Positions 1 to 64,000 of a DNA stretch of 64,000 nt are shown in pieces. Location of the stretch: contig JARVJZ010000003.1 of the NCBI GenBank assembly GCA_029775855.1, positions 1 through 64,000 of the forward strand, given 5' to 3'. This DNA is from Nitrososphaeria archaeon (GTDB taxonomy: Archaea; Thermoproteota; Nitrososphaeria; Nitrososphaerales; JAAOZN01). The position numbers were made by a program, and so were the translations under genes. The first letter of the stretch is position 1. Each line of letters starts with the position of its first letter. The notes under the pieces are model-generated. The model saw only the letters and a program-made list of their open reading frames with translations, had not been told where the DNA came from and searched no databases.

Positions 1-32
1 CAAGATGGGGGGTAGCACCACAACCAACAGCA

Positions 33-84
33 GAAAGCCTTAAATCAAACCCAAAACCATATAATGGAGCGAGAAAAAGAGTCG
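33..84 (+). promoter_or_regulatory. CRISPR leader (partial) with BRE/TATA-like element
   Basis: No repeat in the 84 nt before the first repeat. GAAAGCCTTAAAT at 33-45 resembles archaeal BRE+TATA. The degenerate repeat lies at the opposite end of the array. Confidence 0.55.
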
Positions 85-3000
85 GAATCTCACATAGAGA
101 ATTGAAAGTCCTGAGCCAAATCTTCTTCAGACATCAAAACTTAAGCAGAATCTCACATAGAGAATTGAAAGATATCGTTGAGGAAGACATTCCGAAACTC
201 GCGATTCACAGAATCTCACATAGAGAATTGAAAGTCTCTTGTGGCATAAGCGAGTCTAAGGCTTTAGTGTATGGAATCTCACATAGAGAATTGAAAGAAA
301 GATGATCCTCGACCCCTATGACCACAATATTATTGTGAGAATCTCACATAGAGAATTGAAAGCAGCGGCTGAGAGCCAGTGAAGATCGAGATATACGTGT
401 CGTAGAATCTCACATAGAGAATTGAAAGAATAAAGGCAGAGGAGCCTCTTGTTTTTACTACCAAAGAGAATCTCACATAGAGAATTGAAAGTTGGATGCA
501 TCACACCAAGCAGAAACTTCATCTAACCAGAATCTCACATAGAGAATTGAAAGATGTGAGATTCTAGTCTTTACAAATTACACTTTCAGAATCTCACATA
601 GAGAATTGAAAGTTTTTAGGTAGTAGTGTTGCTAGTTTCTTCATGTATGCTGAATCTCACATAGAGAATTGAAAGTAGATAGCAGAGCCACTATGTTTAT
701 CATAAGTCACTCGAATCTCACATAGAGAATTGAAAGTAATCGGAGAAGAAGAAGACCTCAAAACAAAACTAGAAGCAGAATCTCACATAGAGAATTGAAA
801 GTTATGAATTCCACGGGTTTTAGAATAACAAAGTATTCGTAGAATCTCACATAGAGAATTGAAAGGTAAAAGTTTACTTTTTACAGTTTTTCTAAAAAAC
901 ACATAGAATCTCACATAGAGAATTGAAAGACCGTTTGACATAGATCTTCCATAAAAAGAGAAAAAGACAGAATCTCACATAGAGAATTGAAAGTCCTTTA
1001 CTAATCTCAATATAGTCTGTTTAAAGGTCTCCCTCGAATCTCACATAGAGAATTGAAAGATCGCTTTGTATAATGTTTGGTCAAGTTAATAAACGCTGAA
1101 TCTCACATAGAGAATTGAAAGTGACTATGAGCATTTCTATCGGTGGGTATGCGGAGCATACGGAATCTCACATAGAGAATTGAAAGCAAACTTCGGTGCC
1201 TCTATTTCTCTAGGTGTGAATTGAATCTCACATAGAGAATTGAAAGTAGCTAACTCACTTCTTCTCGTTTGGAGTGCTGAGATGAATCTCACATAGAGAA
1301 TTGAAAGAACCACTCAAACCGCTTGTGATTAGAGCACCAACGCACGAATCTCACATAGAGAATTGAAAGTCCCTAATCTCATTTCCATAAAGTGGGAGGC
1401 TACAATTCCTGAATCTCACATAGAGAATTGAAAGAGTTTCTATTTGCATCATGTTTATTTTTATTTCTGTTAGGGAATCTCACATAGAGAATTGAAAGAG
1501 TTCCAGGTATTCCGGTGCCTCTCACTCTTCCTCTTGTTGAATCTCACATAGAGAATTGAAAGGTGACGTTGGTTAGTTCTTTGCAATCTTTGCAGTATAA
1601 CTGAATCTCACATAGAGAATTGAAAGTCTGAGGTAAGGAGCCCCGGTAGGAAAACCCCGTATTCGAGAATCTCACATAGAGAATTGAAAGTCAAACTACT
1701 CGCCCCTCAACCTGAGCTTTTAGCTTGGGAATCTCACATAGAGAATTGAAAGTCCTTGTCAACCGAATAGTCAAAATCCACTGGAATCAAGGAATCTCAC
1801 ATAGAGAATTGAAAGACAACATCCTCTAACCCATATTCTTCAGCAAATTTTAAAAGAATCTCACATAGAGAATTGAAAGCCTACACCCTTTTTAGGTGGT
1901 GCGATATAAATATGGTGAATCTCACATAGAGAATTGAAAGAAAGCTTGGGGGGCGGCGGAGACGCGTAAAACAAGGGTGAATCTCACATAGAGAATTGAA
2001 AGTCCTCGGTTAAGCCTTCGTTGAGTAAATCAACGGTCGAAGAATCTCACATAGAGAATTGAAAGTACTTCCGACACCTCTTTAAAAAAACAGCACATGG
2101 AATCTCACATAGAGAATTGAAAGCAGCATACTTCACTCGAGTCGCTTCATTAACAAGTTTAAGAATCTCACATAGAGAATTGAAAGTTCTGAACACTTCA
2201 GGAAAGTTCTCAAGTAGAAGGAGAGAATCTCACATAGAGAATTGAAAGATAAGATGAGTTCAGAGGAGCTTGAGGAAACGCTTAGGAATCTCACATAGAG
2301 AATTGAAAGGATCATCATCTTATCTTCCAGACCATATAGAATCTATGAATCTCACATAGAGAATTGAAAGCATCTTCCGTGTTAGGTTCTCTTAAGCCTA
2401 AATATTGGGAATCTCACATAGAGAATTGAAAGATACTATAAGAAGGTTATTCCAGCTCATCAAAGAAGATCAGAATCTCACATAGAGAATTGAAAGGCAG
2501 CTACATTTGAAATATATAGTGAGTTGCCTCGACCACGGGAATCTCACATAGAGAATTGAAAGTAAGTCGTCAGCCACGACTCCACATCCGCACTTGAAAT
2601 GAATCTCACATAGAGAATTGAAAGTGCGGCTTGCCCTGCTCTATCTACGGTTATGTGTAATGAATCTCACATAGAGAATTGAAAGTTTTGAGTTTTGATA
2701 AGGTGTATAGTGCTATGTGTGTTGCTAGAATCTCACATAGAGAATTGAAAGACACCATTAAGGTGCGGGGTTAAGCACCGTAAGCGCCGAGAATCTCACA
2801 TAGAGAATTGAAAGACACAAAAGTAGCCGTATTCTTTCAGGAAATAAAGCTTATATTGGAATCTCACATAGAGAATTGAAAGCATAGCCACAGACCTTAC
2901 ATTTCATTTCTCTTTTCGCAACGAATCTCACATAGAGAATTGAAAGAATGACCCTATAGTAGGCTGCTCTCGGAACATTACCAAAGAAAGAATCTCACAT

Positions 3001-3451
3001 AGAGAATTGAAAGTCCACTGCTTCAGCCCCCTCCTTCACAGCCTCCACAGCCCGAATCTCACATAGAGAATTGAAAGTCACCAGATACACCGTTATTATT
3101 AATCTGTTTTTGCCGAATCTCACATAGAGAATTGAAAGTAGAAGTTGAGAACGTTGTTGAGGGTCGTTAATTTGAAGAATCTCACATAGAGAATTGAAAG
3201 ATAACAAGCCATTTGCGGTCACTTGAATGGTGCATTGAAGAATCTCACATAGAGAATTGAAAGAACGTAAATCAGCAAACAATCACAACTGAACAGTCAA
3301 AAGGAATCTCACATAGAGAATTGAAAGCCGTTTTATCTGAGCCCTTCGGCTTCGCAGTAATAGCTTGAATCTCACATAGAGAATTGAAAGATTAAGTGAA
3401 AGCTTTTTCAAGAAAGTGTAGATGGCTAAATCTCATATAGAGAATAGGTTC
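85..3451 (+). CRISPR. CRISPR array, 24-bp repeat GAATCTCACATAGAGAATTGAAAG, about 53 intact repeats plus 1 degenerate terminal repeat
   Basis: Identical repeat from 85-108 to 3367-3390, with unique spacers of about 34-43 nt (counted by eye). Degenerate AAATCTCATATAGAGAATAGG at 3428. The 3' ATTGAAAG end is typical of archaeal type I-A/III-associated repeats. Confidence 0.99.
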
Positions 3452-3550
3452 GGCTTAAACAAGATGTATACATCAGAGGAGAATCCATAGCCCTTATCCT
3501 GCGGCTGTAAGTGAAGGGAAGGCGTACCCGTAAGATTTATCTTTTACCCA

Positions 3551-3886
3551 ATGGGTGCTGTGTTAACCTATAGGGTGGCTGGATTGTCTGATGCCGTTGT
3601 AGCTACTAAGAGTAAATCTGGAGGTATAAAAGAACCTAAACCTAAGAAGGAGAAGATTTTGATAGGTCCGCCTAGGCTTACACGATTTGAGAAGGCAAGG
3701 ATAATAGGCGCAAGGGCTCTCCAACTAGCATTAGGTGCGCCGCCTTTCATACCATTAGATCCGAGCGTCAAAGATCCCATGACATTAGCCCGTATGGAGT
3801 TAGAGGCGAAGGCGCTCCCCATCTCCATTAGAAGAGAGCTACCTGATGGTGAATACCAAGACATACCCATAACAGACCTACTCTAA
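3551..3886 (+). CDS. rpo6: DNA-directed RNA polymerase subunit K/Rpo6
   Basis: LTRFEKARIIGARALQLALGAP and LPISIRRELPDG motifs. True start may be TTG at 3584. Confidence 0.95.
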   Translation: MGAVLTYRVAGLSDAVVATKSKSGGIKEPKPKKEKILIGPPRLTRFEKARIIGARALQLALGAPPFIPLDPSVKDPMTLARMELEAKALPISIRRELPDGEYQDIPITDLL

Positions 3887-3932
3887 AAATATATTTATAT
3901 AGCGTAAGCTATATGCGTTGTGCTGATGCGCT

Positions 3933-4292
3933 ATGTCCAAAACCAACAAGACTAAAAACTCTGCTGAAAATGTTGCTGCTGAAGGGCAAGCAGCTGAGAA
4001 GAAGGCAAAGCCTGAAAGATCTTCGCCTCCCAACCATATATTCATAGGGAAGAAGCCTGTGATGAGCTACGCTATGTCGGCGCTCATACAGCTGGCACAG
4101 ATGGGTGAAGTCGTGCTGAAGGCTCGAGGAATGGTAATTTCAAGAGCAGTAGATGTAGCTGAGATCATAACAAAAAGGCTAGGCAACAACGCCTACGAAG
4201 TAAAGAGCATACTAATAGATACAGAGCAAGTAGGCAGCGGCGAAGATATGAGAAATGTCTCAACAATAGAAATCAAGGTAGGAAGAAAGTAG
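3933..4292 (+). CDS. albA: Chromatin protein Alba
   Basis: IFIGKKPVMSY, LKARG..ISRAVDVAE, VSTIEI motifs. Confidence 0.95.
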   Translation: MSKTNKTKNSAENVAAEGQAAEKKAKPERSSPPNHIFIGKKPVMSYAMSALIQLAQMGEVVLKARGMVISRAVDVAEIITKRLGNNAYEVKSILIDTEQVGSGEDMRNVSTIEIKVGRK

Positions 4293-4313
4293 AAAGCATA
4301 GAACAACCAAGAA

Positions 4314-5570
4314 TTAGGGAAGGAAAGAAGAAGCCATCCCTAAAACGTCCCTACCAAGTATATTACCTAAGCTACCCTTTGCACAATCCCTCTCAGTAAA
4401 CCTACATAACCCATCTTTACCAGCCTTACCACCAGTTATAAGTAGCGGCACTGGATCTGAAGAATGTGCCCTAAGAGTGCAAGGGGTTGCGTGGTCAGCA
4501 GATATAACGACCACCACCTGATCTAAGTCTATGTTAAGTATCAGCCTACTAAAGAAGAGCTGATCTATCTCCTCTAAAACCTTCTTCTTAGCCCAAGGGT
4601 CACCATCATGACCAGGCTCATCAGGACCCTTAAGATGAACATAAACGCCACTATATCTTGACAGAAGCTCTAAAGCCTTTCTAGCCTTGGCTGCGTAATC
4701 TCTTACCCCACCCGCCTCAAAGCTATGCATACCCGTTATTTTAGCAACACCTTTCTCAACAGGCATATCGGTCAGCGCCGCAAAGCGCAACCCAAATCGC
4801 TCATAAATCGGCTTAATGGCTGGAAGTTCGTTGCCTGCGTCCCTAAAAAGAACTGCGTTTCCAGGCATTTGTCCACGCTTTATGCGTTCTTGGTTTATGG
4901 TGTGCTCCTTAAGCACTTTTAGAGCTTGCTTATTAAATTCATTTATGAGGTCTGCTGCTAGCTTAGCATCTCTGCTATCTTCCAAAGGTTCTGCGTTTTG
5001 TATATATGGTGAAATCTTGCCTTCTTTAGCTACTCCTAGTCTGCCTACGCGTTCATAAGCTGGATCTGTGTTGCTGATCATTCCTGAGAGCGATTCACCT
5101 TCCGCCCTTATAACGAGCACAGCCCTATGCCCTATGGAGTGCACAAATCTGAAGGATGCACCTTTTAGTTTGACTTGCTCATTCAACGCTTGAGCCAGCA
5201 TTTTAGCCTCTTCATCACTTAGATCTCGCCCAACCCTTCTATCTATGATCCTTCCCGCTTCGTCTACGGTTGCGAAGTTTGCCCTAACAGCTAGGTCTCC
5301 TGACTTGAATTCAAGATCTAAGCCTACAGCCTCTATGACTCCACGACCAGGATACTCTGTGTAGACATCATAGCCCAGCATGGAGAAGACCGCTATGTCC
5401 GATTCTGGTGATACTCCTTTACCTACTGGGTAGACCAAGCCTTTAACCCCTTGTCTAGCCAGTGCATCTAGATTCGGTGTCAACGCTGCCTCAAGCGGCG
5501 TTGTGTAGTTAAGCTGAGGATTAGGTCGGTCTCCAACACCATCTAAAAGAATGTAGAGTAGACGCTTCAA
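4314..5570 (-). CDS. apgM: 2,3-bisphosphoglycerate-independent phosphoglycerate mutase, archaeal type
   Basis: LLDGVGDRP, TPLEAA.TPNLD, HLKGPDEPGHDG, ADHATP, HSSDPVP. Confidence 0.92.
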   Translation of the reverse strand: MKRLLYILLDGVGDRPNPQLNYTTPLEAALTPNLDALARQGVKGLVYPVGKGVSPESDIAVFSMLGYDVYTEYPGRGVIEAVGLDLEFKSGDLAVRANFATVDEAGRIIDRRVGRDLSDEEAKMLAQALNEQVKLKGASFRFVHSIGHRAVLVIRAEGESLSGMISNTDPAYERVGRLGVAKEGKISPYIQNAEPLEDSRDAKLAADLINEFNKQALKVLKEHTINQERIKRGQMPGNAVLFRDAGNELPAIKPIYERFGLRFAALTDMPVEKGVAKITGMHSFEAGGVRDYAAKARKALELLSRYSGVYVHLKGPDEPGHDGDPWAKKKVLEEIDQLFFSRLILNIDLDQVVVVISADHATPCTLRAHSSDPVPLLITGGKAGKDGLCRFTERDCAKGSLGNILGRDVLGMASSFLP

Positions 5571-5615
5571 CTACTTACTTACGGTAGTATGCAGATGTGT
5601 AATATAAAATTTTGT

Positions 5616-5930
5616 TTAATGTGTGCTAAGATTCAGCTGTATGAATACATCTTCTGGGATCTTAAGGCGTGTCAGCTGCCTCATAGTCCGCTCATCTGCA
5701 TCTATGTCTATAAGCCTCCTGTGAACTCTCATCTCCCATTTGTCAAAGGTATGGCTTCCTTGACCTGAGGGAGCTTTGCGTGTAACAACCCTAAGCCTCT
5801 TAGTAGGTAAAGGTAGCGGACCTTTCATACGAACCCCAGTCTTCTCTACAATACCCTTTATCTCTCTACAGACCGCTTCTAGATTCTCTAGGTTTGTGCT
5901 TGTGAGCTTGATTCGTGCAGACTGGGGCAA
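5616..5930 (-). CDS. rpsJ: 30S ribosomal protein uS10
   Basis: [29 protein letters not shown]. Confidence 0.96.
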
Positions 5931-6001
5931 GTAGGTTCACCTGATGATAATGCCGCTTACCTTGAGCTATTTATAGATTTTACTAAGGTTTTTCCTTTTT
6001 T

Positions 6002-6313
6002 CTACCTCTGCTTGAGCAAACCAGCCTTCTCTACAAGTTCTCTTACAGTGTTAGGGTCTTTGACCTCCACTACTCTAGATCTACCGACATCATATATCTC
6101 AACCAAGCCAGCTGACTCAAGTGTTCTGATGTGTCTATAGACGGTTGCATAATCGATTTTAAGAGACCTTGAGACCGCCTTTATATGTAGAGGTCTTCTT
6201 GTAGCCTCTAAAAGCGAGAGTATCCTAAGCCTAGCCACGCTGCTTAATGCGTAGAATACCTTAGCAGCGTCTTTGAACACTTCTTCAGACAAGCCGCCAT
6301 AATATAGCATCAC
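6002..6313 (-). CDS. ArsR-family winged-HTH transcriptional regulator
   Basis: FYALSSVARLRIL...YATVYRHIRTLESAGLVE pattern. Confidence 0.85.
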   Translation of the reverse strand: MMLYYGGLSEEVFKDAAKVFYALSSVARLRILSLLEATRRPLHIKAVSRSLKIDYATVYRHIRTLESAGLVEIYDVGRSRVVEVKDPNTVRELVEKAGLLKQR

Positions 6314-6422
6314 CTTATAATTAATGTTATCCTTAATTAGAGTTAGATTAACGCAAGACCAACATACAGTTGAGGCAGCAAGGGGAAGATATATTTGGAT
6401 AGTGAGGTAGAGGGGTCTATGA

Positions 6423-6498
6423 GGGGTCGTCGGCTAGTCTGGTCTAGGCTACATGGCTTGGGCCCATGTGATCGTGGGTTCAAATCCCACCGACCCCA
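6423..6498 (+). tRNA. tRNA-Pro(UGG)
   Basis: Acceptor stem GGGGTCG/CGACCCC, anticodon arm CATGG-CTTGGGC-CCATG, T-arm GTGGG-TTCAAAT-CCCAC. CCA not encoded. Confidence 0.93.
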
Positions 6499-6544
6499 CT
6501 CTAACGAATATAAGGCAGCTCAGATAAGTAGAAAGTAGTAGGGG

Positions 6545-7657
6545 ATGTTATTTAGATATAATGCGCTGTCGTGCTGGGAGGATAAGCGTGTTAGAGAAAG
6601 GTTGAGCTGGTACTATGAAGTTATGCTTAACCGTAAACCAGCAAAGTTCAAAATATGCAGATTCGTTGAGAGCACTGTAAACCCCTCTGAGGTAAATTTT
6701 GATAAGCTTTTAGAGGAGCATAAAATACTTCAGCAGAAATTTATCAACCTTTTAGGCAAGATTAGATCTGGCACTGCATCTTTGGAGGAGATGGAGGAAC
6801 CTAAGAGTAGTCTTCTTGATGTGAAGATTGAGTTGGCTAAAAGGATGCTTAAGAAGTGTAGCTTTTGTGAATGGCGGTGTAGAGTAGATAGGACGATAGA
6901 GGGGAAGAGAGGCGCTTGCAAACTTGGTGAGAAGACATTTGTCTCAACATGGTTCCATCATTATGGTGAAGAGCCTCCTTTAGTGGGTTCAGGAGGCTCA
7001 GGCACTATATTTTTTACAAGCTGCACCTTTAGATGCGTCTTCTGCCAGAACTGGGATATTTCACAAGATTGGAGTAATGGTGTCGAAGTAGACGCTAGGA
7101 GACTCGCTCTAATAATTAAAAGGCTTAGGGTTGAGGGTGCGCTCAACATAAACTTCGTTGGTGGAGACCCAACTATGCATCTACACACTATCTTGGAGAG
7201 TATGCGCTATGTCGATGTTAATGTGCCTATGCTTTGGAACAGCAACATGTATCTTACAGAGGACGCTATGAACATCCTGAAGGATGTGATAGACATCTGG
7301 CTTCCAGACTTTAAGTATGGTAACGATAGATGCGCACTTAGGCTATCTAAAGTGCCTAGATACTTTGAGGCTGTGGCAAGAAACCATCGTATCGCGCACT
7401 CTAATGGCGATGTAATCATCCGCCATCTTGTGCTTCCCAACCACATAGAGTGCTGCACTAAGCCAGTATTGGCGTGGATAGCGGAAAACTGCCCGAGAGC
7501 TTTAGTCAATGTTATGGGTCAATACCACCCAGACCACCTTGTCCCATCAAACCCAGATAGATATAGTGAGGTTGCTAGAAGGCTAAGGCGAGAAGAATTA
7601 GAGAAGGCTTATGGTATAGCTGATAGTCTAGGGTTAGTCTATGAGCCCGTATCGTAA
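6545..7657 (+). CDS. Radical SAM protein, PflX/PFL-activase-like
   Basis: GSGTIFFTSCTFRCVFCQNWDIS (CxxxCxxC), N-terminal CxxCxxxC, IIRHLVLPNHIECC. Confidence 0.9.
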   Translation: MLFRYNALSCWEDKRVRERLSWYYEVMLNRKPAKFKICRFVESTVNPSEVNFDKLLEEHKILQQKFINLLGKIRSGTASLEEMEEPKSSLLDVKIELAKRMLKKCSFCEWRCRVDRTIEGKRGACKLGEKTFVSTWFHHYGEEPPLVGSGGSGTIFFTSCTFRCVFCQNWDISQDWSNGVEVDARRLALIIKRLRVEGALNINFVGGDPTMHLHTILESMRYVDVNVPMLWNSNMYLTEDAMNILKDVIDIWLPDFKYGNDRCALRLSKVPRYFEAVARNHRIAHSNGDVIIRHLVLPNHIECCTKPVLAWIAENCPRALVNVMGQYHPDHLVPSNPDRYSEVARRLRREELEKAYGIADSLGLVYEPVS

Positions 7658-8795
7658 AGGTGCCTCAACATGCAAGGTTTGCGAGAGTGAAGATAAACTT
7701 GTCTCATCAACCTTAGGGGTTTGTGTTGAATGCATACGCTCAAAGCCAGATGACGCCCTACCATTAACTTATGAAGCTCATAGGGTAGCAAGAGCGTTAA
7801 TCGGATTACCAGATAAACCAGCTAAAAATAGAGGTGGAATACCTTGTGCAGTCTGCTCTAACAGATGCATACTAGGTGAAGGTGAGGTAGGGTACTGTGG
7901 GCTTAAGATCAACTTCAAAGGTAGGCTCAAGAGTCTAACTTCAATCAAACAAGGGCTCTTTTACCATTACCTTGATCCTCATGTGACAAATTGCTGCTCT
8001 GCTTGGTGCTGCCCAGCTGGAACAGGTATAGGTTATCCTCAATACGCTGCAACAAATGGTGCTGAGTTAGGTTATTATAACCTAGCGATCTTCTTCTACG
8101 GCTGCAACTTCGACTGCCTCTTCTGCCAAAATCATTCGCATAAATCGTTTGCCAACATAAAACCAAAAGACATAAACACGCTAGTAGACACTACACTAGG
8201 CAACAGACGGATAACATGCTGGTGCTTCTTCGGCGGCTCACCAGAACCGCAACTACCCTTCGCCTTAGAAGCCTCTAAAACCGTTCTAGAAAGTGTAGGT
8301 AAGAGGATACTAAGAATCTGTTTCGAATGGAACGGATGCGGTAACCCACATTTAGTAAGGAAGGCTGCTGAGCTAGCATACAGAAGTGGAGGCAATCTTA
8401 AGTTTGATCTGAAGTGCTGGAGTGAAAATCTAAGCAAAGCACTTTGCGGCGTCTCTAATAGAGAAGCATTTGAAAACCTTAGGTTAGTTGCGGAAGCGTT
8501 CAAGCCGCTTAGAGAGGCACCTCCTCTTATTACTGCCACGACGCTGCTTGTGCCTGGCTATGTTGATGAGTTCGAAGTTGGGCAGATAGCTTCTTTTCTT
8601 TCAGAAATTGACCAAAATATACCTTACAGTTTACTGGTCTTCCACCCAGACTATAGGCTCTTAGACCTACCTATTACTAGTGCGGCGCATGTTGAGAGGT
8701 GCCTTAAGGCTGCTAAGAGTTTTCTCAAGAGAGTTAATGTGGGGAATGTTGAGCTCCTTGGCAGATTTGGGATCGAATTTAACAGATATATGTAG
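7641..8795 (+). CDS. Radical SAM protein, PflA/AmmeMemoRadiSam-like, with extra Cys clusters
   Basis: GCNFDCLFCQN, CAVCSNRC...GYCG, TTLLVPGY. Confidence 0.88.
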   Translation: MSPYRKGASTCKVCESEDKLVSSTLGVCVECIRSKPDDALPLTYEAHRVARALIGLPDKPAKNRGGIPCAVCSNRCILGEGEVGYCGLKINFKGRLKSLTSIKQGLFYHYLDPHVTNCCSAWCCPAGTGIGYPQYAATNGAELGYYNLAIFFYGCNFDCLFCQNHSHKSFANIKPKDINTLVDTTLGNRRITCWCFFGGSPEPQLPFALEASKTVLESVGKRILRICFEWNGCGNPHLVRKAAELAYRSGGNLKFDLKCWSENLSKALCGVSNREAFENLRLVAEAFKPLREAPPLITATTLLVPGYVDEFEVGQIASFLSEIDQNIPYSLLVFHPDYRLLDLPITSAAHVERCLKAAKSFLKRVNVGNVELLGRFGIEFNRYM

Positions 8796-8826
8796 GTTCA
8801 ATTTGACTGTAAATAGGTGTTCTGCT

Positions 8827-9336
8827 TTGGGGCCGAAGCCTAGAGCAGCCCGCGCCTTAAGCAAGATACCCTTTGTTCCAACCCCTCAACCTATAGTTGA
8901 GAAGATGCTGCAGCTCGCTGCTGTGAAGCCAGATGAAGTTGTGTATGATCTCGGCGCTGGAGATGGAAGGGTAGTTTTCACAGCCGTAAACAAGTTTTCA
9001 GCAAGGGGGGTTGCGGTTGAACTTGACCCATGGAGAGCGAGCCTAATCAGAGAGAAGGTAGCTAGACTAAGTTTAAAAGAGCAGATAAGGGTGCGGCAAG
9101 AAGACCTCTTCCAAACCCCGCTTAAAAACGCAGATGTAGTCACTCTTTACCTACTTCCAGAAGCAAACCGCCTACTTTCAAAAAAGATGCTAGTAGAGCT
9201 TCCTGATAACGCAAGAGTAGTAGCGCACGACTACCCCATTCCAGAATGGAGACCTAAGGAAGTCCTTTACACAAAATATGATGGCAAGATCCATACTTTA
9301 TACCTCTACCAGCCTAGGATGCTGAAACACTTTTAA
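8827..9336 (+). CDS. Class I SAM-dependent methyltransferase, archaeal protein-lysine methyltransferase (aKMT)-like
   Basis: PFVPTP..IVEKML, VYDLGAGDGR, ADVVTLYLL, RVVAHDY, H.LYLY match the Sulfolobus aKMT pattern. Start placed at in-frame TTG 8827 after AGGTG. Confidence 0.8.
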   Translation: MGPKPRAARALSKIPFVPTPQPIVEKMLQLAAVKPDEVVYDLGAGDGRVVFTAVNKFSARGVAVELDPWRASLIREKVARLSLKEQIRVRQEDLFQTPLKNADVVTLYLLPEANRLLSKKMLVELPDNARVVAHDYPIPEWRPKEVLYTKYDGKIHTLYLYQPRMLKHF

Positions 9337-9367
9337 CATGTGGATTAGAGTACTCTGTGGTTAGAAG

Positions 9368-10123
9368 TTGAGCATTGGCAAAAGTAGAGCTAGAACGGTT
9401 GCTTCAGTAGCAATCTTCGCTGTTGTTTATGCTGTGTTGAGGCTCATCCCAACCTTTCCAATGATAGGGGTTTCAGGCGCAGTGTTCTCACTCTCAGACA
9501 TGATGGCGCCTCTCTACGGTGTCATTCTTGGACCCTTTGTCGGACCTTTAAGTGTTATACTCGGGACCTTCCTCGCTATAGCGCTTGGTAAACCTGTTTC
9601 TTTCCTCTTCTTAGACTTCTTACCGGCAACACTTAATGCTTTGGCTGTAGGTTTAATAATGCGTAGAAGGTTTGCTGTGGCGATTGGTCTTAACCTAGTT
9701 GTGTTAGCTATATTCTTAGTCAACCCGCTTACACTCATCTTTGTGAGCATAAACCTTCCTATAGCGAACTTAATTCTTCCATTTCACTGGATGCACTACC
9801 TAGCCTTAGCAGCATTAATCTCGCCTCTGAGTAGATGGGCTTCTGGTTGGGTTAAAGGGGCGTCGACAGCTAACTTAGCGAAGGGTTTGGCTGTCTTGGC
9901 CTTTATAGGCACTTTACTGCAGCACTCCACAGGAGCTATACTGTTTGAAGTTGTGCTTGGTCAATACTTAGGGGTAGTTAAGCCTGAAGCTTATCAAGCG
10001 ATCTGGAACGCGGTGTTTTATATCTACCCAATAGAAAGAGCGATGCTGGTTGTATTGGCTACTGTGGTTGGCACACCTATAGTAAGAAGCCTTAAAGCGT
10101 CGCGCCTAATTTACGTCGAATAA
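9368..10123 (+). CDS. ECF transporter substrate-binding (S) component
   Basis: Multi-TM protein; GVILGPFVG..SVILG motif. Confidence 0.7.
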   Translation: MSIGKSRARTVASVAIFAVVYAVLRLIPTFPMIGVSGAVFSLSDMMAPLYGVILGPFVGPLSVILGTFLAIALGKPVSFLFLDFLPATLNALAVGLIMRRRFAVAIGLNLVVLAIFLVNPLTLIFVSINLPIANLILPFHWMHYLALAALISPLSRWASGWVKGASTANLAKGLAVLAFIGTLLQHSTGAILFEVVLGQYLGVVKPEAYQAIWNAVFYIYPIERAMLVVLATVVGTPIVRSLKASRLIYVE

Positions 10124-10174
10124 TAAGGGAAAAGTTATTATCTTTGGTTTGATGGCTTCAACTTTAGCTGTGCG

Positions 10175-10885
10175 GTGTTCTTTGTGAAGGCAGTAATCTT
10201 AGCGGGCGGATTTGGGAAGAGGCTTAAACCAATCACAGACACCACCCCCAAACCCTTGATAGAAATTTGTGGTAAACCTATCTTGGTTAGGCAGATTGAA
10301 TGGCTACGCAGCCACGGCGTAAAAGATGTAATTCTCTGTATAGGCTTCTTAAAGGAGAAGGTTATACAATATGTTGGCAACGGTAAGAAGCTCGGTGTGC
10401 ACATCGGGTATGTGGTTGAAGACGAACCCTTAGGCACAGGAGGCGCCATATTAAATGCTGAACACCTTCTTTCAAATGATGAACACTTCCTCGTGTTAAA
10501 CGGCGACGTGTTAACAGACCTAAACCCGCAGCCTCTCGTAGAGGGGTTAAAAGGGTATGTTGGTGCCTTAGCCTTAGTTCCTCTGCGTTCACCTTACGGC
10601 GTAGTCTATACAGATGGTAAGGGGGTGATAACCAATTTCGCAGAGAAACCTATCTTACAAAACTATTGGATAAATGCTGGAATCTATTGCTTGAGTCCTA
10701 AGATCTTCCCGTATCTAAAGGAGAAGACGAACATAGAGAGCACAGCTTTTCCTGAGCTTGCGTCTAAGGGTTTGCTTAAAGCGGTGCATTATAAGGACTG
10801 CTTTTGGCGTTCTATAGATGTGCATAAGGATATAGAGGAGGTTGAGCAAGAGCTTTCAAAATTAGCTGTATTAAGTGGAAAATGA
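10175..10885 (+). CDS. Sugar-phosphate nucleotidyltransferase
   Basis: AVILAGGFGKRLKPIT..PKPL, EPLGTGGA, VLNGD. Confidence 0.9.
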   Translation: MFFVKAVILAGGFGKRLKPITDTTPKPLIEICGKPILVRQIEWLRSHGVKDVILCIGFLKEKVIQYVGNGKKLGVHIGYVVEDEPLGTGGAILNAEHLLSNDEHFLVLNGDVLTDLNPQPLVEGLKGYVGALALVPLRSPYGVVYTDGKGVITNFAEKPILQNYWINAGIYCLSPKIFPYLKEKTNIESTAFPELASKGLLKAVHYKDCFWRSIDVHKDIEEVEQELSKLAVLSGK

Positions 10886-10966
10886 GCTGAGTTGGTTTGC
10901 TCAATTCTTTTATCCCATTCTGTCTAGTTTAGTCGATTTAACCTCTTATTGAACCTTACGATTTAG

Positions 10967-11317
10967 ATGTTTTCTGGGTTGAGTGATGGTATAGAGGTAA
11001 GGATGCTGGAGAAGCTCGCGGGTATGATAGATGATATTAAAACTGGGTTAGATCCAGATCTGCTTGCGTCGTGGTATGAGTTTATTGTGGCGCGGGCTAA
11101 AGAAAACTGCCCAGAAAAGTTAAGGGATACAATCTCTGTTGAACGAGACCCAATTCTCACCTTAAAGTTCCACATTAAGGCGTCAAGAAGGGCAGTGCCA
11201 TACATACTCGATGTGATAGAAGAGCATCTACCTCAGATGCCCTTTGCAACTAGACTCTACTTTCAGAAAGTGGAAGAAATTCTAGAACAAGAAGCCGCAA
11301 AGTTTGATGTGAAGTAG
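10967..11317 (+). CDS. Hypothetical protein
   Basis: 116-aa ORF with protein-like composition filling an intergenic gap. Confidence 0.65.
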   Translation: MFSGLSDGIEVRMLEKLAGMIDDIKTGLDPDLLASWYEFIVARAKENCPEKLRDTISVERDPILTLKFHIKASRRAVPYILDVIEEHLPQMPFATRLYFQKVEEILEQEAAKFDVK

Positions 11318-11350
11318 AAGATTACCAAATAAAAAAGGTTGTAGGTGTGA

Positions 11351-12016
11351 TTAGTATTCTATCTTCTTGTAGCAGAGCCACCAATCTAAGCACTTTATCT
11401 CTCCAGCCTTCTCTTGCTCACGCCTCTTACCAATCATCTCAACAGTGTTTGCTGGTGGCACAATGACGCTATCTCTTATGAGTTCGTTGTTAGGCCAGTT
11501 GGCTGGGATAGCGTAGCCTTTATCAGCGATTTGCAGCGCCTTTACCATTCTAATGATCTCATCTATATTTCTGCCTAGTTCCATAGGGTAGTAGAGGATA
11601 GCTCTCGTTACGCCCTTAGGGTCGACTATGAAGACAGCTCTTACTGTCTGCGTGCCCGCTGCTTGCTTGTGGCGCATACCTAACCTTGCAGCTACCTCTC
11701 CAGTGTTATCTGCAATTATCGGAAATTGGATTTCAACACCTGTCTTCTCTTTGATCCATTCCTCCCATTTTAGGTGTGAGAAGACTTGGTCTATGCTTAA
11801 GCCTATTAGTTCACATTGTAGCTTTTGGAATTCTTCATATCTTTTTTGGAATGCGATAAATTCGGTTGTGCACACAGGTGTGAAGTCAGCTGGATGGCTG
11901 AACAGAATGAACCATCTTCCCTTGTAATCGTCTGGGAGTTTAACCACCCCTTTTGTAGTTTTGACTTCCATTTGAGGGAAAGTATCGCCTATCAGAGGCA
12001 TTCTATATTCTTCCAT
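11351..12016 (-). CDS. Peroxiredoxin, archaeal AhpC/Prx6 type
   Basis: [15 protein letters not shown] and C-terminal CLDWWLC. Confidence 0.95.
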
Positions 12017-12091
12017 ATCTTTTCCTAGAAATTTGTTCTGGAAAATTATATAAGGATTTATTTCTCTACCTTGGTTAATAAGTGGTAGGCT

Positions 12092-12211
12092 GTGACATTA
12101 ACAGACTTCTTTACATATGTGGGAGACTCTGCTCTCCTCCTCTTCCTAATTATCCTCGTAATATTCTTTGTCTACGAGTTTGAAGCTAAGAAAGGGGAGA
12201 AGCAAACTTAA
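12092..12211 (+). CDS. Putative 39-aa single-pass membrane microprotein
   Basis: [48 protein letters not shown]. Stop lies 3 nt before the lhr ATG. Below the ORF-track cutoff. Confidence 0.5.
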
Positions 12212-12214
12212 CCT

Positions 12215-14974
12215 ATGGAGAGCAGCCTAACCGAACTCGAAAGAAAAACATACAAGAAGCTTGCTGAACTAGGCTTTACCACACCAACACCTATCCAAGC
12301 TAAGGTCATCCCAGTGGTGCTTAGAAGAAGGAATTGCTTGCTTGTCGCGCCCACAGGATCTGGTAAGACTGAGGCTGCTCTCATACCCATATTGACCTTA
12401 CTATCACAAGCGCATAAAAAGGTAGGTGTAAGGCTGCTCTACATAACTCCACTTCGAGCGCTTAACCGTGATATATTTAAGAGGCTTGTGAAGTATGCTG
12501 AATATTTTGGGTTAACCGCTGCGGTTAGGCACGGCGACACACCAACCTCAGCAAGAGCTAAGATGGCTCACCAGCCTCCTGATGTGCTTATAACAACGCC
12601 AGAGACCTTAGCGATAATTTTAGTCACTAAGCTGATGAGAAAGGCTTTATCAAATCTAGAATGGGTTGTAGTCGATGAATTACATGAACTTTTGGGTAGC
12701 GAGCGTGGTGCACATCTTAGTGTTAGTATAGAGCGTCTATTGAAATATGCTTCATCAAAGAAGGTTGTTCGAATCGGGCTTTCGGCTACAGTAGGAAATT
12801 TAGCTGAAGCAGCCTACTTCATAAGCGGAGCTGGGCATAAGTGCGCTGTGCTTGTGGATAAGGGTGTCAGAAGATATTTAGTCAAATGCGAATATGTTGA
12901 AGGAGGCATACTTCCACTAGCGGGAAGAATAGTTGAATACGCCAAGGAGACTATTGCAAAAGGTGGAAACATTTTAGTCTTCACAAACACCAGAGACGAA
13001 GCCGAATATCTGGTTTCAGCCCTAAGAGCGGAGGCGCCTGAGCTTGAACCCTCTGTGCACCACGGCTCTCTATCAAGAGAGAGTAGAGAAGAAGCAGAGC
13101 TAAGACTCAAAAGCGGTGAAGCAGGCATTGTTGTGGCAACATCATCGCTAGAGCTCGGTCTTGATATAGGCTCGGTCAATCTAGTAATTCAAGTAGGCTC
13201 TCCTAGGCAAGCCACTAAACTCATACAGAGGATTGGTAGAAGTAGGCATAAAGTTGGTGAGGCAGCGAGAGGCTTTATCTTAACCGATAGGTTAGACGAT
13301 GAAGCTGAGGCTCTTGCTCTTCTAGAGCGTGTTAAGAGACTTTCGCTTGAAGAAAGTAGACTTCACCGCAGAGCGTTAGATGTTTTAGCGCACCACTTAG
13401 TAGGCTTGGCACTGGAGTATGGTAGGTTGAATGTAGAGGAGGCTCTCAACTTAATTAGAAGGGCGTATCCCTATAAAGATGTTAAAGTCGATGATATAGA
13501 GGGTTGCCTTAATCTTCTTAGCAGCAATGGTATAGTGTGGTTTGATGGTTTAATCTTTAGATCTCGAGGGTTAAAGACCTTACAATACTATTATGATAAC
13601 ATTTCAACCATACCAGATGTTGTGCAGTTCGATGTTATAGATATCTCAGCAAACAAAAAGGTTGGCAGATTAGATCAGCTATTTGTAGGTGAATTTGGTG
13701 AAGAAGGAAATAGCTTTACCTTGAAAGGGCTTCCTTGGAGAATAGTTTCTGTTGATGACAGTAAAAGAGTGGTAAATGTTGAACCTCTACCTAAAGGCAC
13801 AACCACAATACCTTATTGGGTTGGTGAACTTATACCAGTTGAGTTTGAGACCGCTCAGATAGTAGGTAGGATTAGAAGAGATGTAGCAGCTGGTAGAAAA
13901 AATGATGTGAGCGAGAATTATAGGAAACTTATGTCTGAGAGCAAAGAGAAACTCGGTGTAATCCCCTCAGATAAGTTGGTTGTAGTTGAGAGGTGTCGAG
14001 GCTCTTCTCAGATAGTTATACACTGCTGCTTTGGGACAAAGGTTAACCATACATTAGCCTCATTGCTCTCAACGCTACTATCCTCAAAACTAGGATACCT
14101 TGTTGAGGCAAAGTCAGATACATATAGAATACTTTTATCTTCTCAATCGAATATTCAGCTCAACCACATCATAGAAGCGCTTTCAGATACATCTAACTTA
14201 GAGGGAATACTTTCTGTAGCGGTTTCAGGCACACACCCCATGAATTGGAAGACTTGGCAAGTGGCAAAAAAGTTTGGGCTTATAGATAAGGCTGCGCAAT
14301 ATGACCGAAGAGCAGCCAGACTTATACAAGAAAGATACATCAACACACCGCTTCACCAAGAAGTTCTAAGAGAAATTACACATGAGAAGTTTGACTTAGA
14401 GAAGGCTAAGAGAGTTATGGAGCATCTTAAGAACGGTGAAATTAGAATGAAGTATGTGGAGGTTGAGGCATTCACTCCTTTGGCGCAGCCTATAATAGAG
14501 TATGCTGCAAAGTTCGCGGCACTACCACATAGTATAGACCAAGCCTTAACAGCGTTAGTGAAAGAGCGTCTTATGAACACCAAACATAAGCTAATATGTC
14601 TACATTGTGGTAGATGGGAGAGTATAGTGAAGACATCAGAAGCCAAAGAGCCTCTCAGCTGCAGCATCTGCCACTCACGGCTAGTAGCATCAACCTACCT
14701 TACAGACCAAGAAGCGCGAAAAATAGTGGAGAAGCAGAGAAGCGGTTTAAAGCTGAACGCTGAGGAGGAAGCAAAGTTAAAAAAACTCTGGAAGACATCA
14801 TCACTAATACAGAACTTCGGTAGGCAAGCACTACTAACCCTCTCAGGAAGAGGTGTTGGCCCTGAGGTTGCCTCCCGACTATTGCGAAACTTTGTGGATG
14901 AAGATAGCTTGGTTAAGTCTATCTATAGGGCTGAAAAGACCTATCTGCAGACAAGAGGATTCTGGGAGGATTAG
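12215..14974 (+). CDS. lhr: Lhr-like DEAH-box helicase
   Basis: APTGSGKTEA, TPLRALNRD, TTPE, VDELH, LSAT, QRIGRS, C-terminal CxxC...CxxC. Confidence 0.92.
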   Translation: MESSLTELERKTYKKLAELGFTTPTPIQAKVIPVVLRRRNCLLVAPTGSGKTEAALIPILTLLSQAHKKVGVRLLYITPLRALNRDIFKRLVKYAEYFGLTAAVRHGDTPTSARAKMAHQPPDVLITTPETLAIILVTKLMRKALSNLEWVVVDELHELLGSERGAHLSVSIERLLKYASSKKVVRIGLSATVGNLAEAAYFISGAGHKCAVLVDKGVRRYLVKCEYVEGGILPLAGRIVEYAKETIAKGGNILVFTNTRDEAEYLVSALRAEAPELEPSVHHGSLSRESREEAELRLKSGEAGIVVATSSLELGLDIGSVNLVIQVGSPRQATKLIQRIGRSRHKVGEAARGFILTDRLDDEAEALALLERVKRLSLEESRLHRRALDVLAHHLVGLALEYGRLNVEEALNLIRRAYPYKDVKVDDIEGCLNLLSSNGIVWFDGLIFRSRGLKTLQYYYDNISTIPDVVQFDVIDISANKKVGRLDQLFVGEFGEEGNSFTLKGLPWRIVSVDDSKRVVNVEPLPKGTTTIPYWVGELIPVEFETAQIVGRIRRDVAAGRKNDVSENYRKLMSESKEKLGVIPSDKLVVVERCRGSSQIVIHCCFGTKVNHTLASLLSTLLSSKLGYLVEAKSDTYRILLSSQSNIQLNHIIEALSDTSNLEGILSVAVSGTHPMNWKTWQVAKKFGLIDKAAQYDRRAARLIQERYINTPLHQEVLREITHEKFDLEKAKRVMEHLKNGEIRMKYVEVEAFTPLAQPIIEYAAKFAALPHSIDQALTALVKERLMNTKHKLICLHCGRWESIVKTSEAKEPLSCSICHSRLVASTYLTDQEARKIVEKQRSGLKLNAEEEAKLKKLWKTSSLIQNFGRQALLTLSGRGVGPEVASRLLRNFVDEDSLVKSIYRAEKTYLQTRGFWED

Positions 14975-17640
14975 TCTTTATCCTTTGACACAGTAGCCTT
15001 TACACCTATGCTTGCTTGTGCAGCGGCGAGGCGTGCTATAGGAACGCGATAAGGTGAGCAGCTCACATAATCTAACCCTATTTTGTGGCATATCTCGATA
15101 GAGCGTGGATCTCCGCCGTGCTCACCGCAGATACCTATCTCAAGTTCACCTCTAGTCCTTCTACCGTCTTCGACGCAAATCTTCATTAACCGAGCTACAC
15201 CAGCTTGGTCTAGCGTCTCGAATGGGTTGTCGCTAAGTATCCTCTTCTGAAGGTAGATAGGTAAGAACTTGTTTTCCGCATCTTCTCTGCTGAAGCTGAA
15301 GGTGGCTTGGGTGAGGTCGTTAGTGCCGAAGCTGAAGAATTCTGCTACCTCAGCTATCTGATCAGCTGTTAAGGCAGCCCTAACAACTTCTACCATAGTG
15401 CCATACTTCACCTTCAACTCCATTCCATACTTCCGCTCAACCTCCGCCCTAACTTTGTCGATGACTTCTTTCAAGTACCTCAGCTCCTCAACCAGACCGA
15501 CTTGAGGTATCATTATTTGTGGTATGGCGTTAACACCTTCCTTCTTAAGTTCAGCAAGTGCTTCAAAGATAGCTCGAGCCTGCATCTCATAGATCTCGGG
15601 GTAGGTTATGCCGACCCTTACACCTCTATGCCCAAGCATAGGGTTGACTTCAGATAGAGTGAGAGCCTTCTGAAGTATCTTACGCTTACTATCGATAACC
15701 TCTTTAGGTGCATTCGAAGCCTCAAGATCCATAATTTCTTTTTGAAGCTGTAGCGCATTAGGTAGGAACTCGTGTAGAGGTGGATCAAGCAGCCTTATGG
15801 TTACTGGGTAGCCTTCCATAGCCTTCAAGATCTCCTTAAAGTCTTGCTTCTGTAGTGGTAGCAGTTTATCGAGGCACCGTCTTCTCTCCTCTTCGCTGTC
15901 AGCCATTATCATATCAACGACTATCGGAAGCCTATCAACAGCATTGAACATTCTTTCGGTTCTGCATAGACCTATACCCTCAGCGCCAAAGCTTCTCGCA
16001 AGCGCAGCAGCCTCAGGAGTGTCGGCGTTAGCCCTAACCCCTAATCGCCTATATTCATCAGCCCAGCTCAGCAGCTCATAAAAGTCGCCAGACAGCTCAG
16101 GCTCTATCAGAGGCACTTGCCCTAAGTATACCGCGCCTTGACCACCATCTATAGTTATCCAATCTCCTTCTTTAATCACATAGTCTCCAACGGTAAACTG
16201 CTTCTTCTCATAATCTATGTGTATAGCACCACACCCTGTTACGCAAGGCTTACCCATGCTTCTCGCAACAACAGCTGCGTGGCTAGTCATGCCTCCTCTA
16301 CTAGTCAACACACCTTCAGAAGCGAAGAATCCATGAATATCCTCAGGCTTCGTCTCCTCTCTAACCATTATTATCTTCTCACCAGCTCTGCCTCTTCGCT
16401 CCGCTTCATCAGCATCAAATACTACTCTACCAGTAGCAGCACCTGGAGAGGCGCCTAACCCTGTTGCAAGTAATGTGGGTTTTGCCTTTGGGTCTACACG
16501 CTTATGCAGAAGCTGGTCAAGCACCTCAGGCTTTATTCGTTTAAGAGCTTCTTCCTTTGTTATAAGCCCCTCTTTCGTCATTTCGACTGAGGTTCTAACA
16601 AGCGCTGTTGCATTCATCTTTGCGTTTCTGGTCTGCAGCATGTAGAAACGCCCATTCTCTATAGTAAACTCCATATCTTGAGGTTCTTTGTAGTGTTTTT
16701 CAAGTATCTCAGAAACCCTCAGCAGTTCTTTATATGCTTGGGGCATAGTTTCAGCCAATTCATCTATCGGTCTTGGTGTGCGTATACCGGCAACAACATC
16801 TTCACCCTGAGCGTTAATCAAATACTCCCCATATAGCTTCTTTTCACCAGTAGCCGGGTTTCTTGTAAATACTACGCCTGTTGCGCTATTATCACCTAAG
16901 TTGCCGAAGACCATAGTAACTATGTTGACCGCGGTGCCATCAGCTATATCTGGTGTTATCTTGAACTCTCTTCTATAGTCTACAGCCCTTCTGCCCATCC
17001 AGCTGTTAAATACGGCAGCGATAGCCATTTCTAGCTGCTTGTAGGGGTCCTCTGGGAAGGGTTTCCCAGTTTCTTTCTGCACGATCTCCTTAAACTCTTT
17101 GACAACTTTCTTCAGATGCTCTGCTGACAACTCGTTATCAAACTTCACACCAGCCTCCTTCTTAATCCGCTCAAAAGCTTCAGAAAAGAGTTCATCTTTA
17201 ACGCCAAGCACAACTTTACCAAATAGTTGAATAAACCTCCTATAAGCATCGTAAACGAACCTTTCATCTCCACTCTGCTCTATAAGCCCCCTAGCGGTTT
17301 CATCGTTCAAACCTAGGTTAAGCACTGTATCCATCATACCAGGCATAGAAATAGCAGCACCAGACCTTACTGAAACTAGAAGCGGATTCTTTGGGTCTCC
17401 AAACTTCTTACCTACCGCTGCCTCAACCTTCTTCATATACTCTCTTACTTCATCCATAAGGCCATCGGGCAATCTTCTCCCATTAGCGTAATACTCTTTG
17501 CACACCTCTGTAGTTATAGTGAATCCTGGTGGCACAGGCAACCCTAGTTGGGTCATTTCACATAATCCAGCACCCTTTCCTCCAAGTAGCTTCTTATTTT
17601 TCCCATCCCCCTCATTGAACATATAGATCCTCTTTGCCAT
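14971..17640 (-). CDS. ppdK: Pyruvate, phosphate dikinase
   Basis: LLGGKGAGL, SVRSGAAISMPGMMDT, GGMTSHAAVVAR, GIGLCRTE, SFGTNDL. Confidence 0.97.
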   Translation of the reverse strand: MAKRIYMFNEGDGKNKKLLGGKGAGLCEMTQLGLPVPPGFTITTEVCKEYYANGRRLPDGLMDEVREYMKKVEAAVGKKFGDPKNPLLVSVRSGAAISMPGMMDTVLNLGLNDETARGLIEQSGDERFVYDAYRRFIQLFGKVVLGVKDELFSEAFERIKKEAGVKFDNELSAEHLKKVVKEFKEIVQKETGKPFPEDPYKQLEMAIAAVFNSWMGRRAVDYRREFKITPDIADGTAVNIVTMVFGNLGDNSATGVVFTRNPATGEKKLYGEYLINAQGEDVVAGIRTPRPIDELAETMPQAYKELLRVSEILEKHYKEPQDMEFTIENGRFYMLQTRNAKMNATALVRTSVEMTKEGLITKEEALKRIKPEVLDQLLHKRVDPKAKPTLLATGLGASPGAATGRVVFDADEAERRGRAGEKIIMVREETKPEDIHGFFASEGVLTSRGGMTSHAAVVARSMGKPCVTGCGAIHIDYEKKQFTVGDYVIKEGDWITIDGGQGAVYLGQVPLIEPELSGDFYELLSWADEYRRLGVRANADTPEAAALARSFGAEGIGLCRTERMFNAVDRLPIVVDMIMADSEEERRRCLDKLLPLQKQDFKEILKAMEGYPVTIRLLDPPLHEFLPNALQLQKEIMDLEASNAPKEVIDSKRKILQKALTLSEVNPMLGHRGVRVGITYPEIYEMQARAIFEALAELKKEGVNAIPQIMIPQVGLVEELRYLKEVIDKVRAEVERKYGMELKVKYGTMVEVVRAALTADQIAEVAEFFSFGTNDLTQATFSFSREDAENKFLPIYLQKRILSDNPFETLDQAGVARLMKICVEDGRRTRGELEIGICGEHGGDPRSIEICHKIGLDYVSCSPYRVPIARLAAAQASIGVKATVSKDKD

Positions 17641-17746
17641 AGTTGATCACCCTACACCGCTGTTAGAAGATGTTTTAAAAGTTAACCATTACCTTTATGG
17701 CAAAAGTTCTTAGGCTAGTTCACCAACCTACAGAAATAGTATAAGA

Positions 17747-18508
17747 TTGCCAACAGTCGGATATGAACTTGCCCCCCCTAAAATAATAGGTGTTTCGCGG
17801 TTAGAGTTAGAGGCAGCCCTTTCATCACTTTATAGTAAGGTTGAATCTTTGAAGGCTGTTGTCGATAGGATTTTGATTACAAGTTCGGTCATCGGTATAC
17901 CGAGACTACCTAGCGTCTTTACTGCTGCTCTTGTGAAGAAGTCTATGCCTGGTGTTTGGGTAGGTTGCTCGATAAGGACTTGTGACTATCTTTTGCACCA
18001 ATCTTTTAAGGCTGCTAGCGAAGCTTTCATCGCTGAGTTAAATGGTGTGCTGCTTGTCTACGGTGACAAACCTATCCACGGCTCAAGCTACAAAAACTAC
18101 CCCTCAAACTTACTTAAAATAATTCGCCAGTTTATCCCATCCAAAAACCTACCGAAGATCTATTTATCAGCGAAGGCTCAGAAAGATAAACAGAACATAG
18201 AAAGGAAGCTTGAAGCCAAACCAGATGGTTTTATAACACAGATCGTGACAGAAGTGGAACAGATCTTATGGCTACGCGATATATGCCGAGCAAATAAACT
18301 AGAGCTTTCAGCCACAATACTTACACCAAGCCCAAAGAACTTAACCTCAGCCGAAAAGATTGGGTTAAACTGGCAACCAGATGAGGATGATGCGACACAA
18401 CTTGTTCAGAATCTGCTTAAAGAAGATGTATCCATCTCACTAACATCACCTTGGAGCTTCAGAGAAGGGTTAGAATTCGCAAAGAAGATCAAGAGTTTAT
18501 GTAAATAA
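17747..18508 (+). CDS. Divergent methylenetetrahydrofolate reductase (MetF)-like protein
   Basis: YELAPPK, LLVYGDKP, RKLEAKPDGFITQ resemble MTHFR barrel motifs. Confidence 0.55.
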   Translation: MPTVGYELAPPKIIGVSRLELEAALSSLYSKVESLKAVVDRILITSSVIGIPRLPSVFTAALVKKSMPGVWVGCSIRTCDYLLHQSFKAASEAFIAELNGVLLVYGDKPIHGSSYKNYPSNLLKIIRQFIPSKNLPKIYLSAKAQKDKQNIERKLEAKPDGFITQIVTEVEQILWLRDICRANKLELSATILTPSPKNLTSAEKIGLNWQPDEDDATQLVQNLLKEDVSISLTSPWSFREGLEFAKKIKSLCK

Positions 18509-18560
18509 CTCTTTAAAGGAGTTATTCTGCACTATTGGCAGCATCGTGGTGTAAGGCTGT

Positions 18561-19658
18561 ATGATAAATCAAAACACTATAAACGCCATAATCAAATCTT
18601 ACGAGTTAGAGAATATCTCGATAGGCACTCTAGGAAGCCACTCAGCCCTAGACATAGCAGATGGAGCCAAAGACGAAGGTTTAAGAACGGTAGTAGTATG
18701 CCAAGAGGGGAGGGAGAAGCCCTACCTCTTCTACAAGAGAATAGTAGATGAGGCTATCGTTCTTAAACGCTTCAGTGACATTATGAAACCAGAGGTTCAG
18801 AAGCATCTTAGAGATAGAAACACTATCTTTGTGCCGCATAGAGCCTTCACAACCTATGTCGACTACGACTCAATAGAGAAAGCGTTTGAGGTGCCTATCT
18901 TTGGTAATAGATGGATACTTAGAGCGGAAGAGAGGACTGCACCCGTAAACCAATATCATATTCTCGAAAATGCCGGCATACGGTTTCCTCGAGTCTTTAA
19001 GAGCTTTGAAGAGATAGATCGGCCTGTAATAGTTAAGGTTCACGAGGCAAGGAGGAAGATAGAGCGCGCATTCTTCGTTGCAACAAGCCCAAAAGACTAC
19101 CTTGAGAAGGTCAAAGAAAGGATAGAGAAAGGCATAATATCTGAAGACGATCTCGCATCAGCAAAGATAGAGGAGTTCGTTATAGGCACCTACTTCAACT
19201 TTAACTATTTTCACTCACCCATCTCCAAGAGAGTTGAGTTTCTAGGCATCGACCGCAGATTACAGACTGACTTATTTGATTATGTAACCCTACCAGCAAA
19301 GCAGCAACTAGAAATCAACATACCACTACAGAATATAGAAATAGGGCACACACCAGCAACTATAAGAGAGTCGATGCTCGAAAAGGTCCTTACAATAGGC
19401 GAAAAATTCGTAGAAGCTACAAAACACCTATTCCCACCAGGCATAATAGGTCCTTTTGCACTTCAATCCGCAGTAACCAAGGATCTTGATATAGTGGTCT
19501 ATGATGTTTCGCCAAGAGTTCCGGGAAGCCCGATTATATCTACCACCTCGCCTTACTCAAAGTATCTCTTCGGTCAGAGCGTATCGACTGGGCGCAGAAT
19601 CGCTATTGAAGTAAAGAATGCTATAAAAGCTGGAAGACTTGGGGATGTGGTTACTTGA
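18561..19658 (+). CDS. purP: FAICAR synthetase PurP family protein (ATP-grasp)
   Basis: IGTLGSHSALDI, FVPHRAF, LGIDRRLQT, IGPFALQ. Confidence 0.9.
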   Translation: MINQNTINAIIKSYELENISIGTLGSHSALDIADGAKDEGLRTVVVCQEGREKPYLFYKRIVDEAIVLKRFSDIMKPEVQKHLRDRNTIFVPHRAFTTYVDYDSIEKAFEVPIFGNRWILRAEERTAPVNQYHILENAGIRFPRVFKSFEEIDRPVIVKVHEARRKIERAFFVATSPKDYLEKVKERIEKGIISEDDLASAKIEEFVIGTYFNFNYFHSPISKRVEFLGIDRRLQTDLFDYVTLPAKQQLEINIPLQNIEIGHTPATIRESMLEKVLTIGEKFVEATKHLFPPGIIGPFALQSAVTKDLDIVVYDVSPRVPGSPIISTTSPYSKYLFGQSVSTGRRIAIEVKNAIKAGRLGDVVT

Positions 19659-20680
19659 AGACTATAGCAACATTAGGTTCACACTGCGCACTACAGCTAC
19701 TTAAAGGAGCCAAAGATGAGGGGTTTCATACACTTCTCGTATGCTTAAAGAAGCGCGCCAATCTATATAGGAGATTCAAGTTCATCGAAAAGTTTCTCTT
19801 CGTAGATAGATTTGATGAACTCACTCAACCAGAAAAGCAAGAGGAGCTTCTGGAGGAAGATTCTATCCTAATTCCACACGGCACCTTGATCTCAGAGGTT
19901 GGTGTAGACCTTGTCGAAAAAGCGTTAAAGGTTCCTATCTTCGGCAACCGATGGATCCTAAGGTGGGAGGCAGATAGAATATTAAAAGATATGTTAATGA
20001 AGGAAGCTGGGTTAAACCCCCCGCAGCAGCTCAAGCCTGAAGAGATAGATAGACTTTGCATAGTGAAGCTCCCTGGGGCTGCTGGAGGTAGAGGATACTT
20101 TCTTGTGTCAAGCAAAGAGGAGTTTAACCACTTCAAAGAGAAGCTAAAGGCTTCAGGATTGATAAAAGGTGAAGAAGACCTTTACATACAAGAATACCGT
20201 GTTGGCGTGCCTATCTACTTCCAATACTTTTACTCACCACTCGAAGATAGGTTGGAGCTGCTGGGTATAGATAGGAGATATGAGACTAGTGTTGATTCAA
20301 TAGGTAGAATACCAGCAAAATACCAGATCAATCTAGATATACCTTTAACTTACATTGTGGTCGGCAACATACCCTTAGTGCTGAGAGAATCTCTATTAGA
20401 TGAAGCTTACAATATAGGTGAAGCTTTTGTGAAAGCATCTAAAAAGAATGTCCCACCAGGAATGATAGGTCCCTTCTGCATCGAAGGCGTCTACACCCAT
20501 GAAGGCTTATTTGTACCATTTGAGTTTTCGGCTCGAATAGTTGCTGGAACCAACCTCTACATCGACGGTTCACCTTACTCTAAACTGATCTACGACGAAC
20601 CCATGAGTATGGGGCGTAGAATAGCTAGAGAGATCAAAGTTGGTTTGGAGAGAGGTGCGCTAGATAAGCTGTTGACATAA
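19655..20680 (+). CDS. purP: FAICAR synthetase PurP, second paralog
   Basis: IATLGSHCALQ, GAAGGRGYF, LLGIDRRYE, FEFSARIVAGTN. Confidence 0.92.
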   Translation: MKTIATLGSHCALQLLKGAKDEGFHTLLVCLKKRANLYRRFKFIEKFLFVDRFDELTQPEKQEELLEEDSILIPHGTLISEVGVDLVEKALKVPIFGNRWILRWEADRILKDMLMKEAGLNPPQQLKPEEIDRLCIVKLPGAAGGRGYFLVSSKEEFNHFKEKLKASGLIKGEEDLYIQEYRVGVPIYFQYFYSPLEDRLELLGIDRRYETSVDSIGRIPAKYQINLDIPLTYIVVGNIPLVLRESLLDEAYNIGEAFVKASKKNVPPGMIGPFCIEGVYTHEGLFVPFEFSARIVAGTNLYIDGSPYSKLIYDEPMSMGRRIAREIKVGLERGALDKLLT

Positions 20681-20693
20681 CGAGGTCTATTTA

Positions 20694-21854
20694 ATGCTTT
20701 CTAGCTCGTTGAAACTATACTCAGCGCTCTACTTAGCCGCCTTTCTCTACGCTTTAGGTTATGGTGCAAGCGTCTATCTGATTCCAGTGTATGCAACATA
20801 TCTTAAGGCTAACTACTATGAACTAGGTCTCATAGGTATGGTTGGTAGTGTGCTCTACATCTTCTTCCCCCTTCTTTCCGGCTGGCTCTCGGATAAAGTG
20901 AATAAAGCACACATGCTTTCAGTCGGCTTAGTTGCTAACATCATAGCAACATCAGCTATAGCGTTAGCAAGCACGGTTCCAGAGCTGTTAATCGTTAGAG
21001 TGATTGGCGGATTGGCTATAGGCTTCTATTGGCCTATTATCGAAGCGCTTATTGCAGATATTGCCCCTGAAGTCTCAAGAATTTCAAAGATAGGGTCTTT
21101 TGGAGCAGCGACAACCTTAGGTATGATCATAGGTCCTCCTTTAGGAGGAGTGCTGGCGCAGGTTCTGGGGTTGAGGCAGACATTTTTGCTATCCTCCCTA
21201 CCTATGGTTGCAGCACTTATTGTTGTGTTATCGTTTGTTATCCCAGCATATAAAATGAAGGGTGTTGTTAAGGTTGCCGCATCTGTTAACGCATCTAACA
21301 GCTTACAAGCATCTAACTTATTCAAGGTCGCCCCTATCGTAGTAACTTATAGTGCATTCTTTAGCACAGTTGTTTCTATTCTGCCTGGGTATCTTTCGCT
21401 GCGTGGCTACTTAGCTTCGGAGGTTGGAGCGCTTTTCTCCTTGGTTAGTGTCGCGAGGGTTATCGCGCTGCTATCTTCACATAAAGTTGGCGGTAGAGAT
21501 GTTTCAGCCTTAATATTTTTTTCACTTACTTTGGCTTTAAGCTGCTTCATAATGTTCTTCTCCGAGACCCTACCGCTCTACATCCTAAGTCTCATAATAA
21601 TGGGGTTCTCATTGGGCTTCATCTTCCCATTATCGTTCAACTTGGCTCTAAAAGGGATTAAGCAGGAATTACTAGGCAGAGGTGTAGGGGTCTATGAATC
21701 AATATTAGGCGTTGGCTTCGCCGGCGGCCCTATATTCTCAGGCTTTATCGCCGAGTCTATTGAGCCAAAAGCACCTTATCTGATCTTAGGTCTACTCTGT
21801 GTATTTATCCCATTATCTCTTAGAAGAATAAAAGATAACTCTGGACGCGGTTAG
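20694..21854 (+). CDS. MFS transporter
   Basis: 12-TM pattern, GWLSDK motif A. Confidence 0.88.
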   Translation: MLSSSLKLYSALYLAAFLYALGYGASVYLIPVYATYLKANYYELGLIGMVGSVLYIFFPLLSGWLSDKVNKAHMLSVGLVANIIATSAIALASTVPELLIVRVIGGLAIGFYWPIIEALIADIAPEVSRISKIGSFGAATTLGMIIGPPLGGVLAQVLGLRQTFLLSSLPMVAALIVVLSFVIPAYKMKGVVKVAASVNASNSLQASNLFKVAPIVVTYSAFFSTVVSILPGYLSLRGYLASEVGALFSLVSVARVIALLSSHKVGGRDVSALIFFSLTLALSCFIMFFSETLPLYILSLIIMGFSLGFIFPLSFNLALKGIKQELLGRGVGVYESILGVGFAGGPIFSGFIAESIEPKAPYLILGLLCVFIPLSLRRIKDNSGRG

Positions 21855-22576
21855 ACTACCAAGTTATTTTCCTCAACCTCCCTTATGGCTCTGCGCAGTG
21901 AAGCAACGAGACTACGGTCTAGCACTCTTGAGCCATTAGGTTTAACTTTGCAAACAGCTCTCCTAACGCCAAACACCTGAAAACCAAGTTGCTGAACACA
22001 CCCTACATCAGCAGCCTTTAGCCCACCAGCAAGAGCAGAGATGAGACCCAAGTTGCGGGCATCAACACTTAACTTCCTCAACTCTTCTTGCGTTAGGTAA
22101 TCAAACACACACCCACCATCCTTACGCTGCACATCTACAAGCACACCATCAGCGCCAGACGCTGAAGCAACTTTAGGGAGAAGAAGAGGGTTAAGACCAT
22201 TAAACCTCTTGTAGTCTGCATATGCAGCTAAAATAACCTTAGAGCCTGTGCCTCTGCAAGCATCGACTACCTTGCTGCTAAGTCTAATCGCATCATTCAC
22301 TGCCTTAGAGCCGAATAAACCAACTTTAACATAGTCAGCACCAGCCATAGCAGCGCCGAAAGCGGCAAACGAAGCTGTTCCTGGGAGGTTGGGTAAGTCG
22401 CCTAATGTAGCGCTCAACTCAACATTTCTTAAAGCAGCTCGCATCTTAGATACAAGATTTGGTGTGCTTGCTCCAAGCGCTCCCTCCTTCGGATTCTTCA
22501 CATCTATGATGTCTGCGCCACCGGCTAACGCCTCTATTGCCTCTCTAAGTGATGTGACGCTAACAAGCAGCTTCAT
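21851..22576 (-). CDS. mfnB: 4-HFC-P synthase MfnB (DUF556) family protein
   Basis: MKLLVS, GGADIIDVKNPKEGALGA, SATLGD, DYVKVGL, ALAGGL, GVRRAVC. Confidence 0.85.
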   Translation of the reverse strand: MKLLVSVTSLREAIEALAGGADIIDVKNPKEGALGASTPNLVSKMRAALRNVELSATLGDLPNLPGTASFAAFGAAMAGADYVKVGLFGSKAVNDAIRLSSKVVDACRGTGSKVILAAYADYKRFNGLNPLLLPKVASASGADGVLVDVQRKDGGCVFDYLTQEELRKLSVDARNLGLISALAGGLKAADVGCVQQLGFQVFGVRRAVCKVKPNGSRVLDRSLVASLRRAIREVEENNLVV

Positions 22577-22580
22577 CGCT

Positions 22581-22748
22581 CTACCCGCTCCAAATCTCTA
22601 TAAAGTCATTCTTAAGCTTGTATGCGTCAAAAGATACATTGCACAGCACTACGGTGAAGATTAGTGAAACTAAGGCTAAAGTTCCAGAGCCTACACCTAA
22701 CATCCATAATCTAATGATAAGCGTAAAGAAGTGAGATACTGCGGTCAT
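22581..22748 (-). CDS. Putative 55-aa hydrophobic microprotein
   Basis: ATG..TAG ORF MTAVSHFFTLIIRLWMLGVGSGTLALVSLIFTVVLCNVSFDAYKLKNDFIEIWSG, ending 4 nt before the mfnB ATG. Confidence 0.35.
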   Translation of the reverse strand: MTAVSHFFTLIIRLWMLGVGSGTLALVSLIFTVVLCNVSFDAYKLKNDFIEIWSG

Positions 22749-22788
22749 TAAAATTTGCTATAAACATTAGGCTAATTGGTAATTAATT

Positions 22789-22934
22789 TGGCGCCGGGAG
22801 AGGGATTCGAACCCTCGAGACCCAATTGGGTCACGGGCTTTCGTGGAACCACTCAAGGCTTACGCTTCATCCAATCTTATTGGACGAATCCGCGCATTAC
22901 TGTGGATGTTTGTTGTCCACTCTGCCATCCCGGC
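22789..22934 (-). tRNA. tRNA-Ser(UGA) with three introns (D-loop, 29/30, 37/38)
   Basis: Acceptor GCCGGGA/TCCCGGC, G73, encoded CCA, long variable arm GACCC-AATT-GGGTC. Removing 15+30+12 nt at BHB-like sites gives an 89-nt cloverleaf with CGGGC-CTTGAGA-GCCCG. Confidence 0.88.
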
Positions 22935-22960
22935 ACATCTACCTATGTTGACGCTTCATA

Positions 22961-23584
22961 TTAGAGCTTCGCTGCTAACTTATTCAAGGCAACCTTGTTT
23001 AATGTTTTGATTTTTGCGGCTACCGCTTTAGATACGATAATTCCTATTGGTATGGTGTAGAGTGTTATTGTTGCGTTAAATACGCCTATGATTGGCAGAA
23101 GTGGTGTTATTGCTTCTTCTGGCATACTGAATCCTATCGGCGGAGGGTATCGAAGCAGCGCATAATTCATTATAGTCATCACTACTACTCTACTTACAAC
23201 ACCTAAGAATGTGGATAATAAAAGTGGTAAGACTCTCTCAGATGAAGCCAAATGTTTTATGCGGCTGGCTAATGTTACGCCAAGCAGCATGCTCAAAACA
23301 GCAACCATATTGTAGAAGGGGCCGGTTGGCAGAGCACCTGGGAAGAGCGCGATGAGTGCTGCAGTGTTTATGAGTGTTATTATTACACCTACTTTTAGCC
23401 CATATAGAAGGAGTGCTGCGATGATAGGTATTTCCCAAATTTGGTAGTAGAGGAAGGGTGCAAGAGGGAAGGGAATCTTTATTGGGGAGAGGTTAAGAGC
23501 TAATGTTAAAGCTGTAAAGAGAGCGGTGGTGGCTATAAGTCTGCTTCTAAGCGCCGCCATACTTGACCGCCTATCTTTAAGCAA
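22961..23584 (-). CDS. ECF transporter S component (RibU-like)
   Basis: IPFPLAPFLYYQIWEIP..ALLLYG pattern; about 6 TMs. Confidence 0.78.
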   Translation of the reverse strand: MLKDRRSSMAALRSRLIATTALFTALTLALNLSPIKIPFPLAPFLYYQIWEIPIIAALLLYGLKVGVIITLINTAALIALFPGALPTGPFYNMVAVLSMLLGVTLASRIKHLASSERVLPLLLSTFLGVVSRVVVMTIMNYALLRYPPPIGFSMPEEAITPLLPIIGVFNATITLYTIPIGIIVSKAVAAKIKTLNKVALNKLAAKL

Positions 23585-23674
23585 CCTCTTTTTTAAGTTT
23601 TCTGGTTATTACAAGAAAAATTGTAGAATCTAAAACAGAAAAATTAACTAAAGAGTCCAGCCTATAACAACAAG

Positions 23675-23878
23675 TTGTCTTTCCACCCCTTAGAAGCTGA
23701 TAAAACGAGGAGTAGAAGCAAAAAGAGCATCGTAAAACCTTGCCCAGAGTGCGGCAAAGTACTCAAAGCAAAGTCAGAGAAGCAGTGGGAGTATGTAATG
23801 CTAGCACACAAGACACTCTCAAAGAAACATAGATCTGAAGCAAAAACAGTTAAAGATGGGGCCGCCGGTGGGATTTGA
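23675..23878 (+). CDS. Small basic C2H2-type zinc-finger protein
   Basis: CPECGK...LAHKTLSKKH. 3' end overlaps tRNA-His antisense. Confidence 0.55.
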   Translation: MSFHPLEADKTRSRSKKSIVKPCPECGKVLKAKSEKQWEYVMLAHKTLSKKHRSEAKTVKDGAAGGI

Positions 23879-23934
23879 ACCCACGCTGAGGGCTCCACAG
23901 GCCCCTATGCTAGCCAGGCTACACCACAGCGGCC
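23857..23934 (-). tRNA. tRNA-His(GUG)
   Basis: Encoded G-1, GCCGCTG/CGGCGGC acceptor, C73, CCA, anticodon loop CT-GTG-GA. Confidence 0.95.
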
Positions 23935-24007
23935 ACGCCTCTAAGTTTAAGAGAGGATTGGTTAGTGGGAATAATATGTTTTACCTTTGATGATTTTATT
24001 CTCTGGG

Positions 24008-25048
24008 TTATTCGGTTTTTCTGGCTTGCAGCTTCTTGACCGCTTTGATTAACGCTGGTATAACCTCTGTATAATCGCCTATAAGACCATAGTCACAGTT
24101 GTCAAAGATAGGTGCATCTGGATCTTTGTTTATTGCGACGACGCATCTAGCCTCTCTTATGCCGTATAGGTGTTGAACCGCTCCACTTATCCCTACTGCG
24201 AAGTATAGATCTGAGCGCACTGTCTTACCGGTCTGCCCAACCTGTTTGTCGTGTGTTATCCAGCCGGCGTCAACAGCTTTTCTAGAACCTGAAATTTCGC
24301 CTCCTATTACTTTTGCGAACTCTTGTAGAATGGTGAAGCCGTCTCTACTTCCCAAGCCTTTGCCTCCCGATACAAGAATCTTTGCTTTCTCTATCGGAAC
24401 TGTGCCTCTGCTGAAGCGTTTTTTGTTGACTAACTTAACACCGTATCCGTCAGCCACCTTAGGTTGAGTATGTATGATTTCTCCTTCACGCGCAGGATTC
24501 CTTTCTGGTGTTGGGAAGACATTCGGGCGTGCGGTAAATATTGCTGGTCTCCTATTTAATGTGCGTATATGCGCTATCAGATAGGCCCCAAATGTGGGTC
24601 TTACACCGAGCACATCTTTTACAGCTGGATCTACTTCAAAGGAAGTGCAGTCTGCGGTTATGCCTGTCCTTAGCGTGTTTGCTACATATGGTGTGAACTC
24701 TCTACCCCTCATAGTGCCGCTTACCAAGATCACTTCTGGCTTATGCTCTTTAGCTAATGAGGCTAAAGCTTCTGCGTATAGCGCTGCATAATATTCTTCA
24801 AATTTTTCGTCGTCTGCTATGAATACTTTGTCTGCGCCGTAGTATATTGCTTCACGCGCTAGTGATGAGACACCTTTTCCAATAAGCACACCACCAACAT
24901 ACGTGTCTTTTTGGGAAGCTAAGTTCCTTGCTACGCCAAGCATCTGTAATCCTCCTTCGCCAAGAACTCCGTCTTCTACTTCGAGGTAAGCCCAGATTCC
25001 TCGGTATTCTCTTGGGTCAATCTTATCCCACTCAGAGCAGATTGACAT
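24008..25048 (-). CDS. fixB: Electron transfer flavoprotein alpha subunit (FixB/EtfA)
   Basis: TGITADCT, QVGQTGKTV, GISGAVQH, AINKDPDAPIF. Confidence 0.93.
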   Translation of the reverse strand: MSICSEWDKIDPREYRGIWAYLEVEDGVLGEGGLQMLGVARNLASQKDTYVGGVLIGKGVSSLAREAIYYGADKVFIADDEKFEEYYAALYAEALASLAKEHKPEVILVSGTMRGREFTPYVANTLRTGITADCTSFEVDPAVKDVLGVRPTFGAYLIAHIRTLNRRPAIFTARPNVFPTPERNPAREGEIIHTQPKVADGYGVKLVNKKRFSRGTVPIEKAKILVSGGKGLGSRDGFTILQEFAKVIGGEISGSRKAVDAGWITHDKQVGQTGKTVRSDLYFAVGISGAVQHLYGIREARCVVAINKDPDAPIFDNCDYGLIGDYTEVIPALIKAVKKLQARKTE

Positions 25049-25059
25049 CTTTCATTCAC

Positions 25060-25866
25060 CTATATCTTGAGGAGGCGCTCCTCAATCAACCTCTTTATCA
25101 ACCATTCAGCTGCTTGCTCTACATCTTTAGGTTTGCAGACTATCTTCTTTCTAGGCACTTCTGGCACAAAGCTCGTCTTTCTTACTATAGTAGGCGAGCC
25201 CTTTAGACCCACGCAGTTCGCTTCTAAGCCTAAAGTCTTATTGCTCCAAACTTCGATGATTTGCTCACTTTTACAACGTAGCTTGTAGCTGAGCTTAACC
25301 CTTCGAGGGTGAGTTGAATGCATCGCAGCAGCTAGAAGCGCCGGTAAGGTTAATTCATATTCTTCGTAGGCATCCTCAAGTAACCTCTTAGCCCAGATCT
25401 TACCATCACCAAGATAATTTACGTCAACGACATAGTAGAGGTAAGGTATGTGAAGCCAAGAAGCGACTTGCGCACCTATGTGTGCTGTTGAGCTGTCTAC
25501 CGTTTCTTGACCAACCAGTATAAGGTCAAACTTAAGCTTGCTTATAGTTTTTGCGAGGGTATAGGATGTTGCCAACGTATCAGCGCCAGCATATACCATA
25601 TCCGTGAGTAAGATTGCTCTGTCACACCCCATACCGATAGCATGCTCTAAACCCAGCTTAGCAGACGGAGGAGCCATCGTGATAGCAGTGACACTACCAC
25701 CAAACCTATCCTTCAGAGTTAGAGCTATCTCTAAAGCGTGCAGATCGTGTGGGTTGATTACGCTAGGCACACCACTTCTGATTAAAGTGCCAGTTTTCTG
25801 ATCTATGTTCACCGAGGTTGTGTTAGGCACCCATTTTATGCAAACAACAATATCCAAGGCGTTCAC
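25060..25866 (-). CDS. fixA: Electron transfer flavoprotein beta subunit (FixA/EtfB)
   Basis: VCIKWVP, INPHD, AGADTLAT, GLKGSPT. Confidence 0.93.
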   Translation of the reverse strand: MNALDIVVCIKWVPNTTSVNIDQKTGTLIRSGVPSVINPHDLHALEIALTLKDRFGGSVTAITMAPPSAKLGLEHAIGMGCDRAILLTDMVYAGADTLATSYTLAKTISKLKFDLILVGQETVDSSTAHIGAQVASWLHIPYLYYVVDVNYLGDGKIWAKRLLEDAYEEYELTLPALLAAAMHSTHPRRVKLSYKLRCKSEQIIEVWSNKTLGLEANCVGLKGSPTIVRKTSFVPEVPRKKIVCKPKDVEQAAEWLIKRLIEERLLKI

Positions 25867-26144
25867 CCAAATCTATAATGTATGCCTTTGCCGCTAACCG
25901 GGTAATCCCATTGAACAGCGTTGCGGGGACAAATAATTCGACAAGTTCCACATTCTAAACAGCCTTCGTAGCTGAAGACGATCTTAGCGCCTAAAAGAGT
26001 AAAACAGCCGGCTGGGCAGAGGTTAATGCAAGACTTAACATCGCAGTTAACACACTTTTCTGAGTCTACTTTGATATGAGGCTCATAGTCTACGTCCCAA
26101 ACGTTGTTCAAGAGGATGTCTTCTAGGCGTATAGGTTTATTCAT
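25863..26144 (-). CDS. fixX: Ferredoxin-like FixX
   Basis: CINLCPAGC, YEGCLECGTCRIICP, W.YP..GKGI.YRFG. Confidence 0.92.
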   Translation of the reverse strand: MNKPIRLEDILLNNVWDVDYEPHIKVDSEKCVNCDVKSCINLCPAGCFTLLGAKIVFSYEGCLECGTCRIICPRNAVQWDYPVSGKGIHYRFG

Positions 26145-27406
26145 ATACTTCTGATCACCTTAAATCCGTCAAGCAGAAGCTTAAGCCAGCTGATATTCTT
26201 CTTAGACCTCTTTAGGGCTTCTATTAGAGTGGGCGTCTCATAGTCAAAGGAGAACAACTCTCTAGCTAGGTTAGAGAGCATCCTTGGATATTCAGAAAAC
26301 AATGTTCTATCATTTAACAGATTATGTATGCCTTTAAATTTAAGCATCTGCTTTAAGACAAAACTTTCCTTAAGCATTTTCCCATAACACTCTAAACCCT
26401 TTTTAGAAAAATCTCCTTGAGCGTGCGCTTTTTCAAAGGCTTGTGCTGCAAGATATCCAGAATAGGCTGCGAAGTCAACACCCCTATAGGTGTAACCTAA
26501 GTTCAGCAAGTATCCAGCAGCATCTCCAGCGACTAAGAGTCCATCAGAATACGGGCGGCTTAGCATAACGCTGCTTGCCTCAGGTATTAGATGCGCGGAA
26601 TACTCAACGATGCTGCTATCCTTCAGATACCTAGATAAAAAGGGACTAAGCCTTAATCTCTCTAAGAGCCTAGAAACATGCTCATTTAATGCTTTGGCGG
26701 TGTTGAGCATCAGCACCAACCCTAAGCTGATTGCTGCGCTATTAGTATAGAGGAAAGCTCCTCCGGGTAGCCCTTCTGTCACATCACCTAACATGATCCA
26801 AGAGAGCCCTTCTTTTTCTCCGAGTCCAAACCTACTTTCTATCTCTGCTGAACCAAGTTTTAGTGTCTCTTTTACACCAAGGGCGACTTGGTCAGTTCTT
26901 AACTCTTCTGCTAAACCAGCCTTTTCAAGGAGTAGCCTATTTACCCCTTCGCAGTCTATAACAGCGTCGGCTTCAACTACCTCATCACCAACCTTAACCC
27001 CCTTAACAAAGCCGTTCTTCTGAACAAGACTATCCACTGTAATCTCAGTGACTACCGTTGAACCAGCATCTTCTGCCTGCTTAGCCATCCAAGACGCTAG
27101 CTCGCTAAGGTAGCAGATGAAACTCCGCCCATCTCTACATTCATAATCTAGTGATATGTTGCTCTCCACGTGAATAAGTGAAAGCCGCTCCTTAACAACC
27201 CAACGCTGTATAGGCGCCTCCTTCAGATTAGGATAGATCTCTTCAAGGGGTCTAGAATATACTCTACCACCAAATATGTTCTTTGAACCAACTACTCTAC
27301 CACGCTCAAGCAGAAGAACCTTAAACCCCTTCTTAGCCAACGTATATGCAGCCGTAGAGCCTGCTGGACCTGCCCCAACAACGATCGCATCAAAGTGTCT
27401 ACTCAT
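26141..27406 (-). CDS. fixC: ETF-quinone oxidoreductase FixC
   Basis: VVGAGPAG, GSKNIFGG, EYSAHLIPE, AGDAAG. Confidence 0.92.
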   Translation of the reverse strand: MSRHFDAIVVGAGPAGSTAAYTLAKKGFKVLLLERGRVVGSKNIFGGRVYSRPLEEIYPNLKEAPIQRWVVKERLSLIHVESNISLDYECRDGRSFICYLSELASWMAKQAEDAGSTVVTEITVDSLVQKNGFVKGVKVGDEVVEADAVIDCEGVNRLLLEKAGLAEELRTDQVALGVKETLKLGSAEIESRFGLGEKEGLSWIMLGDVTEGLPGGAFLYTNSAAISLGLVLMLNTAKALNEHVSRLLERLRLSPFLSRYLKDSSIVEYSAHLIPEASSVMLSRPYSDGLLVAGDAAGYLLNLGYTYRGVDFAAYSGYLAAQAFEKAHAQGDFSKKGLECYGKMLKESFVLKQMLKFKGIHNLLNDRTLFSEYPRMLSNLARELFSFDYETPTLIEALKRSKKNISWLKLLLDGFKVIRSI

Positions 27407-27411
27407 CTCGC

Positions 27412-27903
27412 TTAATTCTCCTTACAACCTACTTTTTCGTGACATTCTGAGCAGAAGGTAATCAGATTAGATGGTACGTTGTAGAGGATGTCTTTATCCC
27501 AAAATATGTGATGTAGGCTAACCATTAAGGGTGAAAGAGGCTTTCCGCAGATGAAGCATTCATAACCATCGCGCTGCATAACTTCTTCTCTAAAAAAGCT
27601 AAGAAGGAAACCATTAAATTCAGAATCATCTTTAAAGACCCTTCCAAGTCTAGTCAGCCTCTCTCTCCATAGCCTCCATTCGCTTTGGACTTGCTCTAAA
27701 CCAAAGAATTCAAGAAGCTCCACAGCATCTATTGGTCTGGCTGTAGCGGCTAGAGCCTTCATCTCAACTTTAGCTACTACTATCTCCTTCAATTCGTCGC
27801 GTCCTAGGAATTTAAGCCGCTTTGAAAGCACCCAGAGTATCATAGATGCCTTTGAGGTTCGAGTAGAGTTAAGTAGGTTAACGCTGCTCAACCTAGCCCC
27901 CAT
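27412..27903 (-). CDS. HNH endonuclease-domain protein
   Basis: REEVMQRDGYECFICG...LHHI...N.PSNLITFCSECHEK. Confidence 0.8.
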   Translation of the reverse strand: MGARLSSVNLLNSTRTSKASMILWVLSKRLKFLGRDELKEIVVAKVEMKALAATARPIDAVELLEFFGLEQVQSEWRLWRERLTRLGRVFKDDSEFNGFLLSFFREEVMQRDGYECFICGKPLSPLMVSLHHIFWDKDILYNVPSNLITFCSECHEKVGCKEN

Positions 27904-28040
27904 CTAACCTAATTATATCACCTTCACAAATATAAGTTAAACACCCTCTCCACCTAAAATAAGAAAACTGAAACTAGAGCTCAGACTTGCTGGATAAGAT
28001 TAAATAGGTAGGGTAGAGCCTTATTAGTTAAGGTGGTAAG

Positions 28041-28640
28041 ATGTCTTCAGATGAATGGTTCAGAAGAAGAAGGATAAGACTACCCTTCTTCGACATAGAT
28101 ATACCAAGCTTCTACAGCGGCGACCTAATAGACATGCTAAGAGAACTCGAGCGGAGAATGGATGAAGCCCTAAGAGACCTAGGAGAAAGAGTCCCAGAAA
28201 AGCTTACACGAGAAAAAAGACTACCAGACGGAAGAGTAATCAAAGAATTCGGGCCATTTATCTACGGTTACTCAGTAACCATAGGCCCAGATGGAAAACC
28301 AGTTGTGCGTGAATTCGGCAACCTAAAGCCAATCCCAGGTAGACCAGGATTAACGGTTAAGGAGGCTAGAGAACCTCTAACCGAAGTTATTGAGAATGAT
28401 GAAGTGAAGGTGATTGTTGAAATTCCGGGCGTTGAAAAAGAAGATATACAGATCTATGCCTCTGACAATAAGTTAACAATATCAGTCGACTCTAGAGGTA
28501 AATCTTATCATAAAGTTGTTGAAATACCTAAGGATGTAGAGCCAGAGAAGGCTACAACGACTTATCGGAATGGTGTTCTAGAAATTACCCTACCGAGGAA
28601 GAAAGAAGAGAAGAAGGGTTTCAGGATAAAGGTCGAGTAG
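28041..28640 (+). CDS. hsp20: Small heat-shock protein Hsp20
   Basis: GPFIYGYSVTIGPDGKP, REPL, EIPGVEKEDI, YRNGVLEI. Confidence 0.95.
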   Translation: MSSDEWFRRRRIRLPFFDIDIPSFYSGDLIDMLRELERRMDEALRDLGERVPEKLTREKRLPDGRVIKEFGPFIYGYSVTIGPDGKPVVREFGNLKPIPGRPGLTVKEAREPLTEVIENDEVKVIVEIPGVEKEDIQIYASDNKLTISVDSRGKSYHKVVEIPKDVEPEKATTTYRNGVLEITLPRKKEEKKGFRIKVE

Positions 28641-29667
28641 AGTAGGCTTCCTGCCTAACATAGCACGGAAATTCTTTAGGTTTGAAGAAGGGTTCTCTTA
28701 ACCACACCGCTTTCTTGAAGAGCTCAGCCAGATCTTCATCATCAGCACCGTTTCTCATTGCGGTTAAGAAGTCAACGTGATTATCTTCCCTAAGTAAGCA
28801 GGGTTTAAACTGACCATTATAGGTTATGCGTATTCTGTTATTAGCCATGCAGAAGGCGGAGTTATGCATAGGTTTGACCACTTCAACCCATACTCCGTTA
28901 GGCAAGAGGTATTGGTGGCGTAGATGTAGTTGCCTTACTCTCTCTTCTACAGCTCTGCTCTTAAAGCGCTGCTCAAGTGTTGTAAGGTCGACGTGGAAGG
29001 TTCTGTAAAATGTTGAATCTGCTGAGCCTTCTTGAACAAGTTCTATAAACTGCACCTTAGCCTTCTCCCCACCGCCTAGTGAAGCAGCGTAATCAATGAA
29101 GTCTTCAACTTCATCTTCGTTTACACCCTTCATAACCACTACATTAAGTTTAACAGGCGTTAAACCAACCTCTACAGCACGACTAATCGCCTTAAGTGTG
29201 TAGTCAAACTTTGCTGTCTTTGTTATAAAATTAAAGCGCTCCTCTCTGAGGCTGTGAAGACTTATGTTGACCCTATTTAACCCCCGAGCCTTAAGATCCG
29301 CTGCTAATTCAACGAGCCTTGTGCCGTTGGTCGTCATAGAAAGTTCTTTTAGATGTAGTTCACCTAGCTTCTGGATTATATCTAACACATCACGCCTCAG
29401 CATCGGTTCGCCGCCTGTGATCTTTACAACTCTTATCCCAAACCTAATTAATATTCTAGTGATTCTCTGGATTTCTGAGGCTGTCATCATATCTTTAGGC
29501 TCTTCGAATATTCCTTCGCTGTGGCAGAAGATGCAGTTGAAGTTGCATAGACTACTAGGGTTAAGCGAGATTCTCACACCAGTAACTGGTCTGCCAAATC
29601 GATCAAATAACACACCATCGTTCTCAGAAGGTGCCGGTTGCATTGAACTCCATTTTATGGAGGGCAT
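28621..29667 (-). CDS. moaA: GTP 3',8-cyclase
   Basis: DRFGRP, CNFNCIFCHSEG, TGGEP, FCMANNRIRIT..G.FKPCL. Confidence 0.9.
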   Translation of the reverse strand: MPSIKWSSMQPAPSENDGVLFDRFGRPVTGVRISLNPSSLCNFNCIFCHSEGIFEEPKDMMTASEIQRITRILIRFGIRVVKITGGEPMLRRDVLDIIQKLGELHLKELSMTTNGTRLVELAADLKARGLNRVNISLHSLREERFNFITKTAKFDYTLKAISRAVEVGLTPVKLNVVVMKGVNEDEVEDFIDYAASLGGGEKAKVQFIELVQEGSADSTFYRTFHVDLTTLEQRFKSRAVEERVRQLHLRHQYLLPNGVWVEVVKPMHNSAFCMANNRIRITYNGQFKPCLLREDNHVDFLTAMRNGADDEDLAELFKKAVWLREPFFKPKEFPCYVRQEAYSTRPLS

Positions 29668-29733
29668 TTAGCCTTATTTAAGGCTGTCTAACATCTTGAA
29701 TCATCAGCTACACTTAAATACTTATGCTTTCAT

Positions 29734-29937
29734 GTGTCTCAATGGTGGTCTCACATGTCTAGTGAAAAATTCACCAAAGGACAAACATGGGGTGCCTTAA
29801 AGAAGGCTTGGAAGGCATATAAAATAGCCAAGGTTCAAAACGACAAAGAGAAGATGAAAGAGTACGCTAAACGCATACAAACACTACAAAAAGAGCTAGG
29901 GCTAACAGTAGCAAAGTTCCCAGACCTAGGCCTCTAA
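29734..29937 (+). CDS. Small basic hypothetical protein
   Basis: Coherent helical ORF (TWGALKKAWKAYKIAK) followed by a T-tract. Start may be ATG at 29755. Confidence 0.65.
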   Translation: MSQWWSHMSSEKFTKGQTWGALKKAWKAYKIAKVQNDKEKMKEYAKRIQTLQKELGLTVAKFPDLGL

Positions 29938-30014
29938 AACCCACCCTCCCCCCTTCTTTTTAAAAATGCGATATAGTTAAGAGCAAGTTTTGCACATTCT
30001 CTGCTTGTTAGAGA

Positions 30015-31922
30015 ATGGCAGCGTTTCTATCTGAGGCTAAAATGGAAAGCGAAGTATATCACCAAACACTGAAAACCAAGATAGAGCCAAAATACTTAGA
30101 GCGGCTTATGAAGATAGATAACCCACTGCTGCACTCTTTTGTAGCCAAATATATCGACTTATGCCAACCTGATCAAGTTTATGTTTCAGCGGGGACAGAG
30201 GAAGATATAGAATATATAAGGCGGGCAGCCATAAGAGATGGTGAAGAAATCAAGCTCGCAACAGAAGGACACACTATCCACTTCGATAACTACTATGATC
30301 AAGCTAGAGATAGAGAACATACAATCATACTTGTAGAAAAAGGTCTGAACCTAGGTTTCGGCATCAGAACAGGCAACAGAGAAGAGCTGCTAAAGGAAGT
30401 ACACGAAATCTTAAAGGGTATAATGAGGGGACATACCCTATATGTATGCTTCTACAGCCTAGGTCCAGCCGACTCGCTCTTCTCTATACCAGCTGTACAG
30501 CTCACAGACTCGAGCTATGTAGCTCATAGTGAGAATATTCTCTACAGACAGGGTTATAACATGCTTGTGAAGCAAGGTAAGAGTGCACGCTTCCTTAAAT
30601 TTGTTCATTCTCAAGGTGAGTTGGATGAGAGGAAAACATCGAAGAATCTAGATAAACGAAGAGTCTACATAGATTTAGAAGGCGAGACGGTTTACAGCAC
30701 AAACACACAATACGGCGGCAACACAATAGGGTTGAAGAAGCTTGCTATGCGTTTAACGATAAACAGAGCGTCTAAAGAAGGGTGGCTTACAGAACACATG
30801 CTTCTCATGGGTATACACGGCCCAAACAACAGAGTAACATACTTCGCTGGAGCATACCCTTCTATGTGCGGCAAGACTTCAACAGCTATGATGGAGGGCG
30901 AAACCCTCGTGGGTGATGATATAGCGTATCTTAGAAAAGTTAACGGCGAGGTAAGGGCGGTCAATGTTGAAAAGGGCATCTTCGGCATAATCCAAGGCAT
31001 AAACTCTAAGGACGACACTATCCAATGGGAGGTTCTACATAGCCCAGTGGAGATAATCTTTTCGAACGTTCTAATGACAAAGGACGGTGATGTTTACTGG
31101 GATGGGCATGATGGGCCTATACCTGAAAGTGGAATAAACCATTCTGGCGAATGGTTCATTGGGAAGAAAGATAAGTCGGGTAAAGCCATTCCTTGTTCAC
31201 ATCCCAATGCCAGATTTACGGTCGAATTAAAACACTTCAGAAACCTTGACCCTAATTGGGACGACCCTCAAGGTATTCCTCTTAGAGCGATAGTTTATGG
31301 CGGCAGAGATTCCGACACTTCTGTACCGGTTGAGCAGAGCTTTGATTGGGTACACGGTATAATCACTAAGGGCGCTGCGCTTGAGTCTGAAACCACGGCT
31401 GCTGTGTTAGGTAAGGAGGGGGTTAGGGAATTTAACCCAATGTCAAATCTGGACTTCCTTTCTATACCTATATCCAGATATGTTGAGGATAACTTGAGGT
31501 TTGGAGAAGGATTGAGTAATCCGCCTCTGATCTTCGGTGTGAACTATTTTATAAGGGACAGCGGAGGTGAATACCTTACTGATAAGAAGGATAAGAGGGT
31601 TTGGTTTAAGTGGATGGAGTTAAGAGTTAATAAAGATGTTGACGCAATAAAGACACCTACTGGCATGATACCTATATATGAAGACTTGAAGCCTCTGTTC
31701 AAGGAAGTTCTTAACAAAGATTACCCAATTGAGCTATATGAGAAACAGTTCATGATAAGAGTTAGGGAGAATCTAGCTAAGATAGATAGAATAACCAAGA
31801 TATACCGCACCATAGAAGGCACACCACCCATACTCTTCAAGGTCTTCGAGGAGCAGAAGAAGAGGCTACTTGATGCGCAAGCCAGACTCGGCGACTACAT
31901 CTCACCACTTAAGATAGTGTAA
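30015..31922 (+). CDS. pckG: GTP-dependent phosphoenolpyruvate carboxykinase
   Basis: YGGNTIGLKK, WLTEHM, AYPSMCGKTS, VGDDIA, HPNARF, YGGRD. Confidence 0.95.
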   Translation: MAAFLSEAKMESEVYHQTLKTKIEPKYLERLMKIDNPLLHSFVAKYIDLCQPDQVYVSAGTEEDIEYIRRAAIRDGEEIKLATEGHTIHFDNYYDQARDREHTIILVEKGLNLGFGIRTGNREELLKEVHEILKGIMRGHTLYVCFYSLGPADSLFSIPAVQLTDSSYVAHSENILYRQGYNMLVKQGKSARFLKFVHSQGELDERKTSKNLDKRRVYIDLEGETVYSTNTQYGGNTIGLKKLAMRLTINRASKEGWLTEHMLLMGIHGPNNRVTYFAGAYPSMCGKTSTAMMEGETLVGDDIAYLRKVNGEVRAVNVEKGIFGIIQGINSKDDTIQWEVLHSPVEIIFSNVLMTKDGDVYWDGHDGPIPESGINHSGEWFIGKKDKSGKAIPCSHPNARFTVELKHFRNLDPNWDDPQGIPLRAIVYGGRDSDTSVPVEQSFDWVHGIITKGAALESETTAAVLGKEGVREFNPMSNLDFLSIPISRYVEDNLRFGEGLSNPPLIFGVNYFIRDSGGEYLTDKKDKRVWFKWMELRVNKDVDAIKTPTGMIPIYEDLKPLFKEVLNKDYPIELYEKQFMIRVRENLAKIDRITKIYRTIEGTPPILFKVFEEQKKRLLDAQARLGDYISPLKIV

Positions 31923-32036
31923 CGCATACAAATCACCAAAATATATTTGATTCGAACAGCTTTCTCTACAAATATTTATAGCAGGAGCTTTTAGCCAATT
32001 AAACTTATATGCCAAAAGAGCTAACTATACCTTAGG

Positions 32037-33461
32037 TTGCCTGGAGCAGAATTAAAACCATCAAGAAGGCTCGGTGTGCTGATTATAGCATCCATCGCGG
32101 CTTTCATGGGAACCTTAGATGGGAGTATCGTGAACCTCGCTCTACCTAGCATCGCAAAAGCTCTAAACGCGGGTTTAGGTTATTTGATATTGGTGCCGAC
32201 GATCTACCTCATCGTCTTAGCTTCCCTTCAAACCACATTTGGTAGGTTAGCTGATGTTAAAGGAAGGGTAAGAGTATTCAACTTTGGGGTAGTGGTCTTC
32301 ACAGCAGCTTCTCTACTCGCTGGGCTTTCACAAGACATCTTGCAGCTGATCTTTTTCAGAGTAATTCAAGGCGCAGGCGCTGCCATAATGGCTGCTACTG
32401 CTACCGCGATAGTAGCTGAAGCATATCCTCCTTCTAAAAGGGGTGCAGCTATCGGTGTAAATACCATGGCGGTCTACATAGGGTTAACAGTAGGGCCTGT
32501 ATTAGGAGGCTTCTTGGTTCAAGTATTCGGCTGGAGATCCATCTTTCTAGTCAACTTGCCGATCGGAGGCTTAGTGCTTCTCTTATCTGTGTATTGGCTT
32601 CGAGGCATGGGAGAAAGCTCTGTAAATCGAAGCTTTGACCTAGGGGGTTCAGCTACATTAACACTATTCCTTACCTCGCTGCTCTTAGTTTTAAGCCAAG
32701 GAGACTTAGGTTTTAACACTGTGCAGACCGCAACACTTGCATCAGTTAGTTTAATATCTCTAGCAGCTTTCGTGCACATAGAAAGAAGGGTAAACGAGCC
32801 GCTGATGGATCTTCATTTATTCACATCTAACAGATTATTCAGCGCAGGCAACATCACCGCGCTATTGAACTATTCGACAACAGCTGGAACCGTGCTTCTC
32901 ATATCTATCCATCTTCAATCCATCTTAGGCTTCTCACCCTCAGAAGCTGGGCTCATAATACTAACTCAGCCGCTAGTAATGGTTATTGCCGCACCTATAG
33001 CTGGATGGCTCTCCGACCATATAGAAGCTAGGATATTAAGCTCAATAGGCATGTTAATCAGAACTTTAGGGCTTCTTATGTTAGCTTTCTATGATGCTGC
33101 TTTAAGCAGCAGCTTTATAGTGATTCCACTATTTATTTTAGGGTTAGGTAATGGGATGTTTTCATCGCCTAACACAAACTCCATACTCAGCTCCGTAAGT
33201 AGGGAGAGGTATGGGTTAGCATCTGGAACAATTGGCACAATGAGGACGATGGGTCAATCTATTGGGATAGCTCTTATGGGTTCTATCGTGTCGTATGCAA
33301 TGCCCTCTGGAACATTTATGCACCTCAGCTCAGATGCAAGTGGATTAACCACGCTCTTCGTTAACGGCGCCAAGACAGCTTTTTTGACTGCGTCAATTTT
33401 AAGTGGAATCGGCGTCTTTACATCCTTAATACGAGGAAAGGAAATCAAGCGTTCAAGTTAA
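32037..33461 (+). CDS. MFS transporter, DHA2/EmrB 14-TM family
   Basis: LDGSIVNLALP, GRLADVKGR, WRSIFLVNLPIG. Confidence 0.92.
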   Translation: MPGAELKPSRRLGVLIIASIAAFMGTLDGSIVNLALPSIAKALNAGLGYLILVPTIYLIVLASLQTTFGRLADVKGRVRVFNFGVVVFTAASLLAGLSQDILQLIFFRVIQGAGAAIMAATATAIVAEAYPPSKRGAAIGVNTMAVYIGLTVGPVLGGFLVQVFGWRSIFLVNLPIGGLVLLLSVYWLRGMGESSVNRSFDLGGSATLTLFLTSLLLVLSQGDLGFNTVQTATLASVSLISLAAFVHIERRVNEPLMDLHLFTSNRLFSAGNITALLNYSTTAGTVLLISIHLQSILGFSPSEAGLIILTQPLVMVIAAPIAGWLSDHIEARILSSIGMLIRTLGLLMLAFYDAALSSSFIVIPLFILGLGNGMFSSPNTNSILSSVSRERYGLASGTIGTMRTMGQSIGIALMGSIVSYAMPSGTFMHLSSDASGLTTLFVNGAKTAFLTASILSGIGVFTSLIRGKEIKRSS

Positions 33462-33697
33462 GAGACTCGAATAGAGCGTTTAAAGTAGCTGAGAGTTAAA
33501 GCATAGAGGATCAACACCCAAAGGATAGCCAGAAGCGCTGAGGCAGCCACTTTTATTATAGCTTCAGCCAGAGGGCTAGCTCCCACATCAGAAAGATTCA
33601 TCGGAGCAATGTATCCAAATATTATCACTGTGCCCGAAAGCACCAGCACCCAAGCTACCAACATTATAGTAATCAAAGGTAGAAGCCTACGCCACAT
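33458..33697 (-). CDS. Small two-TM membrane protein
   Basis: Two hydrophobic segments; co-oriented 4 nt after aglH. Confidence 0.6.
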   Translation of the reverse strand: MWRRLLPLITIMLVAWVLVLSGTVIIFGYIAPMNLSDVGASPLAEAIIKVAASALLAILWVLILYALTLSYFKRSIRVS

Positions 33698-33701
33698 AAA
33701 C

Positions 33702-34685
33702 CTACCACCACGTCAACAAGGCAGTTGCTACCGCTAAAATAGCCGCTACACCCGTTAGCGTTAATATTGCTCTTGTAACTTCAGTCTCATTTAACGGACC
33801 TTTGGCAAGTATTAGCCGAGTCAATGTAATAGGAGCATCTTTACTTTGTGAGGGAGCGAGTCTAAAGTCTGGGAGCACCTTAATAGGTCTCTCCTTCACT
33901 TCACGATGCTCTATAATCCTCCTAACGCTTGATAGGAAGAAGAAGGAGTTTAATATGGCTGGGAGAAGCGCTATTACACCAACAACTTCTGCGCGCCCAC
34001 ATATAGCTAAAGCGCCGTAGAGGGCTCCTAATGCAAGAGTGCCAGAGTCTCCAGGGAAGATCTTTGAGGGATTCCTATGATATAGGTAGAAGATGCTTGT
34101 CGATGCAATAAAGGGAAGCGCTGCTGTGAATATGATCCAATCTCCTCGTAAAGCGAAGGCTACCATTAGGGGTATAGTCGCTATAAGGGTAAAGCCGGAT
34201 ACGACTCCGTTGAAGACATCGATGGTGTTTATCGTGTTTGCTGTTACTGGAATAGCTATTAGGATCAGCAGCGGGTAGACTATAAAGAGCCTAACAGACT
34301 TTCCGTAAATTGGGAATAGGGGTTGAGGAACATAAGCGCCTAAGAGTATTATAGGTAATGCTGCAAGTATGAGGAGGATAGGTTTATAGTAGCCTTTTAG
34401 ATGCTTCACATCGTCTATAAAACCTATGATGCCAGCTAACAGTAGAGTGAATGATAACGCAAGCAACCTAATGTCTCGAGTAGCATAATAAAGTATGCCT
34501 TCACCAATCAGAATAGACACGATTAACGCAGGACCAGCAGGCCTTGGAATGAGTGGTCTATTAGGTTTATGCGCATCTTCCACCACCCAACCATTTCTCT
34601 TAAGAATGTTAATCAAGATCTTCATTAAAAGATATGTGAATAAACTGCTCACCACGATTACGATAAGTGCGAGCTCTATATACAA
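33702..34685 (-). CDS. aglH: Dolichyl-phosphate GlcNAc-1-P transferase (MraY/GPT family, AglH-like)
   Basis: EDAHKP, GFIDD, NTINTIDVFNG, PSKIFPGDSG. Confidence 0.85.
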   Translation of the reverse strand: MYIELALIVIVVSSLFTYLLMKILINILKRNGWVVEDAHKPNRPLIPRPAGPALIVSILIGEGILYYATRDIRLLALSFTLLLAGIIGFIDDVKHLKGYYKPILLILAALPIILLGAYVPQPLFPIYGKSVRLFIVYPLLILIAIPVTANTINTIDVFNGVVSGFTLIATIPLMVAFALRGDWIIFTAALPFIASTSIFYLYHRNPSKIFPGDSGTLALGALYGALAICGRAEVVGVIALLPAILNSFFFLSSVRRIIEHREVKERPIKVLPDFRLAPSQSKDAPITLTRLILAKGPLNETEVTRAILTLTGVAAILAVATALLTWW

Positions 34686-34778
34686 GCCAACACCGCCTTC
34701 GAAACCTTACTCTTAAGCATGTTAAAACTATTTTCAGCTAAAAGGTTACTTTTTATATATCGGGAAAGAGCATAGTGT

Positions 34779-35081
34779 TTGAGTGCCGATTTGAAGATAA
34801 TTGAACTTAAAGACGGTATGCGCAGAGTTGATGTCGAGGGGACAATTCTGGATAAAAGTGAACCTAGAACCGTTAATCTAAGAGCTGGTGGTCAAGCTAC
34901 AGTAGTTGAGTGCACACTTAAAGATGATTCAGGCTCTATAAAGCTTAGCCTATGGGATGACCTTATCGACAAGGTCAATGTAGGAGATACAGTAAAAGTT
35001 GAGAATGGATATGTTAACTCCTTCAGAGGGGAGCTAAGACTTAATGTAGGTAGATATGGTAGGCTGTTTGTAACAGGTTAA
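34779..35081 (+). CDS. ssb: Single OB-fold ssDNA-binding protein
   Basis: LKDDSGSIKLSLW, ENGYVNSFRGELRLNVGRYG. Confidence 0.88.
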   Translation: MSADLKIIELKDGMRRVDVEGTILDKSEPRTVNLRAGGQATVVECTLKDDSGSIKLSLWDDLIDKVNVGDTVKVENGYVNSFRGELRLNVGRYGRLFVTG

Positions 35082-35878
35082 ATTAAGAAGAGTCTAGTTA
35101 TGAGCATGTAGATGCTTATTCCTACTATGACTATGCTAAATACTCTGCGAAGCATTAAGCTACTCATCTTTTTAGCCAGCCTTGAACCTATTTGAGCACC
35201 AACTATTACACCTACTACTAGAGGTATAGCGTATTCAAACAGAATGTGCCCTAGAATTAGATGCATAGCCAACCCGGAGAGGGATGTGAAGATTATTGTG
35301 AATGTTGAAGTCGCCACGGCGTAATGAATCCCTACACCAAACACGATGTTGAAGATAGGCACAACAAATATGCCTCCTCCAACTCCAAACATCCCAGCCA
35401 TTACACCAGCGCCGAAGAGCGTTAACATGGAAGCAAAAACACTAATCTTCCTTGCGCTACCAGGTCTACTAGACTCAAAAGAAGACCTACCTCTATCTTT
35501 TGTAAACAGCATGCTGAGAGATATTAAAAAGAGCATAATGCTAAAGACCACAGCAAGCAGTTGGGAAGACATATACTTTGTTATATCCGCACCTAAAAGT
35601 GCTCCCGGCACAGTCGACGCTGATGTGAGTAAACCGAGCCAAAATATAATGCGTTTTTGCCTAATATACTCTATGGTTGCTGAAGTTGCCGTAGCGAAGA
35701 CCGCTACTAGGCTTGCTCCAACTGCGATATGTGTCGGCAGACCCAAGCCTAAAACTAGAGTTGGTACTATAAGAATGCCTCCACCCAAGCCTAGCATAGA
35801 GCTGAATGTTCCTATTAGGACACCTATAGGCACTAACGCTAAGAAAGAGAGAAAGGAGAGATCGACCACGTTAATCAC
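35078..35878 (-). CDS. TauE/SafE (TSUP) family permease
   Basis: Duplicated GLGGG/GVGGG motifs; 8 TMs. Confidence 0.88.
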   Translation of the reverse strand: MINVVDLSFLSFLALVPIGVLIGTFSSMLGLGGGILIVPTLVLGLGLPTHIAVGASLVAVFATATSATIEYIRQKRIIFWLGLLTSASTVPGALLGADITKYMSSQLLAVVFSIMLFLISLSMLFTKDRGRSSFESSRPGSARKISVFASMLTLFGAGVMAGMFGVGGGIFVVPIFNIVFGVGIHYAVATSTFTIIFTSLSGLAMHLILGHILFEYAIPLVVGVIVGAQIGSRLAKKMSSLMLRRVFSIVIVGISIYMLITRLFLI

Positions 35879-35980
35879 ATCACACCGTTGTTTATGTATG
35901 ATATGAATATTATGCTAACACTAATTTTTAGAAAGATTAAATGATAATGTTTATTGAGCCGTGTCTACGGTTAGGTTGCT

Positions 35981-37075
35981 ATGTCCCTAACCATCGTTGA
36001 TGTAATGGTTATTCTCATATCTCTAGCTGCAGCATTTCTGCTCGCCGTAGCCACACTTGTCTTCTTTAGAAGATACATCAGACGTTTTGCAGCTAGAACC
36101 AAAACCAGATTAGACGATGTTATCTTATCGGCGATAGAATGGCCTCTGATGCTTCTTATACTTGGTGTAGGCGTAGTCTTTTCTCTTAGATACCTAAACG
36201 AGAAGATCCCAAACATCCTACCAGACTGGGTGGTTTTGAGCTTGACGCCAATCACATACGCTATCATCACACTCATGATCACTTCTTTATTGGTTGCGGC
36301 AGTTAACCAGTTAAGTTCGACGCGCATAAAGAAACTCGTTGAAAGTGTTCCTGAGAAGGAGACCATGTTTAGGCTCCTTAACCGTCTGCTTGTGTCTCTC
36401 ATCTATATAGTAGGTGGGTTGGTGGCGCTATCCATCATATATCCTGGGGTGACTGGCGCGCTTTCAACGCTGCTGCTAGGCGCAGGTTTCCTAGGTATAG
36501 TGGTGGGTCTGGCGGCTCAGAGAGTTTTAGGAAACTTGCTTTCAGGCATAAACATCAACCTAGCGCATCCTATAAGAGTTGGAGATGCTGTGATGATAAA
36601 AGGTGAATACGGCTTCGTAACCGACATAACGCTTCGCCATACCGTTATCAGAACGTGGGATAATAGACGACTCATAATTCCAAACTCGGTTCTTGATGAT
36701 GAAGTTATAATCAACTATACGCTGGAGGATCCTAAGAAGCTCTTCGGAATAGTGCTCTATGTGCCCTATGATACAAACATAGAAAGGGTGGCTCAAATAA
36801 TGATTGAAGAAGCAAAGAAGCATCCAGATGTGCTGCCAGACCTTGCACCGATATTTCAAATATTGAACTTTGAGAAGGAATCTATTCAACTAAGATTACT
36901 CTTTATGGCAAAAGATCAAGGAACCGCATTTAACACTGCGGTCGAGCTTAGGAGGAGCATAAAGAAGAGGTTCGATGAAGAAGGGATAAAGATGAGCTGC
37001 GTAACTAACTACATAATTCCTAGCCGAATAGCTATGAAGATGCCCTCTGAAGGTGTGCAAACACTTAATATGTAG
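35981..37075 (+). CDS. mscS: Small-conductance mechanosensitive channel
   Basis: GLAAQRVLGNLLSG, PIRVGD, IIPNS. Confidence 0.9.
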   Translation: MSLTIVDVMVILISLAAAFLLAVATLVFFRRYIRRFAARTKTRLDDVILSAIEWPLMLLILGVGVVFSLRYLNEKIPNILPDWVVLSLTPITYAIITLMITSLLVAAVNQLSSTRIKKLVESVPEKETMFRLLNRLLVSLIYIVGGLVALSIIYPGVTGALSTLLLGAGFLGIVVGLAAQRVLGNLLSGININLAHPIRVGDAVMIKGEYGFVTDITLRHTVIRTWDNRRLIIPNSVLDDEVIINYTLEDPKKLFGIVLYVPYDTNIERVAQIMIEEAKKHPDVLPDLAPIFQILNFEKESIQLRLLFMAKDQGTAFNTAVELRRSIKKRFDEEGIKMSCVTNYIIPSRIAMKMPSEGVQTLNM

Positions 37076-37094
37076 CATAGAGTTGAAGTGAAAT

Positions 37095-38327
37095 ATGGTG
37101 CACATAGGGCTTAGATGCACAAAATGCAAAGCAACTTATCCTAAAGGTACGCTCTACCTATGCCCAAAATGTCAAGGCATACTTGATGTTGAATACAATT
37201 ATGATAAGATTGTTCTAAGCCGCAAAGCACTTGAACAGAGTTTAGACAGAACGGTATGGCGATATCGAGACCTACTCCCTTGCTCAAAAGAAGCAAAAGA
37301 AGTCAGCTTAGGAGAAGGGGGCACACCACTGCACAAAGCAAGTAGATTAACAGCCATTCTAGGCACGAATGTGATGCTGAAGGATGAGAGCAGAAACCCC
37401 ACCGGCTCGTTTAAAGATAGGGCTATCAGTGTAGCGGTTTCTTGGGCTATTGAGCAAGGTGCAAAGCGTCTCGTCTCTGCATCCTCTGGAAACGCAGCAG
37501 CATCTGTAGCTGCTTATTCGGCTAAGGCTGGGCTTGACTGCTACTTGCTCTTTGACTCTAAGTCTCCTCCTACAAAGCATCTCCAACCTACTGTTTATGG
37601 TGCTAAAGGTTTATCTGTGAAAAATCTGTTTACCGGCACCCCTCAAGATTTGAGTGAACTACTCTATACATTATCCAACCGCCTTGACGCATACAATATC
37701 TTCTGCTGGGCGCTCATAAACCCCTATACACTTGAAGGCAACAAAACCATAGCCTACGAGATATGTGAGGCGTTAAACTGGAGTGCCCCGGATGCGGTAG
37801 TAGTCCCAGTAGGTGGAGGAGATAACTTGGTAGCAGAGTGGAAGGGGTTCAAAGAAATGTTGGGAATGGGGTTGATAGATAAGCTGCCTAAGATGGTAGG
37901 TGTGCAGTCAACTAAAGCAGACCCTCTTGTAAAAGCGTGGAAGAGTGGCAGCGAGACAGTAGCCCCCATAGAGACACCTTCAAGCATAGCTTCAGGCATA
38001 AATGTGCCCTACACAGGAGACCACACACTTAAGGCGATAAGAGAATCTAAAGGGGCTGCTGTCGCTGTAGATGATGAAGAGATCCTTTTAGCGGAGAAAG
38101 AAATAGCCAGCTTAGAAGGGGTTTGGGTTGAACCTTCTTCAGCCTCAGCTGTAGCAGCTGTGCCTAAACTTGTGGAATCAGGCATAGTGTCAAAAGATGA
38201 TGTGGTCGTATGTGTGCTTACCGGAAGCGGGTTAAAGGATACGGACGCTGCACGGAAGTTTACACCTACTGTCCAGAAGGTTAACAGAGATTTAGAGGAG
38301 ATAATGCGTGCTTTTAAACGCATGTAA
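37095..38327 (+). CDS. thrC: Threonine synthase (fold-type II PLP enzyme)
   Basis: N-terminal Zn ribbon, NPTGSFKDR, ASSGN, PVGGG, LTGSGLK. Confidence 0.85.
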   Translation: MVHIGLRCTKCKATYPKGTLYLCPKCQGILDVEYNYDKIVLSRKALEQSLDRTVWRYRDLLPCSKEAKEVSLGEGGTPLHKASRLTAILGTNVMLKDESRNPTGSFKDRAISVAVSWAIEQGAKRLVSASSGNAAASVAAYSAKAGLDCYLLFDSKSPPTKHLQPTVYGAKGLSVKNLFTGTPQDLSELLYTLSNRLDAYNIFCWALINPYTLEGNKTIAYEICEALNWSAPDAVVVPVGGGDNLVAEWKGFKEMLGMGLIDKLPKMVGVQSTKADPLVKAWKSGSETVAPIETPSSIASGINVPYTGDHTLKAIRESKGAAVAVDDEEILLAEKEIASLEGVWVEPSSASAVAAVPKLVESGIVSKDDVVVCVLTGSGLKDTDAARKFTPTVQKVNRDLEEIMRAFKRM

Positions 38328-38370
38328 ACCTGAAAGTAAGATTTTATTTCTAGAAGCGCGTCATAATTAA

Positions 38371-39783
38371 TTGGATGATTTGAACGAAGATTACAGAGTA
38401 GAAAGTGATACTTTAGGGGAAGTAAGGGTGCCCGCTACAGCTTACTACGGCGCCCAAACACAGCGAGCATTAGAAAACTTCCAGATATCTAACCTGAAGT
38501 TTCCAAGTATTTTCATAAGAGCACTAGCTTTGATAAAGCTAGCAGCAGCCAAAACGAACATAACACTAGGACTATTGGATAAGCAGATAGGTGAGGCAAT
38601 AATCAAAGCTTGTGAAGAGCTCCTAAATGGTAAATTCGATGACCAATTTCCATTAGATGTCTTTCAAACAGGCTCGGGCACGTCAACTAACATGAATGTG
38701 AATGAAGTCTTAGCAAACAGAGCCAGCGAGATCCTAGGTGGCAGCAGAGGTGATAAGAAGCTTGTCCACCCAAACGACCACGTGAACATGTGCCAATCAA
38801 CAAACGATGTCTTCCCAACCGCTATTAACATAGCTTCACTAGAAACGCTAAAGAAAGACTTGCTCCCTTCTATGCGCCTATTAAGGGATGCATTCAAGAG
38901 GAAGGTGGAGGAATTTAAAGACGTTATAAAATCTGCTAGAACACATCTCCAAGATGCAGTGCCTATAACGTTGGGACAAGAGTTCAGTGGTTATGAGAGT
39001 ATGGTTGAGCATGCTATAAGAAGAGTAGAGTCAACACAGGATTCATTATGTGAAATCCCTCTTGGAGGCACAGCGGTTGGCACAGGATTAAATGCGCACC
39101 CCTCTTACGCCGCTCTGACTATAGCAGAGCTTAATAGGTTGACTGGACTTGCTTTGAGGAAAGCGGAAAACACATTTGAAGCGATGCAAAGTAGGGACGC
39201 AAATGTAGAGTTAAGCAGCGCCTTAAAAGAATATGCGGTATCCCTCATGAAGATAGCAAACGACCTACGCCTACTATACTCAGGACCAAGAACAGGCTTG
39301 GGTGAAATAATTCTACCTGCTATTCAACCAGGTTCAAGCATAATGCCGGGGAAAGTAAATCCGGTTGTGCCTGAGATGGTTAATATGGTTGCTGCTAAAG
39401 TTATAGGAAATGATGTCACGATAACTGTAGCGGGGCAAGCTGGTAACCTTGATTTGAACACTATGATGCCTATTATAGCCTACACACTACTTGAATCGAT
39501 AAGCATTCTGGCTTCAGCGAGCAGAACCCTAGCGAGATGTGTAGATGGAATCGTGGCGGATAGATTGAGATGCCTAAAATATGCAGAATCTTCCGTCGCT
39601 CTAATAACGGTCTTAGCACCTAAAATAGGTTACGAAGAAGCGGCTAAAATTGCAAGAAAGGCTCTAGAAGGGGGTAAGAGCATCAGAGATCTTGTTGTGG
39701 AAGAAGGCTTGCTGACAAAAGAAGAAGCGAATAGCGTGCTTAACCTAAAGAAACTTACAGAAGGCGGTATAATTCATGCTTAA
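38371..39783 (+). CDS. fumC: Class II fumarate hydratase (fumarase/aspartase family)
   Basis: YYGAQTQR, QTGSGTSTNMN, GSSIMPGKVNP. Confidence 0.88.
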   Translation: MDDLNEDYRVESDTLGEVRVPATAYYGAQTQRALENFQISNLKFPSIFIRALALIKLAAAKTNITLGLLDKQIGEAIIKACEELLNGKFDDQFPLDVFQTGSGTSTNMNVNEVLANRASEILGGSRGDKKLVHPNDHVNMCQSTNDVFPTAINIASLETLKKDLLPSMRLLRDAFKRKVEEFKDVIKSARTHLQDAVPITLGQEFSGYESMVEHAIRRVESTQDSLCEIPLGGTAVGTGLNAHPSYAALTIAELNRLTGLALRKAENTFEAMQSRDANVELSSALKEYAVSLMKIANDLRLLYSGPRTGLGEIILPAIQPGSSIMPGKVNPVVPEMVNMVAAKVIGNDVTITVAGQAGNLDLNTMMPIIAYTLLESISILASASRTLARCVDGIVADRLRCLKYAESSVALITVLAPKIGYEEAAKIARKALEGGKSIRDLVVEEGLLTKEEANSVLNLKKLTEGGIIHA

Positions 39784-39830
39784 ACAAAAAAGGGATGGGC
39801 TCCATCTTTTTGCTAGGAGCCCTTAAGAGT

Positions 39831-40172
<342 letters not shown>

Positions 40173-40225
40173 TTACCATAATATATTTAAATTGAACTAT
40201 TTGAGTTGCTCTGTAGAGTTTATGT

Positions 40226-41914
40226 TTAGTATGTGGTGTAGTAGCGGATGAGGCTTCTTGCTATATCGATCTTAGCTATTACACCTATTAACTCGCCTTT
40301 GTTATCGACTACATAGATGTGGTCAGCATTTTTATTGAGCATAATCGTGACAACTTCATTTAGAGGAGTGGTGAGGGGTACGGCAACGGGTTTCTCTGCG
40401 TAGGTGGTTAATACTGGGAGTTTAAGGGATTTTCTAGAGGCAGAGACTAATTCCTCAAGTCTAACAACGCCGATAGGTCTTTTGCCGCTGTCCACTATAG
40501 GTAGAACCCTATATGGCACAGCCTCAAACTTCTTAAGAGCCGTTGCAACATTCTCATCTTCAGTTAATGTAATGGGGTTATCTGACATCACATCAGAGGC
40601 CTTAAGCCGACTTATTATTTGGGGAGCTATCTTTGAGGCTTTACCGTAGATGCGCTCTAACGCGAGCTCCTCTTCATAAACCTTAGCCGAAGGCTGAGAC
40701 GGAAATAAAGAGAGAGAACCAGAAGCGAAGAAACTACAGAGAGATGCCAAAAGCCCTGGGATAATAGCATACGGGCCGGCTGTCTCTGCTATGAATGCGG
40801 CTGGTGCGAGGAAGATTTTGTGGGTTCCTGAGAGCATGGCAGCCATCCCTACCGCAAGATAAGTTGGTTCAATCGTTTGTGTGACTGCGATTGAGTAAGA
40901 TGCGCCTATTAATGCGCCTTCTACGATGGTTGGTGTTAGAAGGCCGCCGCTTCCCCCGAAGTTTAGGAATATGGTTGTTGAGAACAGTCTGAGAATTGTT
41001 AGTGTTAAGAGTAATGGGATTGTGTATGCCGATTTGTTTGACGCTAAGTTTTCTACGGTTTCATACCCCGCGCCGATGCTTTCGAAGTTTATGAAGCCAA
41101 TTAAACCCAGACTTAATCCCCCTATAAGGAGGAGCAGACCAAAACCGCCTCGAACCAAAGATCTTCGCCCTAAGCTATCCGCCAGATTATACACTCTAAC
41201 AAAGAATGCAGAGTAGAGCCCACAGATTACGCCAAGTATGATAGAGTGCGCAATTACATTTAAGTTCAAAGATGGGGTTGAGGGTAAATAGAAGATAGGT
41301 GCGATACCGCCCAAAACCACAGCAACTGAATACGAAAGAGCAGATGCTACTGCAGCTTCGACAAAAGCCTCTTTCTCTACATCCCTTTTATAGGGTATCT
41401 CTATAGCGAATAATATGGCTGTAAATGGGGCTTTAAATAACGCTGAGAAGCCAGCTGCAACGCCAGCCAAATAAATCTTCCTTTGCTTCTGGAAAGGCAC
41501 CTTAAACAATCTTGAGATAGCGGCGCCTATTCCCCCTCCAGCTACTATTGCTGGGCCTTCTAGTCCAGCAGTGCCGCTTAACATAATTGAAGTGGTTGAA
41601 GCAAGTGTCCTTACTGTTGTTTCTCTCATTGAGAGATGTCCAGCCCTTAAATGGAGTGTTTCAAGCATAAGGTGGATGTCGCTGTTTCTCGACTTGGTTG
41701 CAGAGAAGTATTGAATAAGTGTAAAGCTTAGAGTTATAGAGAGTAGTGTAATAATGAAGATTAACTCCTTTTCTTTCAACATAGCTGTCTTTATCAGAGC
41801 CCAAGTATATTGGTAGGCGAATCCCAGCGCTACTGTAATTAATCCTGCGGTAGCTGCTGTGGCAATAAGTATGAGGATATACGCTTTATTTCGTAAGATT
41901 AAGTTGAGCATCAA
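40226..41914 (-). CDS. ClC family anion channel/transporter with CBS pair
   Basis: GLEGP, AGVAAG, FKAPF, FAIE, GGSGG, C-terminal CBS domains. Confidence 0.88.
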   Translation of the reverse strand: MMLNLILRNKAYILILIATAATAGLITVALGFAYQYTWALIKTAMLKEKELIFIITLLSITLSFTLIQYFSATKSRNSDIHLMLETLHLRAGHLSMRETTVRTLASTTSIMLSGTAGLEGPAIVAGGGIGAAISRLFKVPFQKQRKIYLAGVAAGFSALFKAPFTAILFAIEIPYKRDVEKEAFVEAAVASALSYSVAVVLGGIAPIFYLPSTPSLNLNVIAHSIILGVICGLYSAFFVRVYNLADSLGRRSLVRGGFGLLLLIGGLSLGLIGFINFESIGAGYETVENLASNKSAYTIPLLLTLTILRLFSTTIFLNFGGSGGLLTPTIVEGALIGASYSIAVTQTIEPTYLAVGMAAMLSGTHKIFLAPAAFIAETAGPYAIIPGLLASLCSFFASGSLSLFPSQPSAKVYEEELALERIYGKASKIAPQIISRLKASDVMSDNPITLTEDENVATALKKFEAVPYRVLPIVDSGKRPIGVVRLEELVSASRKSLKLPVLTTYAEKPVAVPLTTPLNEVVTIMLNKNADHIYVVDNKGELIGVIAKIDIARSLIRYYTTY

Positions 41915-41967
41915 AGTTATTTACCACTCTACCTTAGCATAGGCATATATTATTTAAGGTGTAGACG

Positions 41968-43236
41968 ATGGGTGGAGCTAATAAGGTTATTAAATCTCTA
42001 GGCCGCTCAGGTTGGTTTTCTCTTATACCCTTTTACGCCGCTGTTCAAGGTGTGTCTGTTTACATTCCACTGGCGATAATTAGGTTAGGTGGAGATGTTA
42101 GAGATGTGAGCTTTGCCGCTTCTGCTTATAACCTTGCCTTGATACCTACAACGCTGCTTTGGGGATACTTATGTGATGTGACTGGATTAAGGAAAGGTTT
42201 GATTTATTTAGCTTCGTTAGTAAGCTTTTTATGCTCAACCGCGTTCTATTTTTCGAATAATGTAGCTCTCTTGATTATTATTTTCGGTGTGTATTCTCAG
42301 ACTGCATCTCTTTTTGCACCCGCTTTTAACTTACTCATATTAGAGACGCTGCCTAAGAAGAGTTGGGAAAAAGGCTACACGCTATCGAATCTTTACATGT
42401 TCATTGGGCAGATAATCGGTATGGTTGCTGGCGTAGTTTGGACAATCTTCTTCTCGGTCTCAACATATCCTTTGCTGTCTGCTGTCTTCTCTATTGTGGG
42501 GCTTTTAACCGCTTTAACACTGCCCAAGCCGAAGGTTCTATTAGAGCGGCGCTCTATTTTGTGGTCAGCCCAAGGGCTTATACATAAGATGACTCATTTA
42601 CCACTAATCTTTGTAAGGCGTCCTCGTTTAACTGACTATAAGTCAGTGGCAGCTATGGGTAAGAGAGCTCTAACGAGGGAAATACCGATGATATTTGCCG
42701 CAGCCTTCCTCTTTATGCTCTCAGCCAACTTCTTCTTCACACCTTATACACCATACTTGAAACATACTGGTCTTTCAGATTCACAAGTAATATTTCTCAA
42801 CATCTACATAGTAGCTGCTAACGCTATCACATCCCAATTCTTGTTAAAGAGGTTTAGCGGCAAAGTTTCACATTCAGTAGCGAGCAGAGCTTTAATGGCT
42901 AGAGCGATTGGTATGCTCTTAGGAGCGTTCTTCGCATCATTCGCGGTGGATGAATGGAGCTTCTACACCACTATGCTCATTTACACTCTACTAGGCTCAG
43001 CGTATGCTACAATTAACATAAATCTAACTTCTCTTCTATTCAAGGCACTGCCCTTAGGAAAGCAAGGTGGGCTGCTAGGTGTGTTCAGCTCATTGAATGG
43101 GCTCGCTTCTCTAGTAGGCGCATTCGCCTCAGGCTATTCAGCATACTACTTGGGCTACACAGCAACCTTCTTCATAGCCGCGCTCTTGGTGTTTTTAGCA
43201 TCAATTCTGCTAGAATTGCACTACCAAGAGCAATAG
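41968..43236 (+). CDS. MFS transporter
   Basis: 12-TM pattern, WGYLCD..G.RK. Confidence 0.82.
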   Translation: MGGANKVIKSLGRSGWFSLIPFYAAVQGVSVYIPLAIIRLGGDVRDVSFAASAYNLALIPTTLLWGYLCDVTGLRKGLIYLASLVSFLCSTAFYFSNNVALLIIIFGVYSQTASLFAPAFNLLILETLPKKSWEKGYTLSNLYMFIGQIIGMVAGVVWTIFFSVSTYPLLSAVFSIVGLLTALTLPKPKVLLERRSILWSAQGLIHKMTHLPLIFVRRPRLTDYKSVAAMGKRALTREIPMIFAAAFLFMLSANFFFTPYTPYLKHTGLSDSQVIFLNIYIVAANAITSQFLLKRFSGKVSHSVASRALMARAIGMLLGAFFASFAVDEWSFYTTMLIYTLLGSAYATININLTSLLFKALPLGKQGGLLGVFSSLNGLASLVGAFASGYSAYYLGYTATFFIAALLVFLASILLELHYQEQ

Positions 43237-43242
43237 TTTATC

Positions 43243-44445
43243 TTAATCTTCATCCTTCTGTGGGTTAAGGTGTGTAAAGTAGTCGGATAAAGCATCTTTT
43301 TGAGTTGAGGCATCATTTATAAGAAGCGCTTCGATCTCCTCTACAAACTCCTTATTAAAGCCTCGTGGAAGACTTGTATTTAGATCAACCAAATCTAGGG
43401 GCCAAGGTAGACCCGTCGCGGGGTTATGGAATGATTTAAAGTATGAGAGTAAAGGCTCTATATCTGTGCCGGCTTTAACCTCAAACTCAAATGGTGGTGG
43501 TTGGTTGCATCTGACAAAGTGTCTTGAGGTGCCTATTATGCGTTCAACAGCGTACTCCAAAGATTTGTGAATAGAGTGCGACACACTACGCTTCGCTTTA
43601 TCATATAGTTGTTCTATATTTCTAACCTTCTTCTCAGACAGCACTGCATAATTGTAGAGTGACTTTATCTGAGCGTAAAAGTTGTATGCTTCTGGGCGTT
43701 CAAATAACCATTCATATGAAAAGTAATGTTTTGGCGGTAGAAGCGCCGTTAGAATGTGCTTGTCATTTGCGCCTACACACATATTGGGGTCTCTATATTT
43801 GTAGAGGAGCCAGCCGTCTATTGCGGTAGATCGGCTTCTTTTTATTACTCCTACTGCTTTTCGCGAGTCCATTAGGGCTAAAGTCTTATCTCTTATGTTT
43901 GAAATCAACTCTCTTCCGAATCTGTATCCATCGACACCTAAAATTTCTTCTCTGACTTTGTATGCAGCGGCTCTAAAGCCAAAGAAACTCCCATCTAGTA
44001 TAACCCAATCTACATCCATTTTTTTGAGGCATGTATATGCAAGTTCTCGTTCAAGGTTAAGCCTCAAAAGCTCAAGTAGGGTTAAGGTGTTGCTGTATCC
44101 TTCGCTCTGCTCCGCTGTGTAGCATCTTGATATGTAGCCTTCATCCACTTGCCGCTTTCCTTCAAATATAAGATATGAAGCGCAGTATGTCCCAACTCTT
44201 ATACCTAATCTCTCACTCGTAGTTGGAGAGTTAGAGCCATCTACCACCAAAACTCTCCAATTTAACCATTCGTCAGAATCTAGAATAGGCTTACCCTTTA
44301 CTACCGAGCTCAAACTTCTTATCTTCTGCTGCATACGCTGCATTCTTGCTTTGCATCTTCTAGCCTCCTCTTCAGCAAGCTTAAAGAATTGATGTTGTAG
44401 CGGTGGTGGGAGCTTAAACCAACTACTCTCTTTGTCGTTAAGCAA
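43243..44445 (-). CDS. nurA: NurA-family nuclease
   Basis: VVDGS, LERELA, ILDGS, VGVIKRS, GLPWPL..VD; adjacent to HerA. Confidence 0.82.
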   Translation of the reverse strand: MLNDKESSWFKLPPPLQHQFFKLAEEEARRCKARMQRMQQKIRSLSSVVKGKPILDSDEWLNWRVLVVDGSNSPTTSERLGIRVGTYCASYLIFEGKRQVDEGYISRCYTAEQSEGYSNTLTLLELLRLNLERELAYTCLKKMDVDWVILDGSFFGFRAAAYKVREEILGVDGYRFGRELISNIRDKTLALMDSRKAVGVIKRSRSTAIDGWLLYKYRDPNMCVGANDKHILTALLPPKHYFSYEWLFERPEAYNFYAQIKSLYNYAVLSEKKVRNIEQLYDKAKRSVSHSIHKSLEYAVERIIGTSRHFVRCNQPPPFEFEVKAGTDIEPLLSYFKSFHNPATGLPWPLDLVDLNTSLPRGFNKEFVEEIEALLINDASTQKDALSDYFTHLNPQKDED

Positions 44446-44446
44446 C

Positions 44447-45874
44447 CTACTTTACCTCAAATGTGATGAGCAGAGGTATAGGAGATGGATTCATGTTACC
44501 CATAAAATAGAAGTGTCCTGGCGGTAGCGAAAGCAAGAACTTTGGGTCTATGTTGAACGGCGAAAGCCAGTTTCCAGCCTCATTTATGTCCAGTGGATGA
44601 ATCTTTCCTACAAACTGAGTGTTCAGATTCCTCCGCACAGCCGCATTTATGCCTATTTCACCAGCTATACCTTGAGACAGTATGCAAATGCAGAGCCTAT
44701 GAGAGCGCCCGAGAGCGCATAAATCTATGATAATATCCGTAGTTTCCCTTTGTATACCATCTGGGTTAAATGGGCAATATTGAGGTCCCTCATCTATAAC
44801 TAGAGCGAGGTTTAGGTCTTCATCGTTCTGCATCAGATCCATTATATATCGAGCGAAGGTCAAGAAGACAGAGAGCTTCTCATCTTTACCCGTCTTCTTC
44901 ATATCAACGATGATGAGCCTACGCTCCTTAACTAGACGAAGTATGTCTTCAGCACTAAGGGTGCCTAGAATAGTTTGGATATCACTGTCCTTCAGCCTAC
45001 GATAACCCCTCTCAAAACGCTGCTGGTCTTCGAAGGGTTTACCTGAGCCTAAGTTTTTTGGATTTAAAGATTTAGTTATGCTTGTGTATAGAACTCTTCT
45101 AAACTCCGCTACACTTAACCCACGCCAACTTTCTGAATATACGAACTCCTCTAGAGCTTGTGTAACCGTGCCTCTTGCCTGCTGACCCGAGTATCCGAAG
45201 CTACCCATCTTCTTACAGAGGTATGAGACAACAGTCTCAGGATCTAAAGCTATATCAGATATGCCTATAATATTCTGCTTCTGATAGTAAGGAGCGTAGT
45301 CACGACCCTTCCAATCCAAGACCAGAACATCAAACCCTGCGTCAAGAAACATTGGTATCAGCTGAAAACGCGCCAAAAACGACTTACCACCACCAGTAGA
45401 AGCGAACACACCTATGTGATAAGGGATAAATGTTTCATCAACAGGGACAAGCCAACCAGGATGCCCCTCATAGTAGCCTACCGTATATCTATGCCTTGCA
45501 CCTGCTAGATAACGCATCGGGTCATCCTTATCTTCGAAAAGATAGACGATTGAGCCTGGGGCAAGTATCTTTTTGTTCTGCTCTATAGTCTCTTTAACTT
45601 CGCCTATAACTGATAATGTGAAGTCATAGGTTTCCTTGGCTGTAGATGGGGGGCCTCCTGCTCTAGCGTAGGCTACCCCTGGGTTATAGCCTCCAGGTTT
45701 AAGGTTTTCGTTGATGCCTCTTCCTCTTCTTAAGACTGCAAGTATCTTGCCTTCGTTCCTATTGTCTACTAGCACAAGGTCTTCTACTTTAACTCTCTTT
45801 TCTTCGGATTGATTAAGTATGACTCTGGCTTCGTTTTCAGAAGATTCACTGGCTATTAGCCCTATTGGTCTCAT
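44447..45874 (-). CDS. herA: HerA-family ATPase/translocase
   Basis: N-terminal HAS-barrel-like region, HIGVFASTGGGKS, VLDWKG, VIDEG, GRS..LSQ, NLNT. Confidence 0.85.
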   Translation of the reverse strand: MRPIGLIASESSENEARVILNQSEEKRVKVEDLVLVDNRNEGKILAVLRRGRGINENLKPGGYNPGVAYARAGGPPSTAKETYDFTLSVIGEVKETIEQNKKILAPGSIVYLFEDKDDPMRYLAGARHRYTVGYYEGHPGWLVPVDETFIPYHIGVFASTGGGKSFLARFQLIPMFLDAGFDVLVLDWKGRDYAPYYQKQNIIGISDIALDPETVVSYLCKKMGSFGYSGQQARGTVTQALEEFVYSESWRGLSVAEFRRVLYTSITKSLNPKNLGSGKPFEDQQRFERGYRRLKDSDIQTILGTLSAEDILRLVKERRLIIVDMKKTGKDEKLSVFLTFARYIMDLMQNDEDLNLALVIDEGPQYCPFNPDGIQRETTDIIIDLCALGRSHRLCICILSQGIAGEIGINAAVRRNLNTQFVGKIHPLDINEAGNWLSPFNIDPKFLLSLPPGHFYFMGNMNPSPIPLLITFEVK

Positions 45875-45884
45875 CTGCTGCCGC

Positions 45885-47600
45885 CTACTCTGATTTTAGA
45901 AGCGAGGTAAGTAGGCTGCTTCTTGTAGCTATTAGAAGCTGGGTCTTCATCTTCAACCCTTTTAAGATCGTAGCTAACCCATTTATCCCAGATTCATCTA
46001 AACCCTCTTCAGGCTCATCTAATAGGAGTAGGGGTGCTCTCTCTAACTCGTTTACCGCTAGTAGAAGAGCAAAGCTTAAGGCTACATTTTCTCCAGTGCT
46101 CATTTGATGCGCATAGATCCAAGTGTCATCTACCTTACCCTTAAGGAATAGCACCTCTTGCCCCCTTACTACCCTACTTTCAAAATCTATGTCTTTGAAA
46201 CGCTCGTATGGATAAATTCTTTTGAAGATTTCCTTAAATGACGATTTGAGCGAAGTAAGGCGTTCACTCCTAGCTTCATTTATAGATTCAATGAGTGTAG
46301 CTTTTATATGTTTGAGCTTCTCAGCAAGATTTTTAAGATTTATGAGCTTCTGCTGTAAAACAGCTTTGTCTTGTGAACCTATCTGAGCTAGAGCCGCCTC
46401 GTATGCTTCTCTCTGCTCTTCTAGGCTGCTTAACCTACTCTCAAGCTGCTCTATCTCTCGCCTAGTTTCCTCTGCTTCCTTTAGCAGCTGTGTTGCTTTC
46501 GATAAATCTTCTTCCGATACGGGTTGCACCTTATATTTCGAAACCTCTGCTTCTAGCTTGCTTATCTGAGTTTCGATGAATCTCCTCTGCTCTAGACCTC
46601 TTCGATACTCCTCTACCTCTTTACTCTTCTGCGCAAGACGGCTCTGCAAGATATTATACTCTTCTATAACCTTCCTATATTCATCTTCAAGATGCTTAAA
46701 GCCTTCAAGAGCCTCTTTCGTCAAAGGAGCATTACAAAGAGGGCAAGTCTGAACATTCATATTCCTCTGCAGATCTATCATCTGTATAGAAGCCTCCAGT
46801 ACAGCTATCCTTCTGTTAAGCGCATCATTCCTAGCCTCCATCTCCCTTAACTCATCCTCAAACCCCTCAGAAGGCTCTGGCAAGGTCTTAAGCTGCATCC
46901 GATAATCCTCAAGCATCTTAACTCGACTTTGCAACTCCAGCTCAGCCCTCCTAACCTCCTCAGCCCTACGTTGAACACCTTCAGCCCAATTTAGCATAGT
47001 GCTATTCATCATATGCTTAAGACGAAGGGTTGCAAGCCTATCTTTGATCTGCTTGATCTCTGAAGCAACTTCGTTGCTCCTTTTCTGAATTTCTTCGCTT
47101 TGCTTAAGTGATGTTAGCTGTCTCTCAATATCATTTATCCTACGCTCTACTGGAGCAGCGGTTATTTCGGATGCGACTTGGTTATATCTTTCGAATCCTA
47201 GAAGCTGACTGATCTTAAGAGCCTTTTCTACTGGCGCACCCACGAAGAGCTTCGCTACCTCTCGACCATCTACAAATATCTTTGAAGAGATGTTAAGCGG
47301 TTCTGGTAGATTCGTCTTTACAGAAACAGAGCCCCCACGCTTCTTTCTCCTCTCGATATAAAAAGGTAAATCGTTGATGCGTCCTTCTACCCTAACCCAC
47401 ATATATTCGTATGAAGTGTTAATAAGATCGTCCAAAACCATATTTGAAGGAGCTTCACCAGAAAGCGCAAAGAGAACAGCAAGAAGGCGTGAAGTCTTAC
47501 CAGAACCCATACTACCCGAAAAGACCGTCAAATCATCTAGAACAAATTCATCCTCTTTAAGACCTCGAAAACCATAAAGTTTAACCTTTTCCAGCCTCAG
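45885..47600 (-). CDS. Short Rad50/SMC-like coiled-coil ATPase with Zn hook
   Basis: LRLEKVKLYGFRG N-terminus, Walker A GSMGSGKT, central CPLC, signature MSTGE, Walker B LLLLDEP. Start extended to CTG at 47600. Confidence 0.85.
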   Translation of the reverse strand: MRLEKVKLYGFRGLKEDEFVLDDLTVFSGSMGSGKTSRLLAVLFALSGEAPSNMVLDDLINTSYEYMWVRVEGRINDLPFYIERRKKRGGSVSVKTNLPEPLNISSKIFVDGREVAKLFVGAPVEKALKISQLLGFERYNQVASEITAAPVERRINDIERQLTSLKQSEEIQKRSNEVASEIKQIKDRLATLRLKHMMNSTMLNWAEGVQRRAEEVRRAELELQSRVKMLEDYRMQLKTLPEPSEGFEDELREMEARNDALNRRIAVLEASIQMIDLQRNMNVQTCPLCNAPLTKEALEGFKHLEDEYRKVIEEYNILQSRLAQKSKEVEEYRRGLEQRRFIETQISKLEAEVSKYKVQPVSEEDLSKATQLLKEAEETRREIEQLESRLSSLEEQREAYEAALAQIGSQDKAVLQQKLINLKNLAEKLKHIKATLIESINEARSERLTSLKSSFKEIFKRIYPYERFKDIDFESRVVRGQEVLFLKGKVDDTWIYAHQMSTGENVALSFALLLAVNELERAPLLLLDEPEEGLDESGINGLATILKGLKMKTQLLIATRSSLLTSLLKSE

Positions 47601-47734
47601 ACTTCTTCTGCCTCCTCCATCAGCCTAACTATAATATCTCTAATCTTACTTGTTGGAGTCTTAAGAAATAGTTCTAAAAGAGCATACTCCTCTTCACTCA
47701 ACCTCTGCCTCAACTTTGCCTCAACAAGGTCCAA
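47597..47734 (-). CDS. 45-aa microprotein heading the SMC-HerA-NurA operon
   Basis: TTG start after GGTGG SD. Sequence MDLVEAKLRQRLSEEEYALLELFLKTPTSKIRDIIVRLMEEAEEV. Its TGA overlaps the CTG of the next gene. Confidence 0.65.
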   Translation of the reverse strand: MDLVEAKLRQRLSEEEYALLELFLKTPTSKIRDIIVRLMEEAEEV

Positions 47735-47785
47735 CCGACAGACCACCTAGCTTGAATGAAATTCTTTCCCTATCTACAACAAAGC

Positions 47786-47803
47786 AATACTTAAAGGTTC
47801 TTT
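47786..47803 (-). promoter_or_regulatory. BRE/TATA promoter candidate for the microprotein-SMC-HerA-NurA operon
   Basis: AAAGAACCTTTAAGTA on the minus strand, about 55 nt before the TTG. Confidence 0.45.
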
Positions 47804-47854
47804 ACCAGTCGAGTCGAAGCTCGAATTTTCTGCACCCACACAAAGAAGCACACT

Positions 47855-48187
47855 CTATTTACCACTTAACTTAAGAAGAAGCTCAATATATCTTTCTAGC
47901 AGATCAAGCAGATCCTTTTGCCGCTCTATAGAGCGTTCATCCCTCAAAGCAAACGCTACTTCAAGAGCCTTAGTCTCTATAATCTCTTTGAGTGAAGGTA
48001 ATTTAGCTTCAAGTTGAAGGGTAGCAGCACTCTCATCTTTCGCTAATCCACAGACTATACAACTAACTTCACCTCTATACTTAATCTGAACACCACCACA
48101 CTTTGGGCAAGGCTCACGCAAAAGAGTAGCACCCTTCCTCAGCATTTCAGAAGCCGCAGCAAGCCGCTCCCTTGACACCGCAACCAT
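47855..48187 (-). CDS. Zn-ribbon protein, Sjogren/scleroderma autoantigen p27 (UPF0148) family
   Basis: ASEMLRKGATLLREPCPKCG...CIVCG. Confidence 0.85.
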   Translation of the reverse strand: MVAVSRERLAAASEMLRKGATLLREPCPKCGGVQIKYRGEVSCIVCGLAKDESAATLQLEAKLPSLKEIIETKALEVAFALRDERSIERQKDLLDLLERYIELLLKLSGK

Positions 48188-48302
48188 TCAACCACCATAC
48201 ATCAAACTCGTTATTTTAATGTTATGCATAGCGTTAACAGAAAAGTTAATTATGAGTGTTAAACTTAACAAGGAAGCAGATTATCAAAGAGGTGGAAACA
48301 AC

Positions 48303-48578
48303 TTGAGCGCCAAAAAGAAGAAGGAAAACCTAGAGAAACTCCAGAAAGCTATAACAACACTACAACAAGTAGCAGAAAGCACAATAACCCCAAGAAACAT
48401 CAGAAAGCTCGTCAAAGACGCTATAGCTATGCTACAAGATGAAGAAACAGCCATATCAGTAAGAGCAGCCAACGCAATAAGCATCCTAGACGAAGTCTCC
48501 CAAGACCCTAACATGCCATCATTTTCAAGAGTAACCATATGGTCTGCAGTCTCAACCTTAGAAAGCATAAGAGAATAA
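48303..48578 (+). CDS. UPF0147 family protein
   Basis: PRNIRK, VRAANAISILDE..QDPNMP..RVTIW. TTG start after GAGGTGG. Confidence 0.88.
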   Translation: MSAKKKKENLEKLQKAITTLQQVAESTITPRNIRKLVKDAIAMLQDEETAISVRAANAISILDEVSQDPNMPSFSRVTIWSAVSTLESIRE

Positions 48579-48588
48579 ACAAGCATCC

Positions 48589-49668
48589 CTAAAGGATGTC
48601 ACGTAGAGCATCTAAAAGAGCGTTGTTATCCTCAGGCAAACCAACCGAGACACGTAAACATCGACTAAGAGCGGGATCTTCAAGTCTCCTTAACACAAAC
48701 CCCCGCCTCAAAAGCTCATAATAAACCTCATCTCTATCTCTTTCTAAAAACTCGAGCAAGAAGAAATTAGCAGCACTCGGATAAACCCTCACACCACGTA
48801 TCTTACTTATTTCAGAAACTAGACGAGAACGCTCAGCCAAAGTATCTCTAACCCTCAACCGAACCCATTCAACATCATCTAATGCCAACTCAGCCAACCT
48901 CAACGTAACTACATCAACACTATTGGGAGGCCTAACCTTGTTAAGCACATCAACAGTTTCCCTACAAGCAACAATATAGCCAAGCCTAGCACCAGCAAGC
49001 CCAAACGCTTTAGAAAAAGTACGTACAACCATCAAATTACTGTAGCTTTCAGCTAACTTAACAGACGACTCACCCCCGTACTCTTGATAAGCCTCATCGA
49101 CCACCACACCGACATCACACTCATTAAGAATACGCACCAAATCGTCTCTCCCAATAACATTGCCAGTAGGATTATTAGGGCTGCAAAGAAAGATAAGCCT
49201 AGTCCTATTATTCACAGCCTTAATTAAACCATCGACATCATCCAAAAAACCCACTTTACGAGGCACAGAAACAACTTTTGCACCCATAATCTCACTAACA
49301 ACCCTATACATCGAATAAGTAGGGCTAGAAACTATTGCTTCACAACCATCTTCAAGATACACTTTAGAGATTATATCAAACGCCTCATCCCCCCCATTAG
49401 CTATAACAAAACAATCCTCACCAACACCCAGATAACTAGCCAATCCTCTACGCAAAGCACTGTAAGAGGTATCAGGATAACGATGCACAGCGAGCTCCTC
49501 AAGTTCACCAGCAACCTTCTTCAACCAATGCGAAGGTTTATACGGCGAAGTATTGAGATCAAAACGCCTAATCCTAGAGACATCCAAACCAACGGAAGCA
49601 GCTATCTCAAAATCAGAAGGCTCCCAAGCATAAGCTCTAAACGAATTAATAAACGCTCTAAACCGCAT
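48589..49668 (-). CDS. hisC: Histidinol-phosphate aminotransferase
   Basis: RYPD, CSPNNPTG, VDEAY, RTFSKAFGLAGARLGY. Confidence 0.88.
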   Translation of the reverse strand: MRFRAFINSFRAYAWEPSDFEIAASVGLDVSRIRRFDLNTSPYKPSHWLKKVAGELEELAVHRYPDTSYSALRRGLASYLGVGEDCFVIANGGDEAFDIISKVYLEDGCEAIVSSPTYSMYRVVSEIMGAKVVSVPRKVGFLDDVDGLIKAVNNRTRLIFLCSPNNPTGNVIGRDDLVRILNECDVGVVVDEAYQEYGGESSVKLAESYSNLMVVRTFSKAFGLAGARLGYIVACRETVDVLNKVRPPNSVDVVTLRLAELALDDVEWVRLRVRDTLAERSRLVSEISKIRGVRVYPSAANFFLLEFLERDRDEVYYELLRRGFVLRRLEDPALSRCLRVSVGLPEDNNALLDALRDIL

Positions 49669-49759
49669 AAACACAACATAAACAAACCACCCCATATAAT
49701 CTTTCCCAAACACAACAGACGCCGTGCATAGATTGCGCCTCCCAAGAGAGGACCATAAA

Positions 49760-52797
<3,038 letters not shown>

Positions 52798-52954
52798 AGT
52801 GATCCTCCCTTTGGAAGCCTACGCAACTATGCACGGCGATAATCGCAGGTGCGTTTCACCTGCTTCGCCCTTCACCCATCAAGATACCTTGATGAGTTGC
52901 ATCTACTTTGGCCGTGTACTCCACTATTCGCAGCTTAGCCCATACTCCAATCTA

Positions 52955-54455
<1,501 letters not shown>

Positions 54456-54473
54456 CTTGGCGTTTATTTTTTA

Positions 54474-54508
54474 GGAGTACGGCTAAGCTTATGCGAGGGC
54501 ACACGGCC
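54474..54508 (-). other. 5' arm of the 16S processing stem with bulge-helix-bulge (pairs with ITS 52910-52948)
   Basis: TCGC-ATA-AGCTTAGCC upstream pairs with GGCTAAGCT-GCGA-ATA in the ITS; outer GGCCGTGT/ACACGGCC. Confidence 0.8.
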
Positions 54509-54649
54509 TACATCAGATTCAACAATTGTCTGTTGAATCTTCATTTCTGTTAGCGCGTCTGGAGGTCTATAGTGCATCGCTTGGGTTTAACCCATGTGCT
54601 AACTATAGACGCCGCCTTGCGACGCGCAAATACTTAGTAGGTGTTAGAC

Positions 54650-54672
54650 ATAGATATAAGTGTTTACTTTTT
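54650..54672 (-). promoter_or_regulatory. rRNA operon promoter candidate
   Basis: AAAGTAAACACTTATATC on the minus strand, just upstream of the structured 5' ETS. Confidence 0.5.
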
Positions 54673-55604
54673 TAGTCTGTGAGTAGGTGGTGTAGTATTG
54701 CTTTTTGTGTGTGTAGTCTGTTTTCAGCTTCTTCCCAGACTACTGACCATCTTCCGTCTATTACGGTGTCTGTGACTTCTTCTCCTCTGTGTGCTGGTAG
54801 GCAGTGCATGAATATAGCATCGGGTTTGGCTTGGGTCATTAGGTATTCATTTACTTGATATTTAGGTAGGAATATGCGTAGTCTTTGATCTCTTTCGTCG
54901 TCTTTTCCCATAGAGACGTATGTGTCTGTCATTACAACATCAGCTTCTGAGACTGCTTCTATGGGGTTTTCGGTTACAATGATATTCGCTTCACCGGCTT
55001 CTTTTAGTATTTCTTTTTTGGGTTGGTATGGTTTTGGGCAAGCTAATGTTAGTTTAAGATCAAGTTTTGCGCATGCTATTATAAGTGTGTTGGCTACATT
55101 GTTGTCTCCATCTCCTATCCATGCTATCTTTAAGTTGGTAAGCTTGCCTTTTGCTTCTTTTATCGTTTGGAGGTCTGCTAAGATTTGGCATGGGTGGTAG
55201 AGGTCAGACAGCCCGTTAATTACTGGGATGCTTGCGGCTTTTGCGAATCTTTCTAAATCTTTGTGGGAGATTACGCGCAGCATAGCTATGTCTACATATC
55301 TTGATAGTACTCTTGCGGTGTCTTCTATCGTTTCGCCTCTTGACAACTGCATTTCGTTTGAGTAGAGTGTGATGCTGCTTCCTCCTAGCTCTTTCATAGC
55401 AACTTCAAAGCTGATCCTTGTTCTAGTAGATGGTTTCTCAAATATTAGTGCTAATGTTTTGTCTGGTAGTGTTTTGTTGAGAATACCTTTTCGTCTTTCT
55501 TTTTTGAATTTGTCTGCTGTGTCGAGTATTGTGAGTATTTCTTCTGTCGTTAGTTCTTTCAGCGAGAGTATGTCTCTACCTTTTAGCGACATTTGCTTGT
55601 TCAT
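54672..55604 (-). CDS. argF: Ornithine carbamoyltransferase
   Basis: FEKPSTRTRISF, HPCQILAD, FMHCLPAHRGEEV, AENRLH. Confidence 0.96.
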   Translation of the reverse strand: MNKQMSLKGRDILSLKELTTEEILTILDTADKFKKERRKGILNKTLPDKTLALIFEKPSTRTRISFEVAMKELGGSSITLYSNEMQLSRGETIEDTARVLSRYVDIAMLRVISHKDLERFAKAASIPVINGLSDLYHPCQILADLQTIKEAKGKLTNLKIAWIGDGDNNVANTLIIACAKLDLKLTLACPKPYQPKKEILKEAGEANIIVTENPIEAVSEADVVMTDTYVSMGKDDERDQRLRIFLPKYQVNEYLMTQAKPDAIFMHCLPAHRGEEVTDTVIDGRWSVVWEEAENRLHTQKAILHHLLTD

Positions 55605-55646
55605 AGTTAGCTCCGTTTTTAGGTGTATAATTGTGTTTCCGATTTG

Positions 55647-56558
55647 TTATTGTGCATTCAGTATGGATTTTATGAACTCATTTGGATCGAAGGGTTTGAG
55701 GCTGTCGTAGTTTTGTCCTGTGCCTAAGAATAGTATGGGTTTACTCGTTACGTAAACTATTGAGAGAGCTGCACCACCCTTTACATCTGCATCTACTTTG
55801 GTTAGCACTGCTGCATCGAAGTCTGTAAACTTTTGGAACTCTTTTGCTTGTGATACAGCATCATTTCCAGCTAGGGCGTCGCCAACGAATATCTTTAGAT
55901 CGGGTTTAGTTACTCTTATTATCTTCTCCATTTCATCCATTAAGTTTCTGCTTGTCTGCATCCTTCCTGCTGTATCGACTAGGACTACATCTACCTTGTG
56001 TTTTTTAGCGTAGATTACTGCGTCCTTAGCTACTGCAGCTGGATCTGCGCCGTATTTTTGCGTGATAACTTTTAGACCTAGCTTTTCTGCGTGTGTTGTT
56101 AGCTGCTCTATAGCGCCAGCTCTATGCGTGTCTGCGCAGGCTAATATGATGCTGTAGCCCTTTTGCTTTAGATAGTGGGCGAACTTGGCTATTGTTGTAG
56201 TTTTTCCTGTTCCGTTTATGCCCAAAAAGAGTATAATGTATGGTTCACCCTGTGTTTTTTTAGCTTCTATGAGAGATAGTAGGTTTATTGGCTGAGCTTT
56301 AAAGAATTCTTCTTTTATTATTGATGCTAACCTTTGTTTAAGATATTCATGTGTTGGTGTGCTTCTGCTGAGTTTTAGCCCTATGACTTCTTGTTTGATC
56401 TTTGAAGTTAGTGCTTTTACGACTTCTTCTGCTACATCGCTCTCAAGGAGAGCTATTTCAAAGTCCCATAGCGCTTTTTCAACTTCTGTTTCAGACAGAG
56501 TCTTTTGTGTTGCTAAAGTTGTTAGCGTGGAGATAGCCTTTTTTAGCTTCTCAAACAT
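55647..56558 (-). CDS. ftsY: SRP receptor FtsY
   Basis: GINGTGKTTTIAK, DTAGR, TKVDAD.KGG. Confidence 0.96.
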   Translation of the reverse strand: MFEKLKKAISTLTTLATQKTLSETEVEKALWDFEIALLESDVAEEVVKALTSKIKQEVIGLKLSRSTPTHEYLKQRLASIIKEEFFKAQPINLLSLIEAKKTQGEPYIILFLGINGTGKTTTIAKFAHYLKQKGYSIILACADTHRAGAIEQLTTHAEKLGLKVITQKYGADPAAVAKDAVIYAKKHKVDVVLVDTAGRMQTSRNLMDEMEKIIRVTKPDLKIFVGDALAGNDAVSQAKEFQKFTDFDAAVLTKVDADVKGGAALSIVYVTSKPILFLGTGQNYDSLKPFDPNEFIKSILNAQ

Positions 56559-56564
56559 TTCTGC

Positions 56565-56993
56565 TTAACCCGTTTGTAGGCTTGCTGCCAGGTTATTTAC
56601 TTCAGCTCGGTGTGAGTTTATTTTGTTTTCGAGTTCGGTCTTCTGAGCGCTTATGTTTGACAGCGCATTTTCTAGTTCACTTATGCGTGTAGTTAGGTAG
56701 TTTAATACATATTCTTTGTTCTTCTCGATGACTACCCCTGCGCCTAAGTTAATTAGAAGAGTATCTGCTTTTGGCGATTTGACTCGCATTAGAACGCCTG
56801 CGCCCAGAGGTAATAGTATTTCTGAATCAGAGCCTTCTGGAATAGATTTAAGTGCGTTTAAGGTAGCTCTGCTATCTAAGATAGCTCTTGCTACCAATGT
56901 TTCTCTAGTAGTGAGTTCATTATAGTATGTCTCAAGGGCTCTTAGCTCTACAAGCATCCTTTGAATTTTTTCTTCTACACTCAACCCAAGCAT
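56565..56993 (-). CDS. pfdA: Prefoldin alpha subunit
   Basis: ILLPLGAG, INLGAGV.IEK flanked by coiled coils; synteny with eif6 and ftsY. Confidence 0.9.
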   Translation of the reverse strand: MLGLSVEEKIQRMLVELRALETYYNELTTRETLVARAILDSRATLNALKSIPEGSDSEILLPLGAGVLMRVKSPKADTLLINLGAGVVIEKNKEYVLNYLTTRISELENALSNISAQKTELENKINSHRAEVNNLAASLQTG

Positions 56994-57013
56994 TGGTGGC
57001 TCTTAACCCACAT

Positions 57014-57679
57014 TTAAACCTTGAACACTCTACTGAGAATCATCAGCTCCGGTCCTGTGGTTAGAGAGCCTACGACTGCGTTATTTTTGTTAACTAATAT
57101 GCCTGATGTGACGAATGGTACACCACCATTTATCGTTGCTGGTTCAACCTCTACTGAAAGAATTTCTGAGAGTCTTTCTAATTCTTTTTGTGAGGCTTTT
57201 GGGTGGACTGCTGCACCTTTATCCGTTGCGGTGACCATGGAGCCTACTTGCGTATATCCGGCTATTGTTAGTGTTTCCACGGGCACATCCAATATTTCCT
57301 TTACAGTTTTAAGTGATTCTGAGTGTAGGAGAGGTGAAGCTACTGCACCTTTGTTGTTGGCTGCTATGAGATTTCCTACGCTTGTATATTTACTTGGTAG
57401 TCTCGCTACTCTTAGACCGGTATCTCTGCTTAATGTTCTGATTTCTTCGTCTTCAGCTAACTTTGATACGAGTATGCCGTTGTCGTTTAGAGCTACTAAG
57501 GGGCCTAAGAGGCGTGAGCCTGCTATTGAGGTTCTAATTGGTGTCACATTTAGTAAGATGGAGAGCTTAGAGCATTTGGTTTGTGCTAGGCCTTTTGGTG
57601 TCAGTATGAATCTATTATTTGCTTTGAGGAAGACACCTATATTAGGTGACCTATAGATGTCAAGCATGTATATACCCAT
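57014..57679 (-). CDS. eif6: Translation initiation factor aIF6
   Basis: SPNIGVF, GNLIAANN, TINGGVPFV, TTGPEL. Confidence 0.93.
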   Translation of the reverse strand: MGIYMLDIYRSPNIGVFLKANNRFILTPKGLAQTKCSKLSILLNVTPIRTSIAGSRLLGPLVALNDNGILVSKLAEDEEIRTLSRDTGLRVARLPSKYTSVGNLIAANNKGAVASPLLHSESLKTVKEILDVPVETLTIAGYTQVGSMVTATDKGAAVHPKASQKELERLSEILSVEVEPATINGGVPFVTSGILVNKNNAVVGSLTTGPELMILSRVFKV

Positions 57680-57796
57680 GTCTTCTAGCAGCCTCTTGAT
57701 GTCAAGGTTCCTACCTCTGAGACTTTAATGTAGGTGAACTTAAGTCTTAAGGCTTAGGAGAGGGTTAAATAGATCGTATTTGCTTGGGGGATTGGT

Positions 57797-58843
57797 TTGG
57801 ATTCACATGTAATGGAGCTACCTCGTGTAATTCAGATAGGGTATGGGGTGATTAAAGAGGTTGGAGAGTTTCTCTCCAAATTTTCGCCGGAAAGTGTGCT
57901 TATAGTAAGTGGGCCTATTGTGTGGGCTAGGGTTAGTAAAGTCGTTGAAGACGCGTTTAAAGAGAAGGGGCTTACCTACCGATGTCTTCAAATTAACGAT
58001 TCGACTAGCAAAGAGGTTGAGGTTGCAGAGAAAACTGCTAGAGTATTCAAGGCGGATTTGATAGTAGGCTTAGGAGGCGGGCGGGCTGTAGATGTAGCAA
58101 AACTTGCTGCATATAATTGTCAATCAATGTTTGTAAGCATACCTACAAGTGCATCTCATGATGGGATAGCAAGCCCATTCGCATCTATAAAAGGTGGAAA
58201 TAGACCTTACTCATACACCACAAAGCCTCCGCTTGGCGTTCTAGCTGATGTAGATCTGATAGCACAAGCCCCGCAGAGACTTCTTGCTGCTGGCTGTGGT
58301 GATCTTATCTCTAAGATAACTGCAGTTAGGGATTGGATGCTAGCTAGAGATGAGAAACATGAATACTATGGTAATTATGCAGCAAACTTAGCGTTGATGA
58401 GTGCGGAAATCGTGTTATCAGAGGCTAAAGGTATTGGGCGTGGTAATAAAGAGTATGTTAGAGATGTTGTTGAAGCTTTGATTAGCGCTGGTGTAGCTGC
58501 CGGTATAGCTGGAAGCAGTAGACCTTGTAGCGGCGCCGAACATCTATTCAGCCACGCGTTGGATATAATTGCACCAGGCATAGGTCTTCACGGCGAAAAA
58601 TGTGGCCTAGGCGCTATTATGATGGCCAAGCTGCATAATTTAGATTGGGTTAAGTTAAGAAGCGCGCTCTACGATGTTAACGCGCCGGTGAATGCTTTAA
58701 AGATTGGGCTTGATGCAGATCAAGTTGCGAAGGCTCTTGTTTTAGCACCAGACATTAGACCAGAAAGGTACACCATTTTGCATAAGCTACGGTTAAGCTT
58801 TGAGGAAGCCAAAATGCTCGCTAGAGAGGTTGGTGTGGTCTAA
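57797..58843 (+). CDS. egsA: Glycerol-1-phosphate dehydrogenase
   Basis: GGGRAVDVAK, PTSASHDGIAS, SRPCSGAEHLFSHALD, LHGE. Confidence 0.95.
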   Translation: MDSHVMELPRVIQIGYGVIKEVGEFLSKFSPESVLIVSGPIVWARVSKVVEDAFKEKGLTYRCLQINDSTSKEVEVAEKTARVFKADLIVGLGGGRAVDVAKLAAYNCQSMFVSIPTSASHDGIASPFASIKGGNRPYSYTTKPPLGVLADVDLIAQAPQRLLAAGCGDLISKITAVRDWMLARDEKHEYYGNYAANLALMSAEIVLSEAKGIGRGNKEYVRDVVEALISAGVAAGIAGSSRPCSGAEHLFSHALDIIAPGIGLHGEKCGLGAIMMAKLHNLDWVKLRSALYDVNAPVNALKIGLDADQVAKALVLAPDIRPERYTILHKLRLSFEEAKMLAREVGVV

Positions 58844-58854
58844 CCTTCTTCTTT

Positions 58855-59628
58855 CTAATGGTCTTCGGTCTTCTGAGACTCTATCTTTTTGACTTCTTGT
58901 TGCGGCTTCTCTTCCTTCTTCTTTTCCGCTTGATATTCTTCTATAAACACAACTTTTTCTACGCCAGATACGTATTTGAAGATGTCTCTTGAAATGCCTC
59001 TTTTGCTTATCTGCAAGCCTTCGAACAAATAGGTTTCCTCAGGCAGCTGTATTTTTACTATATTTCCTTCAATCGCAAAGGAAATCTTCTTCTCATCTAT
59101 GTTGAGCCAGCGTCTAATGAGATATAGTATTTTTTCTGCTGGTTCTTCAAGTTTCTTCACTACTTCTATGGTGTAGGTTAGCACTTTTCCGGCTAAGCGG
59201 TGGTTAAAGTCTACTTGCACTCGACCTGACCCTACAAACCTTACTACGCCAACCCTCCCTTCAACTTCTACCTCATCGCCGACTGCTATTTCGTGAGCTT
59301 TTTCACCGAACTTTCTTAGCGGAATGAGCTTGATCTTACTGGCGTCTCTCTGCCCAAAAGCCTTTTCCGGCGGGATGTCGATGTTGACCTTCTCTCCTAC
59401 TGATGCTTGTTTGAGCGCGTCGTCTAAGCCGGGTATAACCCAGCCTTCTCCTACTGAGACTAGCCGCGGCTCATATCTTCTGGATGGGTCGTATATGCCT
59501 AGAGCCTTAGCCTCTTCTTCTACTGTTGTCTCTAAGGGTTCGTTTGTATCTTTTACTTTACCGGTTAAATTAACCAGCACCAAAGTTCCTGTTTCGAGCG
59601 CCAACTTAGAGCACAGATACGCCATCAA
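58855..59628 (-). CDS. Long-type FKBP peptidyl-prolyl isomerase
   Basis: VGEGWVIPGLD, IPPEKAFG.RD, VDFNHRLAGK. Start may be TTG at 59604. Confidence 0.9.
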   Translation of the reverse strand: MMAYLCSKLALETGTLVLVNLTGKVKDTNEPLETTVEEEAKALGIYDPSRRYEPRLVSVGEGWVIPGLDDALKQASVGEKVNIDIPPEKAFGQRDASKIKLIPLRKFGEKAHEIAVGDEVEVEGRVGVVRFVGSGRVQVDFNHRLAGKVLTYTIEVVKKLEEPAEKILYLIRRWLNIDEKKISFAIEGNIVKIQLPEETYLFEGLQISKRGISRDIFKYVSGVEKVVFIEEYQAEKKKEEKPQQEVKKIESQKTEDH

Positions 59629-59703
59629 AGACTCTGCTAAAATACTTGTCGCTAACTATGCCGGATACTAGATGCTGGATGACGAATGTCGAAGGTGCGT
59701 TAC

Positions 59704-60855
59704 CTAGTTTAATTGTGAGAGTACTTTGAGAGCTTCATCTAAAGCAGCTGCGGTGCTGTTCTGGTATCCCAGCTGGTTGAGTGCGGCTGAGACTGCTGTA
59801 ACGGTAGTCAAGACGTGCGGTGTGTTTACTTCACCCATGCAGCCTATTCTAAAGACTTTACCTCTGAATTCTCCGAAGCCTCCTGCTACTAGCACATCAA
59901 ATTTGTCGTCAAGTAGCTTTCTGAACTTTGCATCTTCTATGCCAGTGGGATAATTGAACGCTAATACCACGTTAGACCTTACATCTTCTTTTGCGGTTGG
60001 TTTAAGGTTTATTGCTGAAAGTGATCTGTAGAATGCTTCTGAGCAGATCTTGTGTCTTCTTATGCGGTTATCTAAACCCTCCTCTAAGAGCATTGTTAAT
60101 GCTTCATCTAGAGCGTAAAAGAGTGGTAGGGCTGGTGTAAATGGTGTTTCTCCTCTTTCAGCGAATTTAAAGTATCTAGGCATATTGAAGTAGTGTCTTG
60201 GCGGCGGCGGATTACTCTCTAGATACTTCTTGACCTTATTACTTACCGAAACTATAACGACACCAGGTGGGGCAGCTAGGCACTTTTGGCTACCAGCTAT
60301 GCAAATATCGACACCTAACTCATCAACTGGAAGCTCATCTCCACCCAGTATGGAGATCGCATCAACGATATAGAAGGCGCCTAGATCTGAGGCTAGCTTA
60401 CCTAATTCTTTGAGCCACCTAAACGTGACTCCAGTTGAAGTCTCGTTATACACCACAAAAACAGCTTTGATATCTTTGTTAGCTTCTGCTAAAGCACGAA
60501 TCTTATCCATTCTCGGTGCATCGCCAAGAGGTGCATCTGCAACAATAGCTTTACCGCCTGCAGCTTCAACTTGCTCTGCGGCTCTCTGCCCGAATTCACC
60601 AAATACGGTGACGAGCACTTTATCCCCTGGTCTGACTATGTTTGTTACAGCAGCTTCTACGCCACCTGAGCCTGATGCCGTGAAGACTATTATGTCGCTT
60701 TTTGTTAGAAAGACTTTCTGGCATTTTTCGATTATACCTTTATAGAGCTGTGTGAAGGCTGGACTTCTGTGGTTTATTATCGGTTTAACCATGGCTAGCA
60801 TAACTCTTTCAGGCACATTTGTTGGACCTGGTATCATGACAAGTTTCTTTCGCAT
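59704..60855 (-). CDS. Class V (serine-pyruvate/alanine-glyoxylate) aminotransferase
   Basis: MIPGPT, NETSTG, VDAIS, GSQKCL, FRIGCMG. Confidence 0.9.
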   Translation of the reverse strand: MRKKLVMIPGPTNVPERVMLAMVKPIINHRSPAFTQLYKGIIEKCQKVFLTKSDIIVFTASGSGGVEAAVTNIVRPGDKVLVTVFGEFGQRAAEQVEAAGGKAIVADAPLGDAPRMDKIRALAEANKDIKAVFVVYNETSTGVTFRWLKELGKLASDLGAFYIVDAISILGGDELPVDELGVDICIAGSQKCLAAPPGVVIVSVSNKVKKYLESNPPPPRHYFNMPRYFKFAERGETPFTPALPLFYALDEALTMLLEEGLDNRIRRHKICSEAFYRSLSAINLKPTAKEDVRSNVVLAFNYPTGIEDAKFRKLLDDKFDVLVAGGFGEFRGKVFRIGCMGEVNTPHVLTTVTAVSAALNQLGYQNSTAAALDEALKVLSQLN

Positions 60856-60958
60856 ATTTCGAAGAATGTTTATGATAGATATAAGCTTTAATGTGTTATA
60901 TTTGACAATCGTCAAATATTCTTTGGATTATATTTGTTTTCTATCGGCGTTTACTTGA

Positions 60959-61477
60959 TTATTTTTTATCGCTTAGTTGCCTAAGCCTCTCCACCCCTTT
61001 TATCTCAGAGATTATCACAGCAACGGCTCTTGGGACAAGTTCTTCCCACGCTTCTCCACTTAACATTCTCCGCCTCACTTCAGTAGCAGAGTAGGTAGAG
61101 CGCTCATGGAACGGTATATCTAGCACCTCTACATTCTCTTCTTGAAAAAGTCTTCTTGTTAACGGGTCGTTAGAGAAGACTACATCGAACTTAGGTACCA
61201 TAGATTTAACCGAAGCAACCCAAAGTGAATGTGCTGAAGCATCAGGTAGGGGTATAATCATCACCCTTCTGCAATCTATGCTTGCTTCTTCTAATGCAGC
61301 CTTTATCATACGAATTCTCTCCCCGGCTGTAAATGGGTTATCTGTTTGATGGCTCTTCTCCGCCGAACCTACAATGATATACAAAGTGGCAACCTTCCCA
61401 AGAGCGTATTTCACAGCAAAGAGGTGCCCGAGATGAAATGGTTGAAAACGTCCTATCAAGAGACCGCTGTGCCACAT
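60959..61477 (-). CDS. nadM: Nicotinamide-nucleotide adenylyltransferase
   Basis: IGRFQPFHLGH, NPFTAGER, SATEVRRRM. Confidence 0.92.
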   Translation of the reverse strand: MWHSGLLIGRFQPFHLGHLFAVKYALGKVATLYIIVGSAEKSHQTDNPFTAGERIRMIKAALEEASIDCRRVMIIPLPDASAHSLWVASVKSMVPKFDVVFSNDPLTRRLFQEENVEVLDIPFHERSTYSATEVRRRMLSGEAWEELVPRAVAVIISEIKGVERLRQLSDKK

Positions 61478-61538
61478 ACCCGCCTCTTTAGAAGAGGGAG
61501 AATTATTTAAACACCTAACTAGAGTTAGAGAAGACGCT

Positions 61539-62597
61539 TTGAGCGAAGTTACAATCGATGGGTCCTATGGCGAAGGGGGAGGGCAGATACTCAGAACAGC
61601 GGTAGCCCTATCTGCCATAATAGGTAAGCCTGTAAAGGTCGTTAGGATTAGGGCTGGTAGACCTAATCCTGGTCTTAGACCTCAGCACGTCGGCACTATA
61701 AGAATCATAGCTTCCATGTGTGATGCAGAAGTAGATGGTCTTGCTGTAGGTTCGGATACGATAATCTTTAAACCTAAGAATCTTGTCGCCAGGAGCGTAA
61801 GATATGATATTGGGTCTGCTGGCGCTATAACTCTTTTACTGCAAGTCGCGGTTATAGTTGCTGCTAAAGTTGGACAGAGGTGCAGTTTTGAAATTGTAGG
61901 CGGCACAGACGTTAAGTGGAGCCCAACTATAGACTACTTTAACCAAGTCTACATCAGAGCGTTGAAAGCGCTAGGAATTAATGTGAAGCTGAGTGTAGAA
62001 AGGCGTGGCTACTACCCTAAAGGAGGCGGGTTAGTTAAAGTTGAAGTTGAGCCAACTAAGAGCATAAAGCCCATAACGCTGCTGGAGCATACACCAAACC
62101 CTATAAACATAATCAGTGTATGTTCACAACTGCCCTTTGAAGTAGCTAAAAGACAGCTCAACGCAGCCTTAACCACGCTTCAGCGGCATAAAGTTGAGAT
62201 AGGTGAAGTTAGACCCACATTAGAACAGTCTTTCGGCGCTGGAACATCTATAACGATCTATAGTGTAGATGAAGACAAAGGAACTTACGTGGGTGCAGAC
62301 GCTGTTGGTGAAAAAGGTAAGCCAGCCGAACTTGTGGGTAAGGAAGCTGCAGAGAAGTTTCTGGTCGAATGGTCTGCAAATACACCAGTAGATTCTCATC
62401 TTGCAGATATGCTTGTGCTACCTCTGTGTTTAGCAGATGATGTGTCAACATACAAGACACCTAAGCTTACGCAGCATCTTGAAACCAACTTATATGTTGT
62501 AAGTAGAATAACTGGATGCAACTATGAGCTAAAAAGGCGTAGTTCTGAGGCTGTTGAAGTCAAGATTACACCAAAAATGTATTGGCGAGCGGTTTAA
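61539..62597 (+). CDS. rtcA: RNA 3'-terminal phosphate cyclase
   Basis: DGSYGEGGGQILRT, PGLRPQH, GGTDVKWSP, RRGYYPKGGG, VDSHLAD. Confidence 0.95.
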   Translation: MSEVTIDGSYGEGGGQILRTAVALSAIIGKPVKVVRIRAGRPNPGLRPQHVGTIRIIASMCDAEVDGLAVGSDTIIFKPKNLVARSVRYDIGSAGAITLLLQVAVIVAAKVGQRCSFEIVGGTDVKWSPTIDYFNQVYIRALKALGINVKLSVERRGYYPKGGGLVKVEVEPTKSIKPITLLEHTPNPINIISVCSQLPFEVAKRQLNAALTTLQRHKVEIGEVRPTLEQSFGAGTSITIYSVDEDKGTYVGADAVGEKGKPAELVGKEAAEKFLVEWSANTPVDSHLADMLVLPLCLADDVSTYKTPKLTQHLETNLYVVSRITGCNYELKRRSSEAVEVKITPKMYWRAV

Positions 62598-62640
62598 ATA
62601 ACATTAGTATTTTAAGGAAGGTTAAAACTAGTGGTAGCGT

Positions 62641-64000
62641 TTGAAAAGTCTAATTCTCCAAACACGAACATTCAGCCTACCTATACTTTACTTAGTGACC
62701 TTCATTACACGCGTTGGCTTTGGAGCCATTGTGATAGCATTCCCCCATTATGTGATTGCAGATAGCTTTATGACTGGCGTAGTGCTTTCGATCTACCCTA
62801 TCTTTGAGGCGCTTTCAGCAGCTCCTGTTGGTATGTATGTTGATAGGAGAGGTCGCAAGAATATGTTATTCTTTGGGTTAATGAGCATAGCAATTTTAAC
62901 CTTCTTGATTGGTTTATCGAGGGACGTGCTTTACATCACTGTGGTGCATGGTTTAATGGGTATCTCAGCGGCTGCGGTAATAGTATCAACCCTCACTATG
63001 ATTACAGACCTTACAAAGATAAGCGATAGAGGAGTAGGGATGGGCGTATTTGACCTAGCAAACATAGCGGGCTACGCTGGAGGGATACTTATAGGCACTT
63101 GGCTCTACACAACATTCGAAACTAATCCAAGCTATGTATTCTTCTCAGTAGCTGCTCTTCTATTAGCAGTAGTTATCTTAGTAAAGGTGTTAGTAACTGA
63201 GCCGCCTCACGAAACCTTGAGAGCACCGCTTACATTCAACTTCTTTAAGGCGCTCAGCTGGAAGATAAAGGCTCTTCTACCCTTATGGTTCGCACTTACA
63301 ACCTTAGTTGGAATAGCTTTCTTCATACCAAAAGCTCTAACCTTAGGCGGCTACACAATCACCGAATCTGGACTACTATTATTTGCTGGAGCAGTAGGCA
63401 TGGGAATTGGAGCAGCATTTTTCGGTAGGCTCTCTGATAAGATTGGAAGAGAGAAGACTATGTGGATAGGAATAGCTGGCATGCTTATGCTGCTTCCATC
63501 ATTAGCTCTATCACTATCACCAGATACCAACCCCAGCTACCCCAACTTTGGAACATATCTTTATGCCATTGCGCCCTCAGCGCTTCTAACCTCAGCTCTA
63601 GTCCCCTCTATCTTGGCTCTAGTAGGCGATACAGCACGCTCAACCTTACGCGGCTCTGCTATGGGACTCTACAGCATAATGCTCAGCATAGGAATAGCTG
63701 CCGGCAACTTGATCGGAGGCATATCTGGACAAATAGGTGGACTGCCAACAATACTTTATGCTGCAGAAGGTGTCTTTATATCAGCAGTCATCATCTCACT
63801 TCTACTAAGCCGATTAACAAATAAAAGAGAACTGGGAGTCAACACAGATCCAAAGACAATACCCAAAATACTAACACTGAGCTACTGGATGAGGTTCATA
63901 AAATTCAACATAGTCGGATTAACCGGAGTCTTTGTCAACCAAGGACTACTAATCCTTTTAACCACCTTAGGCTTATACTACCTCTACTCAGCCATCATAG
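62641..64000 (+). CDS. MFS transporter fused to a C-terminal GtrA-like domain (3'-truncated by the window edge)
   Basis: Stop-free frame from TTG 62641 (translated by hand). GMYVDRRGRK and GRLSDKIGRE MFS motifs, then RFIKFNIVGLTGVFVNQG...YLYSAII. Confidence 0.82.
   Translation, partial: MKSLILQTRTFSLPILYLVTFITRVGFGAIVIAFPHYVIADSFMTGVVLSIYPIFEALSAAPVGMYVDRRGRKNMLFFGLMSIAILTFLIGLSRDVLYITVVHGLMGISAAAVIVSTLTMITDLTKISDRGVGMGVFDLANIAGYAGGILIGTWLYTTFETNPSYVFFSVAALLLAVVILVKVLVTEPPHETLRAPLTFNFFKALSWKIKALLPLWFALTTLVGIAFFIPKALTLGGYTITESGLLLFAGAVGMGIGAAFFGRLSDKIGREKTMWIGIAGMLMLLPSLALSLSPDTNPSYPNFGTYLYAIAPSALLTSALVPSILALVGDTARSTLRGSAMGLYSIMLSIGIAAGNLIGGISGQIGGLPTILYAAEGVFISAVIISLLLSRLTNKRELGVNTDPKTIPKILTLSYWMRFIKFNIVGLTGVFVNQGLLILLTTLGLYYLYSAII

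What the first reader, a model, noticed from the sequence alone, without database searches (positions are those of the whole stretch)
43243..47803. Mre11-less microprotein / Rad50-SMC-like / HerA / NurA operon: candidate undescribed DNA-processing or defence system
Seen: four tightly coupled minus-strand genes (CTGA overlap, 10-nt gap, 1-nt gap) behind their own TATA candidate. They encode a 45-aa protein, a ~571-aa Zn-hook coiled-coil ATPase, a 475-aa HerA and a 400-aa NurA. Neither flank carries a metallophosphoesterase. Established: the canonical archaeal resection operon is herA-mre11-rad50-nurA, with Rad50 usually around 800-900 aa, and SMC-like sensors plus nuclease effectors (Lamassu, Wadjet) and HerA partners occur in anti-MGE systems. 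Inference: this is a paralogous module in which a short SMC-like sensor hands DNA ends directly to HerA-NurA, possibly to destroy linear or foreign DNA. The microprotein may replace the Rad50-binding helix-loop-helix of Mre11.
Basis: partly seen in the sequence, partly recalled or inferred. Interest (0 to 1): 0.82.

Follow-up and report, generated by a model that had tools for sequence, protein, structure and literature searches.

The report
Mre11-less Rad50-like HerA NurA operon
A hot-spring thaumarchaeon and its relatives carry a conserved four-gene operon in which a 45-residue protein and a short Rad50-like ATPase sit in front of a HerA helicase and a NurA nuclease, in a genome with no Mre11 nuclease, so it looks like an undescribed variant of the archaeal machinery that processes broken DNA ends.

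Summary
Four minus-strand genes lie at 43243-47734. They encode a 45-aa protein, a 571-aa Zn-hook SMC/Rad50-like ATPase, a 475-aa HerA and a 400-aa NurA. The junctions are a CTGA overlap, a 10-nt gap and a 1-nt gap.

- **Gene order.** Rad50-like/HerA/NurA are contiguous in 9 of 12 relatives' loci. The 45-aa gene precedes the ATPase in all 11 loci with enough upstream DNA and has dN/dS 0.10-0.25.
- **No Mre11.** The 98.4%-complete genome has no Mre11/SbcD. It has two further HerA/NurA pairs.
- **Not a canonical Rad50.** NCBIfam ranks the ATPase as arcadin-4 117 bits, ASRP 77 and Rad50 about 54, all far below cut-off. PADLOC's best hit is LmuB at 90 bits.
- **HerA and NurA.** Both are very divergent in sequence but have the right folds (Sulfolobus HerA 4d2i, NurA 2ygk).
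- **Microprotein.** A co-fold places it on the base of the ATPase coiled coil, where the Mre11 helix-loop-helix binds Rad50 (ipSAE 0.63, best control 0.00).
- **Context.** The neighbours are housekeeping genes, the locus is syntenic within the genus, and GC is ordinary.

Best reading: a vertically inherited, nuclease-less Mre11-Rad50 analogue coupled to HerA-NurA for DNA-end processing. A Lamassu-like defence role is not excluded. I rate it a new variant of a known kind.

The parts
47787..47804 (-). Conserved promoter-like block (TAAAGAA.CTTTAAGTAT; TATA-like element 47787-47796), 53 nt upstream of the microprotein start
   Evidence: Invariant in the alignment of the window with L022 and L027, which has 72% mean identity. 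Function as a promoter is inferred.
47597..47734 (-). Gene for the 45-aa microprotein (TTG start). Its TGA stop overlaps the start of the next gene.
   Evidence: Present in 11 of 11 loci with enough upstream DNA, at 31-64% identity to the window's copy. dN/dS is 0.10-0.25 in the 4 pairs with unsaturated dS. No Pfam, NCBIfam or PADLOC hit. Predicted to bind the ATPase.
45885..47600 (-). Gene for the 571-aa short Zn-hook SMC/Rad50-like ATPase, starting at the CTG of the CTGA overlap
   Evidence: Invariant motifs: Walker A G-x-G-K35-T-S, Q141, signature S501-T-G-E, Walker B D528-E529. R560 aligns with the H-loop His of M. jannaschii Rad50. The CTGA is confirmed in 3 runs.
46734..46745 (-). Codons for the Zn hook, C286-P-L-C289
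   Evidence: C286, P287 and C289 are invariant in 10 sequences. The position is computed from the start at 47600.
44447..45874 (-). Gene for HerA (475 aa), a divergent thaumarchaeal clade
   Evidence: Pfam DUF87 42.6 bits. A single-sequence PDB search finds nothing; the profile finds HerA 8xau at 1.6e-6 and 4d2i at 2.4e-5. AF2 model has pLDDT 87.9. Foldseek best match is Sulfolobus HerA 4d2i, E 1.6e-22, TM 0.71-0.73. Walker A G161-x-G-K164-S and Walker B D361-E362 are invariant in 29 sequences.
43243..44445 (-). Gene for NurA (400 aa), divergent
   Evidence: Pfam NurA 28.4 bits. Profile against PDB finds T. kodakarensis NurA 9x1l_G at 2.4e-5. AF2 model has pLDDT 83.1. Foldseek best match is Sulfolobus NurA 2ygk, E 4.2e-12. 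D69 (DGS), E132 and D151 (DGSF) are invariant in 9 sequences.

Best explanation
This is a vertically inherited chromosomal operon of a clade of Nitrososphaerales in which amoA was not found; the window's organism comes from hot-spring metagenomes. It encodes a nuclease-less analogue of Mre11-Rad50 coupled to a HerA-NurA resection motor.

Proposed mechanism:
- The 571-aa ATPase dimerises through its CxxC Zn hook and its ATP-bound heads, and recognises or tethers DNA ends (inferred from the family).
- The 45-aa protein is made by translational coupling to the ATPase. [quoted passage not shown]
- The HerA hexamer with the NurA dimer then unwinds and degrades the end to give a substrate for RadA (inferred from the known HerA-NurA system).

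In these lineages the module most likely stands in for the missing Mre11-Rad50 in double-strand-break repair. The two halves are separable: microprotein plus ATPase, and HerA plus NurA.
For: Anatomy and coupling.

Conservation. Family-level ATPase matches occur in 13 of 41 related genomes, spread over families f1, f7, f19, f21, f24, f27 and f28. HerA orthologues of 62-100% identity occur in 13 of 41. ATPase, HerA and NurA are contiguous in 9 of the 12 non-own HerA loci. The microprotein is present in 11 of 11 assessable loci and under purifying selection.

No Mre11/SbcD in the 98.4%-complete genome. The five PF00149 matches are the PolD small subunit, two SbcD_rel_arch phosphoesterases of 251 and 256 aa, and two YfcE-type phosphoesterases. 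NF041031 and TIGR00619 find nothing of Mre11 size.

Complementarity. A profile of the mre11 found next to rad50 in family f6 matches 8 of 41 relatives. Only 1 of the 13 genomes that carry the short ATPase (G315) is among them.

Co-fold. ipSAE is 0.63 against a best control of 0.00. That mark was reached by 58 of 80 solved complexes and 2 of 110 mismatched pairs. The runs agree in at least 97% of contacts, and the partner's pLDDT is at least 84. The interface is ATPase residues 136-154 and 418-447. Passages of PMC5786021 state that the Mre11 HLH binds the base of the Rad50 coiled coil.

HerA and NurA folds and catalytic motifs.

Housekeeping context. Neighbours are an rRNA operon, a histidinol-phosphate-aminotransferase-like gene, UPF0147, a p27-type Zn ribbon and a transporter-like gene. 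Synteny holds within the genus and GC is about 0.43, like the rest of the window. More distant loci sit beside metabolic genes, as read from their N-termini.
Against: - No experiment exists. The complex is a model, and similar Mre11-Rad50 structures are solved, so the pass may partly reflect memory.
- The microprotein shows no sequence homology to Mre11, and no fused form was found (weak evidence).
- The ATPase ranks nearer arcadin-4, ASRP and LmuB models than Rad50 models.
- The module is dispensable in some lineages. HerA/NurA are reduced to fragments in L026. They are absent in L029, where the ATPase and microprotein are intact. NurA is missing in L028/G306. The ATPase is a pseudogene in L033/G308.
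- G313 has the HerA-NurA orthologues without the ATPase.
- G315 has both the module and an Mre11-like gene.
- The genome holds two other HerA/NurA pairs that could serve repair.
- Without the Mre11 nuclease, how blocked ends would be opened is unexplained.
Confidence: 0.5

Rival explanations
1. Lamassu-like defence. The short Zn-hook ATPase with its small partner senses ends or replication structures of foreign DNA. HerA-NurA takes the place of the LmuA effector and degrades that DNA.
For: - The best PADLOC hit of the ATPase is LmuB PDLC03859: 89.6 bits over residues 130-560.
- The coiled coil is short.
- A small gene lies directly before the SMC-like gene, as LmuC does before LmuB. LmuC is proposed to derive from the SbcC-binding C-terminal domain of SbcD (PMC12663957, section 11 read).
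- That paper reports Lamassu in seven archaeal genomes, including Thaumarchaeota (passage).
- HerA partners occur in solved defence complexes (Sir2-HerA, DUF4297-HerA, TdpAB), which are among the fold matches.
- Sporadic loss and decay in relatives.
Against: - No defence-island context in the window or in 5 more distant loci.
- Same position within the genus and ordinary GC.
- Present in every genome of several related families rather than patchily: f1 3/3, f7 2/2, f28 2/2.
- No PADLOC hit for NurA or the microprotein. HerA hits only mad8 at 38 bits, weaker than the genome's other two HerAs.
- No LmuA-type effector.
Confidence: 0.3
2. The ATPase with its microprotein is a chromosome-organising protein of the ASRP/ClsN/arcadin-4 kind. 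Its adjacency to HerA-NurA is a lineage-specific gene-order accident without joint function.
For: - The best NCBIfam models are arcadin-4 (117 bits) and ASRP (77 bits), ahead of Rad50.
- The nearest outgroups in 1.84 billion representatives also score best to arcadin-4 or ASRP.
- ASRPs are described as SMC-related archaeal proteins with coiled coil, Walker motifs and a Zn hook (PMC9389158, passages); the NCBIfam ASRP model is 593 positions long.
- The ATPase and microprotein persist intact where HerA/NurA are lost (L026, L029).
- HerA-NurA pairs of the same clade stand alone elsewhere.
Against: - All scores are far below the curated cut-offs of 860 and 300.
- Gaps of 10 nt and 1 nt within one operon.
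- The order is kept in 9 of 12 loci, in genomes whose ATPases are only about 40% identical.
- The PDB profile search ranks the Rad50 head first (5f3w, 2.6e-17).
Confidence: 0.12
3. A decaying remnant. The CTG start marks an ATPase gene that is no longer translated in this genome.
For: There is no canonical start codon before residue 24. Related lineages show pseudogenisation (L033).
Against: - The 571-codon frame is intact with all ATPase motifs.
- Residues 1-23 are conserved.
- The same CTGA occurs in L022, and the sequence is stable in runs of three studies.
- Three short contigs of one RNA library lie on nurA, herA and the ATPase gene. This is a weak hint, because DNA carry-over is not excluded.
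Confidence: 0.04

Closest known systems
Archaeal herA-mre11-rad50-nurA end-resection operon (Sulfolobus, Pyrococcus, Thermococcus)
   Same: A Zn-hook ABC/SMC-type ATPase is clustered with a HerA hexameric translocase and a NurA nuclease. The HerA and NurA models match Sulfolobus and Thermococcus structures best. The small partner is predicted at the place on the coiled coil where the Mre11 HLH binds.
   Different: No Mre11 nuclease next to it or anywhere in the genome. The ATPase has 571 aa against 834 aa for the canonical Rad50 of related family f6, and it scores about 54 bits on Rad50 models whose cut-offs are 700-1087. The gene order is microprotein-ATPase-HerA-NurA. HerA and NurA are so divergent that single-sequence PDB searches fail or are marginal.
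Lamassu (LmuA/LmuB/LmuC) anti-phage system
   Same: A short CxxC SMC-like ATPase is preceded by a small gene. PMC12663957 proposes that this partner arose by separating the SbcC-binding tail of SbcD from its nuclease domain. The best PADLOC hit of the ATPase is LmuB.
   Different: No LmuA effector or LmuA C-terminal domain; HerA-NurA stands in that position. The microprotein has no LmuC hit. The locus is archaeal, syntenic and in housekeeping context.
Archaea-specific SMC-related proteins (ASRP: ClsN/coalescin, Sph1/2) and arcadin-4
   Same: Archaeal SMC-like ATPases with a Zn hook and a length close to that of the 593-position NCBIfam ASRP model. These are the best NCBIfam models for this protein and for its nearest outgroups.
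   Different: Scores are far below the family cut-offs (117 against 860; 77 against 300). The passages I read do not mention HerA, NurA or Thaumarchaeota: 0 occurrences each in the main text.
NurA-HerA-Mre11 cluster reported for Nitrososphaera (PMC13707971)
   Same: A thaumarchaeal HerA/NurA cluster with an incomplete Mre11-Rad50 set (passages).
   Different: That cluster has Mre11 and no Rad50. This one has a Rad50-like ATPase and no Mre11. The supplements of that paper were not seen.

Membership tests
Canonical Mre11-Rad50-HerA-NurA resection operon | Mre11/SbcD metallophosphoesterase nuclease encoded with Rad50 | tested here: not met
   PF00149, NF041031 and TIGR00619 searches of the whole 98.4%-complete genome find no Mre11-sized protein and nothing on contig C3.
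Canonical Mre11-Rad50-HerA-NurA resection operon | HerA and NurA encoded alongside | tested here: met
   Pfam scores above cut-off. Fold matches to 4d2i and 2ygk. Gaps of 10 nt and 1 nt.
Rad50 (NCBIfam equivalogs NF002244, NF003034, NF002572, NF041034, NF041035) | Score above the curated cut-off | tested here: not met
   38.9-53.6 bits against cut-offs of 700-1087. The f6 Rad50 next to mre11 is also below cut-off, but it ranks Rad50 models first (154 bits).
Rad50 / CxxC-SMC superfamily | N- and C-terminal ABC half-sites, antiparallel coiled coil, CxxC Zn hook | tested here: met
   Pfam SMC_N 55.5 bits (cut-off 40), spanning residues 3-560. Walker A, Q-loop, signature, Walker B and C286-x-x-C289 are invariant. 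The PDB profile's best hit is the Rad50 head 5f3w at 2.6e-17. The H-loop His position is Arg.
ASRP (NF045487) | Score above the curated cut-off of 300 bits | tested here: not met
   76.9 bits.
Arcadin-4 (NF053563) | Score above the curated cut-off of 860 bits | tested here: not met
   117.1 bits, in three stretches.
Arcadin-4 (NF053563) | Encoded in a crenactin/arcadin cluster (feature recalled from memory) | not tested
   No actin-like gene was looked for. The neighbours named are not cytoskeletal.
Lamassu | LmuB SMC-like core | tested here: inconclusive
   PADLOC LmuB PDLC03859 89.6 bits. No cut-off is given, and other SMC-like models also hit.
Lamassu | LmuA effector with its C-terminal domain | tested here: not met
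   None of the four proteins has an LmuA hit. The downstream genes are HerA and NurA.
Lamassu | LmuC partner | tested here: inconclusive
   No PADLOC hit for the microprotein. It has the same gene position and a predicted contact with the base of the ATPase coiled coil.
Lamassu | Protection against phage or virus | not testable with these tools
   Needs an experiment.
HerA (PF01935) | Pfam score above cut-off, HerA fold, Walker A and B | tested here: met
   42.6 bits against 23.2. 4d2i E 1.6e-22, TM 0.71-0.73. Invariant GxGKS and DE motifs.
NurA (PF09376) | Pfam score above cut-off, NurA fold, conserved acidic residues | tested here: met
   28.4 bits against 21. 2ygk E 4.2e-12, TMt 0.64. D69, E132 and D151 are invariant. 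That these are the catalytic residues is recalled, not tested.

The most novel reading that the evidence does not exclude
An archaeal parallel to the origin of Lamassu. Mre11 has been reduced to, or replaced by, a 45-residue Rad50-binding helix-loop-helix. The coiled coil has been shortened. The HerA-NurA motor is wired directly to this nuclease-less sensor as its effector. Such a complex could destroy linear foreign DNA as well as, or instead of, repairing the chromosome. It would be the first SMC-like sensor with a HerA-NurA effector.
Probability: 0.25. Interest if true: 0.8.

Novelty: new variant of a known kind. Interest (0 to 1): 0.6.

Why it matters
Mre11 and Rad50 are treated as an obligate pair in all domains of life, and in archaea Mre11 is recalled as the link between Rad50 and HerA (recalled from memory, not checked here). 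A clade that keeps a Rad50-like ATPase, HerA and NurA but has only a 45-residue protein at the Mre11 position raises two questions. What does the Rad50-type clamp do without its nuclease? How are ends handed to HerA-NurA?

It would also be a natural, minimal example of the split between nuclease and Rad50-binding tail that has been proposed for the origin of Lamassu. The complex is small: 45 + 571 residues, with roughly 130-residue coiled-coil arms by my estimate from the hook and interface positions. It comes from hot-spring organisms, which makes it attractive for structural work.

The CTG (CTGA) start is a testable case of non-canonical or re-initiation start use in a thaumarchaeon.

Tried and rejected
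- **Mre11 translocated elsewhere.** Rejected for this genome. Two small SbcD_rel_arch phosphoesterases exist. One lies behind an Lhr-type helicase C-terminal gene. They lack Mre11 length and were not linked to this operon.
- **The ATPase is a diverged copy of the local thaumarchaeal Rad50.** Not supported. The profile aligns only the first 85 columns with the f6 Rad50. The nearest outgroup P0160 is only 23% identical to that Rad50.
- **Homology of the microprotein to the Mre11 C-terminus.** hhalign probability 0.8%. No longer protein carrying the motif was found among 8000 scored candidates (the tool itself calls this weak evidence). The ESM Atlas gave only unnamed small clusters at 0.85-0.87, below the level that counts. 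For the ATPase, the Atlas lists generic short SMC-like clusters, many of them viral. These are leads only.
- **Bacterial-type promoter and terminator scan.** Counts equal to shuffles; uninformative for an archaeon.
- **amoA search.** Nothing found, but no control genome rang either, so I write only 'not found'.
- **Literature.** The searches found no paper describing this operon; 0 papers hold HerA, NurA, Rad50 and Lamassu together. (MADS) was uninformative.
- **RNA evidence.** One metatranscriptome run holds three short contigs on three of the genes. Contigs cannot show a transcript, and parts without cover mean nothing.
- **Not done.** I built no tree of head domains, because I held no named LmuB, ClsN, arcadin-4 or SbcC sequences.
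Full report
**What is there.** The window is contig C3:1-64000 of a 1.507-Mb, 6-contig genome estimated 98.4% complete. Protein relatives are labelled Nitrososphaerota/Thaumarchaeota or Nitrososphaerales. Near-identical DNA occurs in hot-spring metagenomes; the 15 listed runs come from 6 studies, and one sample may be the source. amoA was not found, but that search had no positive control.

On the minus strand lie four genes:
- a 45-aa gene at 47597-47734, with a TTG start;
- a 571-codon frame at 45885-47600;
- herA at 44447-45874 (475 aa);
- nurA at 43243-44445 (400 aa).

Upstream, a TATA-like block (47787-47796) and an AGGT-type Shine-Dalgarno-like motif are conserved with two close relatives. 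The next genes are a p27-type Zn-ribbon protein, UPF0147, a histidinol-phosphate-aminotransferase-like gene and the rRNA operon on one side. On the other side are a transporter-like gene and a channel-like gene; these two names are read from their sequences, not scanned. GC is about 0.43, like the rest of the window.

**The start of the ATPase gene.** The frame has no ATG, GTG or TTG before residue 24. Yet residues 1-23 belong to the conserved N-terminal strand of the ABC head: L3, F11, R12 and L21 are invariant in 10 sequences. In relatives the ATPase start overlaps the microprotein stop as GTGA (L023, L025, L034) or TTGA (L024, L026, L031, L033). The window and L022 have CTGA. L027 has a GTG one codon further upstream (my reading of the printed junctions). 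Contigs of three runs from three studies cover the junction without any difference. The gene therefore most likely starts at CTG, or is read by re-initiation after the microprotein stop. This is inference.

**What the proteins are.**

*The ATPase.*
- It passes Pfam SMC_N.
- It has invariant Walker A, Q141, CxxC hook (C286, C289), signature S-T-G-E and Walker B D-E.
- The position aligned to the H-loop histidine of M. jannaschii Rad50 is an invariant arginine.
- It is not a canonical Rad50 by model ranking: arcadin-4 117 bits (cut-off 860), ASRP 77 (cut-off 300), Rad50 models 39-54 (cut-offs 700-1087). The 834-aa Rad50 encoded next to mre11 in related family f6 ranks Rad50 models first, at 154 bits.
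- PADLOC's best hit is LmuB at 89.6 bits.
- The family is small. Among 1.84 billion representatives the profile finds 4851 proteins at E up to 1e-3, but only 13 at up to 1e-30. Four of those are full-length clusters. Scores then fall from 616 bits to 140 bits or less for full-length outgroups of about 700-840 aa. The ten outgroups I scanned score best to arcadin-4.
- The word-based search gave 28 proteins at E up to 1e-3 among 8000 scored. Twenty-seven are family members of 545-584 aa.

*HerA and NurA.* Both pass Pfam but are very divergent. Single-sequence PDB searches gave nothing for HerA and E 0.011 for NurA. Profiles reach HerA 8xau and 4d2i, and NurA 9x1l_G. AlphaFold2 models (pLDDT 87.9 and 83.1) match Sulfolobus HerA 4d2i best (E 1.6e-22, TM 0.71-0.73) and Sulfolobus NurA 2ygk best (E 4.2e-12). 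HerA and NurA-like proteins from defence complexes follow in the lists. The nucleotide-binding and acidic motifs are invariant.

*The microprotein.* It has no family hit in Pfam, NCBIfam or PADLOC.

**Is the operon real and conserved?**
- The 14 loci from one genome per species contain the same gene order wherever the contigs allow. All four genes are present in L022, L023, L031 and L032.
- Among 41 related genomes, family-level ATPase matches occur in 13, in families f1, f7, f19, f21, f24, f27 and f28. There are none in the large families f2-f5.
- In a class-wide sample, 2 of 301 genomes match at E up to 1e-10.
- HerA orthologues of 62-100% identity occur in 13 of the 41 genomes. Of the 12 non-own loci, 9 show ATPase-HerA-NurA contiguous, one is cut by its contig end, one lacks NurA and one (G313) lacks the ATPase.
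- A 45-50-aa gene precedes the ATPase in all 11 loci with enough upstream DNA. Its dN/dS is 0.10-0.25 in the four pairs with unsaturated dS; in the other three pairs dS is saturated.

The halves are separable. A paralogous HerA-NurA clade of 44-50% identity stands alone in G285, G317, G310, G319 and G324. In L026 and L029 the ATPase and microprotein are intact while HerA/NurA are fragments or absent. In L033/G308 the ATPase is a pseudogene.

**Mre11 and paralogues.**
- The genome has no Mre11/SbcD.
- Its only other long SMC_N protein is SMC itself, at 1189 aa.
- It has two further HerA/NurA pairs. One is on contig C2, at the contig edge, followed by an HTH_3 protein. The other is on C3 at about 107-110 kb, next to a 963-aa protein with an NPPY motif. 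This third HerA is the closest of the three to solved HerAs by sequence.
- Family f6 has an mre11-rad50 operon. A profile of that Mre11 matches 8 of 41 relatives, and only one of the 13 genomes with the short ATPase (G315) is among them. That profile comes from three close sequences and is narrow, so absence in the relatives is weaker evidence than in the window's own genome.

**The microprotein.** A co-fold of the two alignments gave ipSAE 0.63, with a best control of 0.00.
- The mark was reached by 58 of 80 solved complexes and 2 of 110 mismatched pairs.
- The three runs agree in at least 97% of contacts.
- The partner's pLDDT is at least 84.
- The tool notes that its calibration holds only roughly with my own alignments.

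Microprotein residues 2-43 touch ATPase residues 136-154 and 418-447. These are the two helices that leave and re-enter the head. Passages of PMC5786021 say that the Mre11 helix-loop-helix binds at the base of the Rad50 coiled coil and that Rad50 head constructs need it to behave well. PMC12663957 (section 11 read) proposes that Lamassu LmuC, encoded just before LmuB, derives from the SbcC-binding tail of SbcD. The microprotein thus occupies the same gene position and the same predicted binding place. Sequence homology is not detectable, and because similar complexes are solved, the pass may partly be memory.

**Repair or defence?**

For repair:
- vertical, family-wide presence;
- conserved position within the genus;
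- housekeeping neighbours in the window and in more distant loci, as read from their N-termini;
- ordinary GC;
- near-complementarity with Mre11;
- a hot-spring habitat.

For defence:
- the LmuB-like score;
- the short coiled coil;
- the LmuC-like arrangement;
- repeated loss and decay;
- the presence of other HerA/NurA pairs.

I put repair or end-processing at about 0.5, defence at 0.3, and a chromosome-organising ASRP-like role with accidental adjacency at about 0.1.

**Novelty.** In the searches I found no description of this operon. PMC13707971 (passages) reports the converse cluster, NurA-HerA-Mre11 without Rad50, in Nitrososphaera. The ASRP paper's main text does not mention HerA, NurA or Thaumarchaeota. 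Supplements were closed. I file it as a new variant of a known kind.

**Limits.** There is no experiment, no tree with named references, and no separate model of the ATPase.

Noticed in passing
window 47597-47600: The ATPase gene has CTG where relatives have GTG or TTG in the four-base overlap with the microprotein stop. The same CTGA occurs in L022 and is unchanged in contigs of three runs from three studies. This is a candidate non-canonical start or termination-reinitiation site.
   Followed up: partly
G000:C3:106867-113388 (L003, L004), outside the window: A third HerA (593 aa; the closest of the three to solved HerAs, 4d2i 7e-13) with a 597-aa NurA-like protein (weak PF09376 match, below cut-off). 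It lies directly behind a 963-aa protein carrying an NPPY motif. It looks like a defence-type module. The 963-aa protein was not scanned.
   Followed up: partly
G000:C2:133-3300 (L002, L005), at a contig edge: A second NurA (314 aa) and HerA (494 aa) pair, followed by a 237-aa HTH_3 protein. No Mre11 is beside it, unlike the NurA-HerA-Mre11 cluster reported for Nitrososphaera.
   Followed up: partly
L020 (G000:C1:82013-85306): A 251-aa SbcD_rel_arch (TIGR00024) phosphoesterase overlaps the end of a 420-aa protein with the DEAD_assoc and WH_Lhr domains. This is an Lhr-type helicase plus Mre11-like phosphoesterase pair, and one of the two closest things to an Mre11 nuclease domain in the genome (the other, in L019, gave the only weak SbcD-model match).
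   Followed up: partly
window 49757-54455: The 23S and 16S rRNA genes have GC about 0.58 against about 0.43 for the rest of the window. This fits a thermophile, and the DNA is found in hot-spring metagenomes.
   Followed up: partly
window 45885-47600, residue 560: The position aligned to the H-loop histidine of M. jannaschii Rad50 is an arginine, invariant in the 10 aligned family members (motif A-T-R).
   Followed up: partly
L033 (G308) and L026: The module is decaying in some relatives. In L033 the ATPase frame is broken by several stop codons and HerA/NurA are gone. In L026 only a 50-residue HerA piece and NurA pieces remain behind an intact ATPase.
   Followed up: partly
L060 (G315:C12:207000-222000) and L059 (G310:C54): SMC-like proteins of 828 and 831 aa (best NCBIfam model arcadin-4, about 125 bits) sit among large unannotated genes, including a 1049-aa protein. 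These may be defence islands and are unrelated to the operon studied.
   Followed up: no
window 47855-48578: A p27-type Zn-ribbon protein (PF06677) and a UPF0147 protein are divergently arranged just upstream. They keep this position in the close relatives L022, L027 and L033.
   Followed up: no
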